In this document: positions 1-64,000 of the stretch, piece by piece
How the letters are laid out: the number at the start of each line of letters is the position of its first letter
How positions within the stretch are numbered: the first letter of the stretch is position 1
DNA from: an uncultured Candidatus Saccharibacteria bacterium
Lineage (GTDB): Bacteria > Patescibacteriota > Minisyncoccia > Phycocordibacterales > UBA12445
DNA length: 64,000 bases
Direction of reading: 5' to 3'
NCBI GenBank assembly: GCA_964649715.1
Contig: CAZYTH010000004.1
Location: 18,135-82,134, forward strand
Position numbers and translations under genes: made by a program
The notes under the pieces: generated by a model
The model's database searches: none
What the model was told of the DNA's origin: nothing
What the model saw: only the letters and a program-made list of their open reading frames with translations

Positions 1-1746
1 TTGGGTTTGGAAAAATTGGATAAGGTAAAAAGGGTTGAGGTAAAGGGAATCTATGTGAACATACTATTGAACCCTATCGTTTTTTCTTTTTTTATTAAAG
101 ATGTTTTGTCCCTAGAAGGAAAATATGGAATGTCTGATATAAATAAAGGAAAAAGTATTGTTCTTGACTATTCAAGTCCAAACATGGCGAAGCATCTTCA
201 TGCGGGACATGTTCGTTCTACAATGATTGGAGAGGTTCTTGCAGAGATATATGAGGCGACTGGATATACAGTTCACAGGTTAAACTATCTCAATGATTGG
301 GGTGGGATGGGAACTCTGATAGAAGCTTATCTGCGTTTAAAAGAAAAAAACATCTTACCAAAAACGGATTCTGAGAATGACATGTTAGATCATATTTATC
401 AGTTTGTAAGAAGGGCGGAAAAGTTTTCCACTATACATAATTTTGAAAAAATCTTAGAAGAAGATCGGTTGTGGCTTGTCGGTGTTTTTGGCGAGTTTTC
501 TGACATAGGGGAATACAAGATTAAATATAAAGAATTTAAAGAAAGGGCCAACGAAAGATTCCGTAATTTAGAAAATGGCAAAAGGGAGGAATTTGATTTG
601 TGGTTTATGATGCGCGGGTGGAGTATGAAAGAGTTCAATAAATTTTATGAACTTCTTAAGATCAATCACGACTATTTATTGGGTGAGAGTTTTTATGCAA
701 AGAAAGGGAAAGAATTTATCGCCGAAAAGATAAAGACAAATGAGGTTGTTTTATTCACCGAAGAACTTGCTCTTGTTGAGGCAAAAAAAGCTCAATTGGA
801 GTTTGAATCAGAAACAATAAAAAAGACTGTTTTAGAGAAACTTTTAGAGGAAATAAACAACGATATCGGTGCATATGTGGTAATGCTTCCTTCTGGCGCT
901 CGTTTGGTCATTATGAGGGCCGACGGAGCTACAATATATGCCACAAGAGACCTAACAAGCATAAAACACCGCCTAGAAACGTTTTATCCATCTAGGCTCG
1001 TCTACGAGGTTGGTCAAGAGCAAACAGAGCATTTTAAGCATATTTTTGAGGCCTCACTTTTAATGAATATGAATGAGGGCTCAAATATTGATTTTAAGCA
1101 CATCTCCCACGGATTTTATGTGGATGCAGAGACGGGTCGAAAACTCTCAAGTAGAGAAGGAGCACAAAATATTATTTCTCTTATTGAGGAATCAATAAAG
1201 TATTTTAGAAGCAAATATGACAAGAAAGAAGATTTTTCAAATGAAGAAAAAAATGACAACGCAAAGAAGCTTGCTATTGGGTCAATAGCTTTTAATGATA
1301 TTAAACAAGACAAAAGATTTCCAATAAAATTTTATGGGAGCATTGAAAAGAATATAAAAAATTTTGAGGAATCAGGCGGTGCGTATATTATGTATTCAAT
1401 CGCCCGTGCAAAAAGCATTTTGAAAAAATCAGACAAAAAAATTGAGGAGATTAATGTTGAAGAACTAGATCTTTCTGCTTTGGAATTGATAGAGGTCGGC
1501 TTACTCAAAAAAGTTGCTAGTCTTCCTGAAATTGTTTTGAAGGCGGGGGAGACCGACAATCCCGCAATTGTCGCGGAATTTTTGCTTAATCTTGCAAATG
1601 AATACAATAGTTATTATGAAAATCACGAGGTATTGCTCTCTGGTAAGTTGGAATATCCGCATCGTCTCTTAATTACATATGCAGTTGCCGTAGCGCTTGA
1701 AAATGGTCTTAATCTTTGTCATGCAGATGTCCCAGAGAGAATATAA
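1..1746 (+). CDS. argS: arginyl-tRNA synthetase (class I), 5'-truncated at window edge
   Basis: HIGH-type motif HAGHVRS at about aa 66 and KMSK-like KLSSREG. The ORF runs from base 1 with no upstream context, and the N-terminal Arg_tRNA_synt_N region appears to be missing. TAA stop at 1744-1746. Confidence 0.85.
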   Translation: MGLEKLDKVKRVEVKGIYVNILLNPIVFSFFIKDVLSLEGKYGMSDINKGKSIVLDYSSPNMAKHLHAGHVRSTMIGEVLAEIYEATGYTVHRLNYLNDWGGMGTLIEAYLRLKEKNILPKTDSENDMLDHIYQFVRRAEKFSTIHNFEKILEEDRLWLVGVFGEFSDIGEYKIKYKEFKERANERFRNLENGKREEFDLWFMMRGWSMKEFNKFYELLKINHDYLLGESFYAKKGKEFIAEKIKTNEVVLFTEELALVEAKKAQLEFESETIKKTVLEKLLEEINNDIGAYVVMLPSGARLVIMRADGATIYATRDLTSIKHRLETFYPSRLVYEVGQEQTEHFKHIFEASLLMNMNEGSNIDFKHISHGFYVDAETGRKLSSREGAQNIISLIEESIKYFRSKYDKKEDFSNEEKNDNAKKLAIGSIAFNDIKQDKRFPIKFYGSIEKNIKNFEESGGAYIMYSIARAKSILKKSDKKIEEINVEELDLSALELIEVGLLKKVASLPEIVLKAGETDNPAIVAEFLLNLANEYNSYYENHEVLLSGKLEYPHRLLITYAVAVALENGLNLCHADVPERI

Positions 1747-1767
1747 GATAAATTATCAATTATTTAT

Positions 1768-2802
1768 ATGTCCATCGCATTTTATAGAAAATATAGGCCA
1801 AGGAATTTTAAAGAGGTTTTGGGGCAAGAGAATATAGTGTCCGCACTTGAGGGTGCGATTATTCAAGGCAAAGTTTTTCACGCTTATCTTTTTACGGGTT
1901 CGCGAGGAACAGGAAAGACGAGTATCGCAAGAATTTTTGCCAAAGAAATTGGCACCTCAGACAAGGATATCTATGAGCTTGATGCAGCCTCTAACACAAG
2001 CGTGGAGGATATTCGCGAAATCATTGAAGGTTCAAGAACCCTTCCTTTTGAATCACAAAAAAAAGTTTACATAATAGACGAGGTTCATATGCTTTCTAAA
2101 AGCGCTTTTAACGCTTTTCTGAAGACACTAGAGGAACCGCCTCAACATGTGGTTTTTGTTCTGGCGACGACAGAAACACATAAATTGCCTGCGACAGTGG
2201 TTTCAAGATGCCAATCTTTTTCCTTTAAAAAACCTTCAAATGAGATAATAAAAAAGGCGATAGAGAGAGTGGCAAAAGGTGAGGGTTACGAGATAGATAA
2301 AAATGCACTAGATTTAATTGCTACTTTGGGGGAAGGATCCTTCCGTGATGCCATCGGAATTTTTGATCAAGTTTCAAATACTGTAAAAAATAAAAAAATT
2401 AAAATAGAGGATATCGAGTCATTGACCGGAGCTCCGAGAGGGGAGATAATTCACGGAATAATAAAAGCAATATTGGATAAAGAAACTGAAGTTGCTATTT
2501 CTTTTTTGCACAAAGCGATAGAGGCAAATGTCGAGATGAAGGTTTTTTTAAGGCTTATCCTCAGGGATTTAAGAATTATTCTTCTTCTTAAGTTTGCTCC
2601 TGAGATGGGTAAAAAACTTTCAGATGAGTTATCTGAAGTGGAAGTTAAAATTTTTGAAGAAATGAAAGAACACAGAAACATTTCCATACTACCAAAAGCC
2701 CTTAGAGAGTTTATTTTTCTGCTCGGAGAAATAAATCACTCGAGCGTTTCGGAGATGCAAATAGAACTTGCGTTAATAAGTCTTTTGGGGCAAAAGGATT
2801 GA
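1768..2802 (+). CDS. dnaX: DNA polymerase III subunit gamma/tau (short form, clamp-loader AAA+)
   Basis: Starts YRKYRPRNFKEVLGQE, has Walker A GSRGTGKTS and the DEVHML box, and a TLEEPP sensor region. At 344 aa it is a short gamma-like protein. Confidence 0.85.
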   Translation: MSIAFYRKYRPRNFKEVLGQENIVSALEGAIIQGKVFHAYLFTGSRGTGKTSIARIFAKEIGTSDKDIYELDAASNTSVEDIREIIEGSRTLPFESQKKVYIIDEVHMLSKSAFNAFLKTLEEPPQHVVFVLATTETHKLPATVVSRCQSFSFKKPSNEIIKKAIERVAKGEGYEIDKNALDLIATLGEGSFRDAIGIFDQVSNTVKNKKIKIEDIESLTGAPRGEIIHGIIKAILDKETEVAISFLHKAIEANVEMKVFLRLILRDLRIILLLKFAPEMGKKLSDELSEVEVKIFEEMKEHRNISILPKALREFIFLLGEINHSSVSEMQIELALISLLGQKD

Positions 2803-2892
2803 GTTTTGGAGATTTTGATGTTATATTTGGCGTCGTCGTGATCTGGCGGTTGACGGAGAAGCAATGTGGTTTAATTTGTAATTGTTTATAGT

Positions 2893-2963
2893 TGCGGGAT
2901 CGTCTAATGGTAGGACAGCAGCCTTTGAAGCTGTTTATCCTGGTTCGAATCCAGGTCCCGCAG
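2893..2963 (+). tRNA. tRNA-Gln (anticodon UUG)
   Basis: Manual cloverleaf fold: acceptor TGCGGGA/TCCCGCA with U1:A72 and G73 discriminator (a Gln identity feature); D-arm GTCT/GGAC; anticodon stem GCAGC/GCTGT with loop CTTTGAA (anticodon TTG); T-arm CCTGG-TTCGAAT-CCAGG. CCA is not encoded. Confidence 0.85.
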
Positions 2964-3154
2964 TCAGGAGCTTGCTGTTGAGCAGGCGAGTGATGCAGGG
3001 AAGCGAATGAACTGCTTCATTCGCGACATGGATTCGAACAGCGGAGCTATAATTTTATGAGCCTGCCTACCGGCAGGCAGGCAACTGGCGAATAAAATAG
3101 CGAGCTGGTGACCAGGCAAATTTTTTGGAAGAAAAATTTAGCCGAGGGAGAAAC
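2964..3154 (+). other. GC-rich (about 52%) non-coding element between tRNA-Gln and a 15-bp direct repeat of its 3' end; possible integrated-element remnant or structured ncRNA
   Basis: Composition is very unlike the rest of the window. Internal inverted repeats gcgaatgaa/ttcattcgc and gcctgcc-tacc-ggcaggc. Bounded by TCCAGGTCCCGCAGT at 2950-2964 and 3155-3169. Confidence 0.4.
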
Positions 3155-3169
3155 TCCAGGTCCCGCAGT
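3155..3169 (+). repeat. 15-bp direct repeat of the tRNA-Gln 3' end (att-like)
   Basis: Exact copy of 2950-2964 (tccaggtcccgcagt). Confidence 0.7.
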
Positions 3170-3195
3170 TTGTGGGTCTAGTGATATTTTTTAAA

Positions 3196-4422
3196 ATGAA
3201 GACAATAAATAAACCAGAATTACTTTCCCCAATACAAGATTATACATCGCTTACAGCTGCAATAGAAAATGGCGCTGATGCGGTTTTTTTTGGGATAAAA
3301 GGTTTCAATATGAGAGCGGGGGCGAAAAATTTTACAGAAAAAGATTTAAAAAAAATAGCGAAGATTGCACACAAAAGTAATGTGAAAGCGTATCTGGCTA
3401 TAAATATAATAATATACGAAAATGAGATCAAGAGAGTTACTGAATTATTAAAGAAGGTAAAAGAGGCGAAGATAGATGCTATTATTTGCTGGGATTTGTC
3501 GGTTATTCAAATTGCTAGAAAATTAGGAATAGAAATCCACATAAGCACCCAAGCAAGCATTGCTAATTCAATGTCAGCCGAATTTTATAGAAAGATTGGA
3601 GCCAAAAGAGTTGTTTTGGCTCGCGAATGTTCACTTGAGCAAATTAAAGAAATCAAAAAACACACAAAAGTTGAAATAGAGGTGTTTATTCATGGCGCAA
3701 TGTGTGTGTCTGTATCTGGCAGATGTTTTATGTCGCAATTCCTATATGGTAAATCTGCAAATCGCGGAGAATGTCAACAGCCATGCAGAAGAAAGTATTT
3801 AATTAAGCAAATTGATGGAGAAAAAGAGTTAGAATTGGGGGAGGACTATGTGATGAGTCCAAGAGATCTATGTACTATTAATTTTATTGAAAAAATTATT
3901 GATTCAGGGGTTTGTTCTTTAAAAATAGAGGGACGAAACAGAAGTCCTGAATATGTAGCTGTTGTTACAAAATCGTATAGGACTATTATTGATTTTATTT
4001 TTTCAGAAAAAAAACGAGGCAAGGAATTTTATGAAAAATTGGCCAGCTTAAAAGAAGAATTGAGTAAAAATCTAGAGACTGTATATCATAGGGGGCAAAG
4101 TAGCGGATTTTATTTGGGTAAACCTATGAATGAGTGGGTTGACGCTGAGGGTAATAAAGCCACAGAAAGAAAAATACAGATTGGTAAGGTCGTTGATTAT
4201 TACAAGAAAATTGGAGTTGCTGAAGTGTTGATATCAAACGGGAGTATAAAGATTGGTACGACTCTTCTCTTTCAGGGTCCAACCACGGGAAGCAAGCGAG
4301 AAAAGATAGAATTTTTGGAAATAGACCATAATTCAATTAAAAAAGCGACAAAAGGACAAACTGTTGGAGTAAAAATAAATTCATTGGTTAGAAAAAACGA
4401 TGAAGTGTATATGGTGATTTAA
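3196..4422 (+). CDS. peptidase U32 family protein (collagenase-like / RlhA-TrhP-type)
   Basis: U32 signature E-x-F-x2-G-A-x-C-x4-G-x-C (EIEVFIHGAMCVSVSGRCFMS) and a downstream EGRNRSPEYV motif. The ORF track starts at 3172, inside the tRNA-end repeat, so the ATG at 3196 (MKTINKPE) is preferred. Confidence 0.75.
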   Translation: MKTINKPELLSPIQDYTSLTAAIENGADAVFFGIKGFNMRAGAKNFTEKDLKKIAKIAHKSNVKAYLAINIIIYENEIKRVTELLKKVKEAKIDAIICWDLSVIQIARKLGIEIHISTQASIANSMSAEFYRKIGAKRVVLARECSLEQIKEIKKHTKVEIEVFIHGAMCVSVSGRCFMSQFLYGKSANRGECQQPCRRKYLIKQIDGEKELELGEDYVMSPRDLCTINFIEKIIDSGVCSLKIEGRNRSPEYVAVVTKSYRTIIDFIFSEKKRGKEFYEKLASLKEELSKNLETVYHRGQSSGFYLGKPMNEWVDAEGNKATERKIQIGKVVDYYKKIGVAEVLISNGSIKIGTTLLFQGPTTGSKREKIEFLEIDHNSIKKATKGQTVGVKINSLVRKNDEVYMVI

Positions 4423-4548
4423 ATCTATAATGCCATTGGCGCAATTTTGAGTTATTCTTTTGTGCTTTTGGGCGTTTTTTGCATTCTCCTCTCGTTTTGT
4501 AAATTATTTGATATTGAAAAAAGTTGAGTATCTTCATAGTATATAAAT

Positions 4549-4959
4549 ATGAAGATATTTATTTGTGCCAGTAAATATAATTACCACAGGATTCCAGATA
4601 TTGCTTTAATGTTGGAAAAGAAGGGACATGTTTTAACTATGCCAAATAGCTATGATAATCCTTTTATGGAGGAAGAGATTAAAAAACTTAGTAAGGAGAA
4701 ACATATATTATGGAAGAAGGAGATGCTCAAGAAAGATGAGAAAAACATAGAACCACAGGATGCGATACTTGTTCTAAACTTTGAGAAGAATGGCATACAA
4801 AATTATATTGGTGGTGCGACTTTTTTAGAGATATATACCGCTTTTCGGTTGGGCAAAAAGATCTTTCTTTATAATCCTTTACCACAATGTCTTTTTACTG
4901 ATGAGTTGTGTGGTATTGATCCCATTATTATCAAGGGGGATTTAAATGAAATAATTTAA
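4549..4959 (+). CDS. hypothetical protein (136 aa; possible nucleoside 2-deoxyribosyltransferase-like fold)
   Basis: Complete ORF with no confident motif. The fold guess rests only on weak pattern similarity. Confidence 0.4.
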   Translation: MKIFICASKYNYHRIPDIALMLEKKGHVLTMPNSYDNPFMEEEIKKLSKEKHILWKKEMLKKDEKNIEPQDAILVLNFEKNGIQNYIGGATFLEIYTAFRLGKKIFLYNPLPQCLFTDELCGIDPIIIKGDLNEII

Positions 4960-4999
4960 TAATTTTTCGTCCGAACCTTGAGATGTACCTCTTTTTGTG

Positions 5000-5028
5000 T
5001 TGACATGTTTTTAAAATAAATATATAAC
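5000..5028 (+). promoter_or_regulatory. near-consensus sigma70 promoter (TTGACA-17-TATAAC)
   Basis: ttgaca at 5000-5005, a 17-nt spacer, then tataac at 5023-5028, about 130 nt upstream of the ATG at 5156. Confidence 0.55.
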
Positions 5029-5155
5029 AATAAAAAATAATTCGCGTGATTGTGGTACGCAAAGGTTCTTTGGAATTTTTTAACATTAATAGTTGTGCAA
5101 AAGCTGACCATTTAAAGAACGGTTGGCTAAATTCATAAAAAAAGGGGTCAAGTCA

Positions 5156-5749
5156 ATGAGTAGAGACGTATCTCGTGATCAAGCCCTACAAATTTCCTCT
5201 CGGGTCGCAACTCAGGTTAAATGGGAAGAGCTCGATGGTGACGGTCTTCGGGAGGTAACCAATCTTTCTCCTGAGGAATTCGGCAAGAGATTCACAATTT
5301 TTCTGAAGAATGGTGCTCGTTTTCAAGTTTTTGGAAAACATACGATTGATTGTGATAAGGACCCGGTCATTCCCAGTGGGTGGTTTGTTGTTGAGCACAA
5401 GAGAGATGGACAGGTAGTATGGGATCAATCAAAAGTATCTCTCTATTTGTCTAAAGAGCAACGAGGGGGAAAAATTCAGGGCAACAAATTACACGAGGAA
5501 CTCAAAGACAAACCAGTTTTGAACGCAAACGTTCTTGATTACCTTCTTGAACATCAAGAGATTATTCCCGAAGAGTGGAAGAAAAAATCAATCTATTTTT
5601 GGGGAACGATTTTCCGTCTTTCGCTTAATGGTCCGGGCGGTTTTTATGTTCGCTTTCTTTCTTGGGATGGACTTGCGTGGAGGGATAGATGCCATTGGCT
5701 TGATTGTTTGTGGAACGAGAGTGAGCCCGCTCTTTTGATTTGTGCATAA
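5156..5749 (+). CDS. hypothetical protein, Trp-rich C-terminus, compositionally atypical (about 48% GC)
   Basis: The ORF track starts at 5123. The ATG at 5156 has a better RBS (aaaggggtcaagtca-ATG). No recognisable domain. Followed by a strong terminator. Confidence 0.5.
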   Translation: MSRDVSRDQALQISSRVATQVKWEELDGDGLREVTNLSPEEFGKRFTIFLKNGARFQVFGKHTIDCDKDPVIPSGWFVVEHKRDGQVVWDQSKVSLYLSKEQRGGKIQGNKLHEELKDKPVLNANVLDYLLEHQEIIPEEWKKKSIYFWGTIFRLSLNGPGGFYVRFLSWDGLAWRDRCHWLDCLWNESEPALLICA

Positions 5750-5762
5750 GGTTGTCGTTTCT

Positions 5763-5794
5763 AGCGTTCGATATCTGTCGGACGCTTTTTTTTG
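5763..5794 (+). terminator. rho-independent terminator
   Basis: 8-bp stem agcgttcg/cggacgct with one G-U pair, followed by T8. Confidence 0.7.
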
Positions 5795-5872
5795 AATAAC
5801 ATATATACTTGTAAACAAAAGATATTTTGCTGGTTGTTGAAATTGTCAAACGATAATAAATTTTAGATTTTA

Positions 5873-5896
5873 AAAACCTCCCCAAAAAGGGAGGTT
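5873..5896. terminator. hairpin (aaacctcccc-aaaaa-gggaggttt), likely terminator for the minus-strand ORF 5918-6160
   Basis: Perfect 7-8 bp GC-rich stem immediately downstream, on the minus strand, of the small ORF. Confidence 0.5.
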
Positions 5897-5917
5897 TAAG
5901 CTTCGTGGAGAAATGGG

Positions 5918-6160
5918 TTATATCATTAAACCCAGTTTTTGGGCGAGTGTATCTATTTTCTTTTCATTTTCAGGTTCATCACAGAAGGAGTCGTTGAAAT
6001 TTTCTACGGAGAGGATTTTTAGTACGATAGGTATGTCTTTTACTTGGAATTGATCCATTTTCATTTCCTCAATCTTGTTTCGAAGTGAAGATGTTTTTTT
6101 ATAAACTCTTTTGTGTCGTGCCTGTCTTTCTTCATAATTCTCATTTTTATTCCACAACAT
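5918..6160 (-). CDS. hypothetical small protein (80 aa)
   Basis: ORF only, in an AT-rich intergenic context. Weak call. Confidence 0.3.
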   Translation of the reverse strand: MLWNKNENYEERQARHKRVYKKTSSLRNKIEEMKMDQFQVKDIPIVLKILSVENFNDSFCDEPENEKKIDTLAQKLGLMI

Positions 6161-6374
6161 CTTTACCCTCCATTTTTTTAAGAATTTTTAGATAACAGAA
6201 TAAATGTTCATCTAAGAGGGAAGGCTATCATATCGATGAAAAATATCAAATTTAGCTCGAATGGGTGAGTGAAGATGTTGGTTTATTTTTAGTCATTTTA
6301 AATTCTTTATTTTGTATCGGTGTCGTGCTAAAATATTTGGTAGAAGTTTATTATTTAATTAATCATAATTTTAC

Positions 6375-7136
6375 ATGGAAATATTTCTATTTTTTGTTTT
6401 TTGTTTTTCTTTTTTCTTATTTATGCTGGTCGTTGTAAGTATTCGTCAAATAAACCAATACGAGAGAGGTGTTAAATTTACTCTTGGGAAGTTTAGTTCA
6501 ATTATGGAGCCTGGTTGGAGATTGGTTCTTCCTATTTTTCAGGAATATCAAAAAGTTGACATAAGAGTAAAGGCGGTGGACGTACCAGATCAGAATGCGA
6601 TAACAAAAGACAATGTATCGGTTAGGGTAAACGCAGTTATTTATTATAAGGTTAGTGATGCAGAAAAGGCGATTGTTGAAGTGGAAAATTTCAGATACGC
6701 AATATCTCAATATGCGCAAACCACAATGAGGAATATTGTGGGAGAGGTGACACTAGACGAGTTGCTTTCAAACAGAGATAAGATTGCTGAGAGAATAAGA
6801 GAAATTGTTGACAAAGAGACAGATGCGTGGGGTTTGAAAGTGCAGAATGTTGAGTTAAAAGATGTAAGCCTTCCGCCAGAAATGGAAAGAACAATCGGCA
6901 AGCAGGCGGAAGCAGAAAGAGAGAAGAGGGCGGTTATTATCAATTCAGAAGGAGAATTGGCGGCATCACAAAATATCGCTAAGGCTGCTGAGATGTTATC
7001 CGCTACCCCAGGGGCGATTCATTTGAGGACGCTTCAATCTATAAACGATATGTCTTCAGATCAAAGCAACACAGTGGTATATATGATCCCGATGGAGCTC
7101 TTGAGGGCTTTGGAAGGTTTCTCTAAAAAACAATAA
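6375..7136 (+). CDS. SPFH/band-7 (stomatin/prohibitin-like) membrane protein
   Basis: N-terminal TM segment, then an SPFH core (VDVPDQNAITKDNVSVRVNAVIYYKV ... LDELLSNRDKIAERI) and a coiled-coil C-terminal region. Confidence 0.8.
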   Translation: MEIFLFFVFCFSFFLFMLVVVSIRQINQYERGVKFTLGKFSSIMEPGWRLVLPIFQEYQKVDIRVKAVDVPDQNAITKDNVSVRVNAVIYYKVSDAEKAIVEVENFRYAISQYAQTTMRNIVGEVTLDELLSNRDKIAERIREIVDKETDAWGLKVQNVELKDVSLPPEMERTIGKQAEAEREKRAVIINSEGELAASQNIAKAAEMLSATPGAIHLRTLQSINDMSSDQSNTVVYMIPMELLRALEGFSKKQ

Positions 7137-7164
7137 TCATTCTCTGTATTTTATATCGTTTTTT

Positions 7165-7195
7165 AAAATACCACACTGTGTGGTATTTTTTTATT
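7165..7195 (+). terminator. rho-independent terminator
   Basis: Hairpin ataccacac-tgt-gtggtat followed by a T-run. Confidence 0.7.
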
Positions 7196-7229
7196 GCCTG
7201 AACGTTAATTTTTGTTGTATACTTAAAAA

Positions 7230-7880
7230 ATGTTTTTTGAGGATATCGGATATCATGATAATAATTATAAAAACAGGCTTACGGTGTCTATCTGTTATTT
7301 GCTACGTTTTGTTGTCTTTATTTCATCGTTTATATTTTTTGGATGGGGTAATTGGGAGTCAGCAACAATCGCATTAATAATATTTGTGTTGATGATATTG
7401 CCTTCAATCGCAAAAGAACGTTACCATTTTTATCTCCCTTTTACATTAGAAATAGGAATTGTTTTTTTTATTTTCATTACTCTTTTTTTGGGACATATGG
7501 CTGAATTTTATGACTACATACCACTGTGGGATAAATTTGCTCATTTTCAGTCAGGTATTTTGCTTGGCATAACTGGCTTTATCCTTGTATATATCTTTAA
7601 CGAGAATAAGAAGATGAAAATAGACTTAAGCCCCTCTTTTGTTTCCTTTTTTGCAATCGCATTTTCTCTGGCCATCGGAGCCGTTTGGGAAATGGTAGAA
7701 TTTGTGGGTGATAGTTATTTTAATACAGCATGGCAATTAAACAATTCCGACACAATGTGGGATCTTATTGCTGCCGGCATCGGTTCGCTCATTGTTAGTA
7801 TTTTAGGGTATTTTTGGATGAACCTACACAATAGAATACCGTTTACACCTAAATTTTTAAGTTTCTTTAGAAAAAAATAA
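7230..7880 (+). CDS. hypothetical polytopic membrane protein
   Basis: Multiple hydrophobic helices and no catalytic motif. Confidence 0.5.
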   Translation: MFFEDIGYHDNNYKNRLTVSICYLLRFVVFISSFIFFGWGNWESATIALIIFVLMILPSIAKERYHFYLPFTLEIGIVFFIFITLFLGHMAEFYDYIPLWDKFAHFQSGILLGITGFILVYIFNENKKMKIDLSPSFVSFFAIAFSLAIGAVWEMVEFVGDSYFNTAWQLNNSDTMWDLIAAGIGSLIVSILGYFWMNLHNRIPFTPKFLSFFRKK

Positions 7881-7890
7881 CTTTTAAAAA

Positions 7891-8307
7891 ATGATAAAAT
7901 TTTTTAGAAATTTTATAATATTATTTATTTTTATATCTGGTGCGAGTTTTATTTTGTCAAAAGAGCCGTCGGTGTGTCTTGGTAGCGAATGTTTTTTAGA
8001 CACTTCATCTACTGAGGATGTTCAATCTGCTGTTGCCTCTGGCGAGATAACCTTAATTGATGTTAGAGAAAAAAGCGAATGGGATGAAGGACATATCGAG
8101 GGTGCTGTCTTTTTACCATTGGGTAATATCAAAAAAGACAGCGTTTCTGAATATGATAAACAAAAAAAGTTTTATGTTTATTGTCGTTCTGGAAGTAGAG
8201 CGGGTATTGCAGTTGAGAGGATGAAAGAACTTGGTTTTGAAAACGTGGCAAGTTTGGGCGGGGTTCTTGATTGGAAAAAAAATGGTGGGTTTTTGGTTAA
8301 AGATTAG
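7891..8307 (+). CDS. rhodanese-domain sulfurtransferase (secreted or membrane-anchored)
   Basis: N-terminal signal/TM segment. Rhodanese fold with active-site loop CRSGSRAG and ITLIDVREKSEWDEGHIEGAV. Confidence 0.8.
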   Translation: MIKFFRNFIILFIFISGASFILSKEPSVCLGSECFLDTSSTEDVQSAVASGEITLIDVREKSEWDEGHIEGAVFLPLGNIKKDSVSEYDKQKKFYVYCRSGSRAGIAVERMKELGFENVASLGGVLDWKKNGGFLVKD

Positions 8308-8336
8308 TATTGTTATTTGTTGATTTTTTATAAAAA

Positions 8337-8639
8337 ATGAAAGATTTTGTTAATTTTATTAGAGAGCAAGGTGTTGTCGGTCTGGCCGTCGGTTTTATTT
8401 TGGGTGGCGCTGTTTCAAAAGTTGTAACAGCTCTTATAAATGATATTGTTAATCCAGTCCTCGGTATTGTTTTGGGGTTGGCTGGTGATCTTAGGGTAGC
8501 ATCTTTGAGTATCGGTCCAGCTAAGATCCTTTACGGTGATTTTATAGCTGTTTTGATTGATTTTATTGTGGTCGCTTTGGTTGTTTATTTTGGTGTAAGG
8601 GTTATTGGTATTAATAATTTAGATAAAAAGAAAGAATAA
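8337..8639 (+). CDS. mscL: large-conductance mechanosensitive channel
   Basis: MKDFVNFIREQGVVGLAVGFILGGA ... NDIVNPVLG is a typical MscL TM1 and periplasmic loop. 100 aa. Confidence 0.85.
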   Translation: MKDFVNFIREQGVVGLAVGFILGGAVSKVVTALINDIVNPVLGIVLGLAGDLRVASLSIGPAKILYGDFIAVLIDFIVVALVVYFGVRVIGINNLDKKKE

Positions 8640-8644
8640 ATTTT

Positions 8645-9118
8645 ATGGGAAAATATTTTAGAGTAATAATTTTTTTTACAATATTTGTAGCAATTGTTTC
8701 TTTTATCTTTTCTTTATCAAAGAAGATTGATTCACCCGATAATATTGTCGGTGGGGATAGAGATGAACATGGATGTATCGGTTCGGCTGGTTATTCTTGG
8801 TGTGAACCGAAACAAAAATGTATTCGTGTCTGGGAGGAGTCTTGCGAACAGAATAGTGGCGGGTTGTCAAAATGTGGAATTGAAAATTGCCATGGATTGG
8901 AAATAAAATGCGGTTCTGAACCAGCTGAGATGTGCACCGCAATGTATGCAATAGGTGATAAATGCAGGCAATATGCTTCTTGCGGTTTTGTTGATGAAAA
9001 TTGCGTACAGATACAATATCCAAGATTTGAATCTTGCAAAAAATGCGTAGAAGAATGTATCTTTAAATACGACGGTGAAGAAACGACAGAAATATTTGAT
9101 TGCGAAAGTAAGTGTTAG
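8645..9118 (+). CDS. secreted cysteine-rich protein (about 17 Cys in about 125 mature residues)
   Basis: Signal peptide followed by a dense Cys pattern (CIGSAGYSWCEPKQKC...CESKC). Confidence 0.55.
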   Translation: MGKYFRVIIFFTIFVAIVSFIFSLSKKIDSPDNIVGGDRDEHGCIGSAGYSWCEPKQKCIRVWEESCEQNSGGLSKCGIENCHGLEIKCGSEPAEMCTAMYAIGDKCRQYASCGFVDENCVQIQYPRFESCKKCVEECIFKYDGEETTEIFDCESKC

Positions 9119-9126
9119 CTATCTGT

Positions 9127-9161
9127 AAAAGCCCCGAAATATCTTCGGGGCTTTTATTTTT
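9127..9161 (+). terminator. rho-independent terminator
   Basis: Hairpin aaaagccccgaa-atatc-ttcggggctttt followed by a T-run. Confidence 0.8.
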
Positions 9162-9916
9162 TGCACTTAAAATATAAGATGTCTTTTATGTTTGTTATTA
9201 ATAAAAAAATCGGAGAAACTCCGCTAGAATCTATCTCTCGGTTCAAAGAAAAAATCAAAAGCGTAAAAAACCAAAAATTGTCCTACATTGGAAGGCTAGA
9301 TCCGATGGCTAGCGGAAAAATGATAGTTATTTCGGGAGATGAAAATAATAATAGGGAAAAATATTTAAATTTTGATAAAGAATATTTCGCAGAGTTCGTT
9401 TTCGGTATATCCACTGACTCTATGGACTCTTTGGGGCTTGTTATGAAAGAAGCTAAGAAAAATATTTCGAATGAACGAATCCTCAATATCGTTCGTGGAT
9501 TAAAAAAAATAAAAATTCAAAAATATCCCTGGATGTCTGGGAAGACGATGGGCGGAAGAAAGATGTTTGAGATATTTAAAAGTGGCGAGATAAAGGGACT
9601 AAAAAGACCTCTGAATAAAATTAAAATTAAAGAAATTTCAGAAATCAAAGTAAGCGATATTGATGGAAAAAAATTACTCACCAATATTGTTAAAAATATT
9701 AAAAAAGTTAATGGGGATTTTAGACAAAAAGAAATAATAGAAAAATGGAAAGACGTCTTAGGGGAACGCAATACGGATATTTTTAAAACCGTTTCTTTCA
9801 AGGTCTCCGTGTCAAGTGGGACATTCATAAGAAGTTTTTCGGAATATTTTGAAAATAAGTTAAAAATGCCGAATTTTCTGCATAAACTCAAAAGAACCTT
9901 TATTTTTCATTTTTAA
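9161..9916 (+). CDS. TruB-family pseudouridine synthase paralog (divergent)
   Basis: Catalytic motif GRLDPMASG (TruB motif II, with the catalytic Asp) and an aligned downstream FGISTDSMDSLG block. Distinct from the canonical truB at 24180. An alternative start is at 9179. Confidence 0.65.
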   Translation: MHLKYKMSFMFVINKKIGETPLESISRFKEKIKSVKNQKLSYIGRLDPMASGKMIVISGDENNNREKYLNFDKEYFAEFVFGISTDSMDSLGLVMKEAKKNISNERILNIVRGLKKIKIQKYPWMSGKTMGGRKMFEIFKSGEIKGLKRPLNKIKIKEISEIKVSDIDGKKLLTNIVKNIKKVNGDFRQKEIIEKWKDVLGERNTDIFKTVSFKVSVSSGTFIRSFSEYFENKLKMPNFLHKLKRTFIFHF

Positions 9917-9956
9917 GAATTATTTTTAGATTATTGCAAAAAAGCTTGAATAATAT

Positions 9957-10487
9957 GTGAATATGTTCTATTCTCTCTTGGTATTTAATATATTTAATAT
10001 GCAAACAGGAGAATTACATAATAGTAAAATAAGAGAGATATTGATAAAAAGCCTGAAAGAATCGAAAGAATCGATTCATCTGGTTCTTTCTTATTTTTTA
10101 GACAATGAGATTGCTGAAATAATAAAACAAAGATCGTCATCTGGTATTTCTGTTGAAATTATAATAAACGATGATACCGCAAACAGTTGGGCGATAAATG
10201 AATTATTTTTGTGTAATTTAAAGTTGCATTATTACAAGCCAGGAGGAGGAAGACCGTTGATGTATCAAAAGTATTGTATTGTTGATGGTGATATATTGAT
10301 CGCTGGATATCATAATTGGTCATATGCCGCTACCGCTTCAAAACACAAAGAATCTTTGGTCGTTGATGGAGAGAAAGAACTTGTCTCTATTTATTTAAAA
10401 AAATTCCGAAATATGACAAAATCATGTGGGATTGGTGCGGTAATTAATTTCAGAAACATCCAAAACGTTTTAAGGTATTCTGCTTAG
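9957..10487 (+). CDS. PLD-like (single HKD-type) domain protein with degenerate motif (Y-x-K instead of H-x-K)
   Basis: MYQKYCIVDGDILIAGYHNWS matches [H]-x-K-x4-D-x6-G-x-x-N except that the His is replaced by Tyr. Confidence 0.5.
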   Translation: MNMFYSLLVFNIFNMQTGELHNSKIREILIKSLKESKESIHLVLSYFLDNEIAEIIKQRSSSGISVEIIINDDTANSWAINELFLCNLKLHYYKPGGGRPLMYQKYCIVDGDILIAGYHNWSYAATASKHKESLVVDGEKELVSIYLKKFRNMTKSCGIGAVINFRNIQNVLRYSA

Positions 10488-10600
10488 TATTTATTCCACA
10501 AAAAAATTTGAATATCCGCATTTAGTGGGGTTGGATTTTTTATTAGAAAAAAAAATGTTAATATTGGTCAATCAAATAATATTTTTCAAATAAAAAATAA

Positions 10601-11338
10601 ATGAAAAAAGATAAAATATTCATATATGGTAAACATGTATTAGATGAGGCATTGAACAACTGTCCTGATATAATAGAAAAGGTTTTCTTATCGGAAAATG
10701 TTATATCTGACAGCACAAAAGATAAATTAAAAGCGTGTAAAATACCTTTTTCAGATATATCTCTTAAAAAAGAAATACCGACTGATATCGAAAAAGATGC
10801 TTCGCATCAAGGAGTTTTCGCTAAGATATCTTTAGAGAAACTCCTGGTTCCTTTTGAGAGTTTCATCTCCGATATTGTTCCGACCAAAAATGCTTCATTG
10901 GTTCTTCTGTCTGGAGTTCAAGATCCTCAAAACATGGGAACAATTATTCGTTCGTCCGTTGCTTTTGGCGTTTCGGCTGTTTTAATACCCACGAAAAGTC
11001 AGTCTCCAATCACCGCCTCAGTTGTAAAAACATCAGTAGGTATGGTTTTTAGGACCAAAATTGTTTTGGTTGAAGATGTTCAGTTAGCGTTATCTCTTCT
11101 GAAAAAAAGAGGATTTTTTGTATATGGAATGGATGGAGATTCTGAAAATTCTATAAAAAACGAAAAAATTGTATTTCCTTCTGTTTTTGTTTTTGGAAAT
11201 GAATCTGTCGGTATAGAAAAAAATATTTTTAATGTTTGTGACAAAATTTTATCTATACCTATGGAGGATGGTTGTGAATCCTTAAATGTTGCTGCGTCTG
11301 CTGCAATTGTTCTATACGAACAATACAAGCAGAAATAG
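10601..11338 (+). CDS. SpoU/TrmH-family RNA 2'-O-methyltransferase (RlmB-like)
   Basis: SPOUT motifs: VLLSGVQDPQNMGTIIRSSVAFG, FVFGNESVGI and LNVAASAAIVLYE. Confidence 0.8.
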   Translation: MKKDKIFIYGKHVLDEALNNCPDIIEKVFLSENVISDSTKDKLKACKIPFSDISLKKEIPTDIEKDASHQGVFAKISLEKLLVPFESFISDIVPTKNASLVLLSGVQDPQNMGTIIRSSVAFGVSAVLIPTKSQSPITASVVKTSVGMVFRTKIVLVEDVQLALSLLKKRGFFVYGMDGDSENSIKNEKIVFPSVFVFGNESVGIEKNIFNVCDKILSIPMEDGCESLNVAASAAIVLYEQYKQK

Positions 11339-11346
11339 TTATTAAA

Positions 11347-11913
11347 ATGAACAATAGAGACGATGGGGATATTATTTCTGACTACCTTAATGGGAATGAG
11401 GATTCTCTCAGGGAAATAATTTCCAAGTATATAGAGTCTGTTTATAGGTTTTCCTATCGTTTGACGGGGAATAAAAATGACTCAGAGGATATCACTCAGG
11501 ATATTTTTATTAAAGTGTGGAAATATTTAAATAGGTACGATAGAAAATTCTCTTTTAAAACTTGGCTTTTTACGATTGCAAGAAATACGATTTACGACTA
11601 TTTGAGAAAGAAAAAGGATATTCTTTTTTCTGATATTTTGAGGGGTGACGGGGAATATGATTTTGAGGATAATATTAATGATGAAAATATTGACATTGAA
11701 GCTGAGTTGATTACGTGTGAGGATGCAGAAGAGCTGAGGGCGGAGATTAAAAATCTTCCTAGTGAGGAAAAAGAGATACTGTCTTTACATATTGAAGAGA
11801 AGCTTACTTTTGATGAAATATCTGGAATATTAAAAAAGCCCCTCAATACTGTTAAAAGTCGCTACAGGAGAATTGTTTTAAAATTGAAGAAAAGAATTGC
11901 ACCAAAAGAATAA
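11347..11913 (+). CDS. ECF-type RNA polymerase sigma factor (sigma-70 regions 2 and 4)
   Basis: Region 2 (DITQDIFIKVWKYLNRYD ... TWLFTIARNTIYDYLRKK) and region 4 HTH (LTFDEISGILKKPLNTVKSRYRR). Confidence 0.8.
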   Translation: MNNRDDGDIISDYLNGNEDSLREIISKYIESVYRFSYRLTGNKNDSEDITQDIFIKVWKYLNRYDRKFSFKTWLFTIARNTIYDYLRKKKDILFSDILRGDGEYDFEDNINDENIDIEAELITCEDAEELRAEIKNLPSEEKEILSLHIEEKLTFDEISGILKKPLNTVKSRYRRIVLKLKKRIAPKE

Positions 11914-11932
11914 CTAATCCGTATATACTAAT

Positions 11933-12331
11933 ATGGACAACAATAAACAAAATTTATTATTTGATAAGATACTTTTGCCAGATAGGCTTCTTGAATCTAC
12001 TATTAAAAAGATATCTGAAGAAAAATATCTACTTGCGAAGCGCAGGACACTCTTTTCTGGCTTTTCTTTAATAACTTCCTTTATTTGTTTTTGGGAAACA
12101 GCAAAATATTTATCGGTGGAGATATCTTCTTCTGGTTTTATAAACTACTTTTCTTTTTTGTTTTCAGATACTGGTGCCATTGGTCTCTTTTGGAGGGAGT
12201 TAATTTTTTCTTTGGCGGAAACTTTTCCTGTGGTAGGCATTGGTATATTGTGTATTTTTGCATTTGTCTCTATTGCATCAATTAAGTCTCTTGCTTTTAA
12301 TTTTTTTGAGTTAAAAATTAATATTATATAA
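11933..12331 (+). CDS. putative membrane anti-sigma factor
   Basis: Immediately downstream of the ECF sigma gene. Small protein with TM helices. Assigned by position only. Confidence 0.4.
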   Translation: MDNNKQNLLFDKILLPDRLLESTIKKISEEKYLLAKRRTLFSGFSLITSFICFWETAKYLSVEISSSGFINYFSFLFSDTGAIGLFWRELIFSLAETFPVVGIGILCIFAFVSIASIKSLAFNFFELKINII

Positions 12332-12333
12332 AA

Positions 12334-12885
12334 ATGGAAAAATTAAAAAATCACATAAAGAATTTTACAGATTCAAAAAAGTTTAATTACTTTGTTTATG
12401 GGTTATTATTATTTATTTTTACTCTTTTTGTTTTTAGAGCCGGTGTTTCCGTTGGTTATCATAAAGCAAATTTTTCTTATAAATGGGGCGATAATTATAA
12501 AAAATTTTTTGAAATGAGGGGATTGGGAGAAAGAAGACAAGAGGGTTTTGAAACCTTGTTTGGTGGAGTGAGCGACAGAAGAGGTTCGGTTTTGTTGCAA
12601 AAAGGCATTCCAGAAAATAAATTAAAAATATCTTCGGCGGATAGTTTTATGAACGCGCACGGCATGACGGGAAAAATATTGGTGCTGGATCTTCCAAATA
12701 TTATAATTTCAGATAAAGATGGTATCGAAAAAGCTATTATTGTTGATGAAAAGACATTAATAATGCATTTTAGAGAAAAAATTACTTTTGAGGATTTAAG
12801 AGAGGGTGATGATATTATTGTTTTAGGTTCTCCAAGCGAAAATGGAGAGGTTGTTGCAAAAATAATAAGAATTATTCCTAATTAG
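12334..12885 (+). CDS. hypothetical single-pass membrane protein
   Basis: N-terminal TM helix, no known motif. Packed tightly in the sigma-efflux operon. Confidence 0.45.
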   Translation: MEKLKNHIKNFTDSKKFNYFVYGLLLFIFTLFVFRAGVSVGYHKANFSYKWGDNYKKFFEMRGLGERRQEGFETLFGGVSDRRGSVLLQKGIPENKLKISSADSFMNAHGMTGKILVLDLPNIIISDKDGIEKAIIVDEKTLIMHFREKITFEDLREGDDIIVLGSPSENGEVVAKIIRIIPN

Positions 12886-12897
12886 CTCAAAAAAGAT

Positions 12898-14673
12898 ATG
12901 AAAAATTCATTTTTAATTTATTTTAAAAAAAACAAAAAGGTTGGGCTCTTTGGTTTTCTTATATTATTTTTTTTAGCATATTATGCATATGGTTATTTAT
13001 GGGGAACAAAAACTGATACCAGATATATTTTAACCACAGTTGAAAGGGGTACACTTATTACATCTGTTTCAAGCACAGGACAAGTTTCTTCTTATGATCA
13101 AATTGTAATAAAACCAAGAGCTAGCGGTGATATTATTTGGATGGATTTGTTCCCCGGGAAAATAGTGAGGTCGGGACAGGCCATTGCTTCGATAGATAGC
13201 GTAGATGCAAAAAAAACTTTGGCAGATGCTGAAATATCGCTAGCTGAGGCATATCTAAATTTTGAAAAAGCGCAAGCACAAGCACCGATAGATCACGAAA
13301 GAAAGATTGAATCATTGGAAAATTCAGAAAATGATTTGGTAAAGAAATATGAGGATTCATTTAATTCAATATCTAATGCTTTTCTTGACCTCCCTAGTGT
13401 GATTACTGGTCTTCAGAATATTCTATATGGCTATGAGATGGATCAGCAGTCTAGGGGGTGGAATATGGATGCCTATAAAAATCTTTTTGATGGTGAGGAT
13501 CGTGAACTTATAGTATCCTTGGTGGAAATTGCCGTCAAAGATTATAATTTAGCAAGGATTGCTTATGATAAAAGTTTTCTTGACTTTAAAATCTTAACCA
13601 GATATTCAGAACGACAAAAAATAGAAGAGGTTCTTGAACAGGCTCTAGAGACCACAAAATTAATGGCGCAATCCGCAAAAAGCAGTAACAATATCCTAGA
13701 TACAATCATAGACATAAACGATAGAAAAGGAATTAAAACTAGTGCCACGATAACAACTTTTAAAAATAATATAAAAAATTATTTAAGCAATACCAATAGT
13801 CATTTAAGCTCCCTTCTTTCTCAAAAAAGCTCCATAACAGATATAAAACAAACTATAGTAAACACACAAAGAGACATCGATATTTTGAAGATAGGTAATC
13901 CTACTGGTGATAATCCGATAACATTACAGGTGTCATTGAATAGTATAAAAAAGAAGGAGGTTGAAGTTGCTGATCTTAGGTCCAAACTAGCTAATTATAC
14001 GATTCGGGCTCCTTTTGATGGTGTTGTTGCTGTTGTTAATGTTAAAAAAGGCGACACTGTTTCTTCTGGAACCTCTATCGCTACAATAGTAACAAAACAA
14101 AAAATCGCAGAAGTTTCTTTTAATGAAGTGGATGTGGCCAAGATAAAATTAGGTCAAAAAGCAACTCTTTTATTTGATGCCATAGAAGACTTGAGTATTT
14201 CCGGAAAAGTATCAGAGATTGATGCAATCGGCTCGGTATCTCAGGGGGTCGTTACTTATAATGTAAAAGTAAGTTTTGATACCCAAGACGATAGGGTTAA
14301 GCCAGGTATGAGTGTTTCTGCTTCCATTATAACGGAAGCAAAAGCGGACGTTCTCTTGGTATCAAGCGGAGCAGTAAAACTTCAGAATAATGAAGAGTAT
14401 GTTGAAATTTTTGAAAAAAAGGTTGTCTTTGAAACATATATGGGTACACAAGGTTTGATTTCCGAGGCTTTTCCAGTGAAAAAAAATATACAAGTTGGGA
14501 TATCAAACGATATACAGACAGAGGTATTAGGCGGTCTCAGTGAAGGAGATGTCGTTGTTGTAAGAACAACAACTAGCTCAAGTAAAAATGTTACAACAGG
14601 TAATAGTACTAGTGGAATAAGGATACCTGGAATTGGTGGGGTTGGAAGTGCGAACGGTATCAGAAGAAATTAA
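12898..14673 (+). CDS. HlyD/MacA-family periplasmic adaptor (membrane fusion protein)
   Basis: N-terminal TM, long coiled-coil region, then a beta-barrel/lipoyl-like segment (YTIRAPFDGVVAVVNVKKGDTV). Directly upstream of a MacB-like ABC pair. Confidence 0.75.
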   Translation: MKNSFLIYFKKNKKVGLFGFLILFFLAYYAYGYLWGTKTDTRYILTTVERGTLITSVSSTGQVSSYDQIVIKPRASGDIIWMDLFPGKIVRSGQAIASIDSVDAKKTLADAEISLAEAYLNFEKAQAQAPIDHERKIESLENSENDLVKKYEDSFNSISNAFLDLPSVITGLQNILYGYEMDQQSRGWNMDAYKNLFDGEDRELIVSLVEIAVKDYNLARIAYDKSFLDFKILTRYSERQKIEEVLEQALETTKLMAQSAKSSNNILDTIIDINDRKGIKTSATITTFKNNIKNYLSNTNSHLSSLLSQKSSITDIKQTIVNTQRDIDILKIGNPTGDNPITLQVSLNSIKKKEVEVADLRSKLANYTIRAPFDGVVAVVNVKKGDTVSSGTSIATIVTKQKIAEVSFNEVDVAKIKLGQKATLLFDAIEDLSISGKVSEIDAIGSVSQGVVTYNVKVSFDTQDDRVKPGMSVSASIITEAKADVLLVSSGAVKLQNNEEYVEIFEKKVVFETYMGTQGLISEAFPVKKNIQVGISNDIQTEVLGGLSEGDVVVVRTTTSSSKNVTTGNSTSGIRIPGIGGVGSANGIRRN

Positions 14674-14684
14674 AATATCCTTAA

Positions 14685-15395
14685 ATGATATCGATAAAAA
14701 ATGTTACAAAAGATTATAAGACTGGCGATATTGATTTTAAAGCTCTTCGAGGGGTTAGTTTTGACATTAAAGATGGAGAATTTGTAGCCATAATGGGTCC
14801 TTCTGGATCGGGAAAATCAACCTTAATGCACATTTTGGGGGCGCTCGACAATCCGACTTCGGGAAAATATTTTTTAGACAACGAAGACGTTTCTAAATTA
14901 AGTGATGACGATTTGGCGAATATAAGAAAAGATAGGATCGGATTTGTTTTTCAATCTTTTAACCTACTTCCAAGGACAACAGTATTGAGAAATGTTATGT
15001 TGCCCTTGATTTATTCTGGTATTGATATCGAAAAAAGAGAGATTATTGCCAAGAAAGCACTAAAAGATGTTGGTCTTGATGAAACACATTTTGAACATCT
15101 TTCAAATCAGCTTTCGGGTGGTCAAATACAAAGAGTTGCTATTGCAAGAGCATTGGTCAATGATCCAAAATTAATACTGGCCGATGAACCGACAGGAAAC
15201 TTGGATACTAAGACAGGAGAAATTGTTCTCGGAACTTTTCAGAAATTGAACGAGGAAGACAAAAGAACGATTGTTCTTATTACACATGAACATGACGTGG
15301 CAGAACACGCACACAGAATTATACACATTAAAGATGGTTTAGTTCTGTCTGATACGAAAGAACACGAAAGACGTATCTTGTATAAAAATAAATAA
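14685..15395 (+). CDS. ABC transporter ATP-binding protein (MacB/LolD-type)
   Basis: Walker A GPSGSGKST, signature LSGGQIQR, Walker B ILADEPTGNLD. Confidence 0.9.
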   Translation: MISIKNVTKDYKTGDIDFKALRGVSFDIKDGEFVAIMGPSGSGKSTLMHILGALDNPTSGKYFLDNEDVSKLSDDDLANIRKDRIGFVFQSFNLLPRTTVLRNVMLPLIYSGIDIEKREIIAKKALKDVGLDETHFEHLSNQLSGGQIQRVAIARALVNDPKLILADEPTGNLDTKTGEIVLGTFQKLNEEDKRTIVLITHEHDVAEHAHRIIHIKDGLVLSDTKEHERRILYKNK

Positions 15396-15405
15396 ATATA
15401 AAAGT

Positions 15406-16629
15406 ATGAAAATAATTGATATTTTGCAAGAAATATATTCTGCATTGTTTGCCAATAAGATTAGAACAGGTCTTACAATGCTTGGAATAATAATAGGGAT
15501 AGGTTCTGTGATTGCGATGGTTTCTATAGGACAAGGGGCTCAAAATTCTATAGAATCCAGCATACAGTCGCTTGGTTCAAATCTTTTAGTGGTAATGCCT
15601 GGAGCGCAAAGAGGTCCAGGAGTTAGCATAAGTGCAGGTCGGGGAACAGCGAGATCCTTAAAATTATCAGATGCTGAGGCTATAGAAAAGAATGTATCTT
15701 CAATCAAAGCTGTCGCACCTGAAGTATCGAGTCGATATCAAATAGTTGCAAAAGGAACAAATACAAATACTTCTGTTTTGGGAACAACTCCTAAATATGC
15801 GGTTACAAAGAACATAGAAGTAGATTTGGGAATTTTTATTACAGATCAAAGTATAAAGAGCGGTTCTAAGATAGCAGTTATTGGACCAACCACAAGGGAT
15901 GATCTTTTCGGGGAAGGTTCCAATCCGATAGGAAGCACTATTAGAATAAACAAAATAGACTTTAAGGTTGTTGGGGTTACAATGGCGAAAGGCGGTTCTG
16001 GATTTACCAATCAAGATGATATTATTTATATTCCAATTACAACAGCTCAAAGATATCTTACTGGTCATGAATTTTTAACGACAATAAATGTGGCTGCTGA
16101 AAAACCAGAGGAAATGTCTTTGATTCAGGAAGATATAACAAATCTTTTAATAGATCTTCATGGTATCAAAGATCCTACTGTTCTAGATTTTAATATTATG
16201 AATCAAGCAGATATGGTGAGCGCAGCTTCTTCTGTTACGACGACCTTAACTCTTTTGTTGTCGGCTATAGCAGGAATTTCTTTAGTCGTTGGCGGTATCG
16301 GCATAATGAACATGATGCTTACAACTGTAACCGAAAGAACCAGAGAGATTGGATTAAGAAAAGCCATTGGGGCAAAAAGAAGAGATATTGAAATACAGTT
16401 TTTATTGGAGGCAATAATGGTTACCTTTGTCGGTGGTTTCCTTGGCGTGGTATTCGGTTGGGTGGTCGCTAAAGCAATATCTTATACTGGTATTATTCAG
16501 GCATCTGTCACAGTTTCCTCGGTTGTTTTGGCTTTTGGGGTATCGGCTGTCATAGGAATAGTTTTTGGTTATTATCCCGCTTATAGAGCAGCTCGACTTA
16601 ACCCCATAGAAGCTTTAAGGTATGAATAA
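15406..16629 (+). CDS. ABC transporter permease (FtsX/MacB-type)
   Basis: N-terminal TM, large periplasmic domain, C-terminal 3-TM FtsX-like domain. Adjacent to the ATPase. Confidence 0.8.
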   Translation: MKIIDILQEIYSALFANKIRTGLTMLGIIIGIGSVIAMVSIGQGAQNSIESSIQSLGSNLLVVMPGAQRGPGVSISAGRGTARSLKLSDAEAIEKNVSSIKAVAPEVSSRYQIVAKGTNTNTSVLGTTPKYAVTKNIEVDLGIFITDQSIKSGSKIAVIGPTTRDDLFGEGSNPIGSTIRINKIDFKVVGVTMAKGGSGFTNQDDIIYIPITTAQRYLTGHEFLTTINVAAEKPEEMSLIQEDITNLLIDLHGIKDPTVLDFNIMNQADMVSAASSVTTTLTLLLSAIAGISLVVGGIGIMNMMLTTVTERTREIGLRKAIGAKRRDIEIQFLLEAIMVTFVGGFLGVVFGWVVAKAISYTGIIQASVTVSSVVLAFGVSAVIGIVFGYYPAYRAARLNPIEALRYE

Positions 16630-16664
16630 TAAAATTAAAAATTAAAATAGAGAACGTAACAAAA

Positions 16665-17087
16665 ATGAAAAATAAAATGATCGTGGGAATAATAGTTTTT
16701 TTTGTGATGGTTTTAGGAATGTCTTTTTATGCGGGAATTAAATACTCTCAAATTTCCAGAAGTTTCCCTGGGTTTTCTGGAAGAAATTTTAGTGCCACTG
16801 ACAGGGTAAATGTTGGGGATAATTTAGGAAGGTTTGATAAGGGGTCTGTCGCAAGAGGGAGTTTGGGTGGAATGATTGGTGGAGAAATAATTTCAAAGGA
16901 CGAAACTGGGTTGACTGTAAAGTCTAGGGAAGGTGGCTCTAGGATAATTTTTATTTCTGAAAAAACCACAATTATGAAAGTTTCTACGAGTACTAAAGAA
17001 GAATTAGTAAACGGACTTCAAGTGAGTGTGTTTGGAAAGACAAATCCAGATGGAAGTATAACGGCTGAAAATATTCAGATTAGGTAA
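16665..17087 (+). CDS. hypothetical membrane-anchored/secreted protein
   Basis: N-terminal TM segment, Gly-rich, no motif. Confidence 0.4.
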   Translation: MKNKMIVGIIVFFVMVLGMSFYAGIKYSQISRSFPGFSGRNFSATDRVNVGDNLGRFDKGSVARGSLGGMIGGEIISKDETGLTVKSREGGSRIIFISEKTTIMKVSTSTKEELVNGLQVSVFGKTNPDGSITAENIQIR

Positions 17088-17182
17088 TTATATATATTTT
17101 AAGTTGGATTTATCGCCTAAAAAGGCTGGATTTTTCATTACAAAAGTGTTTGAATGTATTGATAAAATACTAATTTATCGAT

Positions 17183-18577
17183 ATGGAAATAAAACAAATA
17201 TTTAAGAAGGGTGAGGAAATAATAGGAGAGAAGATTGAGTTGAACGGGTGGGTAAGAACAGTGAGATCATCGGGATCTTTTGGTTTTTTGGAAATAAACG
17301 ATGGAACTTTTTTTAAAAATTTACAAGTCGTTTTTGATGACAAACTCGCTAATTTTAAGGAAATAGAAAAAGTTCATATAGGCTCGGCTATCTCAATAGA
17401 AGGAGAGATGGTAAAGTCGCCCGCAAAAGAGCAAGCTTTTGAATTAAAAGCTGACAAAATAATCCTCATAGCTGATTCAGATGAAAGTTTTCCTTTGCAG
17501 AAGAAACGTCATACTTTTGAATACCTTAGAACTATCGCGCATCTTCGTCCCAGATCAAATACTTTTTCTGCGGTTTTTAGGATTCGATCACTTGTCGCAT
17601 TTGCGATACATAAATTTTTTAATGATAGAGGGTTTGTTTATGTTCACACCCCAATAATAACAGGCAGTGACTGTGAGGGTGCCGGAGAAATGTTCCATGT
17701 TACGACGCAAGATTTAGGCAATCCAGTAAAAACAAAAGAGGGGAAGATAGATTATGCAAAAGATTTTTTTGGAAAGGAAACCGGTCTTACTGTTAGTGGA
17801 CAACTTGAAGCAGAGACGTTTGCTCTTGCTTTTAAAAAGGTTTATACATTTGGTCCGACGTTCAGGGCGGAAAATTCAAACACAAAAAGACATGCAGCTG
17901 AATTTTGGATGATAGAACCAGAGATTGCTTTTGCGGGATTGAAAGAAGATGCCGATCTAGCTGAAGAGATGATTAAATATATCATTAAGTATATTTTGGA
18001 AAGCGCCCCAGAAGAAATGGCTTTCTTTAACAAATTCATAGACACAGGCTTGCTTGATAAATTAAATGCCGTTTTAAATTCTTCTTTCGAGAGAATTACG
18101 TACACGGAGGCGGTAAAATTACTAGAAAGACTTCCTGATGAAGAAAAAAACAAATTTGAATATTCTGTTGGTTGGGGCAAGGAATTACAAACTGAGCACG
18201 AAAGATATTTAACTGAAAAAATTTTCAATAAGCCGATTTTTGTGACTGATTATCCAAAAGACTTTAAAGCTTTTTACATGCGTCAAAACGATGACGGGAA
18301 AACTGTTGCTGCGATGGATCTGCTTGTTCCTGGTATTGGCGAGATAATTGGAGGATCTCAGAGAGAGGAGAGATATGATAAGATTGTGACAAGAATAAAA
18401 GAGATGAATTTAAAAGAAGAAGATTATTCTTGGTATTTAGACTTAAGAAGGTTTGGTGGGGCACCACACGCAGGATTTGGGCTTGGTTTTGAGAGGATGA
18501 TAATGTATTTGACTGGTATGGAGAACATTCGCGATGTTATCCCATTCCCACGCACCCCCGGTAATGCAGATTTTTAA
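17183..18577 (+). CDS. asnS: asparaginyl-tRNA synthetase (class IIb)
   Basis: [21 protein letters not shown] is an AsnRS motif 2 hallmark. N-terminal OB fold. 464 aa. Confidence 0.85.
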
Positions 18578-18586
18578 AAAATAACG

Positions 18587-18814
18587 ATGAAAGACGCTTT
18601 TACAAAAGAACAAGACAATCTCCTTAATGAATTTAAGAACAAGGCTGACGGTCTTGGTCTAGAATACTTTGCTGTCGTTAGTGATCCGATAGATAATACC
18701 GGAGCCTCTGTCTATTCAGCTTTTACCCCAGACAGCGCTGCTAGAAATGCTCGTAAAGCTCATACAGAATGGGAAATTAAGCACAATATCGATCCAGATC
18801 ATTATCGGGAGTAA
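18587..18814 (+). CDS. hypothetical small protein (75 aa)
   Basis: ORF with a tight 9-nt spacing after asnS. Confidence 0.4.
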   Translation: MKDAFTKEQDNLLNEFKNKADGLGLEYFAVVSDPIDNTGASVYSAFTPDSAARNARKAHTEWEIKHNIDPDHYRE

Positions 18815-18830
18815 ATATAAGGAAATAGTA

Positions 18831-18866
18831 AAAACCATGTAGATACAAAATTATATGGTTTTTTAT
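18831..18866 (+). terminator. possible rho-independent terminator
   Basis: Stem aaaaccat/atggtttt with a large loop, followed by a T-run. Confidence 0.45.
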
Positions 18867-18949
18867 TGGAGGCGTTCTGAAAAAATACCCCTGGTCGGTC
18901 CTATCGCAAGGTAGTTTATTATCGATTTTCTGGTATAGTAGATTCAACC

Positions 18950-20602
18950 ATGACACAAAAAGAGGCACTCGATATATTAAAAATGGGGCACAACGCCTTT
19001 ATTACCGGCGCGGCTGGAAGCGGTAAGACGCATCTCTTAAATGAATATATAAAATATCTTAAAGACAATGATGTTGATATTGGTATCACAGCTTCTACCG
19101 GCATAGCAGCCTCTCACATGGGAGGGCAAACCATTCACGCTTGGTCTGGTATTGGTGTAAGAGACTCGCTTTCTCCATACGACATAGAAGGTCTTGAGGA
19201 AAGATCTTATTTATGGAAAAGATTTGAGAGGGCGAAGGTCTTGATAATAGACGAGATTTCGATGTTGCATCATTTTAGGTTGGATCTTGTGGAACAAATC
19301 CTACGTTCTTTTAAAAGAAACAATGAACCATTTGGAGGATTACAGGTTGTTTTCTGTGGTGATTTTTTTCAGCTTCCGCCAGTCTCAAGACAGGGGGAAC
19401 AAGAAGCTTTTTTCGCTTATCACTCAAGAAGCTGGAAAGAACTATCACCAAAGATATGTTATTTAAATGAGCAACACAGACAAAATGATTCTTCTTTTTT
19501 GGAAATATTGAATTCTATTAGAGGAAATAGCGTATCTGATAAAATTAAAGGGAAACTTTTATCAAGACACAAAAAAATAAAAGAAGACGTGGATGGGTTA
19601 ACAAAAATATATACACATAACGCTGACGTGGATATGGAAAACGAAAGAGAGCTAGAGAATCTTTCTGGCAGAATATTTGAGTACAAAATGATTAACAAGG
19701 GACACGAATTTTTATCTGAAACATTAAAAAAGGGATGTCTTTCTCCAGAAAACTTGCGCCTGAAAAAAAATGCGAGAGTAATATTTACAAAGAATAATTT
19801 TGAGTGTGGTTATGTTAACGGCACACAGGGGATAGTTACTGCTTGCGATGGCTCTGGTATTAAGGTAAGAACACTGGGGGGAAAAACGATAGAGGTGCCT
19901 CTTGCCACATGGGTTATCGAAGAAGATGGAAAAATAAAGGCTGAAATCACTCAGTATCCTCTTCGTCTTGCATGGGCTATTACTGTCCACAAAAGCCAAG
20001 GAATGAGTCTTGACAGCGCAGAGATAGATCTTTCTAGGGCATTTGAGAGCGGAATGGGCTATGTTGCTCTTTCACGGTTAAGATCCCTTGATGGGTTATT
20101 TTTGACTGGCCTAAACGACACCGCTTTAAAAGTTGATGAGGAGGTCTTTGAATTCGATCAACGATTTAGTGATTCTTCCTCTGCACACAAAGCAGAGTTG
20201 GCTGAATTGGATCCAAAAACTATTAAAGAAAAACAAGAAGAATTTTTAAATAAAATCTCCCCACGGGGTGGTAAGAAAAATAAAAAGAAAAAACTAACAA
20301 CATTTGAGATAACAAAAAAAATGCTAGAAGATGGTAAGTCTCTTCTGGAAATTGCGGTTGAACGTGACCTAAACTCCACCACGATACTTGACCACTGTGA
20401 GAAAATAAAAACAACCGAACCAGGGTTTGATTTTAGCGGGGTGACTAAAATAATTAGCGCTTCTCGGCAAAAGAAAATACGAGATGCCTTGATAAGGTGT
20501 GGTAAAGAAAACGGTAAATATCTGCTATCCCCGGCGAAGAATAAACTTGGTCCAGGATTTAGTTTTGACGAAATAAGATTGATTAGGCTTTTGTTAAATT
20601 AA
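18950..20602 (+). CDS. Pif1/RecD-family ATP-dependent DNA helicase
   Basis: Walker A GAAGSGKTH, Walker B LIIDEISM, PIF1-like motifs, a C-terminal 2B/SH3-like part and an HTH tail. Confidence 0.75.
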   Translation: MTQKEALDILKMGHNAFITGAAGSGKTHLLNEYIKYLKDNDVDIGITASTGIAASHMGGQTIHAWSGIGVRDSLSPYDIEGLEERSYLWKRFERAKVLIIDEISMLHHFRLDLVEQILRSFKRNNEPFGGLQVVFCGDFFQLPPVSRQGEQEAFFAYHSRSWKELSPKICYLNEQHRQNDSSFLEILNSIRGNSVSDKIKGKLLSRHKKIKEDVDGLTKIYTHNADVDMENERELENLSGRIFEYKMINKGHEFLSETLKKGCLSPENLRLKKNARVIFTKNNFECGYVNGTQGIVTACDGSGIKVRTLGGKTIEVPLATWVIEEDGKIKAEITQYPLRLAWAITVHKSQGMSLDSAEIDLSRAFESGMGYVALSRLRSLDGLFLTGLNDTALKVDEEVFEFDQRFSDSSSAHKAELAELDPKTIKEKQEEFLNKISPRGGKKNKKKKLTTFEITKKMLEDGKSLLEIAVERDLNSTTILDHCEKIKTTEPGFDFSGVTKIISASRQKKIRDALIRCGKENGKYLLSPAKNKLGPGFSFDEIRLIRLLLN

Positions 20603-20603
20603 G

Positions 20604-21362
20604 ATGAGAAAACGATTAACACACACAATCGTAAAAAAAACATTAAAAGATTTATCTGACCCGAAGAAAGCAACGATTCTAAAAAGATTTTTTAAAACAA
20701 AAAAAGGAGAATACGGAGAGGGGGATAAATTTTTGGGGGTTATGGTGCCGATACAAAGAAAGATTGCTTCTGAGTTTAAAGAACTCTCCCTAATTGAAAC
20801 AGAAAAATTACTGCATGGTAAATTTCACGAAGAAAGAATGACCGCTTTGCTTATTTTAATTTTTAAATTTAAAGTTGGAGAAGAAGCGGAAAGAAAAGAT
20901 ATTTTTGAGCTATACAAAAGAAACACAAAAAACATAAATAGTTGGGATCTGGTTGATATTTCTGCTTCAAATATTATCGGTGAGTATTTAAAAGACAAGG
21001 ATCGGAAAATTTTGTATAAATATGCCCGCTCAAAATGTCTTTGGGATAGGAGAATTAGTGTAGTGTCTACCCTTGCTTTTGTTAGGAAGGGCGATTTTTT
21101 TGATGCTTTAAAAATATCCGAAAAACTTCTTCGGGATAAGCAAGATTTAATACATAAGGCAGTTGGGTGGGTTCTAAGAGAAGTCAGTAAAAGATGTGGT
21201 GAGGAATTTGAAGAATATTTTCTGCAACAACACTACAAAACAATGCCTCGCACGATGCTCAGGTATGCGATAGAAAGATTTCCCGAGAAAAAGAGAAAGG
21301 CTTATTTAAATGGAGAAATAACCAAAAAAGTTTATTCTTCTGTTCCTAGAATTTTTTTATAG
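20604..21362 (+). CDS. DNA alkylation repair protein (AlkD/AlkC HEAT-like repeat glycosylase family)
   Basis: Characteristic repeat architecture and motifs (NSWDLVD, WVLRE). Confidence 0.65.
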   Translation: MRKRLTHTIVKKTLKDLSDPKKATILKRFFKTKKGEYGEGDKFLGVMVPIQRKIASEFKELSLIETEKLLHGKFHEERMTALLILIFKFKVGEEAERKDIFELYKRNTKNINSWDLVDISASNIIGEYLKDKDRKILYKYARSKCLWDRRISVVSTLAFVRKGDFFDALKISEKLLRDKQDLIHKAVGWVLREVSKRCGEEFEEYFLQQHYKTMPRTMLRYAIERFPEKKRKAYLNGEITKKVYSSVPRIFL

Positions 21363-22363
21363 ACCTTTTCATAACCTGAAACCATTTTCTCGACGCTAAA
21401 TAAATGTTCCGCTCTTTTTCTTGAGTCATTTCTATTAAGAGCGTTTAACGACTTAATCGCCTTAACGGCTTCATCTACATTCTCGACAATAAACCCGGTC
21501 GAACCATGTTTTACAACTTCCGGAACCGAGCCGTTGTTCCATGCAATAACTGGTGTTCCGCAAGACATGGCCTCGATCATTACGTAACCAAAGACCTCCT
21601 GACATTGAGTAGGAAATATTAAAGCCTTTGCATTTTGAAGTAATTCAATTTTATCGTTAAAGGATTGTTCTCCTATATATCTAACGATTTTACCGTCCAC
21701 ATTCTTTTCTATTTTTGAATGCCAATAACCTTCTGTTGGATAGGTTCTACCGGCGATTAACAGCTGGACGCCGGCTTGCTTTGCTGCCTCTATGGCGAAA
21801 TGAACTCCCTTATCTTCAGTTACCCTGCCCAGGTATATTATGTAATCTTTTGGCTTGGGGTTGAATGAAAAAATATTTGTATCAACACCATGATAGATGT
21901 TTGCAACCCAATTTAGCTCAGGCATCAATCTTCTTTGAGCATAAGAGAACGATATATATTTTAAATTTTTGAACTCTGAAAGAAAAGGCCTGATTTGATC
22001 ATCAATCGGGCTATGGATAGATATCAGGGTTGGTGTTTTTACTAGATCACAATAAAAAGAGCTTAGCAGTGTAAAGTGACTGTGTATCAAATCAAAATCA
22101 CTTGCTTTTTTGTAGCACTTGGAGATCAATAGGTTTGTATAATGTTTTTTCTCTCTTTCAGTGAGATGCAGACCCTCGTTTAAGGCGATTGGGTATGTAC
22201 TGAATAGTTCAGCCTCTGTTTTCGAATCGCCTGATGCGAAAAGAGTGACTTCATTACCCTTATTTTTTAGTCCACTAGAAAGACAGCCCACGTGTGAGTA
22301 GATGGCGTTGTTGGCAATAGGATTAACAGCATGAAGATTTGATACTAATTGAGCTATTTTCAT
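21332..22363 (-). CDS. glycosyltransferase family 4 (GT-B)
   Basis: C-terminal GT1/GT4 motif EVFGYVMIEAMSCGTPVIA. Confidence 0.8.
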   Translation of the reverse strand: MKIAQLVSNLHAVNPIANNAIYSHVGCLSSGLKNKGNEVTLFASGDSKTEAELFSTYPIALNEGLHLTEREKKHYTNLLISKCYKKASDFDLIHSHFTLLSSFYCDLVKTPTLISIHSPIDDQIRPFLSEFKNLKYISFSYAQRRLMPELNWVANIYHGVDTNIFSFNPKPKDYIIYLGRVTEDKGVHFAIEAAKQAGVQLLIAGRTYPTEGYWHSKIEKNVDGKIVRYIGEQSFNDKIELLQNAKALIFPTQCQEVFGYVMIEAMSCGTPVIAWNNGSVPEVVKHGSTGFIVENVDEAVKAIKSLNALNRNDSRKRAEHLFSVEKMVSGYEKVYKKILGTEE

Positions 22364-22366
22364 TAT

Positions 22367-23554
22367 TTATTTCTTTATTTTATTAAATAATCTCTCAAGT
22401 TTATTAACGACGGTGTGAGGATCATGGGTTTTCTTTAGCAAATTTACAAATTTCTGAGGATACTTTTTATTTCTAAAAGAGCTTATTTTAGAAAAAGCTT
22501 TTTTATGATTAGAAAAGTCAACAATAAAATTCTCTAGTTTATTTTTCTTAAATAAGTCTGCATAACCAACGTTTTTTGAAATAAAAGTTGGTACCCCCTC
22601 AAGAGCTGCTTCCAAAACCACGTGGGGGGAAACATCAAAAAAAGAAGGGAGAAGTAACAAATCCATTTTTCTGTAAAAATTTCTTAAGCTCTTCTGATCC
22701 ATTGGAGCAACCACATTAATTTTTTTTCTGTATTCATCCTTAAGTTCTTTATCTATATTTGTGTCTGGTATTGTTGTCACAGCAAAAAATTTCCAATTCT
22801 TACCATCTTCAACAGACTCCTTGGCAACCCCTAAGAATGCTCTGTGGTTTTTTATTCTATCCCATCTAGCAACAATTCCAATATTAATATCATTTTTTAC
22901 TATATTTTTCTTAATTTTAGGAACCCCATAAGACTCACAAGGGAGAGGTATTATCTCTATTTTTGATTCCGGTATTTTATATATATTTTTTCTGAAATAA
23001 TTTTTAGTTGTTTCGTTTAAAAATACATTAACAGTTGGAAGTGTGGCAAAATCTCTTTCCATCTCTTTCATTACCTTGATTCCATCGGGAGTAAATCTGT
23101 CAGCATAAAGATCTATTTCTACCCCCCATAGTCCTGCATGCAACGCAACGATTGGTGTCCCTACCGAATAAGCTGCTCGTAAGTATTCCCACGAGAAGGC
23201 CGAAGATCCGTTTATAAAAACAACATCCGGTTGTTCTTCTTTAATAATTTTTGTTATCTCGGCAATAAGCTCTTTGCCTGCAATGATAGGCTTTTTATAT
23301 TTTTTTATCCCCGTATGCCTAGTATAGAGAAACTCCTTAGGCGTGGACACAATCCACCATTTTTTATTTTTCTTACCTTTGATTAATTCTGATGTTATTT
23401 TATCACCTTCGTATTTTTCCACTAACCCTACCCACGCATAACCCTTCTCTGTAAAAAGATTAGACAACAGTCTTGTATTTCTAGAAGGTCCTCCTTTTGT
23501 CGGCCATTTATTATCAGGCAGATTAGACATATAGTCATTTGAGAATATTTTCAT
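22367..23554 (-). CDS. glycosyltransferase (GT-B, GT4-like)
   Basis: GT-B C-terminal domain pattern (LLLPSFFDVSPHVVLEAALEGVPTF). Adjacent to and co-oriented with the other GT. Confidence 0.7.
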   Translation of the reverse strand: MKIFSNDYMSNLPDNKWPTKGGPSRNTRLLSNLFTEKGYAWVGLVEKYEGDKITSELIKGKKNKKWWIVSTPKEFLYTRHTGIKKYKKPIIAGKELIAEITKIIKEEQPDVVFINGSSAFSWEYLRAAYSVGTPIVALHAGLWGVEIDLYADRFTPDGIKVMKEMERDFATLPTVNVFLNETTKNYFRKNIYKIPESKIEIIPLPCESYGVPKIKKNIVKNDINIGIVARWDRIKNHRAFLGVAKESVEDGKNWKFFAVTTIPDTNIDKELKDEYRKKINVVAPMDQKSLRNFYRKMDLLLLPSFFDVSPHVVLEAALEGVPTFISKNVGYADLFKKNKLENFIVDFSNHKKAFSKISSFRNKKYPQKFVNLLKKTHDPHTVVNKLERLFNKIKK

Positions 23555-23748
23555 ATTTACATAATACTCATTTTGTGTTTTTATTCAAGCTTTTTTCAAA
23601 AAATAGTTAACTGCTAATATTTTTAACTCTAAGATGTTATAATATTTTTGATTATTGAAATATTATATAAAAAATGACGTATGTTTTTTGGTAATTGGGG
23701 ATCGAGGGGTGCCTGTTTATTTTAGTGGAGTTATCTCAAATTAAAAAC

Positions 23749-24213
23749 ATGAATATAAAATTTATAGAAGATGCGATTAGATTATCTCGAGAGAGCGTAC
23801 AGACAGGAGGTGGTCCCTTTGGGGCTGTGGTTATTCACAACGGAGAAATTATTGGGATGGGCATGAATAGGGTCGTTCCCTTTAATGACCCAACAGCACA
23901 TGCAGAAATAGTTGCAATAAGAAATGCTTGTTTAAAAACAGGAAAACACGAACTATTTAATTCTGAAATATACACTTCATGCGAACCTTGCCCCATGTGT
24001 CTAGGTGCTATTTATTGGTCTGGCATAAAAAAAATATATTATGCCAACGATAGAAATGATGCAGAGAATATAGGTTTTAGTGATAATTTTATATATGAAG
24101 AAATTTCCAAAGAGAAAAAAGATCGAAAAATAGAAATTATAAAAATTGAGAACATTGAGGCTAAAAAAGTTTTTGAAGAATGGAAAGAGAAAGTAGACAA
24201 AATAATGTATTAG
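23749..24213 (+). CDS. guanine deaminase-like CDA-fold deaminase (GuaD/TadA family)
   Basis: GGPFGAVV ... HAEIVAIRNAC ... SCEPCPMCLGAIYW zinc motifs, closely patterned on B. subtilis GuaD. The internal ATG at 23749 is preferred over the track start at 23695. Confidence 0.75.
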   Translation: MNIKFIEDAIRLSRESVQTGGGPFGAVVIHNGEIIGMGMNRVVPFNDPTAHAEIVAIRNACLKTGKHELFNSEIYTSCEPCPMCLGAIYWSGIKKIYYANDRNDAENIGFSDNFIYEEISKEKKDRKIEIIKIENIEAKKVFEEWKEKVDKIMY

Positions 24214-24872
24214 ACAATCTCAAAGAAGGAATTGTTCTTATTGATAAGCCAAGGGGCATCACTTCTTTTGATGTCATAAGAATATTAAGAAAAAAAACAT
24301 CTATCAAAAAAATGGGTCATTCGGGAACCCTGGATCCAATGGCATCGGGTTTGCTTATTGTTGCTATCGGTCGATATACAAAAGAATTAAATAAATTATT
24401 AAAATTACCAAAAGAATATATAGCTGATATCCAATTTGGGAATAAAACTGATACAGGTGACATCACTGGTAATATATTAGAGACGAAAGCCGTGCCTGAA
24501 TTAAGTAAGTCTCTGATTGAAGATGTTTTAAATAAGATTACTGGAGTAAATGATATTTGCGTTCCTTTTTTTTCTGCGATAAAAAAAGAGGGGAGGTCTC
24601 TTTATAAATATGCAAGGAGGGGGGAATCGATAGAGCTTCCAAGAAAAAAAATGACAGTAATAAAAACTGAACTATTGGGAATCAAAGGGAGCATTATTTC
24701 TGTTCGTTTTTTTGTAGAAAGTGGAACATATATAAGAAGTCTCGGAGAGGAAATAGGCAAAATGATTGGCACGTTTGCCACACTAAGTAATCTAAGGAGA
24801 TTGAAGGTAGGAAATTATTCTGTTGAAGAAGCTCTGAAATTAGAAGCAAATGAACTATTCAAAAGACTCTAA
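24180..24872 (+). CDS. truB: tRNA pseudouridine(55) synthase
   Basis: GHSGTLDPMASGLLIVAIG catalytic motif and a downstream TDTGD block. Confidence 0.85.
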   Translation: MERESRQNNVLDNLKEGIVLIDKPRGITSFDVIRILRKKTSIKKMGHSGTLDPMASGLLIVAIGRYTKELNKLLKLPKEYIADIQFGNKTDTGDITGNILETKAVPELSKSLIEDVLNKITGVNDICVPFFSAIKKEGRSLYKYARRGESIELPRKKMTVIKTELLGIKGSIISVRFFVESGTYIRSLGEEIGKMIGTFATLSNLRRLKVGNYSVEEALKLEANELFKRL

Positions 24873-24909
24873 TTGTAGTATCTTGTAATTACAATAATTA
24901 TAAAAAATA

Positions 24910-25284
24910 ATGGGAAAAATGGAAAATTTTGGTCAACCTAATTCCGGAAAAAAAAGAGAAAAACAAGAGATGGTGGTTAACTTTGAGGTTGGATCAATAG
25001 TAGAATGGGATCCAAAAATGTTTTCTGATCCAGTGCACCCAAGGGGTAGAACAATCAAGGATGGTGCTTTTGAGGTTGTCGAAATATTAGTTATGGGTAA
25101 AAAAAACAGAGAGGTAAGAAGTATCGGAAAAATCATAGAACAGGTTGTTCGTATAAGACCCGTAGAAGTTAAAAACAAAAAGAATAAATTAGCCAAAAAA
25201 GAAGAGAATCTGGTGGAAGAAGATGAAAATTCAAAAATAAAATACATAGATGTATCATCAAGATATCTAAGGTTAAAAAAATAA
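24910..25284 (+). CDS. hypothetical basic protein (124 aa)
   Basis: ORF only. Lys/Glu-rich C-terminus. Confidence 0.4.
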   Translation: MGKMENFGQPNSGKKREKQEMVVNFEVGSIVEWDPKMFSDPVHPRGRTIKDGAFEVVEILVMGKKNREVRSIGKIIEQVVRIRPVEVKNKKNKLAKKEENLVEEDENSKIKYIDVSSRYLRLKK

Positions 25285-25295
25285 TTTTACAAAAA

Positions 25296-25757
25296 GTGAA
25301 AAAGCAAAAGTTTTTAAAAATAAAAAGAATAGATCGAGACTTACCATTGCCGGAATACAAGACAGATGGTTCTGTTGCCTTTGATTTCTTTATCAGAGAA
25401 AAAACCATCGTGCTTGCGAAAGAAATAAAATATATTGCTCTTAATGTTTGTATTCAAATACCAAAGGGTTTTACGCTTTTAATGGCACCAAGGAGCTCTA
25501 TGCACAAAAGAGGTTTAACGCTCGCAAATAGCGTAGCTGTTTTTGATGAAGATTTTTGTGGAGATGGAGATGAATATCATGCAGCTGTTTTTAATTTTAC
25601 AGAAAAAGATGTTACACTTGAAAAAGGAGATCGTCTAACTCAAGGGTTTTTGTTCCCAACGACAAAGGCTAAATGGAAAGAGGTTGCTTATATGAAAAAC
25701 AAAGATCGCGGTGGTTTTGGAAGTACGGGTTGTGGATTAAAAAAAAATGAAAAATAA
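25296..25757 (+). CDS. dut: dUTP diphosphatase (trimeric dUTPase family)
   Basis: Five dUTPase motifs are recognisable: AFDFF, PRSS, VFDEDF, GDRLTQ and RGGFGSTG. Confidence 0.75.
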   Translation: MKKQKFLKIKRIDRDLPLPEYKTDGSVAFDFFIREKTIVLAKEIKYIALNVCIQIPKGFTLLMAPRSSMHKRGLTLANSVAVFDEDFCGDGDEYHAAVFNFTEKDVTLEKGDRLTQGFLFPTTKAKWKEVAYMKNKDRGGFGSTGCGLKKNEK

Positions 25758-26592
25758 AAAATTTTTTTTAATCTTCACTTTAATTTCGATATTTTTCATT
25801 CTGTCTTTTTTTTATATTCGATATTATCTATCAAACAGCTTTGATATTAAAAAAGAACAAGCCGTTGTTATTTTTTATCCTTCTCCAAATTCCCATATAG
25901 AGAGTCCTTACAGAATTATGGGTCAGGCAAAGGGATACTGGTTTTTTGAGGCATCTTTTCCAATCATAATAAAAGATGCGAAAAATGGAGATGTGCTGGC
26001 AAACACAATCGCAGAAGCCACTTCAGACTGGATGACAACTGATTTCGTTCCTTTCCAGGCAGAAGTGGAGTTTGATGTAGACAGAGACACAGAATCCTTT
26101 ATTATTTTTAAAAAAGATAACCCATCAGGAATTCCTGAATATGATGCTGAGATAATGTTTCCTGTTGTTTTAAAACCAAAAATTCCCAAAAAAGTAGATG
26201 TATATCTTTATTATTATAATAAAGAAGAAGATATTTCGTTGTCAGGGGGCAATATTTCTTGTCGAGAAGAAGCAATACTTCCTGTTAAGAGAAATATTTC
26301 CTTTTCTGATAATTTGATAAGAGACTCTATTGAGCTTTTAATCAACGAGGAGCTTTTGCAAAAAGAGATAGAGAGTGGTTTTGAAAATGAATTTTTGCAT
26401 TCAGGACTTGAGGTTGAAAAAATAAATCTAGAAGACGGTATTTTAACCATTAACCTAAACGAGGTACCCGGATTCACCTCTGGCGGTTCGTGTCGAGTAG
26501 GAATACTTTCTTCTCAGATTAAAAAAACCGCCATGCAATTTGAAGGAGTAAAAGAAGTTATTTTTTTGCCAGATTCCATCTTCCAACCATAA
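25747..26592 (+). CDS. hypothetical membrane-anchored protein (281 aa)
   Basis: N-terminal TM, no diagnostic motif. Confidence 0.45.
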   Translation: MKNKKFFLIFTLISIFFILSFFYIRYYLSNSFDIKKEQAVVIFYPSPNSHIESPYRIMGQAKGYWFFEASFPIIIKDAKNGDVLANTIAEATSDWMTTDFVPFQAEVEFDVDRDTESFIIFKKDNPSGIPEYDAEIMFPVVLKPKIPKKVDVYLYYYNKEEDISLSGGNISCREEAILPVKRNISFSDNLIRDSIELLINEELLQKEIESGFENEFLHSGLEVEKINLEDGILTINLNEVPGFTSGGSCRVGILSSQIKKTAMQFEGVKEVIFLPDSIFQP

Positions 26593-26636
26593 TTGATTAA
26601 CTGGATTGTTGTTCAGCAAAGGGTTATAATTACAAA

Positions 26637-27641
26637 ATGCACAAGATAACCTCATTTGTTCTTGCGGAGACAGCTAGAGTTAAAAAAACCGAAAAAGAAC
26701 TGTCCAATCCGCTTATCTTAAAGAGCGCCCCTCACTACTTTGGAAAAAGTGTACCTGTACAATTTATTCTGGGCAAAGAAAAAGTTAATCTCGGTGGTAA
26801 AGAGGTTGAGTTTATTTTAAAAAAATACAACCCGGACACAATACTGGTTGAAGCGACAATTGAGGTTCCTGACGTTTTTGCTGATAAAATTTTAGACTTA
26901 AAGGAAGAGTTGCGACAGGCATGCTATCAATTGGCAAAAAAGAATGGAGCTAAAGATGGCCCGTCAGAAGAATATACTGTTTATCAGATTTCCGGATATA
27001 AAAACGATCCGGAGAATTTTTTAGAAACTCATGGTGATAAAATCGCCGGTTTATTAAAATCAGAAAAACTACAACTTGATGAAAAAGAGGTAGGATACAC
27101 ACTCTCTTTTAATTTTAAATATGCAAAAGATGATTTAATTATTGTTGATTGGGACGGTGCTTTTATTTTTGACCCGGAGGGTGAGGTTGGTGAAAACATC
27201 GAACTTCTAGAGTTAGCAAATTACCAACTTTTAAGATATAGAGTTCTCGACGAAGACCTAGACGGAAGAATGTCTATCGTTGCAAAATTAACTAATATAT
27301 ATGAAAAGAAAATCAGAATTTTTCCGGACAAGGAAATAACTAAGGGTTTTAAGGAAATGATTAAGATAAGATCTCAGTCGATTGTTCAGTTCGAAGCTTT
27401 AGAAAAAAGCATCAAACTTATCGGCGACTGGTATTCTGCAAGACTCTTTGAGTTGGTTTCAAAGAAATTTAGATTAGATATTTGGAAATTAACGATTAAA
27501 GACAAGTTAGAATCATTGGAAGACTCATATACTATGGTTTCTGAAAATCTTGGAATCTCAAGAATTCAGAGCATGGAATTTATAGCTCAAATGGGATGGC
27601 TTATTTTGATTGTTTTGGAATTGTGGAGTATTGCACAGTAG
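26637..27641 (+). CDS. hypothetical protein with C-terminal TM anchor (334 aa)
   Basis: Single C-terminal hydrophobic helix, no motif. Confidence 0.45.
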   Translation: MHKITSFVLAETARVKKTEKELSNPLILKSAPHYFGKSVPVQFILGKEKVNLGGKEVEFILKKYNPDTILVEATIEVPDVFADKILDLKEELRQACYQLAKKNGAKDGPSEEYTVYQISGYKNDPENFLETHGDKIAGLLKSEKLQLDEKEVGYTLSFNFKYAKDDLIIVDWDGAFIFDPEGEVGENIELLELANYQLLRYRVLDEDLDGRMSIVAKLTNIYEKKIRIFPDKEITKGFKEMIKIRSQSIVQFEALEKSIKLIGDWYSARLFELVSKKFRLDIWKLTIKDKLESLEDSYTMVSENLGISRIQSMEFIAQMGWLILIVLELWSIAQ

Positions 27642-27806
27642 TTGACCAATCGTTCTTTCATGTTCTTTGAGTTTTATATATTATTGCCTTTCTGATCGGT
27701 CGGAATTTCGGTATTCAAATATTTTTAGACTAACGAGGGAGATATTTTCGTATTTATATTTTTGGGGCTACTATTGTTTGTCGTAAGCGCGATAGCAATT
27801 TATTTT

Positions 27807-27836
27807 GAGCGGACACACTTATCCGCTTTTATTTTT
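27807..27836 (+). terminator. rho-independent terminator
   Basis: agcgga-cacactta-tccgct followed by a T-run. Confidence 0.5.
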
Positions 27837-27914
27837 ACCTATTTATGTTAATCTGGCACTAGAAATGAAATTTTAAAAATCAAAATGTTCTTCTAAACTT
27901 AAGGAGGTTAGGTA

Positions 27915-28523
27915 ATGGGAAAGATTATAATTTCTTTTTTTATCTTTATTTTAGTCCTTTTGATTGTTGTCGGATACGCCATGCAGTCTCAAAATAATAT
28001 AATTGTCCACCACGTTAAGATAAGTATCGTGGATGACGAATATGCAGTAAGGTATCGTGCCAAAATAAAAGTCGTTGGTTTATCAAAAAAAGACTTCGAA
28101 TCTGCCGCCAGAAATGCTTTTGCACGTCGTGTTGATTCAATTCGGAAATACAAGCTAACCCTTGACTCTGATGGGTGTCATCCGGAATACCTCTTAAGCA
28201 TGGTTGAAGCGAAATCCGTTGATGATATCAATGATGCCTTGGATGAGATTGACAACAGCAAAGAAAAAAAATCCGCCCAAATATCTCCAACTTCCATTGA
28301 AAAACTGACGTACTCTTACAAGATTGAACCTTCCAGGGCTGAGGAATTTAAGCAGACACTTGAACACCTCACGGAGTTACGGAGCATTGAGGTGAGAATG
28401 TGGGGAAAACCTCGCACAATCAGGGAGCAGGGGGGAGAAGAGGTTGTGTGTTTTAATTTTACCCTGACGGGAGAGGCTCGCGATATTGAGGAAGTTATCA
28501 TGGAGCTCGATCGAATATTTTAG
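27915..28523 (+). CDS. hypothetical small secreted/membrane-anchored protein (cassette A of the higher-GC island)
   Basis: Strong SD aaggaggt 7 nt upstream, an N-terminal hydrophobic segment and about 40% GC. Confidence 0.5.
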   Translation: MGKIIISFFIFILVLLIVVGYAMQSQNNIIVHHVKISIVDDEYAVRYRAKIKVVGLSKKDFESAARNAFARRVDSIRKYKLTLDSDGCHPEYLLSMVEAKSVDDINDALDEIDNSKEKKSAQISPTSIEKLTYSYKIEPSRAEEFKQTLEHLTELRSIEVRMWGKPRTIREQGGEEVVCFNFTLTGEARDIEEVIMELDRIF

Positions 28524-28549
28524 AGCCCAGGGCCAAATTTGTCTTGCCA

Positions 28550-28576
28550 ACCCACACGAAAGTGTGGGTTTTTATT
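28550..28576 (+). terminator. terminator hairpin aacccacac-gaaa-gtgtgggtt + T-run (copy 1 of a repeated hairpin)
   Basis: Perfect 9-bp stem. A near-identical stem recurs at 30286-30316. Confidence 0.7.
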
Positions 28577-28742
28577 CTACCTGCCAAAACCAAAAATTTT
28601 CCCACGATAACCACAACTTCTGTGCTTTAGCATACGGGTAATAGATTTCCTTATTTAAATAATTGAATATATTAATTAGATTTTTATTTTTACATACCCA
28701 AAAAGAAACCCTTGCTTTGGTGTAACCATCTTTCTGGGGGCA

Positions 28743-29739
28743 TGTTTAGTTAACCTTCAAGGGTGACACTGCGGATAAGTATTTTTGCCATTTTTCAATT
28801 GGAATCATCCCATTCAGATGTTTTCCCAAATGAATTCTCTCGTAGTTATAAAACTGTAAATATTCCCGCAGACTTTTCCATGTCTTCCTCGGATTTAAAT
28901 AATATTCCTGATCAATCACACCATGGGCTCGTTCGACCGCTCCATCCCAAGTTGGCGATGACTTTGGAATAAAGTAATGAGCAATTCCTTTCTCTACTAA
29001 ATATTTGTGAAAGTCCCCGCGGTTTTCTGAACCGTTGTCGCTTTGTATGCCGAGTATTTTGAAGGGGAAATATTTCTCTGCTTCTAAAAAAGAATTAATT
29101 GTCTCCTCGGCTGTCATACCCAAAGTAATGGTGGCAAACTGTAAACCAGTGTAAATATCAATGAAAGTCCGCTGGAATTTACGCATATTGTCCCCCCAGA
29201 CATACTTAGCGTCCATTTGCACCATATCACCTGGTTGTTTGGGGATTACCACCTTTTTGATCGGTGTGTACCAAGCCAGCTTCTTTTGTGGACGAAAAAC
29301 TAATCCTTTCTTTTTGTAGAATTTGTAAATTGCTGTCGTAGATATATTAATATCAAATCTTCTTTTAATCAGTAATTTCATTTTTAGTGGACCATAATTA
29401 ATTCTCGCTTTTTCATCACAGATGAATATTTTGACTTCACCTTTAATCTTGGTTTCAGGATGTTCTTTTTTGGGAAAATATTTGTGACTACCCAAATCTT
29501 TTTCTCGCCATTTGTAATATGTCTTACGAGAAATGGCATACAAGCCACAGACTTCATCAACTGTCTTGTTTGCTTTCTCAATTAAGAAATACCATTTCTG
29601 TCTGATTTTGACCGGATATGCTGGTGTTTGATTTTTGTTTGCCATTTGTATTTTTTGGCTTTCGCCCTTATGAATTCTAATAATTAACCTTTGTCACCCC
29701 AATCCTATCAGAATGTCACCTCATATGGTTAACTGTACA
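28743..29739 (-). mobile_element. IS481-like insertion sequence (about 997 bp), complete with IRs and 5-bp TSD
   Basis: Terminal inverted repeats TGTTTAGTTAACCttcaagGGTGACA (28743-28768) and, as reverse complement, TGTACAGTTAACCatatgaGGTGACA (29714-29739). Flanking GGGCA direct repeats at 28738-28742 and 29740-29744. Single transposase ORF. Confidence 0.75.
28746..29645 (-). CDS. DDE transposase (HTH + rve integrase-core, IS481/IS3-type)
   Basis: N-terminal HTH (CGLYAISRKTYYKWREK) and rve-core DDE residues (MVQMDAKYV ... QSDNGSEN ... ERAHG). Confidence 0.8.
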   Translation of the reverse strand: MANKNQTPAYPVKIRQKWYFLIEKANKTVDEVCGLYAISRKTYYKWREKDLGSHKYFPKKEHPETKIKGEVKIFICDEKARINYGPLKMKLLIKRRFDINISTTAIYKFYKKKGLVFRPQKKLAWYTPIKKVVIPKQPGDMVQMDAKYVWGDNMRKFQRTFIDIYTGLQFATITLGMTAEETINSFLEAEKYFPFKILGIQSDNGSENRGDFHKYLVEKGIAHYFIPKSSPTWDGAVERAHGVIDQEYYLNPRKTWKSLREYLQFYNYERIHLGKHLNGMIPIEKWQKYLSAVSPLKVN

Positions 29740-29822
29740 GGGCATTGAATTTTTTCATATTTGAAAGTATAATATTTGCCAGAATAGTCTTTTGTAAAAA
29801 AAAATAAGGAGGTCATCTTTCA

Positions 29823-30272
29823 ATGAGAAAATGTCTCGTTCTGGTGTCGGTGCTTATCGTGTTGTTTTTTGTTTTCCCTATCGATGTAAGCTCGCAAAGT
29901 ATTACGCCAAAAGATGATTCAACGACCGTTGCTATTTCGAGCGGACCAAGCGAACTTGAAGAATTCTATCGCACTTCAATGGTTGGCTACTACGATGTTG
30001 TTATTTTCCCCGAAAAGCAGGACAAGAAAAGCATTGGAAATGCTATAAAAAAAGCTACCAAGGAGTTCATGGAAGCGCTTATCAGCTTGTGCGAATCGCA
30101 CAGCGTTGCTTTTTCAATTCTGTCCAAAACCGGACCGGATCAAATTGACTACAAAGAGAGACTCTCTTTTATTATCTCTCTTTCCGGCAAGAATGCCGAC
30201 ATTACCGAAGTGGACAGAGCGCTTCAAGACAAATATGAAGACCTGCCCAAACACGACCCATACGGTCCCTAA
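29823..30272 (+). CDS. hypothetical small secreted protein (cassette B of the higher-GC island)
   Basis: Strong SD aaggaggt, signal peptide, about 42% GC. Followed by two hairpins. Confidence 0.5.
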   Translation: MRKCLVLVSVLIVLFFVFPIDVSSQSITPKDDSTTVAISSGPSELEEFYRTSMVGYYDVVIFPEKQDKKSIGNAIKKATKEFMEALISLCESHSVAFSILSKTGPDQIDYKERLSFIISLSGKNADITEVDRALQDKYEDLPKHDPYGP

Positions 30273-30285
30273 ATAAGGACCGTCC

Positions 30286-30316
30286 AACCCACACACCGCA
30301 AGTGTGGGTTTTTTAT
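30286..30316 (+). terminator. terminator hairpin aacccacac-accgcaa-gtgtgggtt + T6 (copy 2)
   Basis: Same 9-bp stem as 28550-28576. Preceded by a second hairpin acggtcc-ctaaataa-ggaccgt that spans the stop codon. Confidence 0.7.
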
Positions 30317-30513
30317 TAATTTAATTCGCCACTTTGGGGCTTTTTTTATTATATCTAATCTGGTATCCTTTAATTCACCCCGTTTAGTAAAATTTTATAA
30401 AAAAATTTAAAATTTGTTTGTGGGGGTGGTAGAATAAAAAACAATATAAGAACAAGCTTTTAATAAAAAGTTAATTAAAAAGTAAAAAAACAAATTTTTA
30501 CTTAACAGGGTAA

Positions 30514-33354
30514 ATGAAAACGAAGAAATACGACCACAATAAGATAGAGGGTTCTTGGCAAAAAAAATGGACAAAAGCCAAACTCTTTAAAACAGAAAAG
30601 CCTGGTAAAAAACCAAAGTGCTTTGTGCTTGACATGTTTCCATTCCCATCAGGCGACGGACTTCATGTCGGACACCCAAAGGGGTATATCGCAACTGATA
30701 TATATTCCCGATACAAGAAAATGAACGGCTTCAACGTTCTTCATCCTATGGGATGGGATGCCTTTGGTCTTCCAGCGGAAAACTATGCCATTAAAATGAA
30801 GATTCATCCCGAGGTTGCTGTTAAAAAAAATATAAAGAGATTTAAGGGTCAGCTCCAAAAGATTGGATTCAACTATGACTGGGAAAGAGAAATAAGCACG
30901 GCTGATCCTGCTTATTATAAATGGACTCAATGGATATTTCTTCAGCTGTTTAAAAAAGGCCTAGCCTATGAATCTTATGAACCGATAAATTGGTGTCCTT
31001 CGTGTCAGACAGGACTCGCAAACGAAGACCTTGACGGTGATACCTGTGAGAGGTGTGGTTCAAAGGTAGAAAAGAAACCAATGAGGCAATGGGTTCTTAA
31101 AATTACAGATTATGCTGAAAAAATGCTTAAAGACTTAGACGGTATTCCTTGGTCGGAATCAATAAAAGAGCTTCAGAGAAATTGGATAGGTAAATCAGAG
31201 GGCACTTTAATAAAATTCCCAATCTTCAATTCTCATTTTGAAATAGAGGTTTTTACAACAAGAGTCGATACTATTTACGGATGCACTTATGTTGTCTTAG
31301 CACCGGAACACCCATTTCTTAAGAATAATGAATTGGGAATAAATAACTACGAAGAAGTAAAGAAATATATAGAGGAAGCGAAAAATAGGCCGGAGATAGA
31401 GAGGCTTGCCGAAAAAAAGGAAAAGACAGGCGTGATATTGGAGGGAGTTTCTGCAATCAATCCATTCAATAATGAGAAAGTTTCTATCTTCGTGGCCGAT
31501 TACGTCCTTGGAAATTATGGGACGGGAGCGGTAATGGCGGTGCCGGCACACGACGAAAGAGATTACGAATTTGCCAAAAAACAAAACTTGCAAATTAAGA
31601 AAACGGTGGCTCCCATAACAGGTGAACCGAAAGAAGCCGAGGAGTTTAGGAAGAGTATCGTGGCCCTGATTGAGAATAAAAAAACAGGTGAGTTCCTTTT
31701 ACTTGATTGGGGGGAGAAATTTGGCGGTCATCTGCTTATCGGCGGAGGTCTTAAAGACCGTGAAGATTTGGTTGAATGTGCAAGAAGAGAGGTCGCAGAG
31801 GAAACCGGTTATAAAAATTTGAAATACATCGGACAAACTGAGATTATTCATCATCACTATTTTGCATTTTCAAAAAATAAGCAGAGGTACATTGAGGCTG
31901 TTGGGATTCATTTTGAGCTTGATGGCGACAAGATGGTTCAGCAAGAGCTTGAGGAAGATGAAAAAAGTAAATTTAAAGTTGAGTGGATACCAAAAGAAGA
32001 AGCTGAAAAATTAATAAAGGACCCCCTGCATAATTATGTTTTCCAGAGTTTAATAAATGGGAAAATATATACCGGAGACGGGATTCTCTTTAATGCTGGA
32101 GTTTATTCAGGAATGACATCAACCGATGCCCGAAAAGAAATGTCTTTATGGCTTGAAAAAAATAAATTTGGAAAGAAAAAAATAAATTACAAAATAAAAG
32201 ACTGGGTTTTTTCAAGACAGAGATATTGGGGAGAACCAATACCTGTTGTTCATTGTGAAAAATGTGGAATTGTAGCTATTCCAGAAAAAGAATTACCCCT
32301 ACTTCTTCCTAAGGTAAAAAGTTATGCTCCTACCGGCACAGGAGAGTCGCCTTTGGCTAATATTTCAAAATGGGTAAATACAAAGTGTCCAAATTGTAAG
32401 GGTAAAGCAAAAAGAGAAACAAACACAATGCCCAATTGGGCCGGTTCTTGTTGGTATTATCTAAGATACATAGACCCAAATAATAAAAAAGAGATCGTGG
32501 GCAAAAAAGGAGAAAAATACTTTATGCCCGTAGATTTGTACGTTGGCGGAGCAGAACACGCCACAAGACATCTCATATATGCTAGATTTTGGCACAAATT
32601 TCTTTTTGATATTGGCGTGGTAAGTCACAATGAGCCGTTTAACAAACTACATAGCGTTGGCCTTATATTGGCAGAAGATGGCAGAAAAATGAGCAAGAGA
32701 TGGGGAAATGTGATTAATCCAGACGATGTTATAAAAACTTATGGAGCAGATACTCTTCGCGTTTATGAAATGTTTATGGGTCCCTTTGGACAATCAATAT
32801 CATGGAAAACAGAGAATATGATAGGATCCAGAAGGTTGATAGAGAAAGTTTGGAGGATGCAGTTCAAGATAGACAATAAAATTAAAGCGGATAAAAAAAA
32901 TATTTCAAAACTACACGAAACAATAAAAAAAGTTTCAGAAGATGTTGAAAATTTTAGTTTTAACACAGCGGTGAGCGCGATGATGATATTCGGCAACGAG
33001 TTAGATTCAATAGAAAAAATACCGGAATCTATATATAAAAGTTTTTTGCTTTTATTTTCTCCTTTTGCTCCGCATGTTACAGAAGAAATATGGCACAACA
33101 TAGGTTGTAATAATTTTATCTATAATGAGAAATGGCCAAAATTTGATCCTGCGAAAATAAACAAAAGTGATTTTAATCTTATAATTCAGGTAAATGGCAA
33201 GACAAGGGATACTGTCTTGGTTGAAATCGGAACAGGTGAGGAGAAAGTCAAAGAAATTGCATTAAGCAAAGAAAACGTAAAAAGGAACATCGAGGGAAAA
33301 ATAATCAAGAAGACAATTTACGTTAAGGACAAACTGATCAATATTGTTGTTTAG
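30514..33354 (+). CDS. leuS: leucyl-tRNA synthetase with an inserted Nudix-hydrolase-like domain
   Basis: HIGH (HVGHPKGY), CP1 editing motifs (TTRVDT, GTGAVMAVPAHDERDYEFA) and KMSKS (KMSKR). Between the editing domain and the KINYKIKDWVFSRQRYWG core block sits an extra segment of about 145 aa with a perfect Nudix box, G-x5-E-x7-REVxEExGY, spelled GGLKDREDLVECARREVAEETGY. Confidence 0.9.
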   Translation: MKTKKYDHNKIEGSWQKKWTKAKLFKTEKPGKKPKCFVLDMFPFPSGDGLHVGHPKGYIATDIYSRYKKMNGFNVLHPMGWDAFGLPAENYAIKMKIHPEVAVKKNIKRFKGQLQKIGFNYDWEREISTADPAYYKWTQWIFLQLFKKGLAYESYEPINWCPSCQTGLANEDLDGDTCERCGSKVEKKPMRQWVLKITDYAEKMLKDLDGIPWSESIKELQRNWIGKSEGTLIKFPIFNSHFEIEVFTTRVDTIYGCTYVVLAPEHPFLKNNELGINNYEEVKKYIEEAKNRPEIERLAEKKEKTGVILEGVSAINPFNNEKVSIFVADYVLGNYGTGAVMAVPAHDERDYEFAKKQNLQIKKTVAPITGEPKEAEEFRKSIVALIENKKTGEFLLLDWGEKFGGHLLIGGGLKDREDLVECARREVAEETGYKNLKYIGQTEIIHHHYFAFSKNKQRYIEAVGIHFELDGDKMVQQELEEDEKSKFKVEWIPKEEAEKLIKDPLHNYVFQSLINGKIYTGDGILFNAGVYSGMTSTDARKEMSLWLEKNKFGKKKINYKIKDWVFSRQRYWGEPIPVVHCEKCGIVAIPEKELPLLLPKVKSYAPTGTGESPLANISKWVNTKCPNCKGKAKRETNTMPNWAGSCWYYLRYIDPNNKKEIVGKKGEKYFMPVDLYVGGAEHATRHLIYARFWHKFLFDIGVVSHNEPFNKLHSVGLILAEDGRKMSKRWGNVINPDDVIKTYGADTLRVYEMFMGPFGQSISWKTENMIGSRRLIEKVWRMQFKIDNKIKADKKNISKLHETIKKVSEDVENFSFNTAVSAMMIFGNELDSIEKIPESIYKSFLLLFSPFAPHVTEEIWHNIGCNNFIYNEKWPKFDPAKINKSDFNLIIQVNGKTRDTVLVEIGTGEEKVKEIALSKENVKRNIEGKIIKKTIYVKDKLINIVV

Positions 33355-33425
33355 TAAAAAAGATAAAATTATTCCTGTTATCCTCGCCTGTGTGGGAATG
33401 ATAAAGAAAAAGTAAAATTGCAACA

Positions 33426-33454
33426 TTGACAAAATCTCTCTATTTTGCTATCTT
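33426..33454 (+). promoter_or_regulatory. putative sigma70 promoter of rpoBC (TTGACA-17-TATCTT) bracketed by an inverted repeat
   Basis: ttgaca at 33426-33431 and tatctt at 33449-33454. Flanking IR attgcaacattg / caattgttgcaag. Confidence 0.45.
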
Positions 33455-33638
33455 ATGTTCAATTGTTGCAAGATTGAGTAATTCTTGAAATTCCCTTTAT
33501 TATAAGCCGTAGCGAGGCTATATATCTTGCATAAAACTCTTATAAAAAATAACCGCAGTTAAGCGGAGGAAACTAATTTTGTAAAGTTGGTTGTTTTTGT
33601 TTTTAATAATTTTTAAGTTTAATAATATTTAAATTAAA

Positions 33639-36600
33639 ATGGAAATAAAAAAGAAATTTTTCTCAAAATACAAAAAACCAATGATGTCACTACCTGATCT
33701 GGTAGAAATGCAGAAGAATTCTTTTAAGTGGATAGTCGAAAAAGGGCTTTGTGAAATATTCAAAGAGTTTTCTCCTATAAAAGATTATACTGGCAAAAAA
33801 TTTGAATTAGAATTTACCGGTTATGATTTGGATAAACCAAAAACAGATGAGCATGAGGCCAAGTTAAACAGGGCCACATTAAATAGTGCGCTTAAGGTTC
33901 GTGTTAAATTAAAGAATAAAATATTAAATTATGAAAAAGAGCAGGAAATATTTTTGACGGATTTTCCTGCAATGACCCCACATGGAACTTTTATAATAAA
34001 TGGTGTTGAAAGAGTTATCGTTCCACAACTGGCTCGAAGCTTTGGGGTTTTCTTTACGGCCAACGAGAATAAAGGTAAAAAATATTTTGGAGCAAAGATA
34101 ATACCAGTTCGTGGAGCATGGATAGAAATAGAAACAGAACCAGATGATGTTATGTATGTAAGAATAGATAGAAGAAGGAAATTCCCTGTCTCATCCCTTC
34201 TTAGGGTTTTAAGCGGAGCAACTGATACCGATATAATGAAAATCTTTTCTGGAGATATTTCTTTGGAAAATGTTTTGGAAGGGAAGGAGGATGTTAGTGG
34301 TGGTGTTAATTATATAAAGAATTCATTTATAAAAGATTCAGCAAAAACAATTGATGAGTCTTATCTTGAAATTTACAAAAGACTCAGAGACAGCGATATC
34401 GCCACGATTTCTAGCTCTAAAGAATTTTTAACTGATCTTTTCAGCGAAGAAAGGTACGATCTTTCCTTGGTTGGTAGATTTAGATTCAACAAAAGATTTG
34501 GTTTAGAGACAAAAGAAAAAGATCTTGCAGTAAGAACTCTTTCCTTTGATGACATAATTAAGATAATTAAGAATATTATTGAATTAAATAATACCCCAGG
34601 GGCAAAAGAAGACGATATAGACCACCTTGGACTCAGAAGAGTTAGGTGTATCGGGGAGATGCTTCAGCTTAAAATGAGAGTCGGTATGTCTCAAATGAAA
34701 AGAAATATTCAAGACAGAATGTCTACAATTGACAACGAAACAGTTCTTCCTATTCAATTGATTAACCCAAGGCCTCTTCAGGCAAGAATAAAGGAATTTT
34801 TTACAACAAACCAACTATCCCAATTCATGGGACAGGAAAATATTCTTTCAGAATTGGAACACCTAAGAAAACTGTCAGCCTTTGGACAAGGAGGACTAAC
34901 AAGAGAGAGGGCTGGATTTGAGGTTAGAGACGTACATACTTCTCACTATGGAAGAGTTTGTCCAATACAAACACCAGAAGGTCCGAATATCGGTTTAATC
35001 TTAACGCTTTCTTCTTATGCGAAAGTGAACGATCTCGGAGTTATTGAAACTCCTTATATTTCCGTAAAAAATGGAAAAATAACAGATGAGGTAAAATATA
35101 TCAATGCATTAGAAGAAGAAAATCACAACATAGCCCATGCCGCTATTGATTATGGTGATGATGGAAAACTAAAGAATGAACTGATTGAGGCTAGGGCTAA
35201 CGCTAACCCAAGTTTGGTTAGCAGGGACAAGATAGATATGATTGATGTTGCTCCTAATCAGGCTTATTCTATAGCAACTTCCATGATACCTTTTCTCGAA
35301 CATGACGATGCCAACAGGGCGTTGATGGGTTCCAACATGCAAAGACAAGCCACACCTTGTATCGTGGCAGAAGCACCATTAGTTGCCACTGGCATTGAAG
35401 AAGAAGCTGCCAGGAGCACAGGAAGACTTATCTTTTCAGAATATGAAGGTGAGGTTTTCGCCGTTGACGCTAAAAAGATAATAATAAAATCTAGCAAAGG
35501 TGAGAAGAAAGAGTATCCTTTGGTGAACTTTTCAAGAACAAATAGTTTTACTGTTTTTCATCAAAGACCAGTTGTTGAGCTTGGCCAGAAAATAAAAAAA
35601 GGACAATTATTGGCAGACACTTCGTCTAGCGACAGGGGGCAAGTTTCCATTGGTCAAAACGTAAGGGTGGCTTTTATGAGTTGGGGTGGAAATAATTACG
35701 AAGACGCTATAATTCTTTCAGAGAGAATGGTTAAAGAGAGTAAATTTACAACAATACATGTTGAAGAATTTGTTGTTAATGTTAGAGACACCAAGCTCGG
35801 CCCAGAAATAACAACTCACGATATTCCAAACGTCGGAGAAATTAAACTAAAAAACTTGGATGAAGATGGCATCGTAAAAGTTGGAGCAGAAGTTCACCCT
35901 AACGATATTCTTGTAGGAAAAATAACACCCAAAGGAGAAACGGAACTGACACCAGAAGAAAGGTTATTGCGATCCATATTCGGAGAAAAATCAAGAGACG
36001 TAAAAGACACCTCCTTAAGAATGGAACATGGAAAGAGGGGAAGGGTAATCGGTGTAAAAATATTTTCAAGAGAAAGGGGTGACAAAATGGAGTCTGGAAT
36101 AATAAAGAGAGTTCACATAGAAATAGCTCAGCTTAGAAATATATCCGTCGGGGATAAGCTTTCGGGAAGACATGGAAACAAAGGAATCGTTGCCAGAATA
36201 CTTCCCATAGAAGATATGCCCTACATGGAAGACGGAACACCAATAGATGTTATTTTAACTCCTCTTGGGGTACCGAGTCGTATGAACCTGGGTCAAATAC
36301 TTGAACTACATCTTGGACTTGCAGCAAATACCCTTGGGTATCAGGCAATAACACCTCCTTTTTTGGGTGTTACTGAACAAGAAATAAAAGAAGAATTAGT
36401 TAAAGCAGGATATCCTGAATCTGGAAAAATAAAACTTTTTGACGGTCAGACAGGACAACAATTCGAACAAGACGTAGCGATGGGATATATGTACATGCTT
36501 AAACTTCACCACATGGTTGAAGATAAGATACACATGAGATCCGTCGGTCCATACTCATTAATAACACAACAACCTCTTGGTGGTAGGGCTCAAGGAGGGG

Positions 36601-36830
36601 GACAGAGATTTGGAGAAATGGAAGTTTGGGCACTTGAAGGATATGGAGCCTCTCATATACTAAGAGAAATGTTAACGATAAAATCTGATGACATCGTTGG
36701 AAGGGCATCTGCTTTTGACTCTATAGTAAAAGGTGAAAAGATTAAAACTCCAAATATTCCTGCATCTTTCAATGTGCTCGTAAATGAATTAAAAGGTCTT
36801 GCTCTTGACGTGGAGCTTAAAAATATTTAA
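33639..36830 (+). CDS. rpoB: DNA-directed RNA polymerase subunit beta
   Basis: Conserved RpoB blocks throughout (GVERVIVPQL, the rifampicin-region-like block GLTRERAGFEVRDVHTSHYGRVCPIQTPEGPNIGL, and NMQRQA). 1063 aa. Confidence 0.95.
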   Translation: MEIKKKFFSKYKKPMMSLPDLVEMQKNSFKWIVEKGLCEIFKEFSPIKDYTGKKFELEFTGYDLDKPKTDEHEAKLNRATLNSALKVRVKLKNKILNYEKEQEIFLTDFPAMTPHGTFIINGVERVIVPQLARSFGVFFTANENKGKKYFGAKIIPVRGAWIEIETEPDDVMYVRIDRRRKFPVSSLLRVLSGATDTDIMKIFSGDISLENVLEGKEDVSGGVNYIKNSFIKDSAKTIDESYLEIYKRLRDSDIATISSSKEFLTDLFSEERYDLSLVGRFRFNKRFGLETKEKDLAVRTLSFDDIIKIIKNIIELNNTPGAKEDDIDHLGLRRVRCIGEMLQLKMRVGMSQMKRNIQDRMSTIDNETVLPIQLINPRPLQARIKEFFTTNQLSQFMGQENILSELEHLRKLSAFGQGGLTRERAGFEVRDVHTSHYGRVCPIQTPEGPNIGLILTLSSYAKVNDLGVIETPYISVKNGKITDEVKYINALEEENHNIAHAAIDYGDDGKLKNELIEARANANPSLVSRDKIDMIDVAPNQAYSIATSMIPFLEHDDANRALMGSNMQRQATPCIVAEAPLVATGIEEEAARSTGRLIFSEYEGEVFAVDAKKIIIKSSKGEKKEYPLVNFSRTNSFTVFHQRPVVELGQKIKKGQLLADTSSSDRGQVSIGQNVRVAFMSWGGNNYEDAIILSERMVKESKFTTIHVEEFVVNVRDTKLGPEITTHDIPNVGEIKLKNLDEDGIVKVGAEVHPNDILVGKITPKGETELTPEERLLRSIFGEKSRDVKDTSLRMEHGKRGRVIGVKIFSRERGDKMESGIIKRVHIEIAQLRNISVGDKLSGRHGNKGIVARILPIEDMPYMEDGTPIDVILTPLGVPSRMNLGQILELHLGLAANTLGYQAITPPFLGVTEQEIKEELVKAGYPESGKIKLFDGQTGQQFEQDVAMGYMYMLKLHHMVEDKIHMRSVGPYSLITQQPLGGRAQGGGQRFGEMEVWALEGYGASHILREMLTIKSDDIVGRASAFDSIVKGEKIKTPNIPASFNVLVNELKGLALDVELKNI

Positions 36831-36840
36831 TTAAAATAAC

Positions 36841-39800
36841 ATGAAAGAAGAACAAACATTGGATTTTAATGCGATAATGCTTAAGCTCGCTTCTCCCGAT
36901 AAAATAAAAGAATGGTCATATGGGGAAGTCACAAGACCAGAAACAATCAACTATAGAACACAAAGAAGCGAAAGAGGGGGTCTTTTCGATGAGAGAATTT
37001 TTGGACCAGAAAAAGACTATGAATGCTATTGCGGAAAATACAGAAGAATAAGATACAAGGACATAATATGTGAAAAATGCGGAGTTGAAGTAACAAGATC
37101 TATCGTAAGAAGAGAACGAATGGGACATATTGAGCTAGCAGCTCCCGTTGCTCATATTTGGTTTCTAAGGGGAATACCATCAAGAATTGGTTTGCTTTTA
37201 GACCTTTCGATTGCTGAGTTAGAAAAAGTTGTTTATTTTGCAGGCTATATAATAACCAAAGTAAACAAAGATGAAAAAGAGAGATTGCTTAAAGAGCTTG
37301 ATAGGGAATTCAAAACAAAGATAAAATCCGTAAACTCAGCCGAAGCAAAAGAAAGCATAAAAAGTTCGTTACTAGAGGTAAAAAAAGAAATTAATTCCAT
37401 AAGAGAAGGGCTGGTTCTTGACGAGCCAACACATATCAAATTTACCTATAAATATGGAACTGTTTTTGAGTCGGACATTGGAGCTGAGGCCGTCTATAAA
37501 ATGTTTTTAAACATAGATTTAGATAAAATTATTTCTGAATTACACGAAAGAATAAAAACCGCGGGAACCGTTGATAAGGTAAAAATTCAGAAAAGATTAA
37601 ATCTTGTAAGGCACATGAAAAAATCTGGGGTCAGACCAGAGTGGATGTTCCTAAAGGTTATTCCAATAATCCCACCAGCGCTAAGACCAATGGTTGCTCT
37701 TGACGGTGGCCGACACGCAACTTCAGATGTTAATGATCTATATAGAAGGGTTATCAACAGGAACAATCGTTTAAAAAAACTTATCGAAATTAATGCTCCT
37801 GAAGTTATTTTAAGAAACGAGAAAAGAATACTTCAGGAGGCAGTAGATGCCTTAATAGATAATTCCATAAGGCACGGAAGCAATTCTGCCGGAGCAATGT
37901 CATCGGCACAAAGAAGACCGTTGAAATCCCTGGCTGATATACTAAAAGGAAAGCAAGGTAGATTCAGACAAAATTTACTTGGAAAAAGAGTAGACTATTC
38001 CGGAAGAAGCGTCATTGTTGTCGGTCCAGAGCTACACCTTGATCAATGTGGTTTACCAAAGCACATGGCCTTGGAATTATTTAGACCATTTGTTATTTCT
38101 AAGATTTTGGAAAGAGAATTAGCTTATAACATCAGGGGAGCAGGAAGGCTTATTGAAGATGCTGTTCCAGAGGTTTGGGCTATTCTAGAAGAGGTTATAA
38201 AAAACAAGTTTGTTCTTTTAAACAGAGCGCCCACTCTACATAGACTTGGCATACAGGCTTTTAGGCCAATTCTTATTGAAGGTAATGCGATTAGAATACA
38301 TCCACTGGTATGTACCGCTTTTAATGCAGATTTCGATGGGGACCAGATGGCTGTTCATGTCCCGCTTTCTGATGAAGCACAGGAAGAAGCTAGGGAAATA
38401 ATGTGTGCTGCTAAAAATCTCTTAAGACCGGGAACTGGTGATCCTATTGTTACACCAAAACTTGATATCGTTCTTGGTTGCTACTGGATGACGAAAGTAG
38501 TAGAAGGAGAAAGAGGAGAGGGCAAAATATTTCCAACCCCAAACGCAGCAATTTCTGCATATGACTACGGCCAGGTTGGTTTTAGAGCAAAAATAAAAAT
38601 AATGGGAGGGGAAAGTGAGAAATACAAAGAATTCAAAGACAAAATTCTAGAGACTTCTGTCGGTAAAATTCTCTTTAATAGTGTGTTGCCTTCTGATTTT
38701 AGATATTTAAATCACGAAATAACAGGAAAGGAAATGCCCACGCTTATAGAAGAGCTTATTGAGATATACGGAACAGATGCAGTGCCCGCTATTCTAGATA
38801 AAATAAAAAGCTTCGGTTTTAAATATATTACTCTTTCTGGAATAACGTGGGGCATTGATGATCTTCGAGTTCCTTCAGAAAAACCTTCAATTGTTAAAAA
38901 AACAAAAGAAAATGTTCTTGGTATAGAAAAAAATTACGAGGAGGGATTCATATCCGGTGAAGAAAAAAGAAAAATGGTAATATCAGCATGGCGTTCTGCT
39001 TGGGACGAAACACAAAAACTAGTCCCAAAGACACTAGACCCAAATGGAGGGGTCCACGACATGGTTACATCAAAAGCCAGAGGGTCAATTGCCGCTCTAA
39101 GCCAAATGTGCGGAATGAAGGGTCTCATTATAAATACATCAGGTCAAACATTGGAGTTTCCTGTTATTCCTTCCTACAAAGAGGGATTGTCTCCTCTTGA
39201 ATATTTCATCACAACCCACGGTTCAAGAAAAGGTTTAACCGATACGGCCTTGAACACATCAAAAGCTGGATATTTAACAAGAAGGCTTGTCGATGTTGCT
39301 CAGGATGTTGTTGTTTCCGAAGAAGACTGTGGAGAAAAGAACGGTAGAGTGATTCGCGCAAAAGATGTCCTAGAAACAACCATTAGTAATGCTTTGAGAG
39401 GGAGAGTTCTCGCAAAAGATCTTTCTGATAAAGACGGGAAGGTAATCTTTAAAAAGGGACACTTGATAATGAAGAAGGATCTCAAAACAATAGACGACCA
39501 CATCGTTGACGAAGCAACAGTATTTTCTCCTCTCACCTGTACATCAACAAGAGGTGTCTGCCAGAAATGCTATGGTTTAGATCTTGGAAGAAACAATTTA
39601 GTTAAGTTGGGGGAAGCTGTCGGTATAGTTGCAGCTCAAGCGATAGGAGAACCAGGTACTCAGCTTACGATGAGAACATTCCACTCCGGAGGTGTTTCTG
39701 AAGCTGGTGGAGACATAACAATGGGTCTGCCACGAATCGAAGAAATTTTTGAAAAGAGAGCACCAAAGAACAGCGCTGTTATCTCAGAAATAGATGGACA

Positions 39801-40449
39801 GGTTCTGGAAATTAAAAATGATGGTAAAGAAAAATCAATAACTGTAGTGGGAGATGTATCATCAAAAAATAATTCAAAAGAACACTTAGTTCCATTCACA
39901 AGAAATATATTGGTTAAAATTGGGCAGAATGTTTCTAAGGGAGAGATTATGACCGATGGTTCTGTAAATATCAGTGAATTGTTTAAATTAGGTGGCAAAG
40001 AGGCTGCAGAAAATTATATCTTGAATGAAGTTTGTAAAATATATTCTATGCAAGCTGCCGCAATCTCAAGAAAACACATTGAAGTTATATTAAAACAAAT
40101 GTTTTCAAGAAAGAGGATAACTGATGCGGGTGACTCTGATTTTGTAGAGGGAGAAATTGTTGAGGAGCAAGAAATAATAAAAACAAACTCTGAAATGAAA
40201 GCCAACAAGTCAAAATGGGAAGATTTAGTCCTCGGAATTTCGGAAGTTTCCCTAACTACATCTAGCTGGCTTTCCTCAGCCTCTTTCCAGAACACCTCAA
40301 GAATACTTATAGAAGCATCAACCAGGGGTAAAACAGATGAACTTAGGGGTCTCAAAGAAAATGTTATAATAGGAAGACTTATACCAGCGGGTACTGGGTT
40401 TAAATCAAGTGACAAAGAACCCGAAGAAGATTCGGAGTTAGATAATTAA
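36841..40449 (+). CDS. rpoC: DNA-directed RNA polymerase subunit beta'
   Basis: Zn-finger CxxC...CxxC, catalytic NADFDGDQMAVH, and the trigger-loop and bridge-helix regions. 1202 aa. Confidence 0.95.
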   Translation: MKEEQTLDFNAIMLKLASPDKIKEWSYGEVTRPETINYRTQRSERGGLFDERIFGPEKDYECYCGKYRRIRYKDIICEKCGVEVTRSIVRRERMGHIELAAPVAHIWFLRGIPSRIGLLLDLSIAELEKVVYFAGYIITKVNKDEKERLLKELDREFKTKIKSVNSAEAKESIKSSLLEVKKEINSIREGLVLDEPTHIKFTYKYGTVFESDIGAEAVYKMFLNIDLDKIISELHERIKTAGTVDKVKIQKRLNLVRHMKKSGVRPEWMFLKVIPIIPPALRPMVALDGGRHATSDVNDLYRRVINRNNRLKKLIEINAPEVILRNEKRILQEAVDALIDNSIRHGSNSAGAMSSAQRRPLKSLADILKGKQGRFRQNLLGKRVDYSGRSVIVVGPELHLDQCGLPKHMALELFRPFVISKILERELAYNIRGAGRLIEDAVPEVWAILEEVIKNKFVLLNRAPTLHRLGIQAFRPILIEGNAIRIHPLVCTAFNADFDGDQMAVHVPLSDEAQEEAREIMCAAKNLLRPGTGDPIVTPKLDIVLGCYWMTKVVEGERGEGKIFPTPNAAISAYDYGQVGFRAKIKIMGGESEKYKEFKDKILETSVGKILFNSVLPSDFRYLNHEITGKEMPTLIEELIEIYGTDAVPAILDKIKSFGFKYITLSGITWGIDDLRVPSEKPSIVKKTKENVLGIEKNYEEGFISGEEKRKMVISAWRSAWDETQKLVPKTLDPNGGVHDMVTSKARGSIAALSQMCGMKGLIINTSGQTLEFPVIPSYKEGLSPLEYFITTHGSRKGLTDTALNTSKAGYLTRRLVDVAQDVVVSEEDCGEKNGRVIRAKDVLETTISNALRGRVLAKDLSDKDGKVIFKKGHLIMKKDLKTIDDHIVDEATVFSPLTCTSTRGVCQKCYGLDLGRNNLVKLGEAVGIVAAQAIGEPGTQLTMRTFHSGGVSEAGGDITMGLPRIEEIFEKRAPKNSAVISEIDGQVLEIKNDGKEKSITVVGDVSSKNNSKEHLVPFTRNILVKIGQNVSKGEIMTDGSVNISELFKLGGKEAAENYILNEVCKIYSMQAAAISRKHIEVILKQMFSRKRITDAGDSDFVEGEIVEEQEIIKTNSEMKANKSKWEDLVLGISEVSLTTSSWLSSASFQNTSRILIEASTRGKTDELRGLKENVIIGRLIPAGTGFKSSDKEPEEDSELDN

Positions 40450-40543
40450 AAAGATCTATAATTCTTCGTCGTAAGCTGTAAAAAGAAGAACCTTTAAACA
40501 AGTATAATTTTAAGATAAGGAAAATTTTTCCTTATCGTTATAT

Positions 40544-42289
40544 ATGTCTTCAACAATAGAACAAATTAAGAATCGATTAAACATAGTAGATATTGTTGGT
40601 TCATACTTAAAATTGGAAAAATCTGGTTCTAATTTTAAAGCCAAATGTCCGTTCCACAACGAAAAGACACCTTCTTTTTACGTTTCTCCGGACAGAGATA
40701 GTTACCATTGTTTCGGTTGTGGAAAAGGCGGAGATATAATAAGTTTTGTTCAGGAAATGGAGGGGGTTGAATTCATTGAGGCCCTCAAAATACTTGCGGA
40801 TAAGGCTGGGGTAAAACTAGACAAAGAAAAAACGTCCGAAAAAAGCGAGTCAGAAAAAATACGTTCAATACTTAAATTTGCAATTGATTTTTATCGAAAA
40901 GAATTAGTTAAAAATGAAGAAGTTGTAAAATACTTAAAGAACAGAGGGTTAAATAAAGAAACAATATTAAAATTTGAGATAGGATTTGCACCTTGCGAAT
41001 GGAGACTGCTGTATGAATATCTTAAAAAAAATGGTTTTACCGACAAAGAAATCGAGTCATCTGGTCTTTCTATTAGATCACAAAATGGTTTTTATGATCG
41101 CTTTAGAAACCGAATAATGTTTCCTATTTTTAATATTTCTGGCATGCCAGTAGGGTTTTCCGGGAGAATGTTTGAGTCCGGAAAAAAAGAAGATTTGATA
41201 CAAGCAAAGTATATAAACTCGCCACAAACATTGCTATATGATAAATCTAGAATATTGTATGGTATAGAAAAAGCGAAACTAGAAATAAAGAAAAAAAATG
41301 AATGTATTCTAGTTGAGGGGCAATTCGATCTTATAATGTCCCACCAAGCGGGGACCTTTAATACTGTTGCTGTTTCCGGAACCTCATTGACAGAAAAGCA
41401 CCTTGAAATGATTCAGAGATTTTCCGAAAACATTATTATGGCTTTTGATGGTGACTCAGCTGGAATAAAAGCATCTTCACGAGCCATAAACATGGCCCTC
41501 TCTCTTGGTATCAAGGTAAAATTAGTATCTTTAAGAGATGGCCTTGATCCTGCTGATATTATTAGAGAAAGCGAAGACGATTGGAGAAACATTGTTTCAA
41601 AATCTAAACATATCGTTGATTTTTTTATTGACGTAATCAACTCAAGAAAATTAACAAGGGATGAAAAATTAAAAGAACTAGAGACCACTGTCTTGCTTTA
41701 TATTTCGAATATAAAAAGCAAAATCGAACAAGCGGAATTTGTAAATAAGATATCAGAATCTTTTAACATTCAAGAATCAGCAATTTGGGAAGAAATTGAT
41801 AAAATTATAAAAAATCAAGGAGAATCAACCCACCAAAAAATCGAGAATCTTTTTTCTCAGAACACGGCGCAAGGGAAAATGTTTGAATTGATAAAAAGAT
41901 CGTGGTCATTTATAGAATGGCAGAGAGATATAAAAAGCAATGAAATAGATCCGGACATAGAAGAATTGAGGCTAGAAAAAATTATCGGAAAAGAAAAATA
42001 TGATACAATTAAAAAAGAATTAAAAAAAAGAAGCGAACAGTTAATAATGGAAACGGAAATTTCTTTTGAAGGTTCTAAAAATCAACAAAAAGAAATAGAC
42101 GATTTGCTTAATGGGGTTGAGGAAGAATTTTTAAGAAAAAAGAGGGAAGAGGCTTGTCTGATGATAAAAAAAAATGAAAAGGCTGGGGATTTTGATAAAA
42201 TGAAGCAGTATTTAAAAGAATTTGATGAGTTTAGTCGAAAATTAGATAATCTAAAACACAACTTCAAAAATGAAAACCAAACTAAATAA
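40544..42289 (+). CDS. dnaG: DNA primase
   Basis: Zinc ribbon [11 protein letters not shown] ... CFGCG, TOPRIM EGQFDLI ... DGDSAG, and a C-terminal helical domain. Confidence 0.9.
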
Positions 42290-43478
42290 TAAAAAAGACA
42301 TAATCCCAACAAAGAAAAAAGTGGCATTAAAAAAGAAGATTGTGCCTGATATCAAAAAGACAACTACCACATTAAAAAGTGGACCCAAAAAAACAATTGA
42401 AAAAAAACACAAAAAAGAGAATTGGGAGAAAAAAAGAGATCATCTTATAGAAATTGGAAAAAAGAGGAATTTTGTTACATTCAATGAGATACTGAAAGAA
42501 TTCCCAACAATTGAGGACGACGTTATTTTTCTAGAAGATCTTTATGAAGAATTAAACAAGCAAGGCATAGATATTATAGACAGCGGTGGTCTTTTGGAAA
42601 GTAGTGATGATTATACTCTTTCAGAAAGACGCGGTGGGAGAGGAGATCCTGCGTTGGATTCGGTCCAGATGTATCTCAGAGAGATAGGTCAGTATAAACT
42701 AATTTCAGCTGCCGAGGAAAAAGAATTAGCAAAAAAAATACAAACAGGAGACAAAGAGGCAATGAACACTCTCGTGCGCGCCAACCTAAGACTCGTTGTT
42801 TCTATCGCAAAAAAATTCATAGGAAGAAGTTCCGATCTTACCCTTCTTGATCTCATACAAGAAGGTAATCTTGGTCTTTTCAAAGCAGTAGAAAAATTTG
42901 ATTGGTCTAAGGGTTTTAAGTTCTCAACATATGCAACATGGTGGATAAGGCAAGCGATCACAAGGGCTCTTGCTGATCAATCTAGAACAATAAGAATACC
43001 GGTCCATATGGTTGAAACTGTCGCGAAATACAAGCAGATAGTAAGAAGATTGTCTCAGGATCTTGGCAGAGAGCCCTTATCATCAGAAATAGCGACGGAA
43101 ATGGGTGTAGAGGTTGAAAAAGTCCACATAATCGAGAAAATAGACCAAGGAACAGTTTCCTTAGAGACTCCCGTGGGAAATGATGATGACAATTCTTCTT
43201 TGGGGGATTTTATTGCTGATGATAAAATAATATCACCAGATAACCAAACCGCAAGAAGAATATTATCAGACCAAATAAAAGAGATACTGAATGATTTAAC
43301 ACCAAAAGAAAGAAAAATCTTAGAAATGCGACATGGACTAGTTGATGGTGTCATGAGAACTCTGGAAGAAGTTGGAAAAGAGTTTGGTGTTACCCGAGAA
43401 AGAATAAGACAGATAGAAGCTAAGGCTCACGAAAAAATAAGAAATCATGAAAAATCAAAAAAACTTTTGGGTTATTAG
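42270..43478 (+). CDS. rpoD: RNA polymerase sigma factor sigma-70 (primary)
   Basis: Region 2 ([21 protein letters not shown] ... [13 protein letters not shown]), region 3 and region 4 ([15 protein letters not shown]). Overlaps the dnaG 3' end, and the true start may lie downstream. Confidence 0.9.
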
Positions 43479-43492
43479 GTAAAAAAATAAAA

Positions 43493-44356
43493 ATGTTTTT
43501 AATCGGAGCGATATTAGATATCTTTGCAACCTCTTTTATTCTTTATAATACCTACATACTACTCAAGAAAACTCGTTCCATTTATATATTAAGGGGATTT
43601 GTTGGAATTGCTATATTTTATGTTATTGTTGGTACTTTAAATTTGAAACTAACAGTTTATCTACTTCAATTCTTTATATCTTTTGCGATTATTATCTTAG
43701 CCGTTGTGTTTCAGAGAGAAATCAGAAGATTTTTCGAAAACTTTTCACTTTCTTTTTTTTATGACATGAGTGCTGGCGGGACCCAAGTGAACCAAGATCT
43801 ATTAAGTGTAATAATAAATACAGCATATCAATTGTCTCAAAAAAAGATTGGGGCACTGATAGTTTTTCCCGGAAAACAAAATTTAGATAATTTACTAGAG
43901 GGCGGTATAGATATTAATGGAAAAGTTTCGGAACCACTACTTTTGAGTATTTTTGACACAAGAACTCCCGGACACGATGGTGCTGTTATTATTGAAAATA
44001 ATTTAATAAAAAAATTTTCTGTACATTTACCATTAGCAGAGGATCATAAAAAATATCCCAACATAGGAACCAGGCATCGCGCAGGATTGGGAGTCGCAGA
44101 GAAATCTGACGCCAGCACGATTATCATATCAGAAGAGCGCGGAACAATAACAATGGCGAGAAACAATGAGCTTTTTCTAATCAACGGGAAAGATGAGTTG
44201 AAAAATGAATTGGAAAAAGTAATAAAAACATCAAAAGACAGTAGCAAGATCGGGGTGTTGGATAATTTCAAAAAATTTTTAAAAAACAATAGAAAAGAAA
44301 AGATTTTTGTCGTCACTCTTTCAATTTTTCTTTGGTGTGTTATAGCTTATAAATAA
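43493..44356 (+). CDS. cdaA: diadenylate cyclase (membrane-anchored CdaA/DacA type)
   Basis: Three N-terminal TM helices and a DAC domain with DGA and RHR motifs (GHDGAVII ... GTRHRAGLGVAE). Confidence 0.85.
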   Translation: MFLIGAILDIFATSFILYNTYILLKKTRSIYILRGFVGIAIFYVIVGTLNLKLTVYLLQFFISFAIIILAVVFQREIRRFFENFSLSFFYDMSAGGTQVNQDLLSVIINTAYQLSQKKIGALIVFPGKQNLDNLLEGGIDINGKVSEPLLLSIFDTRTPGHDGAVIIENNLIKKFSVHLPLAEDHKKYPNIGTRHRAGLGVAEKSDASTIIISEERGTITMARNNELFLINGKDELKNELEKVIKTSKDSSKIGVLDNFKKFLKNNRKEKIFVVTLSIFLWCVIAYK

Positions 44357-44413
44357 GATTACAACACACACAAAATCTTAACTATTTAATTGAATCAAGT
44401 TTAATATTTTAAA

Positions 44414-46213
44414 ATGAAAATATTCAAAGAAACCATTGAGATTTTAAAAAATACATGGAGAATAAATAAAATATCGTGGAAAGAAAAAAAGAGGCTTATT
44501 TTGGCTTACAATCTTACGATATTTCTTTCTTCTTTCTCGCCATTCTTAGAGTCTGGATTGATTGCCATTGTCATAAACGAATTAGTCAAGATCTCAAAAC
44601 AAAGTGGTGACATAAATTCAATAATATGGGCAATTATAGCGATGGCCTTCGCGATAATAATACCGTCGCTTTTATGGAAAGTTGAAAATTATCTAGACCT
44701 TATCTATTACATGTTTATTGAGGAGAAGATAGAGATGCTCACGATTAAGAAATATTCAGAAATAGATGTTGCACTTCATGAAAATCCAAAGTACAACGAT
44801 CTATTTAATAAAATATCTGAAAATGGAAACTGGAGAGCGTGTAATTTTGCAGACAGTCAATTTTATATTTTAAAAAGTATTATTGAGGTTATTGTTGCCT
44901 CATCTATACTCATTTACTCAAACCCAAACATTTTCTTAATGATTTTTTTAGGTACAATTCCGGAATTAATAGCCGGCATTTATTATGGAAAAAGAGTTTG
45001 GACAATACACACAAGTAAGGCCGAGACCAGAAGAAGATTTTGGGATGTTAAAAATCATTTCATGGGGCCGTCTTCTCTTATCGAGCTTAGATTATTTCAA
45101 AATACAGGGTTTTTCTTAAATATCATAAAAGAACTTTTTTCTAATTTCAGAAAAGAAGAATACAAAAATAACAAAAAAAATTTTTTAACACAAATACTCT
45201 CTACAATCATTTCAGAATCTGTATTAATCGCAGGAATGATCTATTTTATACTCGAAGTCATCTCAGGGGAAATGCAAATAGGTACCTTAACTTTCGTAAT
45301 GGCTTCGATACGACAACTCAGAGGTTCTTTGTCTGGTCTCTTTAGAATAATGGGTAAACAATATCAAGACAGTTTGTTCGTTACAGATCTCTTTGAGTTT
45401 TTAGATATAAAAACCTTCATAAAGAAACCAGATCGTGGGATAATACTAGATCGCAAAAAGGCCCCCGAAATAATATTTGAAAATGTAACATTTAGTTACC
45501 CAAACTCAGAAAAGCCAGTAATAAAGAATTTTTCTCTAAAGATAGATTCTGGTAGCAAAGTGGCGTTAATAGGAGTTAATGGTGCTGGAAAAACAACTTT
45601 TGTTAAGTTGTTATGTCGTTTTTATGACCCAACCGAAGGGAGAATTCTTATAAACGGACACGATCTCAGGGATATCGATATTGAGAGTTGGTATTATATA
45701 ATAGGAGCGGTTTTTCAAGATTATTCTAGATATCATTTTCAAGTAAAAGAAGCTATCGCGATGGGCAGAACAGGAGAAAAATCAAGCTTAGAAAAAGTTA
45801 AAGATGCAGCGAAAGCCAGTGAGGCAGATATTTTTATTGAAAAGTGGGAAAAATCTTATGAACAAAATCTTGGAGTTGAGTTTGCCGAGGGAGTAGAACC
45901 TTCTGTGGGGCAGTGGCAGAAACTTGCTCTCGCGAGGACTTTTTATCGAGATCCTAAACTAATGATCCTAGATGAACCAACTTCTTCGATAGACGCGAGT
46001 TCTGAAGCCAAAATATTTGAAAAAATAGGAGAAGTATCAGACGATAGAACTGTGGTAACAATATCTCATAGATTTTCCACTGTAAAAAAGGCAGACAAAA
46101 TAATTGTCATAGAAAATGGAGAGAAAAAAGAGGAAGGCACTCATGATGAGCTTATTGTATTGGGTGGTTCATACTCACACCTTTTTAAACTTCAGGCTAA
46201 AAGTTATAAATAA
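44414..46213 (+). CDS. ABC transporter, fused permease/ATP-binding protein (exporter type)
   Basis: N-terminal 6-TM domain and C-terminal NBD (GVNGAGKTT, signature-like SVGQWQK, Walker B ILDEPTSSID). Confidence 0.8.
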   Translation: MKIFKETIEILKNTWRINKISWKEKKRLILAYNLTIFLSSFSPFLESGLIAIVINELVKISKQSGDINSIIWAIIAMAFAIIIPSLLWKVENYLDLIYYMFIEEKIEMLTIKKYSEIDVALHENPKYNDLFNKISENGNWRACNFADSQFYILKSIIEVIVASSILIYSNPNIFLMIFLGTIPELIAGIYYGKRVWTIHTSKAETRRRFWDVKNHFMGPSSLIELRLFQNTGFFLNIIKELFSNFRKEEYKNNKKNFLTQILSTIISESVLIAGMIYFILEVISGEMQIGTLTFVMASIRQLRGSLSGLFRIMGKQYQDSLFVTDLFEFLDIKTFIKKPDRGIILDRKKAPEIIFENVTFSYPNSEKPVIKNFSLKIDSGSKVALIGVNGAGKTTFVKLLCRFYDPTEGRILINGHDLRDIDIESWYYIIGAVFQDYSRYHFQVKEAIAMGRTGEKSSLEKVKDAAKASEADIFIEKWEKSYEQNLGVEFAEGVEPSVGQWQKLALARTFYRDPKLMILDEPTSSIDASSEAKIFEKIGEVSDDRTVVTISHRFSTVKKADKIIVIENGEKKEEGTHDELIVLGGSYSHLFKLQAKSYK

Positions 46214-46301
46214 AAAACAATTTTCTCAGGAAATCAGGACTTTAAATAATAACAAAAATCTGTTACTATGAATAAGCTTTTGAAGAATATGATTATCAAA
46301 A

Positions 46302-47309
46302 ATGAACTCAAACGAAAAATACAAAATAGCAGTCACAGGAGACAGACCAACGGGGAAGCTTCATTTAGGACACCTTGTTGGTTCTCTGCAAAATAGAATA
46401 AAAATACAAGAAGAATGCAAACAGTTTGTTATGATAGCAGACGTTCAAGCACTAACAGACAACGCAGATTCACCTGAAAAAGTAAGAAATAATGTTATTG
46501 AAGTAGCTTTAGATAATCTTGCTGTTGGTGTAGACCCAACAATAAGCACTTTTTTTATACAATCACAAATACCAGAGATTGCTGAGTTAACAATCTTTTT
46601 TTTGAATTTAGTTACAGTGGCACGACTAGAGAGAAACCCGACTGTAAAAAACGAAATGAAACAAAAAGGTTTTGGAGGAAACGTACCAGCGGGTTTTTTG
46701 TGTTATCCAGTAAGCCAGACCGCTGATATTTTGTCTTTTAAGGCGAATATTGTTCCGGTAGGAGAGGATCAACTTCCAATGATAGAACAAGCCAATGAGA
46801 TATCACACAAATTTAATTCTTTATATGGAGAAATTTTTCCAAAAATAGAGCCAAGAATATCAGAATCCCCAAGGCTCCTAGGGACAGATGGCGCTTCAAA
46901 AATGAGCAAATCTCTAAATAATGCGATTTTTTTATCTGATAAAAAAGACACAATCAATGATAAGGTTATGCAAATGTTTACCGATCCTAAACATATTCAC
47001 AAAAGTGATCCTGGAAGAATTGAAGGAAATGTGGTTTTTGAATACTTGTCTATATTCGATCCAAACAAAGAAGAACTTGAGGAGATAAAAAATGGATACA
47101 AAAAGGGTGGAGTAGGCGATATCGAAATAAAAAATCGCCTTATTGATATTTTAGAAAATATAATATCCCCCATAAGAGAGAAGAGGGAAAATCTTTCAAA
47201 AGATCCTTCTAAGATAATGGATATCTTAAATGAAGGTGGTAAATTAGCCAGAGAAACTACAAAAGAAACAATGCATGAAGTTAGAAGGGCAATGAAAATA
47301 AATTATTAA
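46302..47309 (+). CDS. trpS: tryptophanyl-tRNA synthetase
   Basis: HIGH-type TGKLHLGH and KMSKS, class Ic, 335 aa. Confidence 0.9.
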   Translation: MNSNEKYKIAVTGDRPTGKLHLGHLVGSLQNRIKIQEECKQFVMIADVQALTDNADSPEKVRNNVIEVALDNLAVGVDPTISTFFIQSQIPEIAELTIFFLNLVTVARLERNPTVKNEMKQKGFGGNVPAGFLCYPVSQTADILSFKANIVPVGEDQLPMIEQANEISHKFNSLYGEIFPKIEPRISESPRLLGTDGASKMSKSLNNAIFLSDKKDTINDKVMQMFTDPKHIHKSDPGRIEGNVVFEYLSIFDPNKEELEEIKNGYKKGGVGDIEIKNRLIDILENIISPIREKRENLSKDPSKIMDILNEGGKLARETTKETMHEVRRAMKINY

Positions 47310-47335
47310 AGATTACTACCAACTAAAACTAAAAA

Positions 47336-48736
47336 ATGGAACGAGTTTACATAAAAGACTTAAAAGAGCATATCGGTAAAGAGGTGGCTATCTATGGTTG
47401 GGTGGACACAAGAAGAGACATGGGGAAGCTTATTTTTATTGACCTAAGAGATGAGTCTTTATCTAGGGTTCAATGTGTAATATTGCCAAATCAAAAAGAG
47501 GCTGGATTTACCGCGCAGTCGATTAGAAATGAATGGGTTATAGAAATTGTCGGCAGGATTAACCAAAGACCAGAAAAAACAACGAAGACCGATATTGAAA
47601 ATGGCGATATCGAGGTAGAGGTAATGTCTGTAAAGATTTTAAACGAAGCAAATACACCACCTTTTGACATAACAACTGATGGTAAGGAGGTAAAAGAAGA
47701 AATAAGATTAAAATATAAGTATCTTGATCTTAGAAGAAACAGGATGCAAAAAAACTTAAGATTTAGACATGATCTTATTTCTCATACAAGAAATTATTTA
47801 AATTCAAGAGAATTCTTTGAAATTGAAACACCAGTATTAACTAAATCAACCCCGGAGGGTGCCAGGGATTATGTTGTTCCTTCCAGAATTTACAATGGTA
47901 AGTTTTATGCATTACCACAATCTCCACAGCAATACAAACAGCTCTTAATGGTTGCCGGTTTTGGTAAATATTTCCAAATCGCCAGATGTTTCAGAGACGA
48001 AGACACAAGAGGTGACAGACAACCAGAATTTACACAAATGGATCTTGAAATGTCTTTTGTGGAGCAAGAAGATGTAATGTCTCTCATAGAGGGTATGCTA
48101 ATAGAAATAATACAAAAAATCTCTCCGGATAAAAAAATTCAGCAAATACCTTTCCCTCGTATTAAATATTCTGATGCAATAGCAAAATATGGGACAGATA
48201 GACCAGACATAAGAGAGGATAAGGAAAATAAAAATATTCTTGCCTTCTGCTGGGTTGTCGATTTTCCCTTTTTTGAAAAAGATAAAAAGGGAGGATGGAC
48301 ATTCACGCATAACCCATTTTCCAAACCGAAACCAGAGCATATGGATTTTCTTATGAACAAAGAAAACCTTGGCGATATTCTAACAACACAGTATGACATC
48401 GTTCTTAACGGTTTTGAGATAGGGGGAGGAAGTATAAGAAACCATAGCTCTGAAGCGCTCATGAAAGTTTTTGAAGTAATGGGCTACGAAGAAGAAAGAG
48501 TACGAGAAAACTTCGGGCACATGCTTACAGCTCTTGAATCAGGTACACCGCCACATGGTGGTATTGCTTGGGGATTAGATAGATTGGTAATGTTACTCAG
48601 AAACGAAGACAGTATTAGGGAGGTAATTGCTTTTCCAAAAACAGGAGAGGGTAGGGATCTTATGATGGAATCACCATCTTCTATTGAAGAAGGACAACTT
48701 AAAGAACTTGGAATCACAATAGAAAAGAAGCTGTAA
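47336..48736 (+). CDS. aspS: aspartyl-tRNA synthetase (short form lacking the GAD insertion)
   Basis: [29 protein letters not shown] (AspRS motif 2), an N-terminal OB fold and motif 3 GGGSIR. Confidence 0.85.
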
Positions 48737-48748
48737 ATATGGGGTTAA

Positions 48749-49519
48749 ATGTCACAAATAAAAGATGAATACAAGGTTAGGGTAGGTGAATTTGAGGGAC
48801 CCCTTGATCTACTCCTTTCTCTTATCGAAAAAAGAAAATTGTGTGTTAATGATATATCGCTTGCCGAAGTTACGGATGCGTATATTGAGTATATAAAACA
48901 ATTTGAAGAATTCCCGATTAGTCATGGTGCCGATTTTTTAATTATAGCATCAACATTACTCCTAATAAAATCAATTTCTCTTTTGCCGGGAATAAAACTA
49001 ACCAACGAAGAAAAAGAGAGTGTTCAGGAATTAGAGAATAGATTGAAGCTATATCAAGAAATAAAGGAAAAAAGTCTATTCATAAAAAATAATTTTGGTA
49101 AAAAAATAATTTTTCAGGTAGGCAAAAAAAATAATTTTTCAGAAAAGTTTTTTTTACCAACAAAAGAGATTAGTGTAATAAATTTATTTAATTCAGCAAG
49201 AGATATTTTAAAGAGAATTCCTAAAAAAGAAAAAATTTCAGAAGTTAAAATAAAAAAAGTTATTAGTCTAGAAGAAGCAATGATTGTTCTCAGCAAAAGA
49301 ATACAACAAGGATTGAAACTTAAATTCAGTCAGTTTTCCAAGATAAATAAAGAAGGAACTCCAGAAGAGATTAAATTGGAAAAAATTAATATAGTTGTTA
49401 ATTTTTTGGCGATGCTTGAACTTATTAAAAGGGGTTCTATACAAGTTGTTCAAGAATCTATGTTTTCCGATATACAAATAGAAAACAGTCAGGCAACTTT
49501 GCCTCATTATGGCGCATAA
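48749..49519 (+). CDS. scpA: segregation and condensation protein A (kleisin)
   Basis: N-terminal EFEGPLDLLLSLIEKRKLCVNDISLAEVTDAYIEY is a typical ScpA N-terminus. Confidence 0.8.
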   Translation: MSQIKDEYKVRVGEFEGPLDLLLSLIEKRKLCVNDISLAEVTDAYIEYIKQFEEFPISHGADFLIIASTLLLIKSISLLPGIKLTNEEKESVQELENRLKLYQEIKEKSLFIKNNFGKKIIFQVGKKNNFSEKFFLPTKEISVINLFNSARDILKRIPKKEKISEVKIKKVISLEEAMIVLSKRIQQGLKLKFSQFSKINKEGTPEEIKLEKINIVVNFLAMLELIKRGSIQVVQESMFSDIQIENSQATLPHYGA

Positions 49520-49558
49520 ATATATTTTACCTTTATTAAAATAGCTAATATTATTAAA

Positions 49559-50110
49559 ATGAAATTAGATATACTCATAGAATCAATACTTTATTTCAAA
49601 GGAGAACCAATTTCAAAAATGGAGCTCGGAAAAATTTTAGAAATAAGCCAAGAAACACTAAAAGAATCTTTGGGCGTATTAAAGCGCAATTTAGAAAATA
49701 GGGGAGTCTGCCTTATCGAAACAGAAGAAGAAGTGTCTCTGGGAACAAGTCCGGAAGCCACAGATATTATTGAAAATATTAAAAAAGATGAGTTAAACAA
49801 AGACATTGGAAGGTCTGGACTAGAAACACTCACGATCGTTGCTTATAAGGGACCCATAAGCAGAAGCGGAATAGACAACATAAGAGGGGTTAATTCAAGT
49901 TTTATACTAAGAAATCTTCTTATTCGCGGATTAGTAGAGAGAATCCCAAACCCCAACGACCAGAGAACATTCCTCTATAAACCAACCATGGAATTACTAA
50001 AATATCTTGGATTTACAAGCTTTGAAAATTTACCAGAATATAATAGTATTATTAAAGAAATGGAGGGTGTGATTCAAGAAGAACAACCAATGGAGGATGA
50101 CTCAAAATAA
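49559..50110 (+). CDS. scpB: segregation and condensation protein B
   Basis: Tandem winged-helix pattern. Immediately downstream of scpA. Confidence 0.75.
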   Translation: MKLDILIESILYFKGEPISKMELGKILEISQETLKESLGVLKRNLENRGVCLIETEEEVSLGTSPEATDIIENIKKDELNKDIGRSGLETLTIVAYKGPISRSGIDNIRGVNSSFILRNLLIRGLVERIPNPNDQRTFLYKPTMELLKYLGFTSFENLPEYNSIIKEMEGVIQEEQPMEDDSK

Positions 50111-50121
50111 AAATCAGAAAA

Positions 50122-51099
50122 ATGAGTGAACAAGAAAAAACAAAAATAATATCAAACCCTTTTAAAGACACTCGTCGCATGGTGTGGGTTTTTTGTTTAT
50201 CTGGTTTTATTTTGACATCTTTGATGAGTCCATATTTGTATATAACATACAACAGCAATGTATCTTTTAATCACGTAGATGAGATTACCCCATCATCCGA
50301 ATCAGAATATTTTGACAATCCAGAGATTCAAGCAAATTCGGCTTCTGTCTTTGATATAAAAAATAATACATTTATTTATTCTAAAAACAGTAAAAGTCAA
50401 CTTCCGTTAGCGTCAATAACAAAAGTTGCAAGCGGAATGTCTGCCATAAGAATAGCTCAAAAGACGAACTCAAATAAAAATATTAAATTCTCTGGAAAAT
50501 GGTGGAATTTGTACGACCTTTTAAAATTTTCTTTAGTTTCTTCTTCCAATATTGCGATAGCAAATATATCAAAAGCTCTTTCAAAAATAACAGATGTAGA
50601 AATGAACGAAAGTGACAGAGAAATAGATTTCATTTACGAAATGAACTTAATAGCAAAAGAGTTGGGATTAAATACTCTGTATTTCGTAAATGAAACCGGA
50701 CTTGATTTAAACGAAGATGCTGGGGGGGCATTTATTAGTGGAGCATACGGAACATCGGAAGATGTTGCTAAGATGTTTTCTTATGCAATAAATGAATATC
50801 CAGAAATTTTTAATGCAACAAAATATTCAGACATACAAATAGAATCAGAAGATGGCGATATTAAATTTTCTAAAAATACCAATACGGAAATAAACAAAAC
50901 AACTATGGCAATTGCTTCTAAAACAGGGACAACTGATCTAGCTGGGGGTAATTTAGTTATTGCTTTTGACGCCGGAATATCTAGGCCCATAATTATCTCC
51001 ATACTTGGATCAACTCCTGAGGGAAGATTTGAAGATGCAAAAATACTCATAAAAGATGCTTTAAGAAAAATAAACGTTAATGCAAATCATATTTTTTAA
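50122..51099 (+). CDS. D-alanyl-D-alanine carboxypeptidase-like penicillin-binding protein (peptidase S11-like)
   Basis: SxxK motif (ASITKV), a signal/TM N-terminus, and cell-wall gene context. Confidence 0.6.
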   Translation: MSEQEKTKIISNPFKDTRRMVWVFCLSGFILTSLMSPYLYITYNSNVSFNHVDEITPSSESEYFDNPEIQANSASVFDIKNNTFIYSKNSKSQLPLASITKVASGMSAIRIAQKTNSNKNIKFSGKWWNLYDLLKFSLVSSSNIAIANISKALSKITDVEMNESDREIDFIYEMNLIAKELGLNTLYFVNETGLDLNEDAGGAFISGAYGTSEDVAKMFSYAINEYPEIFNATKYSDIQIESEDGDIKFSKNTNTEINKTTMAIASKTGTTDLAGGNLVIAFDAGISRPIIISILGSTPEGRFEDAKILIKDALRKINVNANHIF

Positions 51100-51122
51100 A
51101 AAATATGATATAATATCAGGAG

Positions 51123-52190
51123 ATGATAAATAGCGTCACAAAAGTTTTTATTTCATTTTTCCTCACATTTTCGGTGGGGATTTTGATTTCGCCAACAATC
51201 ACAAACTATCTTTATAAAAACAAAATGTGGAAAAAGAGAGTTAGAAATGAGGCACTCGGTGGCGGAGAGACACCTATATTCAATCAACTTCATAAAGAAA
51301 AAGAAATTGGCACTCCGCGCATGGGGGGGGTTGTTATATGGGCCAGTGTTTTAATCACTATTTTTATAATTTATCTGCTATCTGAAATTTTTCCTTATGT
51401 GGCGATACAAAAAATAAATTTCTTGAGCAAAAATCAAACATGGCTGACATTATTTGCTCTTGTTTCCGCTTCGTTGGTTGGTCTTATTGATGATATTCTC
51501 CAGGTTCGGGGCGGTGGAGGTTATATCGCGGGAGGACTAGCACTATCAAAAAGAATTGCGTTTGTTTTGTTTATCGGGCTTATCGGAGGGTATTGGTTCT
51601 ATTTTAAATTAGGCGTATCTTCTGTATCCATACCTTTTGCAGGAGAAACAATTTTGGGTTTTTGGTTCATTCCTTTGTTCATGTTGGTTATGTTAGCAAC
51701 TTTTTCTGGCGGTGTAATCGACGGATTAGACGGACTCGCAGGTGGAATTATGGCCGTCATTTTTTCTGCATATGGTGTAATCGCTTTTTTCCAGAACCAA
51801 ATAGATCTAGCGACGTTCTGCGGGGCTATCGTTGGAGGAATTCTTGCATTTTTATGGTTTAATATACCACCTGCAAGATTTTATATGTCAGAAACAGGAA
51901 TGTTGGGTTTAACCGTAACTCTTTCTGTGATTGCTTTTTTAACTGATTCTGTTGTTGTTCTTCCTGTAATTGCGATGCCGCTTATGGCAACAAGTGCTTC
52001 TGTTATTATTCAATATCTATCAAAAAAAATAATAGGCAAAAAAATATTTTTAGTTGCCCCTCTTCATCATCATTTTGAAGCAATTGGTTGGCCACCCTAC
52101 AAGGTAACAATGAGATACTGGATAATATCAATAGTTTTTGCTGTTATTGGAATGATAATTTCTGTTATGGGTATATCCGGTCTAAATTAA
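51123..52190 (+). CDS. mraY: phospho-N-acetylmuramoyl-pentapeptide transferase
   Basis: GTPRMGGV, DDxxQ (LIDDILQVRG) and a polytopic profile. Confidence 0.85.
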   Translation: MINSVTKVFISFFLTFSVGILISPTITNYLYKNKMWKKRVRNEALGGGETPIFNQLHKEKEIGTPRMGGVVIWASVLITIFIIYLLSEIFPYVAIQKINFLSKNQTWLTLFALVSASLVGLIDDILQVRGGGGYIAGGLALSKRIAFVLFIGLIGGYWFYFKLGVSSVSIPFAGETILGFWFIPLFMLVMLATFSGGVIDGLDGLAGGIMAVIFSAYGVIAFFQNQIDLATFCGAIVGGILAFLWFNIPPARFYMSETGMLGLTVTLSVIAFLTDSVVVLPVIAMPLMATSASVIIQYLSKKIIGKKIFLVAPLHHHFEAIGWPPYKVTMRYWIISIVFAVIGMIISVMGISGLN

Positions 52191-52204
52191 TTTTTTATCA
52201 AAAA

Positions 52205-53317
52205 GTGTCAACAAAAATAAAAACAGATAAAATATTTCTCACCATTCTTATCGTCTTATCCTTTATTGGTTTACTTGTATTTATATCTGCTTCTTTGGGT
52301 ATACTCACAGAAAGCGTGGTTAATTTTCAAAAAATAGTAGTGAAACAAATTGTTCTTGGCTTAATGCTTGGGTGGCTATTATTATTTGTGGCAATAAAAA
52401 TAAACTATAAAAAATGGGACTCTTTGTCTGTATATATATTTTTTATATCTATTATTATCTCAGCACTAGTTTTTATTCCTGGCATAGGTTTCGGTTCTGG
52501 TGGTGCAAAAAGATGGATTGATATTGGTTTTACAACCTTCCAACCATCAGAAATCATGAAATTTGGATTTGTTATTTTCTATGCTTCTTTTTTAGTAAAA
52601 TCAAAAGAAAAAATAAAAACACTCGCAAGTGGAGTTGTCCCTACTTTGATGGTACTCTTGGTCCCATCGATTATTTTACTAAAACAACCAGACATGGGAA
52701 CTCTTTTCTCGTTAGCAATAGCGTGTCTCTTTATGTTCGCAGTCGCTGGAGGCAAAAAAGGGCACATCTTACTCTTTATCACAATAGGAATTTTACTTGT
52801 TATTTTTATGGCCTACTGTAAACCATACGCAATGGCAAGATTAACAACCTTCCTCGATCCAAGCAAAGATCCCTTAGGAGCAGGCTACCAAATAAGACAA
52901 TCCCTTATTGCGATAGGCTCTGGTCAAATTATTGGGCGTGGTTTTGGACAAAGTATACAAAAATTTAATTTTCTTCCTGAGGCTACTGGCGATTCTATAT
53001 TTGCTGTTATTTCAGAAGAATTTGGTTTCATCGGGAGTGTTCTGGTTGTTATACTATTTTTAATTTTCGGACTTCGTGGTCTTACGATAGCGAGTCAAAT
53101 AAATGATCAATTTGGACAACTTGTTGTTGTTGGTTTTGTTAGTATCGTTGTTTCTCAATCTTTTGTGAATATAGGTTCTATGCTGTCCATATTACCGCTT
53201 TCGGGCGTTCCTTTAATTTTTTTAAGCCATGGGGGTACATCTTTATTAATAACTTTATTTGAAATGGGAATAATTCTTAACATTTCACAAGGGATTAAGA
53301 TAAGATCCATCAAATAA
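52205..53317 (+). CDS. ftsW: FtsW/RodA/SpoVE (SEDS) family peptidoglycan glycosyltransferase
   Basis: SEDS TM topology and conserved C-terminal motifs (FIGLLVFISASLG ... GSGGAKRWI ... PEATGDSIFAVISEEFGF). The track ORF at 52088 overlaps mraY, so the in-frame GTG at 52205 is the likelier start. Confidence 0.75.
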   Translation: MSTKIKTDKIFLTILIVLSFIGLLVFISASLGILTESVVNFQKIVVKQIVLGLMLGWLLLFVAIKINYKKWDSLSVYIFFISIIISALVFIPGIGFGSGGAKRWIDIGFTTFQPSEIMKFGFVIFYASFLVKSKEKIKTLASGVVPTLMVLLVPSIILLKQPDMGTLFSLAIACLFMFAVAGGKKGHILLFITIGILLVIFMAYCKPYAMARLTTFLDPSKDPLGAGYQIRQSLIAIGSGQIIGRGFGQSIQKFNFLPEATGDSIFAVISEEFGFIGSVLVVILFLIFGLRGLTIASQINDQFGQLVVVGFVSIVVSQSFVNIGSMLSILPLSGVPLIFLSHGGTSLLITLFEMGIILNISQGIKIRSIK

Positions 53318-53392
53318 ATAAGGGTTCTTTTTTTATAAAAAGAATGATAAACTCTAGATAATAAAATTTTTATACAATTTATTTATTGCCAA

Positions 53393-54529
53393 ATGAAAAT
53401 ACTATTTAGCGGAGGTGGTACAGGAGGGCATTTTTATCCTATTATTGCAGTAGCTGAAGCGATCAACGATATTATAAACAGAGAAAAACTTGTTGGGGTT
53501 AAAATGTATTTTATGTCAGATAAACCGTACGACGAAAGATTACTCTTTGAAAATGGAATAATATTCAAAAAAGCCACTGCCGGAAAATTAAGAAATTATT
53601 TTTCATTAAAGAATTATTTTTGGGACCCCATTAAAACTTTATTTGGGATATTTTCGGCTACCTGGAAGATATTTTGGATATATCCTGACGTAATCTTCGG
53701 AAAAGGTGGTTATGCAAGCTTTCCTGCTTTGGTGGCAGCCAAAATACTCAGAATTCCGATTTTCATACATGAATCAGATTCTTTGCCAGGCAGAGTCAAC
53801 TTAATGGTTGGAAAATGGAAGAATACTATTAGAATTGCAGTCTCTTATCCTGAAGCAATGAATTATTTTCCCTCTGAAAAAGTAGCGATAACAGGAAACC
53901 CAATAAGAAAAGATATTATAAATTTAAACAAAAAAGGATCACACGAATACTTTGGGCTAGAAGAAACAATTCCCACGATATTAGTTATTGGTGGTTCTCA
54001 GGGCGCTGTTAAAATTAATGATATAATCATAGATTCACTTCCTGATTTAATAAAAAAATATCAAATAATACATCAAACAGGAAAAGAAAATTTCAAAGAA
54101 GCTTCTTCTCGCGCAACATTTTTAATAGAAAGGGAACCGAACCTAAAAAGATACAAACCAGTTCCTTATCTAGATGAAACAGCATTAAAAATGGCCGGAG
54201 GGTGTGCGGATATCGTTATTTCTAGGGCGGGTTCAAGTATTTTTGAAATAGCAACATGGGGGTTGCCAAGCATAATAATACCAATACCTGAAGACATAAG
54301 TCGTGACCAAAGGAAAAATGCCTATTCTTATGCCAGGGTTAGCGGGGCAAGTGTTTTAGAAGAAAAAAATCTTAGTCCTATTATACTTTCTACTGAAATA
54401 GATAGAATACTTAAAAACAAAAAGACAAGCGAAGACATGAAGAATGGGGCCCTAAGATTTTCGTCAAAAGATGCTTCTCAAGTAATAGCAAGCGAAATAA
54501 TAAAAATGGGTCTAGAGCACGAAGAATAA
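53393..54529 (+). CDS. murG: UDP-GlcNAc:lipid I N-acetylglucosaminyltransferase
   Basis: N-terminal GGGTGGHFYP glycine-rich motif and a GT28 C-terminal domain. Confidence 0.85.
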   Translation: MKILFSGGGTGGHFYPIIAVAEAINDIINREKLVGVKMYFMSDKPYDERLLFENGIIFKKATAGKLRNYFSLKNYFWDPIKTLFGIFSATWKIFWIYPDVIFGKGGYASFPALVAAKILRIPIFIHESDSLPGRVNLMVGKWKNTIRIAVSYPEAMNYFPSEKVAITGNPIRKDIINLNKKGSHEYFGLEETIPTILVIGGSQGAVKINDIIIDSLPDLIKKYQIIHQTGKENFKEASSRATFLIEREPNLKRYKPVPYLDETALKMAGGCADIVISRAGSSIFEIATWGLPSIIIPIPEDISRDQRKNAYSYARVSGASVLEEKNLSPIILSTEIDRILKNKKTSEDMKNGALRFSSKDASQVIASEIIKMGLEHEE

Positions 54530-54600
54530 TCCGTTACATATTTGTCTATATTTAAATTATTTTTACCTTTAAAAATTTATTTATTATCCAATAAAATATT

Positions 54601-55917
54601 ATGGAAAATAATAAAAACAAAACTATAACTCGTTTTCCTCCTTCACCAACAGGAAATCTTCATATTGGTGGACTAAGAACAGCTCTATTTAATTATTTAT
54701 TCGCGGAGGCAAAGAACGGAGAAATGGTCTTTCGAATAGAAGACACCGATAGAGAAAGATCTAAGGAAGAATACGAGAAAAGTATCGTAGATTCACTCAA
54801 TTGGATTGGCATAAAAACCAGCAAACCAGTTAGACAATCAGAGAGAGTAGCTATCTATAAAAAATACCTAGAAAAAATGATTGAAAACGGTTTCGTGTAT
54901 GTTTCAAAAGAAGAGCCTGATGAAAAAAGTGAGAGAACAGAGGTTCTTAGGTTCAAAAACCCAAACAAAAAAATAAAATTTGAAGATATGGTGCTTGGGA
55001 CAATAGAAGTTGACACAACAGATCTTGGAGATTTTGTGGTTGCAAAAGACTTAAATACCCCCCTATATCACTTAGCTGTGGTTGTGGATGACTTTGAAAT
55101 GGGTATAACACACATTTTAAGGGGACAGGAACACATTGCGAACACCCCCAGACAAATACTCATTCAGGAGGCAATAGGGGCCCCTAGGCCGTTTTATGCG
55201 CACATACCACTAATCTTGGCCCCAGACAAAACCAAGCTGTCAAAAAGGCATGGGGCTGTATCTGTCATTCAATACAAAGAAGAAGGTTACCTCCCAGAGG
55301 CCTTAATAAATTTTCTTGTTCTTATTGGATGGAATCCTGGAAACGATAGAGAATTCTTTACTCTCGATGAGCTCAAAAAAGAATTTTCTATTGAAAAAAT
55401 ACAGAAATCAAGTGGGGTTTTTGATGTAAAAAAACTAAATTGGATGAATAAAGAATATATCAAAAAACTTCCTTTGGAAAAATTGTCGATTTATATCAAA
55501 GAACGTGTTCCCAAAAATATTCAAGAAAATAAAAAATTTGAGATAATTTTCCCAAAATTAATAAATATCATTGCCGATAGAATAGAAAAATTTAACGACG
55601 TAACAAAAATTTTTGAGTCCGGAGAATTTAATTATCTTTTTGAAAAACCGAACTATGAAAAAAGTTTACTGAAAAATACTTCTTATTTGGCTGAATTAAC
55701 AAAAATGATTGAAAACATAAAAGAAGATGAATTTATAAATGAAAAAATTAAATTATCTCTCTGGGACTTTGCAACAGAAAAGGGGAGAGGGGATGTCTTG
55801 TGGCCAATGAGAGTAGCACTATCAGGAAAAGAAAAATCCCCAGATCCATTTACCTTGGCCGAAATTTTAGGAAAAGAAGAAACAATCTCGAGAATCAGTG
55901 AGGCTCTAAAAATTTAA
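54601..55917 (+). CDS. gltX: glutamyl-tRNA synthetase
   Basis: RFPPSPTGNLHIGG (HIGH) and KLSKR (KMSKS). 438 aa. Confidence 0.9.
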   Translation: MENNKNKTITRFPPSPTGNLHIGGLRTALFNYLFAEAKNGEMVFRIEDTDRERSKEEYEKSIVDSLNWIGIKTSKPVRQSERVAIYKKYLEKMIENGFVYVSKEEPDEKSERTEVLRFKNPNKKIKFEDMVLGTIEVDTTDLGDFVVAKDLNTPLYHLAVVVDDFEMGITHILRGQEHIANTPRQILIQEAIGAPRPFYAHIPLILAPDKTKLSKRHGAVSVIQYKEEGYLPEALINFLVLIGWNPGNDREFFTLDELKKEFSIEKIQKSSGVFDVKKLNWMNKEYIKKLPLEKLSIYIKERVPKNIQENKKFEIIFPKLINIIADRIEKFNDVTKIFESGEFNYLFEKPNYEKSLLKNTSYLAELTKMIENIKEDEFINEKIKLSLWDFATEKGRGDVLWPMRVALSGKEKSPDPFTLAEILGKEETISRISEALKI

Positions 55918-55962
55918 TTTTATAGCCACAAACCAATACGCTTGTTATAATGTTATCGTAAC

Positions 55963-57318
55963 ATGAGAAATTTTTTAATTTTCTTTAATAAATCGTCGGC
56001 AAAACAAAAATTATTTTTTATTTTATTTATTTCTTCATTTTTTTTAACAATTTTTATTAATCCTGCAAATTCTTTAGCCGATGTTTCTTATTCCATTGAA
56101 GAACTCCGTTCTCAGATAAAAGAACGGGATGAGGAAATTAAAAAACTTGAAAAAGAAATCGCGGAGTTAGACGATACAATAAAAAAAACAGCAGGAAATA
56201 CAAAAACACTGCAAAACGACCTTGCAAAAATAAACAACACAATTAATCAATTAAACAAAGAAGTTCTTATCACAGAAACAAAAATAAGTGCCACAAGACT
56301 TGGAATAAACAAATTATCAAAAGAGATTGTAAATAGGGAAGTTGATATTGAAGCGGACAAAAATTCAATCGGTCAAACAATAAAGATAATAAATGAAAAA
56401 GATATGGATTCCCCAATAGAAACAGTATTATCCGGAAAAAACTTTTCTGGCGAGTGGGAATACATTGATACAATAGAACAACTTCAGGAAAAAATAAAAG
56501 ACAGAATAATCGGTCTCGAATTTAGAAAAGAACAGCTAACCAAAGACAAAAATGACATGGACAAGCAAAACAATGATCTAACTAAATTAAAAAATAAACT
56601 TGTTGATCAAAAATACATTACAAGCCAAAATAAAATTTCTAAAGACAAACTTCTTAAGGAGACCCAAAACCAGGAGGCAGTTTACAGGAAAATGTTAGCC
56701 GATAGGTTGAGCAGAAAACAAGATCTCGAAAAAGAGTTATTTGAGTATGAGTCACAATTAAAAGTAGCAATTGACCCTAATTCTTATCCAAAGCAGGGAA
56801 CAAGAATACTCAATTGGCCAATTGAGACACCATACGTAACACAACTTTTTGGAAAAACAGCAGATTCTGGTAGGCTTTATGCCTCAGGAACACATAGCGG
56901 TGTTGATTTTAGAGCAAAAATAGGCACACCAATAAAAGCATCTGCGGGGGGAATTGTGATGGGAACGGGTGACACCGACGCAACTTGTCCCAAAGCTTCA
57001 TACGGAAAGTGGGTTCTTTTGAAACACCCAAATGGCCTAGCGACATTATACTCGCACTTGAGTCTCATAAAAGTTAAAGACGATGAAAACATAATTGATG
57101 GTCAGGTTTTAGGTTACAGTGGTGATACTGGATATTCAGAGGGACCACACCTACACTTTGGAGTTTTTGTTTCCGGAGCCGTTCATGTGTCCGGACCAAA
57201 AGAATACAAGAGTAGAGTTTGTGGAACCTACATGAAATTACCACTTGCTCCAACAAATGCTTATCTAGACCCAATGTCTTACCTCCCAATGAAGGGAAGC
57301 AATATCAAACTTGACTAA
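55963..57318 (+). CDS. M23-family metallopeptidase with N-terminal coiled coil (EnvC-like)
   Basis: Signal/TM segment, long coiled coil, then an M23 domain (HSGVDF ... GYSGDTGYSEGPHLHF). Confidence 0.8.
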   Translation: MRNFLIFFNKSSAKQKLFFILFISSFFLTIFINPANSLADVSYSIEELRSQIKERDEEIKKLEKEIAELDDTIKKTAGNTKTLQNDLAKINNTINQLNKEVLITETKISATRLGINKLSKEIVNREVDIEADKNSIGQTIKIINEKDMDSPIETVLSGKNFSGEWEYIDTIEQLQEKIKDRIIGLEFRKEQLTKDKNDMDKQNNDLTKLKNKLVDQKYITSQNKISKDKLLKETQNQEAVYRKMLADRLSRKQDLEKELFEYESQLKVAIDPNSYPKQGTRILNWPIETPYVTQLFGKTADSGRLYASGTHSGVDFRAKIGTPIKASAGGIVMGTGDTDATCPKASYGKWVLLKHPNGLATLYSHLSLIKVKDDENIIDGQVLGYSGDTGYSEGPHLHFGVFVSGAVHVSGPKEYKSRVCGTYMKLPLAPTNAYLDPMSYLPMKGSNIKLD

Positions 57319-57730
57319 ACTTAAAATATGTTTTTATATTTTAAGTTTCCCTATTTTTCCATTAAGAGAAAACAGGGGAGTAAGTATTACATTGGAAACC
57401 TTGAATAATATATACAATTACCATGAACTATGTGTTTTGAATTATGGTTTTGATAAATTTAACAGATTTACTCTTTATAAAGAATATTTTTAATTTTGAA
57501 AAATTTTCAACTTTGTTAAACCGAAAATTATATTCCGCTGAAAAATATTTTTTAAATACCTCACAACAACCATTCAAAATAATTTCATAAAGCGAAAAGC
57601 TAATGGTAATAAAAATGACCTCCTAAAATGACCTACAACAAAATTATTTTTACTCATTGACCCATTATTCATTAAAAATAGAACAGGGAAGACATTTTCT
57701 TTGTTCGCATCTACGCTGTGTGCTTTTTTT

Positions 57731-57776
57731 AATATACAGTGTCGCAAAAGATATATTGTGCGACACTGTGTATATT
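57731..57776. repeat. 11-bp perfect inverted repeat (acagtgtcgca / tgcgacactgt, 12-nt spacer) in a long convergent intergenic region
   Basis: Read directly from the sequence. Could be a bidirectional terminator or an operator. Confidence 0.5.
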
Positions 57777-57874
57777 TATAATTACGTACTTCCCCATTAA
57801 AAAACTCTCCTGCGTAAAGGTGAGTAAAATATATTTATCAATAATAATATCACCAATTTTTTTAGTGATATTAT

Positions 57875-58429
57875 TTATAATTTTTCGATAACTTTATCTG
57901 TCTGTTCTTCTAAGTATAATAAGTCTCTATCATTTATTATCGAGAAATCAGCGAGCTTGCTACAAGCTATCAACCTTTGACCTTTTTCTCCTCCGTCTAA
58001 CTCCAAAGCTTCTTTAGCCTCAAAATCAGCCAGACTCTCCCCGTCTCCAGCCCTTCCCCTAGACGTAGACCTCTCATATCTAAGCTCTATCGGAGCATCA
58101 ACAAATATTAGCTTAAAGTCATAAAAATTTTTCTTAATTTCTTCTGGCTCTGCTGGATTTCTGATACTAGTTATAACTATCTTTTCAGAACCATCATCCT
58201 TTATCCTTTTTATGGCTCGGATAGCAAGCTCGTTTGCATTAAAATTCTCTCTTATCTCATTTCCCACCCTAATCATGTTGTCCCTAGAATGTTCCAACCC
58301 CCTTTTTGTAAGTTCAAAACGTATCTCATCTGAAAGAGAAAAATTTTTGAAACTATATTTTTGTACTAGGTATTCTGCGACAGTGTCCTTCCCTGAAGCG
58401 TTTGTCCCTGTTATTCCAATGACTTTCAT
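57875..58429 (-). CDS. P-loop nucleotide/nucleoside kinase (dephospho-CoA kinase / AAA_17-like)
   Basis: Walker A GITGTNASGKDT and a lid-like RGRAGD. 184 aa. Confidence 0.55.
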   Translation of the reverse strand: MKVIGITGTNASGKDTVAEYLVQKYSFKNFSLSDEIRFELTKRGLEHSRDNMIRVGNEIRENFNANELAIRAIKRIKDDGSEKIVITSIRNPAEPEEIKKNFYDFKLIFVDAPIELRYERSTSRGRAGDGESLADFEAKEALELDGGEKGQRLIACSKLADFSIINDRDLLYLEEQTDKVIEKL

Positions 58430-58695
58430 AATATTTTATTAATAATACCACTCTCAAGATGCCAGCCACCATCAGGGCATTTCTCCTCGAAAATAACAAA
58501 CACCTTATTCATTTCAAAATCATGCCCAATGGCTTCCTTTTTATTAATTCTGTGTTTACCACAAGAACAGTGTTCTATTGTATAGTCCAATTCAGAATCT
58601 ATTTCTTTATGTTTGCCACCACAGTGATGAACAACATGCTTACCCTCTTTGTGATGAATATGATGAAATAAATAAATTATACTTTGATTTTTCAT
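58426..58695 (-). CDS. hypothetical His/Cys-rich small protein (putative metal-binding)
   Basis: HHIHHKEGKHVVHHCGGKH ... HCSCGKH ... CPDGGWH. Confidence 0.4.
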   Translation of the reverse strand: MKNQSIIYLFHHIHHKEGKHVVHHCGGKHKEIDSELDYTIEHCSCGKHRINKKEAIGHDFEMNKVFVIFEEKCPDGGWHLESGIINKIL

Positions 58696-58724
58696 CTACC
58701 GATTATAACCCAAAATATAAAATA

Positions 58725-58757
58725 TTTAAAACATAAAGCCCGGAATTTTCCGGGCTC
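58725..58757 (-). terminator. rho-independent terminator (minus strand)
   Basis: agcccgg-aatttt-ccgggct followed by a T-run on the minus strand. Confidence 0.7.
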
Positions 58758-58766
58758 AGAGGGTAT

Positions 58767-59033
58767 TTATTTCTTTTTACATTTGCAATCAGGGCAATCA
58801 CCATCTTGTTTTGAACACTCAAAAAATTCAGCTTGTTCCTCGTCGCAACCACATTCAAAATTTCTGTCTTCTTGGGAATATCTTCTGATACTTAGACAAA
58901 TGCCAATTGCTACCAAGAAAACAGCTAAAATCAAAAGATAAACCAATCCAGCATCAATACCAAGCAAAAAAACAAAGGGAGAGAAAACAAAAAGTAAAAT
59001 AGCGACAAGAATAAGTGATGTGATTTCTTTCAA
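58767..59033 (-). CDS. hypothetical membrane protein with Cys-rich acidic tail
   Basis: Two TM helices, then ECGCDEEQAEFFECSKQDGDCPDCKCKKK. Confidence 0.45.
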   Translation of the reverse strand: MKEITSLILVAILLFVFSPFVFLLGIDAGLVYLLILAVFLVAIGICLSIRRYSQEDRNFECGCDEEQAEFFECSKQDGDCPDCKCKKK

Positions 59034-59097
59034 AAAATACCTCCTTAGGAACCATCCTCTTAAAACTTAACACAAAAAGTTTCTTTGGTAAACAAAA

Positions 59098-59862
59098 CTA
59101 TAAATTTAAGCCCTCCATTTCTCCTGCAGATTCTCTATAAGTGCAATAATCACAATCAGGACTTGGTTTTGGCATCTCATCACACACAAGACATTTACGC
59201 ACTCTTTCCAACGCCTTTTCCATCCACGAGTCATCTCCTTTGTGCGGAATTATTTTTATATCAAATTCGAGCTTGCCGTCAAACGCCTTTCTGTCAGTTT
59301 TCCCATTGCAATAAACAAAATATGCCGTATCTGAAACTTTAAAACCATTTTGTCTAAATAGCCACTGATACATCTCAACCTGTCTTTTATATCCTATCTG
59401 CCAATCAGCATCAAGTGTTACCTCTTCTTCTTTCGACGTGGCCTTATAGTCAACTATGTGCAACTCCCCTTTCTTATTGACCCAAACATCATCCACCCCT
59501 CCTGTTATAAGAAGATTTGTTTGCTTGTGGTGAAATTGTATTCCCCTCCTCAACGCATCCCGCCATTCATCCATTCTTTCGTCACGAAGAGGTACCACAT
59601 CTATTCCATAATGATCCATAAGGGGGTGTTTTGTTTGTTCCGCCCTATGAACATCAAATTCTTTTTTTAAAAGAGTATCTACCGCGGAATTTAAATTAAA
59701 AGGAAATCCTGGTGGTCTATCTACACCGAGTCTGCGGTCCAAATAAAAACATCTTGGACAATTTAAAAAAAGATCTATCCTTGAGCGAGATAACTTAAAA
59801 GGCTCTTTGGATTTTGGATCAAAGATGTTCTTTGTTCTTTTTCCTGAATAGTATTTGGACAT
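59098..59862 (-). CDS. Cas4-family PD-(D/E)XK nuclease (RecB-like, Fe-S Cys cluster), paralog B
   Basis: N-terminal Cas4-like CPRCFYL, motif GGVDDVW ... IVDYK, RecB-family QxxxY (QVEMYQ) and a C-terminal CxxC...CxxC. Confidence 0.7.
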   Translation of the reverse strand: MSKYYSGKRTKNIFDPKSKEPFKLSRSRIDLFLNCPRCFYLDRRLGVDRPPGFPFNLNSAVDTLLKKEFDVHRAEQTKHPLMDHYGIDVVPLRDERMDEWRDALRRGIQFHHKQTNLLITGGVDDVWVNKKGELHIVDYKATSKEEEVTLDADWQIGYKRQVEMYQWLFRQNGFKVSDTAYFVYCNGKTDRKAFDGKLEFDIKIIPHKGDDSWMEKALERVRKCLVCDEMPKPSPDCDYCTYRESAGEMEGLNL

Positions 59863-59924
59863 AAAGAAGATTTAAGATTTGTAATCAAAAACAATAGTAG
59901 AAGTATAACAATTTTAAGCCAAAT

Positions 59925-59950
59925 AAAAAAGCGGGTCTTTTGCCCGCTTT
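59925..59950 (-). terminator. rho-independent terminator (minus strand) between the two nuclease paralogs
   Basis: aagcggg-tctttt-cccgctt with a T-run on the minus strand. Confidence 0.7.
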
Positions 59951-59961
59951 AAAGATAAATA

Positions 59962-60717
59962 TTATTTTATTTCTTTCCTTACCTCGTCCCAATAGAGACA
60001 AAGATCGCAATTTTGACCCCTTGGTGGTATTTTTGAAGCGTTCAGACAGGAGTGCGCATTAATTATTGAACGCTCAACCCAAAAATCGTCTCCCTCATAT
60101 GGAACAATTTTCATCTCAAATTCCAACTTGCCATCAAAAGCATCTTTATCTTTCTTGCACACACAAAGCAAAAAATATCCGACATCTTTTACTGTGAAGC
60201 CGTTTTTTCTGAAGAGCCATTGATATACCTCTATCTGACGTTCACACATTCTTTTCCACCCAGGATCAAATGCTCCCATGTCTGAATTAGGTACAGCTTT
60301 ATAGTCAACAATGATAATATCGCCGTCTCCTGAAATCCAAACATCATCAACTCCGCCGGTGATAATGAGATTAGTTTTTTTGTGCAAAAACTGTATCCCT
60401 TGTCTCAAGGAATCACGCCATTGATTGAGATCAGGGTGGGAAAATGGAATAGCGTCTAAGCCGAATTCTTCCATTATTGGATGTTTTTTGCCGATTGTTC
60501 GATAAGAATCAAATTCTTTTTTGAGAAGTGCGTCTATCATAATGTTTAAAGTCATTGGGAAAATCGGTGGCCTATCTATCCCAAGCCTTCTGTCAAGATA
60601 AAAGCACCTTGGACAATTCATAAACATCTCAAGCCTATATCTGCTTAATTTATATGGTATTTTCGAACCTGGATTATAAATATTTCTAACTCTTCTTGGT
60701 CTGTAATATTTAGACAA
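59962..60717 (-). CDS. Cas4-family PD-(D/E)XK nuclease (RecB-like, Fe-S Cys cluster), paralog A
   Basis: Same motif set as paralog B (CPRCFYL, GGVDDVW ... IVDYK, QIEVYQ, C-terminal C...CxxC). About 55-60% identical to paralog B. Confidence 0.7.
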   Translation of the reverse strand: MSKYYRPRRVRNIYNPGSKIPYKLSRYRLEMFMNCPRCFYLDRRLGIDRPPIFPMTLNIMIDALLKKEFDSYRTIGKKHPIMEEFGLDAIPFSHPDLNQWRDSLRQGIQFLHKKTNLIITGGVDDVWISGDGDIIIVDYKAVPNSDMGAFDPGWKRMCERQIEVYQWLFRKNGFTVKDVGYFLLCVCKKDKDAFDGKLEFEMKIVPYEGDDFWVERSIINAHSCLNASKIPPRGQNCDLCLYWDEVRKEIK

Positions 60718-60781
60718 AAACCCTCCTTAATTATCAAAGATCGAATCTCTAAATTTTATTATAACAGAATCTCAAAAAATT

Positions 60782-61453
60782 TTAATTAATAGGGTGAATA
60801 TCTTTTCCTTTTAATTTATATTTTTCTATCTCCTTGTGGTTTCCAGATAAAAGCACGCTCGGAACCTTATGTTTTCTACCTTTCCATTTTAAAATCTCGG
60901 GTCTTGTATACATTTCCCCTGAAGACACCCTTTCCTCTTCAATAGATTCATTTTTTCCAAGAACCCCTTTTATCTGCCTAGAAATCGAATCGATCATAAT
61001 CATCGCAGGCAACTCCCCTCCCGTAACCACAAAAGGGCCAACAGATATTTCTTCCGCTTTTAAAATTTTCTTTACCCGTGAGTCTATGCCTTCATACCTA
61101 CCGCAGATTAAAATAATATCCCTAACGCCACTCTTGTTTTTTACAATCTTCTTAGCGAACTCATTTGTAAACTGCTCACCACGTGGTGACATTATAAATA
61201 TTTTTGCTTTCTTTCTGCCCTTAGCCCTTAGGGCTGCTTTAATTATCGGTTCCGCATACATAACCATCCCCGGGCCACCTCCATACGGCCTGTCATCAGC
61301 TTTATGATGTTTATCTATTGTAAAATCTCGCGGATTATAAAACTTAAAATTGATCAATTTATTTTCTTTTGCGCGTTTCAAAATCGACTCATTTAAATAA
61401 GAGCCGAACATTTCTGGAAAAAGCGTGATGATGTGGAAATTAATCATTGTCAA
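60782..61453 (-). CDS. trmD: tRNA (guanine37-N1)-methyltransferase
   Basis: SPOUT/TrmD motifs: ITLFPEMF, DDRPYGGGPGMVM and GRYEGIDSR. Confidence 0.85.
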   Translation of the reverse strand: MTMINFHIITLFPEMFGSYLNESILKRAKENKLINFKFYNPRDFTIDKHHKADDRPYGGGPGMVMYAEPIIKAALRAKGRKKAKIFIMSPRGEQFTNEFAKKIVKNKSGVRDIILICGRYEGIDSRVKKILKAEEISVGPFVVTGGELPAMIMIDSISRQIKGVLGKNESIEEERVSSGEMYTRPEILKWKGRKHKVPSVLLSGNHKEIEKYKLKGKDIHPIN

Positions 61454-61542
61454 ACAAATATATCAGACCATAGACTTGATATCAAGTCTATGGTACTTAT
61501 CCAATCCAAATTCGTAATTTTTAATTGATAATTTGTAATTGT

Positions 61543-63633
61543 TTAATGGCTTCCCCCGCCACCTCCACCACCACCCCCTCCGGATGATCCGCCACCCCCT
61601 GAACCACTACTGCTACCAGGGGAAGATGTTAGCGAGTCTCCAGCAAAAGAACCAAACGAATCTATTGAACTCGCGAAAACCCCTGCATTAAATGTTCCCC
61701 CCTGCACATCACTATACCAAGATGGTGGCGTTGTATAAATTCCCTCAAACTCCTTGGCCCATATTTTAGAAACACCTAGTGTCATTGCGTAAGGTAAAAG
61801 TTTTTCAAAAAGCTCAGGGCTTTTTTCGGGCGCGTTATAGAATTCTAGCCTATCTTTTTCGGCGATACGAAGATAATCAAGAAGACCTAGCAAATATTCA
61901 TATGTGACCATCCCTTTTTCGGTTTTTCGGGGCATGTAATAACCAGTAACACCAATAACTATTGCAGATAAAATGAGTGAAATTATTGTAGATACGCCAT
62001 AGTAATTATACAAATATTCCCCACCCAAAAAACAAGCAACCACCATTAGAAAACTAACGATAGTAAATTCAGAACGAAATCTGCCTGGTTTTCCCTCATA
62101 ATAACCCTTAGAAACAACGACATCACTAACCATATTTTCAATCAAAGATGCTTCTTTATAAAATTTTTCATTAAGCAAAGAAAGTCTAATTTCTCTTTTT
62201 AAAGAACCGACGGAAATTTCATTTCCCGTATCCTCTCCGACAAGATCCCTTGAGATAATTTTTGCTTTTCCTGTTAATATCGCTTTCGCAATCGAAAAAC
62301 CTAAAAATAAAACAAATAATATCGGTATCATGTATATCATTCCAAAAAGCAACAACGCTCCCATTGCAGGAATAAATTTATAAGAATCTGGTAAATAACT
62401 TCCACCCACAATTGTTATAACTGCAGTTAAAGCTACAATCGAAGTATAAACGTAGATTATTATCTTCCAAGTTTTATTTATTTTAAGCTTGGACTCTGAT
62501 ATATTCTCTCCACCCACATTCCTGATTTCTTTTTCCGCATTCTCCAACTTTCTCGTTTCTGCAAAGATTTCCTCGTCTCCAAATAATGATTCCATCAATT
62601 TTTTCTGATGTGGTGGTAAAAAAGACATATCATCCTTGGTCTTTTCTAAGCTATAATCTTCCGGCAAACCACCCAAAACACTGTTTCCTATTTTTCTTAT
62701 TTTGAGATATCCCCTAATCGCAAGCTGTATTATTTCTGCTGAGATATCATTGTTGTGGCTAATCTCATTAATAATCATTCCCACCTCCATCGGCGTAAGC
62801 CCATCTGGCACATCATATTGCGGAATAATTACTCCAGTCCCCTTTGGGTCTCGCCCTTTTGTGTACCACAGGTAAAACATCAAAAAAAATACCAGAACAG
62901 GGAGCATAAAAATCTTGTTGTCCCAAATAGCGCCTAGAATATTTTCCCACATTGTCGGTTCGTAGACTATCCCCTTCGGAAAGCCAACAGCTACAGTAAG
63001 ACCCTCTTGCGGGACATAGTTCCTCGAGGAAAAGAAAACTACCGATTCAACAAGATTGTTGTTTTTAAATAGTCTATGCGGACAACTTTCTTTACTCCCC
63101 CTGACACCCTGATAACAAGATATTTTTAGTTGGCTTTCGGGTAATGGCTTGGGCAAAACAACTTTTGCAGAAGCATAATTTATGGGCACATTCCATTCGT
63201 CACCCGTCGCATTCCAGTATATCTCATCAAAATCTTCAAAATAACCAATGGTCCCATTTACTTTGTATTTGAATATATACGGAACAACCCCATTAACGTG
63301 GGTGTCCGGATCTGGATTTGTGTCTATTCTCAAATATTTTCCATACTTATAAAATTCATAGTTATCTGTATTTACAGATACATCAGAAAAATAAAAATTA
63401 AAATTTCCATAATCCGCCTTGTATTTTCTTGGTATATCTCTATATAGACCATGAAGCTCCCTGCCATTACTTAAATTATCAAAATCGTAATTTATTTTTT
63501 CAATTACATTTATAGAAGAATCTTTGTTTACCCTGACCTCAACGTCAAAGCTCTTTATGCTTTCTCTGGCCGAAGAATAATTAAAAAAAGACAAAAAAAT
63601 AAAAACAAATAAAATTTTTTTTGTAAAATTCAT
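61543..63633 (-). CDS. DUF2207-like membrane protein with C-terminal Gly/Ser-rich tail
   Basis: Signal peptide, large extracytoplasmic domain, TM helices and a GSSSGSGGGGSSGGGGGGGGGGSH tail. Confidence 0.6.
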   Translation of the reverse strand: MNFTKKILFVFIFLSFFNYSSARESIKSFDVEVRVNKDSSINVIEKINYDFDNLSNGRELHGLYRDIPRKYKADYGNFNFYFSDVSVNTDNYEFYKYGKYLRIDTNPDPDTHVNGVVPYIFKYKVNGTIGYFEDFDEIYWNATGDEWNVPINYASAKVVLPKPLPESQLKISCYQGVRGSKESCPHRLFKNNNLVESVVFFSSRNYVPQEGLTVAVGFPKGIVYEPTMWENILGAIWDNKIFMLPVLVFFLMFYLWYTKGRDPKGTGVIIPQYDVPDGLTPMEVGMIINEISHNNDISAEIIQLAIRGYLKIRKIGNSVLGGLPEDYSLEKTKDDMSFLPPHQKKLMESLFGDEEIFAETRKLENAEKEIRNVGGENISESKLKINKTWKIIIYVYTSIVALTAVITIVGGSYLPDSYKFIPAMGALLLFGMIYMIPILFVLFLGFSIAKAILTGKAKIISRDLVGEDTGNEISVGSLKREIRLSLLNEKFYKEASLIENMVSDVVVSKGYYEGKPGRFRSEFTIVSFLMVVACFLGGEYLYNYYGVSTIISLILSAIVIGVTGYYMPRKTEKGMVTYEYLLGLLDYLRIAEKDRLEFYNAPEKSPELFEKLLPYAMTLGVSKIWAKEFEGIYTTPPSWYSDVQGGTFNAGVFASSIDSFGSFAGDSLTSSPGSSSGSGGGGSSGGGGGGGGGGSH

Positions 63634-63702
63634 AAAAAGTAATAATTGATCTATAATTATACTATTATATTGATTGTAAGATATTTTTAAAATTATTTAA
63701 AC

Positions 63703-64000
63703 ATGTCATTTAATCCAGAAGAAGATTTCAAAAAATTAAAACAAGCAGGTGGCGGAACAAATAGGTTTGAGGCTTATGTTGATTTTATGCAAAAAAGAAA
63801 AGAACAAAAAGAAAAAACAACTCACCTAATCGATGATTTAATAAAAAGAATAATTTCTGAACCTGAATTAAAAATAGAAGACATAAAGAGATATGCAGAA
63901 CAAAAAATTAAAGACATCGGCTTACCAGGAAAACAAAGAGAAAAAATTTTTAGGGGGATAAGGGAATACGAAAAGAGAAGTAAGGAAATAAAAAGACTTA
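63703..64000 (+). CDS. hypothetical protein, 3'-truncated at window edge
   Basis: ATG at 63703, then 99 sense codons with no stop before the window ends. Lys/Glu-rich. Confidence 0.3.
   Translation, partial: MSFNPEEDFKKLKQAGGGTNRFEAYVDFMQKRKEQKEKTTHLIDDLIKRIISEPELKIEDIKRYAEQKIKDIGLPGKQREKIFRGIREYEKRSKEIKRL

Follow-up and report, generated by a model that had tools for sequence, protein, structure and literature searches.

According to a 2017 study by Hudaiberdiev et al. (PMC5704561), CPR bacteria commonly possess Cas4-like genes that lack cas neighbours. The only solo form with biochemistry is Solo-Cas4 of Methanosarcina mazei, an Mn2+/Mg2+-dependent DNase whose Cys-ligated [4Fe-4S] cluster is dispensable for catalysis (PMC12501428). 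The gene pair described here was found in a window of 64 kb (the whole stretch of DNA that was analysed). Like solo-Cas4 as presented in PMC5704561, the two proteins are stand-alone, ~250 aa long, and possess RecB-type motifs together with a CPR-type cysteine near the N-terminus and cysteines near the C-terminus; with the M. mazei enzyme they share being stand-alone Cas4-family proteins without cas neighbours (PMC12501428). Furthermore, the family to which they belong agrees with the solo-cas4 genes of the 2017 study in being located outside cas loci (and outside other known functional contexts), common in CPR bacteria, mostly vertically inherited, under purifying selection and of no known function. 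In view of the 2017 report, the pair therefore belongs to an already known, functionally uncharacterised group. The tandem pair is an ordinary lineage-specific duplication and reveals no new defence or CRISPR-related system. CPR/Patescibacteria account for much of the diversity of bacteria, yet their core biology is poorly known.

The gene pair and its family assignment

An earlier, sequence-only reading of this DNA had described two adjacent genes of 251 and 254 aa on the same strand, and the ORFs are indeed found exactly there, on the minus strand. Copy 2, the upstream gene, occupies positions 59962..60717 and encodes 251 aa from a TTG start (ORF call and Shine-Dalgarno sequence); copy 1, the downstream gene, occupies positions 59098..59862 and encodes 254 aa from an ATG start (ORF call). 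The proteins are identical in 129 of 242 positions (53%; 73% positives, no gaps, E = 9e-106), not the 55-60% that had been estimated. This similarity is far above chance, and the two are clear paralogues. The sole DNA repeat is the paralogous core itself (89 nt, 74%), without flanking terminal repeats, and a mobile element or gene conversion was rejected on these grounds.

The Cas4-type motifs previously read in both proteins are all present. The RecB-type residues are D124/D125, D138-Y-K140 and Q161...Y165 in either copy, and in a family alignment of 36 sequences (both copies included) the motifs N-C35-P-R-C38-F-Y-L, G-G-V-D124-D125, V-D138-Y-K140 and Q161-x-E-x-Y165 are invariant. Six cysteines (C35, C38, C185, C224, C237 and C240) are also invariant in the family and kept in copy 1 and copy 2, with the spacing CX2C ... 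C185 ... C224 ... C237X2C240. The N- and C-terminal cysteines, previously read as consistent with a 4Fe-4S cluster, are thus conserved at both ends, but their pattern is not the canonical C...CX2CX5C of Cas4/AddB: a cysteine five residues past C240 was not found in the family alignment.

Both proteins pass the cut-off (22 bits) of PF12705 (PDDEXK_1), the best Pfam match of the pair, copy 1 with 59.6 bits (spanning model positions 2-244 of 247) and copy 2 with 37.8 bits. The Cas4 profile PF01930, the other half of the proposed Pfam check, gave 20.1 bits for copy 1 (cut-off 22.7) and no match for copy 2; a precomputed PF01930 match is present on some other family members. The TIGR00372 scores, 37.4 (copy 1) and 18.4 bits (copy 2), are under the cut-off of 65. 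Among the PADLOC-DB v2 models, the pair matches just Cas4 models (and one Cas1g model), weakly, and many homologues carry the JGI label COG1468 Cas4.

A Foldseek search with the AF2 model of copy 1 (pLDDT 87.6, pTM 0.86) returned RecE, the AdnA nuclease domain, MGME1 and Cas4 (4R5Q, 4IC1, 8D3L) as well as Exo5, ACE1 and the AddB/RecB nuclease domains, all with E = 1e-6 to 1e-3. This fold similarity is remote (TM 0.4-0.5, 13-17% identity), and no related solved structure was detected when PDB chains were searched by sequence and by profile, so that the predicted substrate and role of the family rest on it. The PDB matches obtained were chance ones (a 'YKRQxExYQWL' stretch of a GH48 cellulase at E = 0.15-0.6, and a USP7 fragment).

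That cas1/cas2, repeats and other cas genes are missing from the 64 kb was confirmed by repeat, Rfam and Cas-model searches. The window contains no array of tandem or interspaced repeats, the Rfam scan of the window gave one tRNA and nothing else, and Cas models matched none of the other window genes; likewise, no Cas families are among the matches listed for 132 flanking genes of 80 related loci. The other window genes are housekeeping genes (trmD, gltX, murG, ftsW, rpoBC, dnaG, rpoD, aminoacyl-tRNA synthetases). A true CRISPR Cas4 was rejected in view of the sub-threshold profiles and the lack of cas genes and of an array in the window. The evidence supports the assignment of both predicted proteins to the Cas4-like RecB-family PD-(D/E)XK nucleases with intact catalytic motifs.

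A Shine-Dalgarno sequence, AAGGAGGG (60721..60728, minus strand), lies just upstream of the copy 2 TTG, which is preceded by AAGGAGG, and a scan revealed a promoter-like site in the trmD-copy 2 spacer (60758..60785, minus strand; TTAAAA-16 nt-TATAAT with TG, 10/12 matches, consensus only). After copy 2, the terminator scan detected an intrinsic terminator (59928..59950, minus strand) with a GC-rich stem (AAAGCGGGC-AAAAGA-CCCGCTTT) and a T-run behind it (the RNA folds with -12.7 kcal/mol; z = -2.05 vs shuffles). This predicted terminator puts copy 2 and copy 1 in separate transcription units. A terminator had been assigned to each gene; it stands for copy 2 but not for copy 1, as the fold of the 64 nt downstream of the latter is no more stable than that of shuffles (z = -0.08). 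Without a terminator behind it, copy 1 is probably co-transcribed with the downstream ORF (58767-59033, minus strand) for an 88-aa membrane protein with a Cys-rich tail and a strong Shine-Dalgarno sequence, behind which the scan placed a terminator-like hairpin (58757-58736, minus strand). The 88-aa ORF has no Pfam match, is not conserved beside the nuclease in relatives and is absent in the syntenic locus L006.

The Patescibacteria-wide family of copy 1

Its homologues identify copy 1 as the local orthologue of a Patescibacteria-wide solo Cas4-like PDDEXK_1 nuclease. More than 8000 homologous clusters exist at 90% identity (the best 120 of them are 68-84% identical to copy 1), and the family is present in at least 577 species-representative genomes, in Parcubacteria- and Microgenomates-type lineages alike. 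Named relatives are nearly all Patescibacteria, also if the profile is made from the most distant members. The gene is single in 84 of 86 loci (~98% of sampled genomes); an independent tandem pair of family genes is present in one locus (L031).

The nuclease has an identity of 67.8% vs 47.7% for co-located genes and is the more conserved in 93% of 331 same-genome-pair comparisons, the nuclease identity being inflated because the 80 loci compared are those with the greatest similarity to the query. Its divergence tracks that of the co-located genes (Spearman 0.43), which speaks for vertical descent. The family is mostly inherited vertically, under unusually strong purifying selection. Being normally single-copy, mostly vertically inherited and under such selection, it behaves as a core cellular gene rather than a defence gene. 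As the nuclease is better conserved than nearby housekeeping genes across the group and has no assigned function, it is a reasonable target for biochemistry.

The comparison of genomic neighbourhoods, which had been proposed as a check, disclosed no recurrent partner. Across 86 loci there is no conserved neighbour (top recurrence at most 5 of ~80 loci) and no helicase as a recurring one, and the 132 flanking genes fall into 124 Pfam families, none in more than 4. A gene for an AAA_17/dNMP-kinase-like protein overlaps the copy-1-type gene directly downstream in L006 and lies ~670 bp downstream of copy 1 in the window. Some relatives are fused to other domains, i.e., NUDIX (46 members in one cluster, with 54% identity to copy 1), an HD_4 phosphohydrolase domain, GYF and TIR (one relative), or DUF2779 (one distant relative). 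A tblastn search of 50,697 phage genomes gave no match and BFVD only remote fold matches; a phage origin was rejected.

Divergence of copy 2

Copy 2 is, on the evidence of its homologues, a lineage-specific paralogue known in about three related genomes only. Its only close relatives, three in number, include P0122 (76%) and P0130 (71%); the orthologues in L003 and L005 are 74-76% identical to it and conserve the catalytic residues and the six cysteines. In L003 and L005, the copy-2 orthologue is located near a copy-1-type gene, with other genes in between. Wherever a copy-2-type gene has enough flanking DNA (window, L003, L005), a gene of the copy-1 type is found within ~1.5 kb on the same strand.

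The database call of copy 2 is an N-terminally truncated protein of 221 aa. However, the first 30 residues of copy 2 have homologous counterparts in copy 1 and in the orthologues of L003/L005, and this homology together with the Shine-Dalgarno sequence at the TTG favours the 251-aa reading.

Copy 2 replaces 13 of 80 near-invariant family columns (F55, A60, V61, Y85, T142V, K144N, Q155K, Y158C, K159E, V183L, Y184L, N186V and G187C), whereas ordinary members replace 0.7 on average. The replacements cluster around the active site, on the structural elements bearing active-site residues, and every catalytic residue and all six cysteines are kept. This clustering suggests that specificity changed when the protein diverged in a burst, and copy 2 is most likely a nuclease with changed substrate or partner specificity; as such, it would show which positions are free to change while the catalytic residues are kept. 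With saturated dS and dN of 0.14-0.20 for copy 2 (0.13-0.20 in the data for the family), the substitution pattern is that of purifying selection, which acts on both copies.

It is less likely that copy 2 was acquired from a distant lineage instead of being an in-lineage duplicate, although this would fit the NJ tree, where it is found at the family base and not beside its own clade's copy 1. This basal position is probably due to long-branch attraction. Because the long branch makes the NJ tree untrustworthy, pairwise distances were used to place copy 2: its distance from the copy 1 of its own clade (0.74) is smaller than that from the remaining family (0.82). Of the recent diversification suggested in the sequence-only reading, the diversified duplication is borne out but its recency is not, because the copy-2 type is common to at least two other genomes at 74-76% identity and separated there from copy 1 by other genes.

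Proposed role and relation to known nucleases

On balance, we favour the view that the locus holds a duplicated solo Cas4-like, metal-dependent DNA nuclease that serves a core function of the cell and is not a defence module. Copy 2 would have originated as a duplicate in the common ancestor of a few related lineages, gone through a burst of change on the elements bearing the active site, and then been retained by purifying selection. The residues D124/D125, D138 and K140 (with E68/D62 and Q161/Y165) would bind Mg2+ or Mn2+ and cleave DNA, the presumed substrate. A Cys-ligated metal centre, putatively an Fe-S cluster or zinc, could be held by C35/C38 with C224/C237/C240 and staple the N-terminal to the C-terminal helix, as modelled on Cas4, AddB and Exo5; an Fe-S 'staple' is also present in the latter two. 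In the cell, the enzyme may act on DNA ends or single strands during repair or recombination, or when incoming DNA is handled.

It is rather unlikely that copy 1 and copy 2 form a hetero-oligomeric nuclease, with the pair as one functional unit. Such a complex would account for the proximity of the two types on one strand in the window, L003 and L005, for purifying selection on both copies and for the independent tandem pair in L031, and Cas4-family enzymes are often oligomeric (M. mazei Solo-Cas4, ~318 kDa; PMC12501428). However, a strong terminator separates copy 2 from copy 1, genes intervene in L003 and L005 and the spacing varies among relatives, a single copy suffices in ~98% of sampled genomes, and the copy 2 replacements lie on active-site-bearing elements and not on an obvious interface.

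Two further proposals concern the whole family, and to each we give a small chance. According to the first, it is an essential, lineage-defining nuclease of Patescibacteria, acting either as the main DNA-end resection or processing enzyme that replaces RecBCD/AddAB or as a 5'-end-dependent exonuclease that couples nucleic-acid uptake/decay to nucleotide supply. For the exonuclease option there are hints in the NUDIX and HD fusions and in the local link to a dNMP-kinase-like gene. If so, the rare paralogues would amount to a natural experiment: a second isoform, remodelled around its active site, would have taken on a new substrate and might work in a hetero-oligomer with the ancestral copy. 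The second proposal is that the family serves nucleotide salvage or 5'-end-dependent decay, converting imported DNA (or RNA) to mononucleotides in organisms without de novo nucleotide synthesis. It would agree with the same NUDIX and HD_4 fusions, with the kinase-like gene downstream in L006 and the window, and with the inability of CPR bacteria to synthesise nucleotides reported in 10.64898/2026.07.13.738296. On the other hand, the kinase linkage is confined to 2 of 86 loci, the fusions are heterogeneous (TIR and DUF2779 among them), and very high conservation of the whole protein is unexpected for a bulk degradative nuclease.

Still less probable is an anti-phage/anti-plasmid defence nuclease that degrades invading DNA, possibly with neighbouring genes, as which the pair or the whole family might be seen. 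Some neighbourhoods do have this appearance: in L001, an EcoRI-type methylase and a GmrSD/HNH gene precede the homologue, and in L002 it comes after a type III-like methylase and a ResIII helicase, between integrases and with a HEPN gene nearby. In addition, OLD/GajA-like ATPase-TOPRIM genes immediately precede the nuclease in 3-4 loci (accounting for 3-4 of the 132 flanking genes), one relative is fused to GYF and TIR, and, according to PMC5704561, solo-Cas4 adjoins restriction-modification genes in some DPANN archaea. However, even the commonest neighbour is confined to at most 5 of ~80 loci, the gene is far better conserved than its neighbours and tracks their divergence whereas defence genes are patchy and mobile, and phages have no homologue detectable by sequence. 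The proposed PADLOC check found no defence system in the window, whose matches to RT_UG29/RTasDnaG-like, RecD-like and mad3 are mostly the DnaG primase, a PIF1-like helicase and ABC/HlyD exporters; the MzaA match was taken for a housekeeping homologue. A defence module marked by the two genes is therefore not supported, copy 1 being the orthologue of a very conserved, almost always single-copy gene without conserved neighbours, in a housekeeping window.

That copy 2 is a decaying, non-functional duplicate, as its greater divergence, truncated database call and weaker Pfam score might suggest, is effectively refuted by its intact ORF with a strong Shine-Dalgarno sequence at the homology-supported TTG, its well-conserved orthologues in two other genomes, and its low dN at saturated dS.

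The favoured core nuclease departs in several respects from the described systems. In PMC5704561, the PF12705 type gets brief treatment, the solo-Cas4 cysteine pattern is C...CX2CX5C in contrast to the CX2C...CX2C with six invariant cysteines found here, and selection on solo-cas4 is given as 'genomic median', whereas conservation of the present family is much tighter. M. mazei Solo-Cas4 is archaeal and was reported to be without the RecB motif (PMC12501428), while the CPR family keeps QxxxY. The CRISPR Cas4 proteins (SSO0001, 4IC1; Pcal_0546, 4R5Q; type I-C Cas4, 8D3L) possess the same fold class and catalytic motifs (Foldseek E = 7e-5 to 4e-4), but at 13-16% identity and TM 0.38-0.42; the family proteins exceed them by ~50 residues and begin with a conserved extension (MSxYY...), and CRISPR Cas4 is encoded beside cas1/cas2 and an array, both of which the window pair lacks.

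The best structural matches of the family are RecE (1.4e-6), AdnA (1.7e-5), MGME1 (3.6e-5) and Exo5 (4e-4; all Foldseek). RecE, AdnAB/AddAB, MGME1 and Exo5 nucleases act on DNA ends or single strands. Unlike this group, to which its identity is just 10-18%, the nuclease described here stands alone, with 250 aa and neither a helicase nor any other domain, and the AddAB/AdnAB/RecBCD layout, a nuclease fused to or operonic with a UvrD-type helicase, was not found in it. The DUF2779 Cas4-like protein MMSYN1_0389 of JCVI-syn3.0 differs in its Pfam family, its fusion to a DEDD nuclease and in having just two of the cysteines, but it is quasi-essential in the minimal genome (PMC13621843) and thus parallels a core Cas4-like gene in the reduced genomes of CPR bacteria.

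Two paralogous Cas4-like nuclease genes

Copy 1 (59098-59862, 254 aa, ATG start) and copy 2 (59962-60717, 251 aa, TTG start with AAGGAGGG just ahead) lie on the minus strand, exactly where a sequence-only reading had placed them. Judged by alignment, their similarity is far beyond chance (129/242 identities, 73% positives, no gaps; BLASTP E = 9e-106); the proposed paralogy thus holds, whereas the identity (53%) is slightly lower than the suggested 55-60%. The nuclease motifs pointed out in that reading are present in both copies, and N-C-P-R-C-F-Y-L, G-G-V-D-D, V-D-Y-K and Q-x-E-x-Y-Q-W are invariant in an alignment of 36 sequences of the family (the Patescibacteria-wide relatives of copy 1), as are six cysteines (C35, C38, C185, C224, C237, C240; family motif positions). 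In the public database copy 2 is represented by P0121 (221 aa), which begins at an internal ATG; this start is probably wrong, since copy 2 stays homologous to copy 1 and to the orthologues in L003 and L005 (loci of related genomes) over 30 additional residues, back to a TTG at 60717 that has an AAGGAGG SD. The claim that each gene has its own terminator is half right, because a GC-rich hairpin with a T-run is found 3' of copy 2 (59950-59928, fold z = -2.05), whereas the spacer 3' of copy 1 is no more stably folded than shuffled controls (z = -0.08) and the nearest terminator-like site lies only beyond the next ORF (88 aa).

Both proteins passed Pfam PDDEXK_1 (59.6 bits for copy 1 and 37.8 bits for copy 2; cut-off 22), whereas PF01930, the other profile proposed for them, was matched by copy 1 only and below threshold (20.1 vs 22.7). 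TIGR00372 scores were below threshold as well (37.4 and 18.4 for copies 1 and 2, respectively, vs 65), and the best match of the pair to PADLOC Cas4 models was 6e-11. Among PDB chains, neither sequence search nor the family profile revealed a homologue of copy 1 or the family. The confident AlphaFold2 model of copy 1 (pLDDT 87.6, pTM 0.86) matched in Foldseek RecE, the AdnA nuclease domain, MGME1, Cas4 (4R5Q, 4IC1, 8D3L), a DinG-fused nuclease, Exo5, ACE1, AddB and RecB with E = 1e-6 to 1e-3, yet with TM of only 0.4-0.5 and 10-18% identity. Because the Cas4 profiles are sub-threshold and the structural matches fall among RecB-like PD-(D/E)XK nucleases, the protein belongs to the RecB nuclease superfamily, in which it is Cas4-like but not a close Cas4. 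Furthermore, canonical Cas4 cysteines are arranged as C...CX2CX5C, in contrast to CX2C...CX2C in the present family. Note also that DWQIGYKRQVEMYQWL (59362-59430, copy 1 residues ~150-172) weakly resembles a conserved GH48 cellulase stretch (DWxxSYKRQLEFYQWL); with E = 0.15-0.6 only, this likeness was taken as chance.

Distribution and genomic context

A search with copy 1 matched more than 8000 90%-identity clusters (the best 120 at 68-84% identity), the named relatives among them being Patescibacteria (Moranii-, Pace-, Komeili-bacteria, Minisyncoccia). Counting one genome per species, the family occurs in at least 577 species of Parcubacteria-type and Microgenomates-type lineages (Levyi-, Roizman-, Woyke-bacteria), of which the best 80 show 62-73% identity to copy 1. 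Even when the most distant members were used to make the profile, the names returned were almost only from Patescibacteria; a 50%-identity library yielded 2051 clusters at E <= 1e-3 (324 at E <= 1e-30). In phage genomes no homologue was detectable by tblastn, and viral structure matches were remote only. The gene is single-copy in 84 of 86 loci. In 331 same-genome-pair comparisons, drawn from the 80 loci most similar to the query, mean identity was 67.8% for the nuclease vs 47.7% for co-located genes, the nuclease was the more conserved in 93%, and its divergence correlated with theirs (Spearman 0.43); this higher identity and correlated divergence fit vertical inheritance under strong constraint, with the choice of the most similar loci as a caveat.

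Tandem arrangement has also arisen independently in another species (L031, plus strand), where a core family member (10001-10783, 67% identical to copy 1) overlaps by 17 nt a second PDDEXK_1 gene (10767-11441, 224 aa) that is just 30% identical and keeps the CPxCF, DD, DYK and QxxxY motifs. Relatives outside the window (P0202, P0229, P0241, P0242, P0200) include fusions to NUDIX (a 46-member cluster), HD_4, GYF+TIR and DUF2779; one of these relatives, of 749 aa, is matched over two stretches.

The minus-strand gene order around the pair is DUF2207 membrane protein, trmD, copy 2, copy 1, two small Cys/His-rich ORFs and an AAA_17/dNMP-kinase-like gene; mraY, ftsW, murG and gltX homologues and an M23 peptidase are located upstream on the opposite strand. 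The first small ORF (58767-59033, minus, 88 aa), directly 3' of copy 1, has two predicted membrane helices, a strong SD and a Cys-rich tail (ECGC...CSKQDGDCPDCKCKKK); the second (58426-58695, minus, 89 aa) is His/Cys-rich (HHIHHKEGKHVVHHCGGKH...HCSCGKH) and its end overlaps the start of the kinase-like gene by 4 nt. Pfam returned no match for either ORF, and both products may bind metal. The DUF2207 protein (61543-63633, minus) carries a long Gly/Ser tail at its C-terminus, SSGSGGGGSSGGGGGGGGGGSH. Elsewhere the window carries argS, rpoB, rpoC, dnaG, rpoD, leuS, aspS/asnS-type synthetases, ABC/HlyD/MacB exporters and a PIF1-like helicase. The leucyl-tRNA synthetase (30514-33354, plus, 946 aa) has an unusual architecture, with a NUDIX domain (PF00293, 1.1e-13, residues 379-504) inserted directly after the editing domain. 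The PIF1-like SF1 helicase (18950-20602, plus), which has an HTH_40 domain at its C-terminus, is isolated amid housekeeping genes and explains the RecD-like PADLOC matches. The few PADLOC matches away from the pair mostly fit housekeeping proteins (DnaG primase, the helicase, exporters); one is MzaA, without an assigned gene. No tandem or interspaced repeats were found in the window, a tRNA was the sole Rfam match and no other window gene matched a Cas model, in agreement with the proposed absence of CRISPR-cas context. A mobile element or gene conversion was rejected, as the window contains no suggestive repeats beyond the paralogous core.

Origin and divergence of copy 2

Besides P0121 itself, copy 2 has only two close relatives (P0122, 76%; P0130, 71%), all other matches being to the main family (53-58%). 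In L003 and L005 a copy-1-type gene (79-80% to copy 1) lies downstream of a copy-2-type gene on the same strand, separated by an NTP-transferase gene and two small ORFs, respectively; L006, another related locus, shares the trmD...copy 1-kinase...M23 synteny, its copy-1 orthologue being 79% identical, and lacks copy 2. Kimura distances of copy 2 are 0.74 to its own clade's copy 1 and 0.82 to the remaining family, that of copy 1 to the rest of the family is 0.46, and within-clade values are 0.29-0.37 (copy 2) and 0.23 (copy 1). These distances fit a duplication shortly before this small clade diversified. The recent diversification suggested earlier is not supported, since L003 and L005 share the copy-2 type. 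The copy 2 stem branch would, as estimated from the distances, have evolved about five-fold faster, with near-normal rates afterwards. An NJ tree draws copy 2 to the base of the family, which we attribute to long-branch attraction; as an alternative to in-clade duplication, copy 2 may be of xenologous origin.

In all three copy-2 orthologues, 13 of the 80 columns with at least 95% family conservation are replaced, compared with a mean of 0.7 (maximum 7) in ordinary members. The replacements lie right behind the catalytic DYK strand (T142V, K144N), at the QxxxY helix start (Q155K, Y158C, K159E), around C185 (V183L, Y184L, N186V, G187C) and at the start of the helix bearing D62/E68 (F55, A60, V61), in addition to Y85F. 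Every catalytic residue and cysteine is kept, and dN is 0.13-0.20 with saturated dS for both copies. Copy 2 is thus not a pseudogene but a gene that has been maintained while its active-site surround was remodelled. The two products could possibly form a hetero-oligomer, a heterodimer having been envisaged earlier; the terminator between the genes and their varying spacing in relatives make this less likely.

Putative role and relation to known nucleases

By homology with RecB-family nucleases, the residues predicted to bind Mg2+ or Mn2+ and to cut a DNA strand are D124/D125, D138 and K140, along with Q161/Y165 and one acidic residue from the D62-E68-D70 helix, and a predicted cysteine-bound metal centre (Fe-S cluster or zinc) would tie the N-terminal CPRC helix to the C-terminal CDYC helix. 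Of the solo-Cas4 proteins just one has been characterised, a Mn2+/Mg2+-dependent DNase whose [4Fe-4S] cluster is dispensable (PMC12501428). Processing of DNA ends or of single strands is common to all the nearest structural relatives of the copy 1 model. The most likely reading is a core role in the processing of DNA ends, in repair or recombination, or in the handling of incoming DNA. The fusions to NUDIX and HD_4 hint at nucleotide salvage or 5'-end-dependent decay, as does the dNMP-kinase-like gene, which is near the pair in the window and in L006 overlaps the nuclease gene.

For a defence function, also considered earlier, the only pointers are sporadic: neighbouring OLD-like ATPases in 3-4 loci, neighbouring restriction-modification genes in two loci, and the TIR fusion in one relative. 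An EcoRI-type methylase and GmrSD_N/HNH directly precede the nuclease gene in L001 (4843-6970), as do an N6_N4 methylase and ResIII in L002 (2808-7993, 11335-12087), where the gene is flanked by two integrase genes with a HEPN gene and xseA/xseB nearby. However, this adjacency is not general among 80 other loci. No conserved neighbour emerged from the 86 loci compared (the most frequent neighbouring cluster is present in 5), the 132 flanking genes represent 124 Pfam families, each in at most 4 loci, and recurrent neighbours (cyclophilin, TspO, PEBP, DUF192, ExoVII large subunit, OLD-like ATPase) are limited to a handful of loci each. With a housekeeping window in addition, a defence module is not borne out.

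The original observation is real, with small corrections. Its reading as a Cas4-like nuclease outside CRISPR is supported by PDDEXK_1, the RecB-type motifs, Foldseek and the lack of cas genes or repeats. The pair belongs to an already known, uncharacterised kind: Hudaiberdiev et al. (PMC5704561) reported in 2017 that Cas4-like genes lacking cas neighbours are common in CPR bacteria, mostly vertical in evolution and without known function, and treated the pfam12705 branch only briefly. Specific here are the family's degree of conservation, the non-canonical six-cysteine pattern and the rare maintained paralogue. The retention of Cas4-like nucleases in reduced genomes has a parallel in the minimal genome JCVI-syn3.0, where a Cas4-like DUF2779 nuclease is quasi-essential (PMC13621843).
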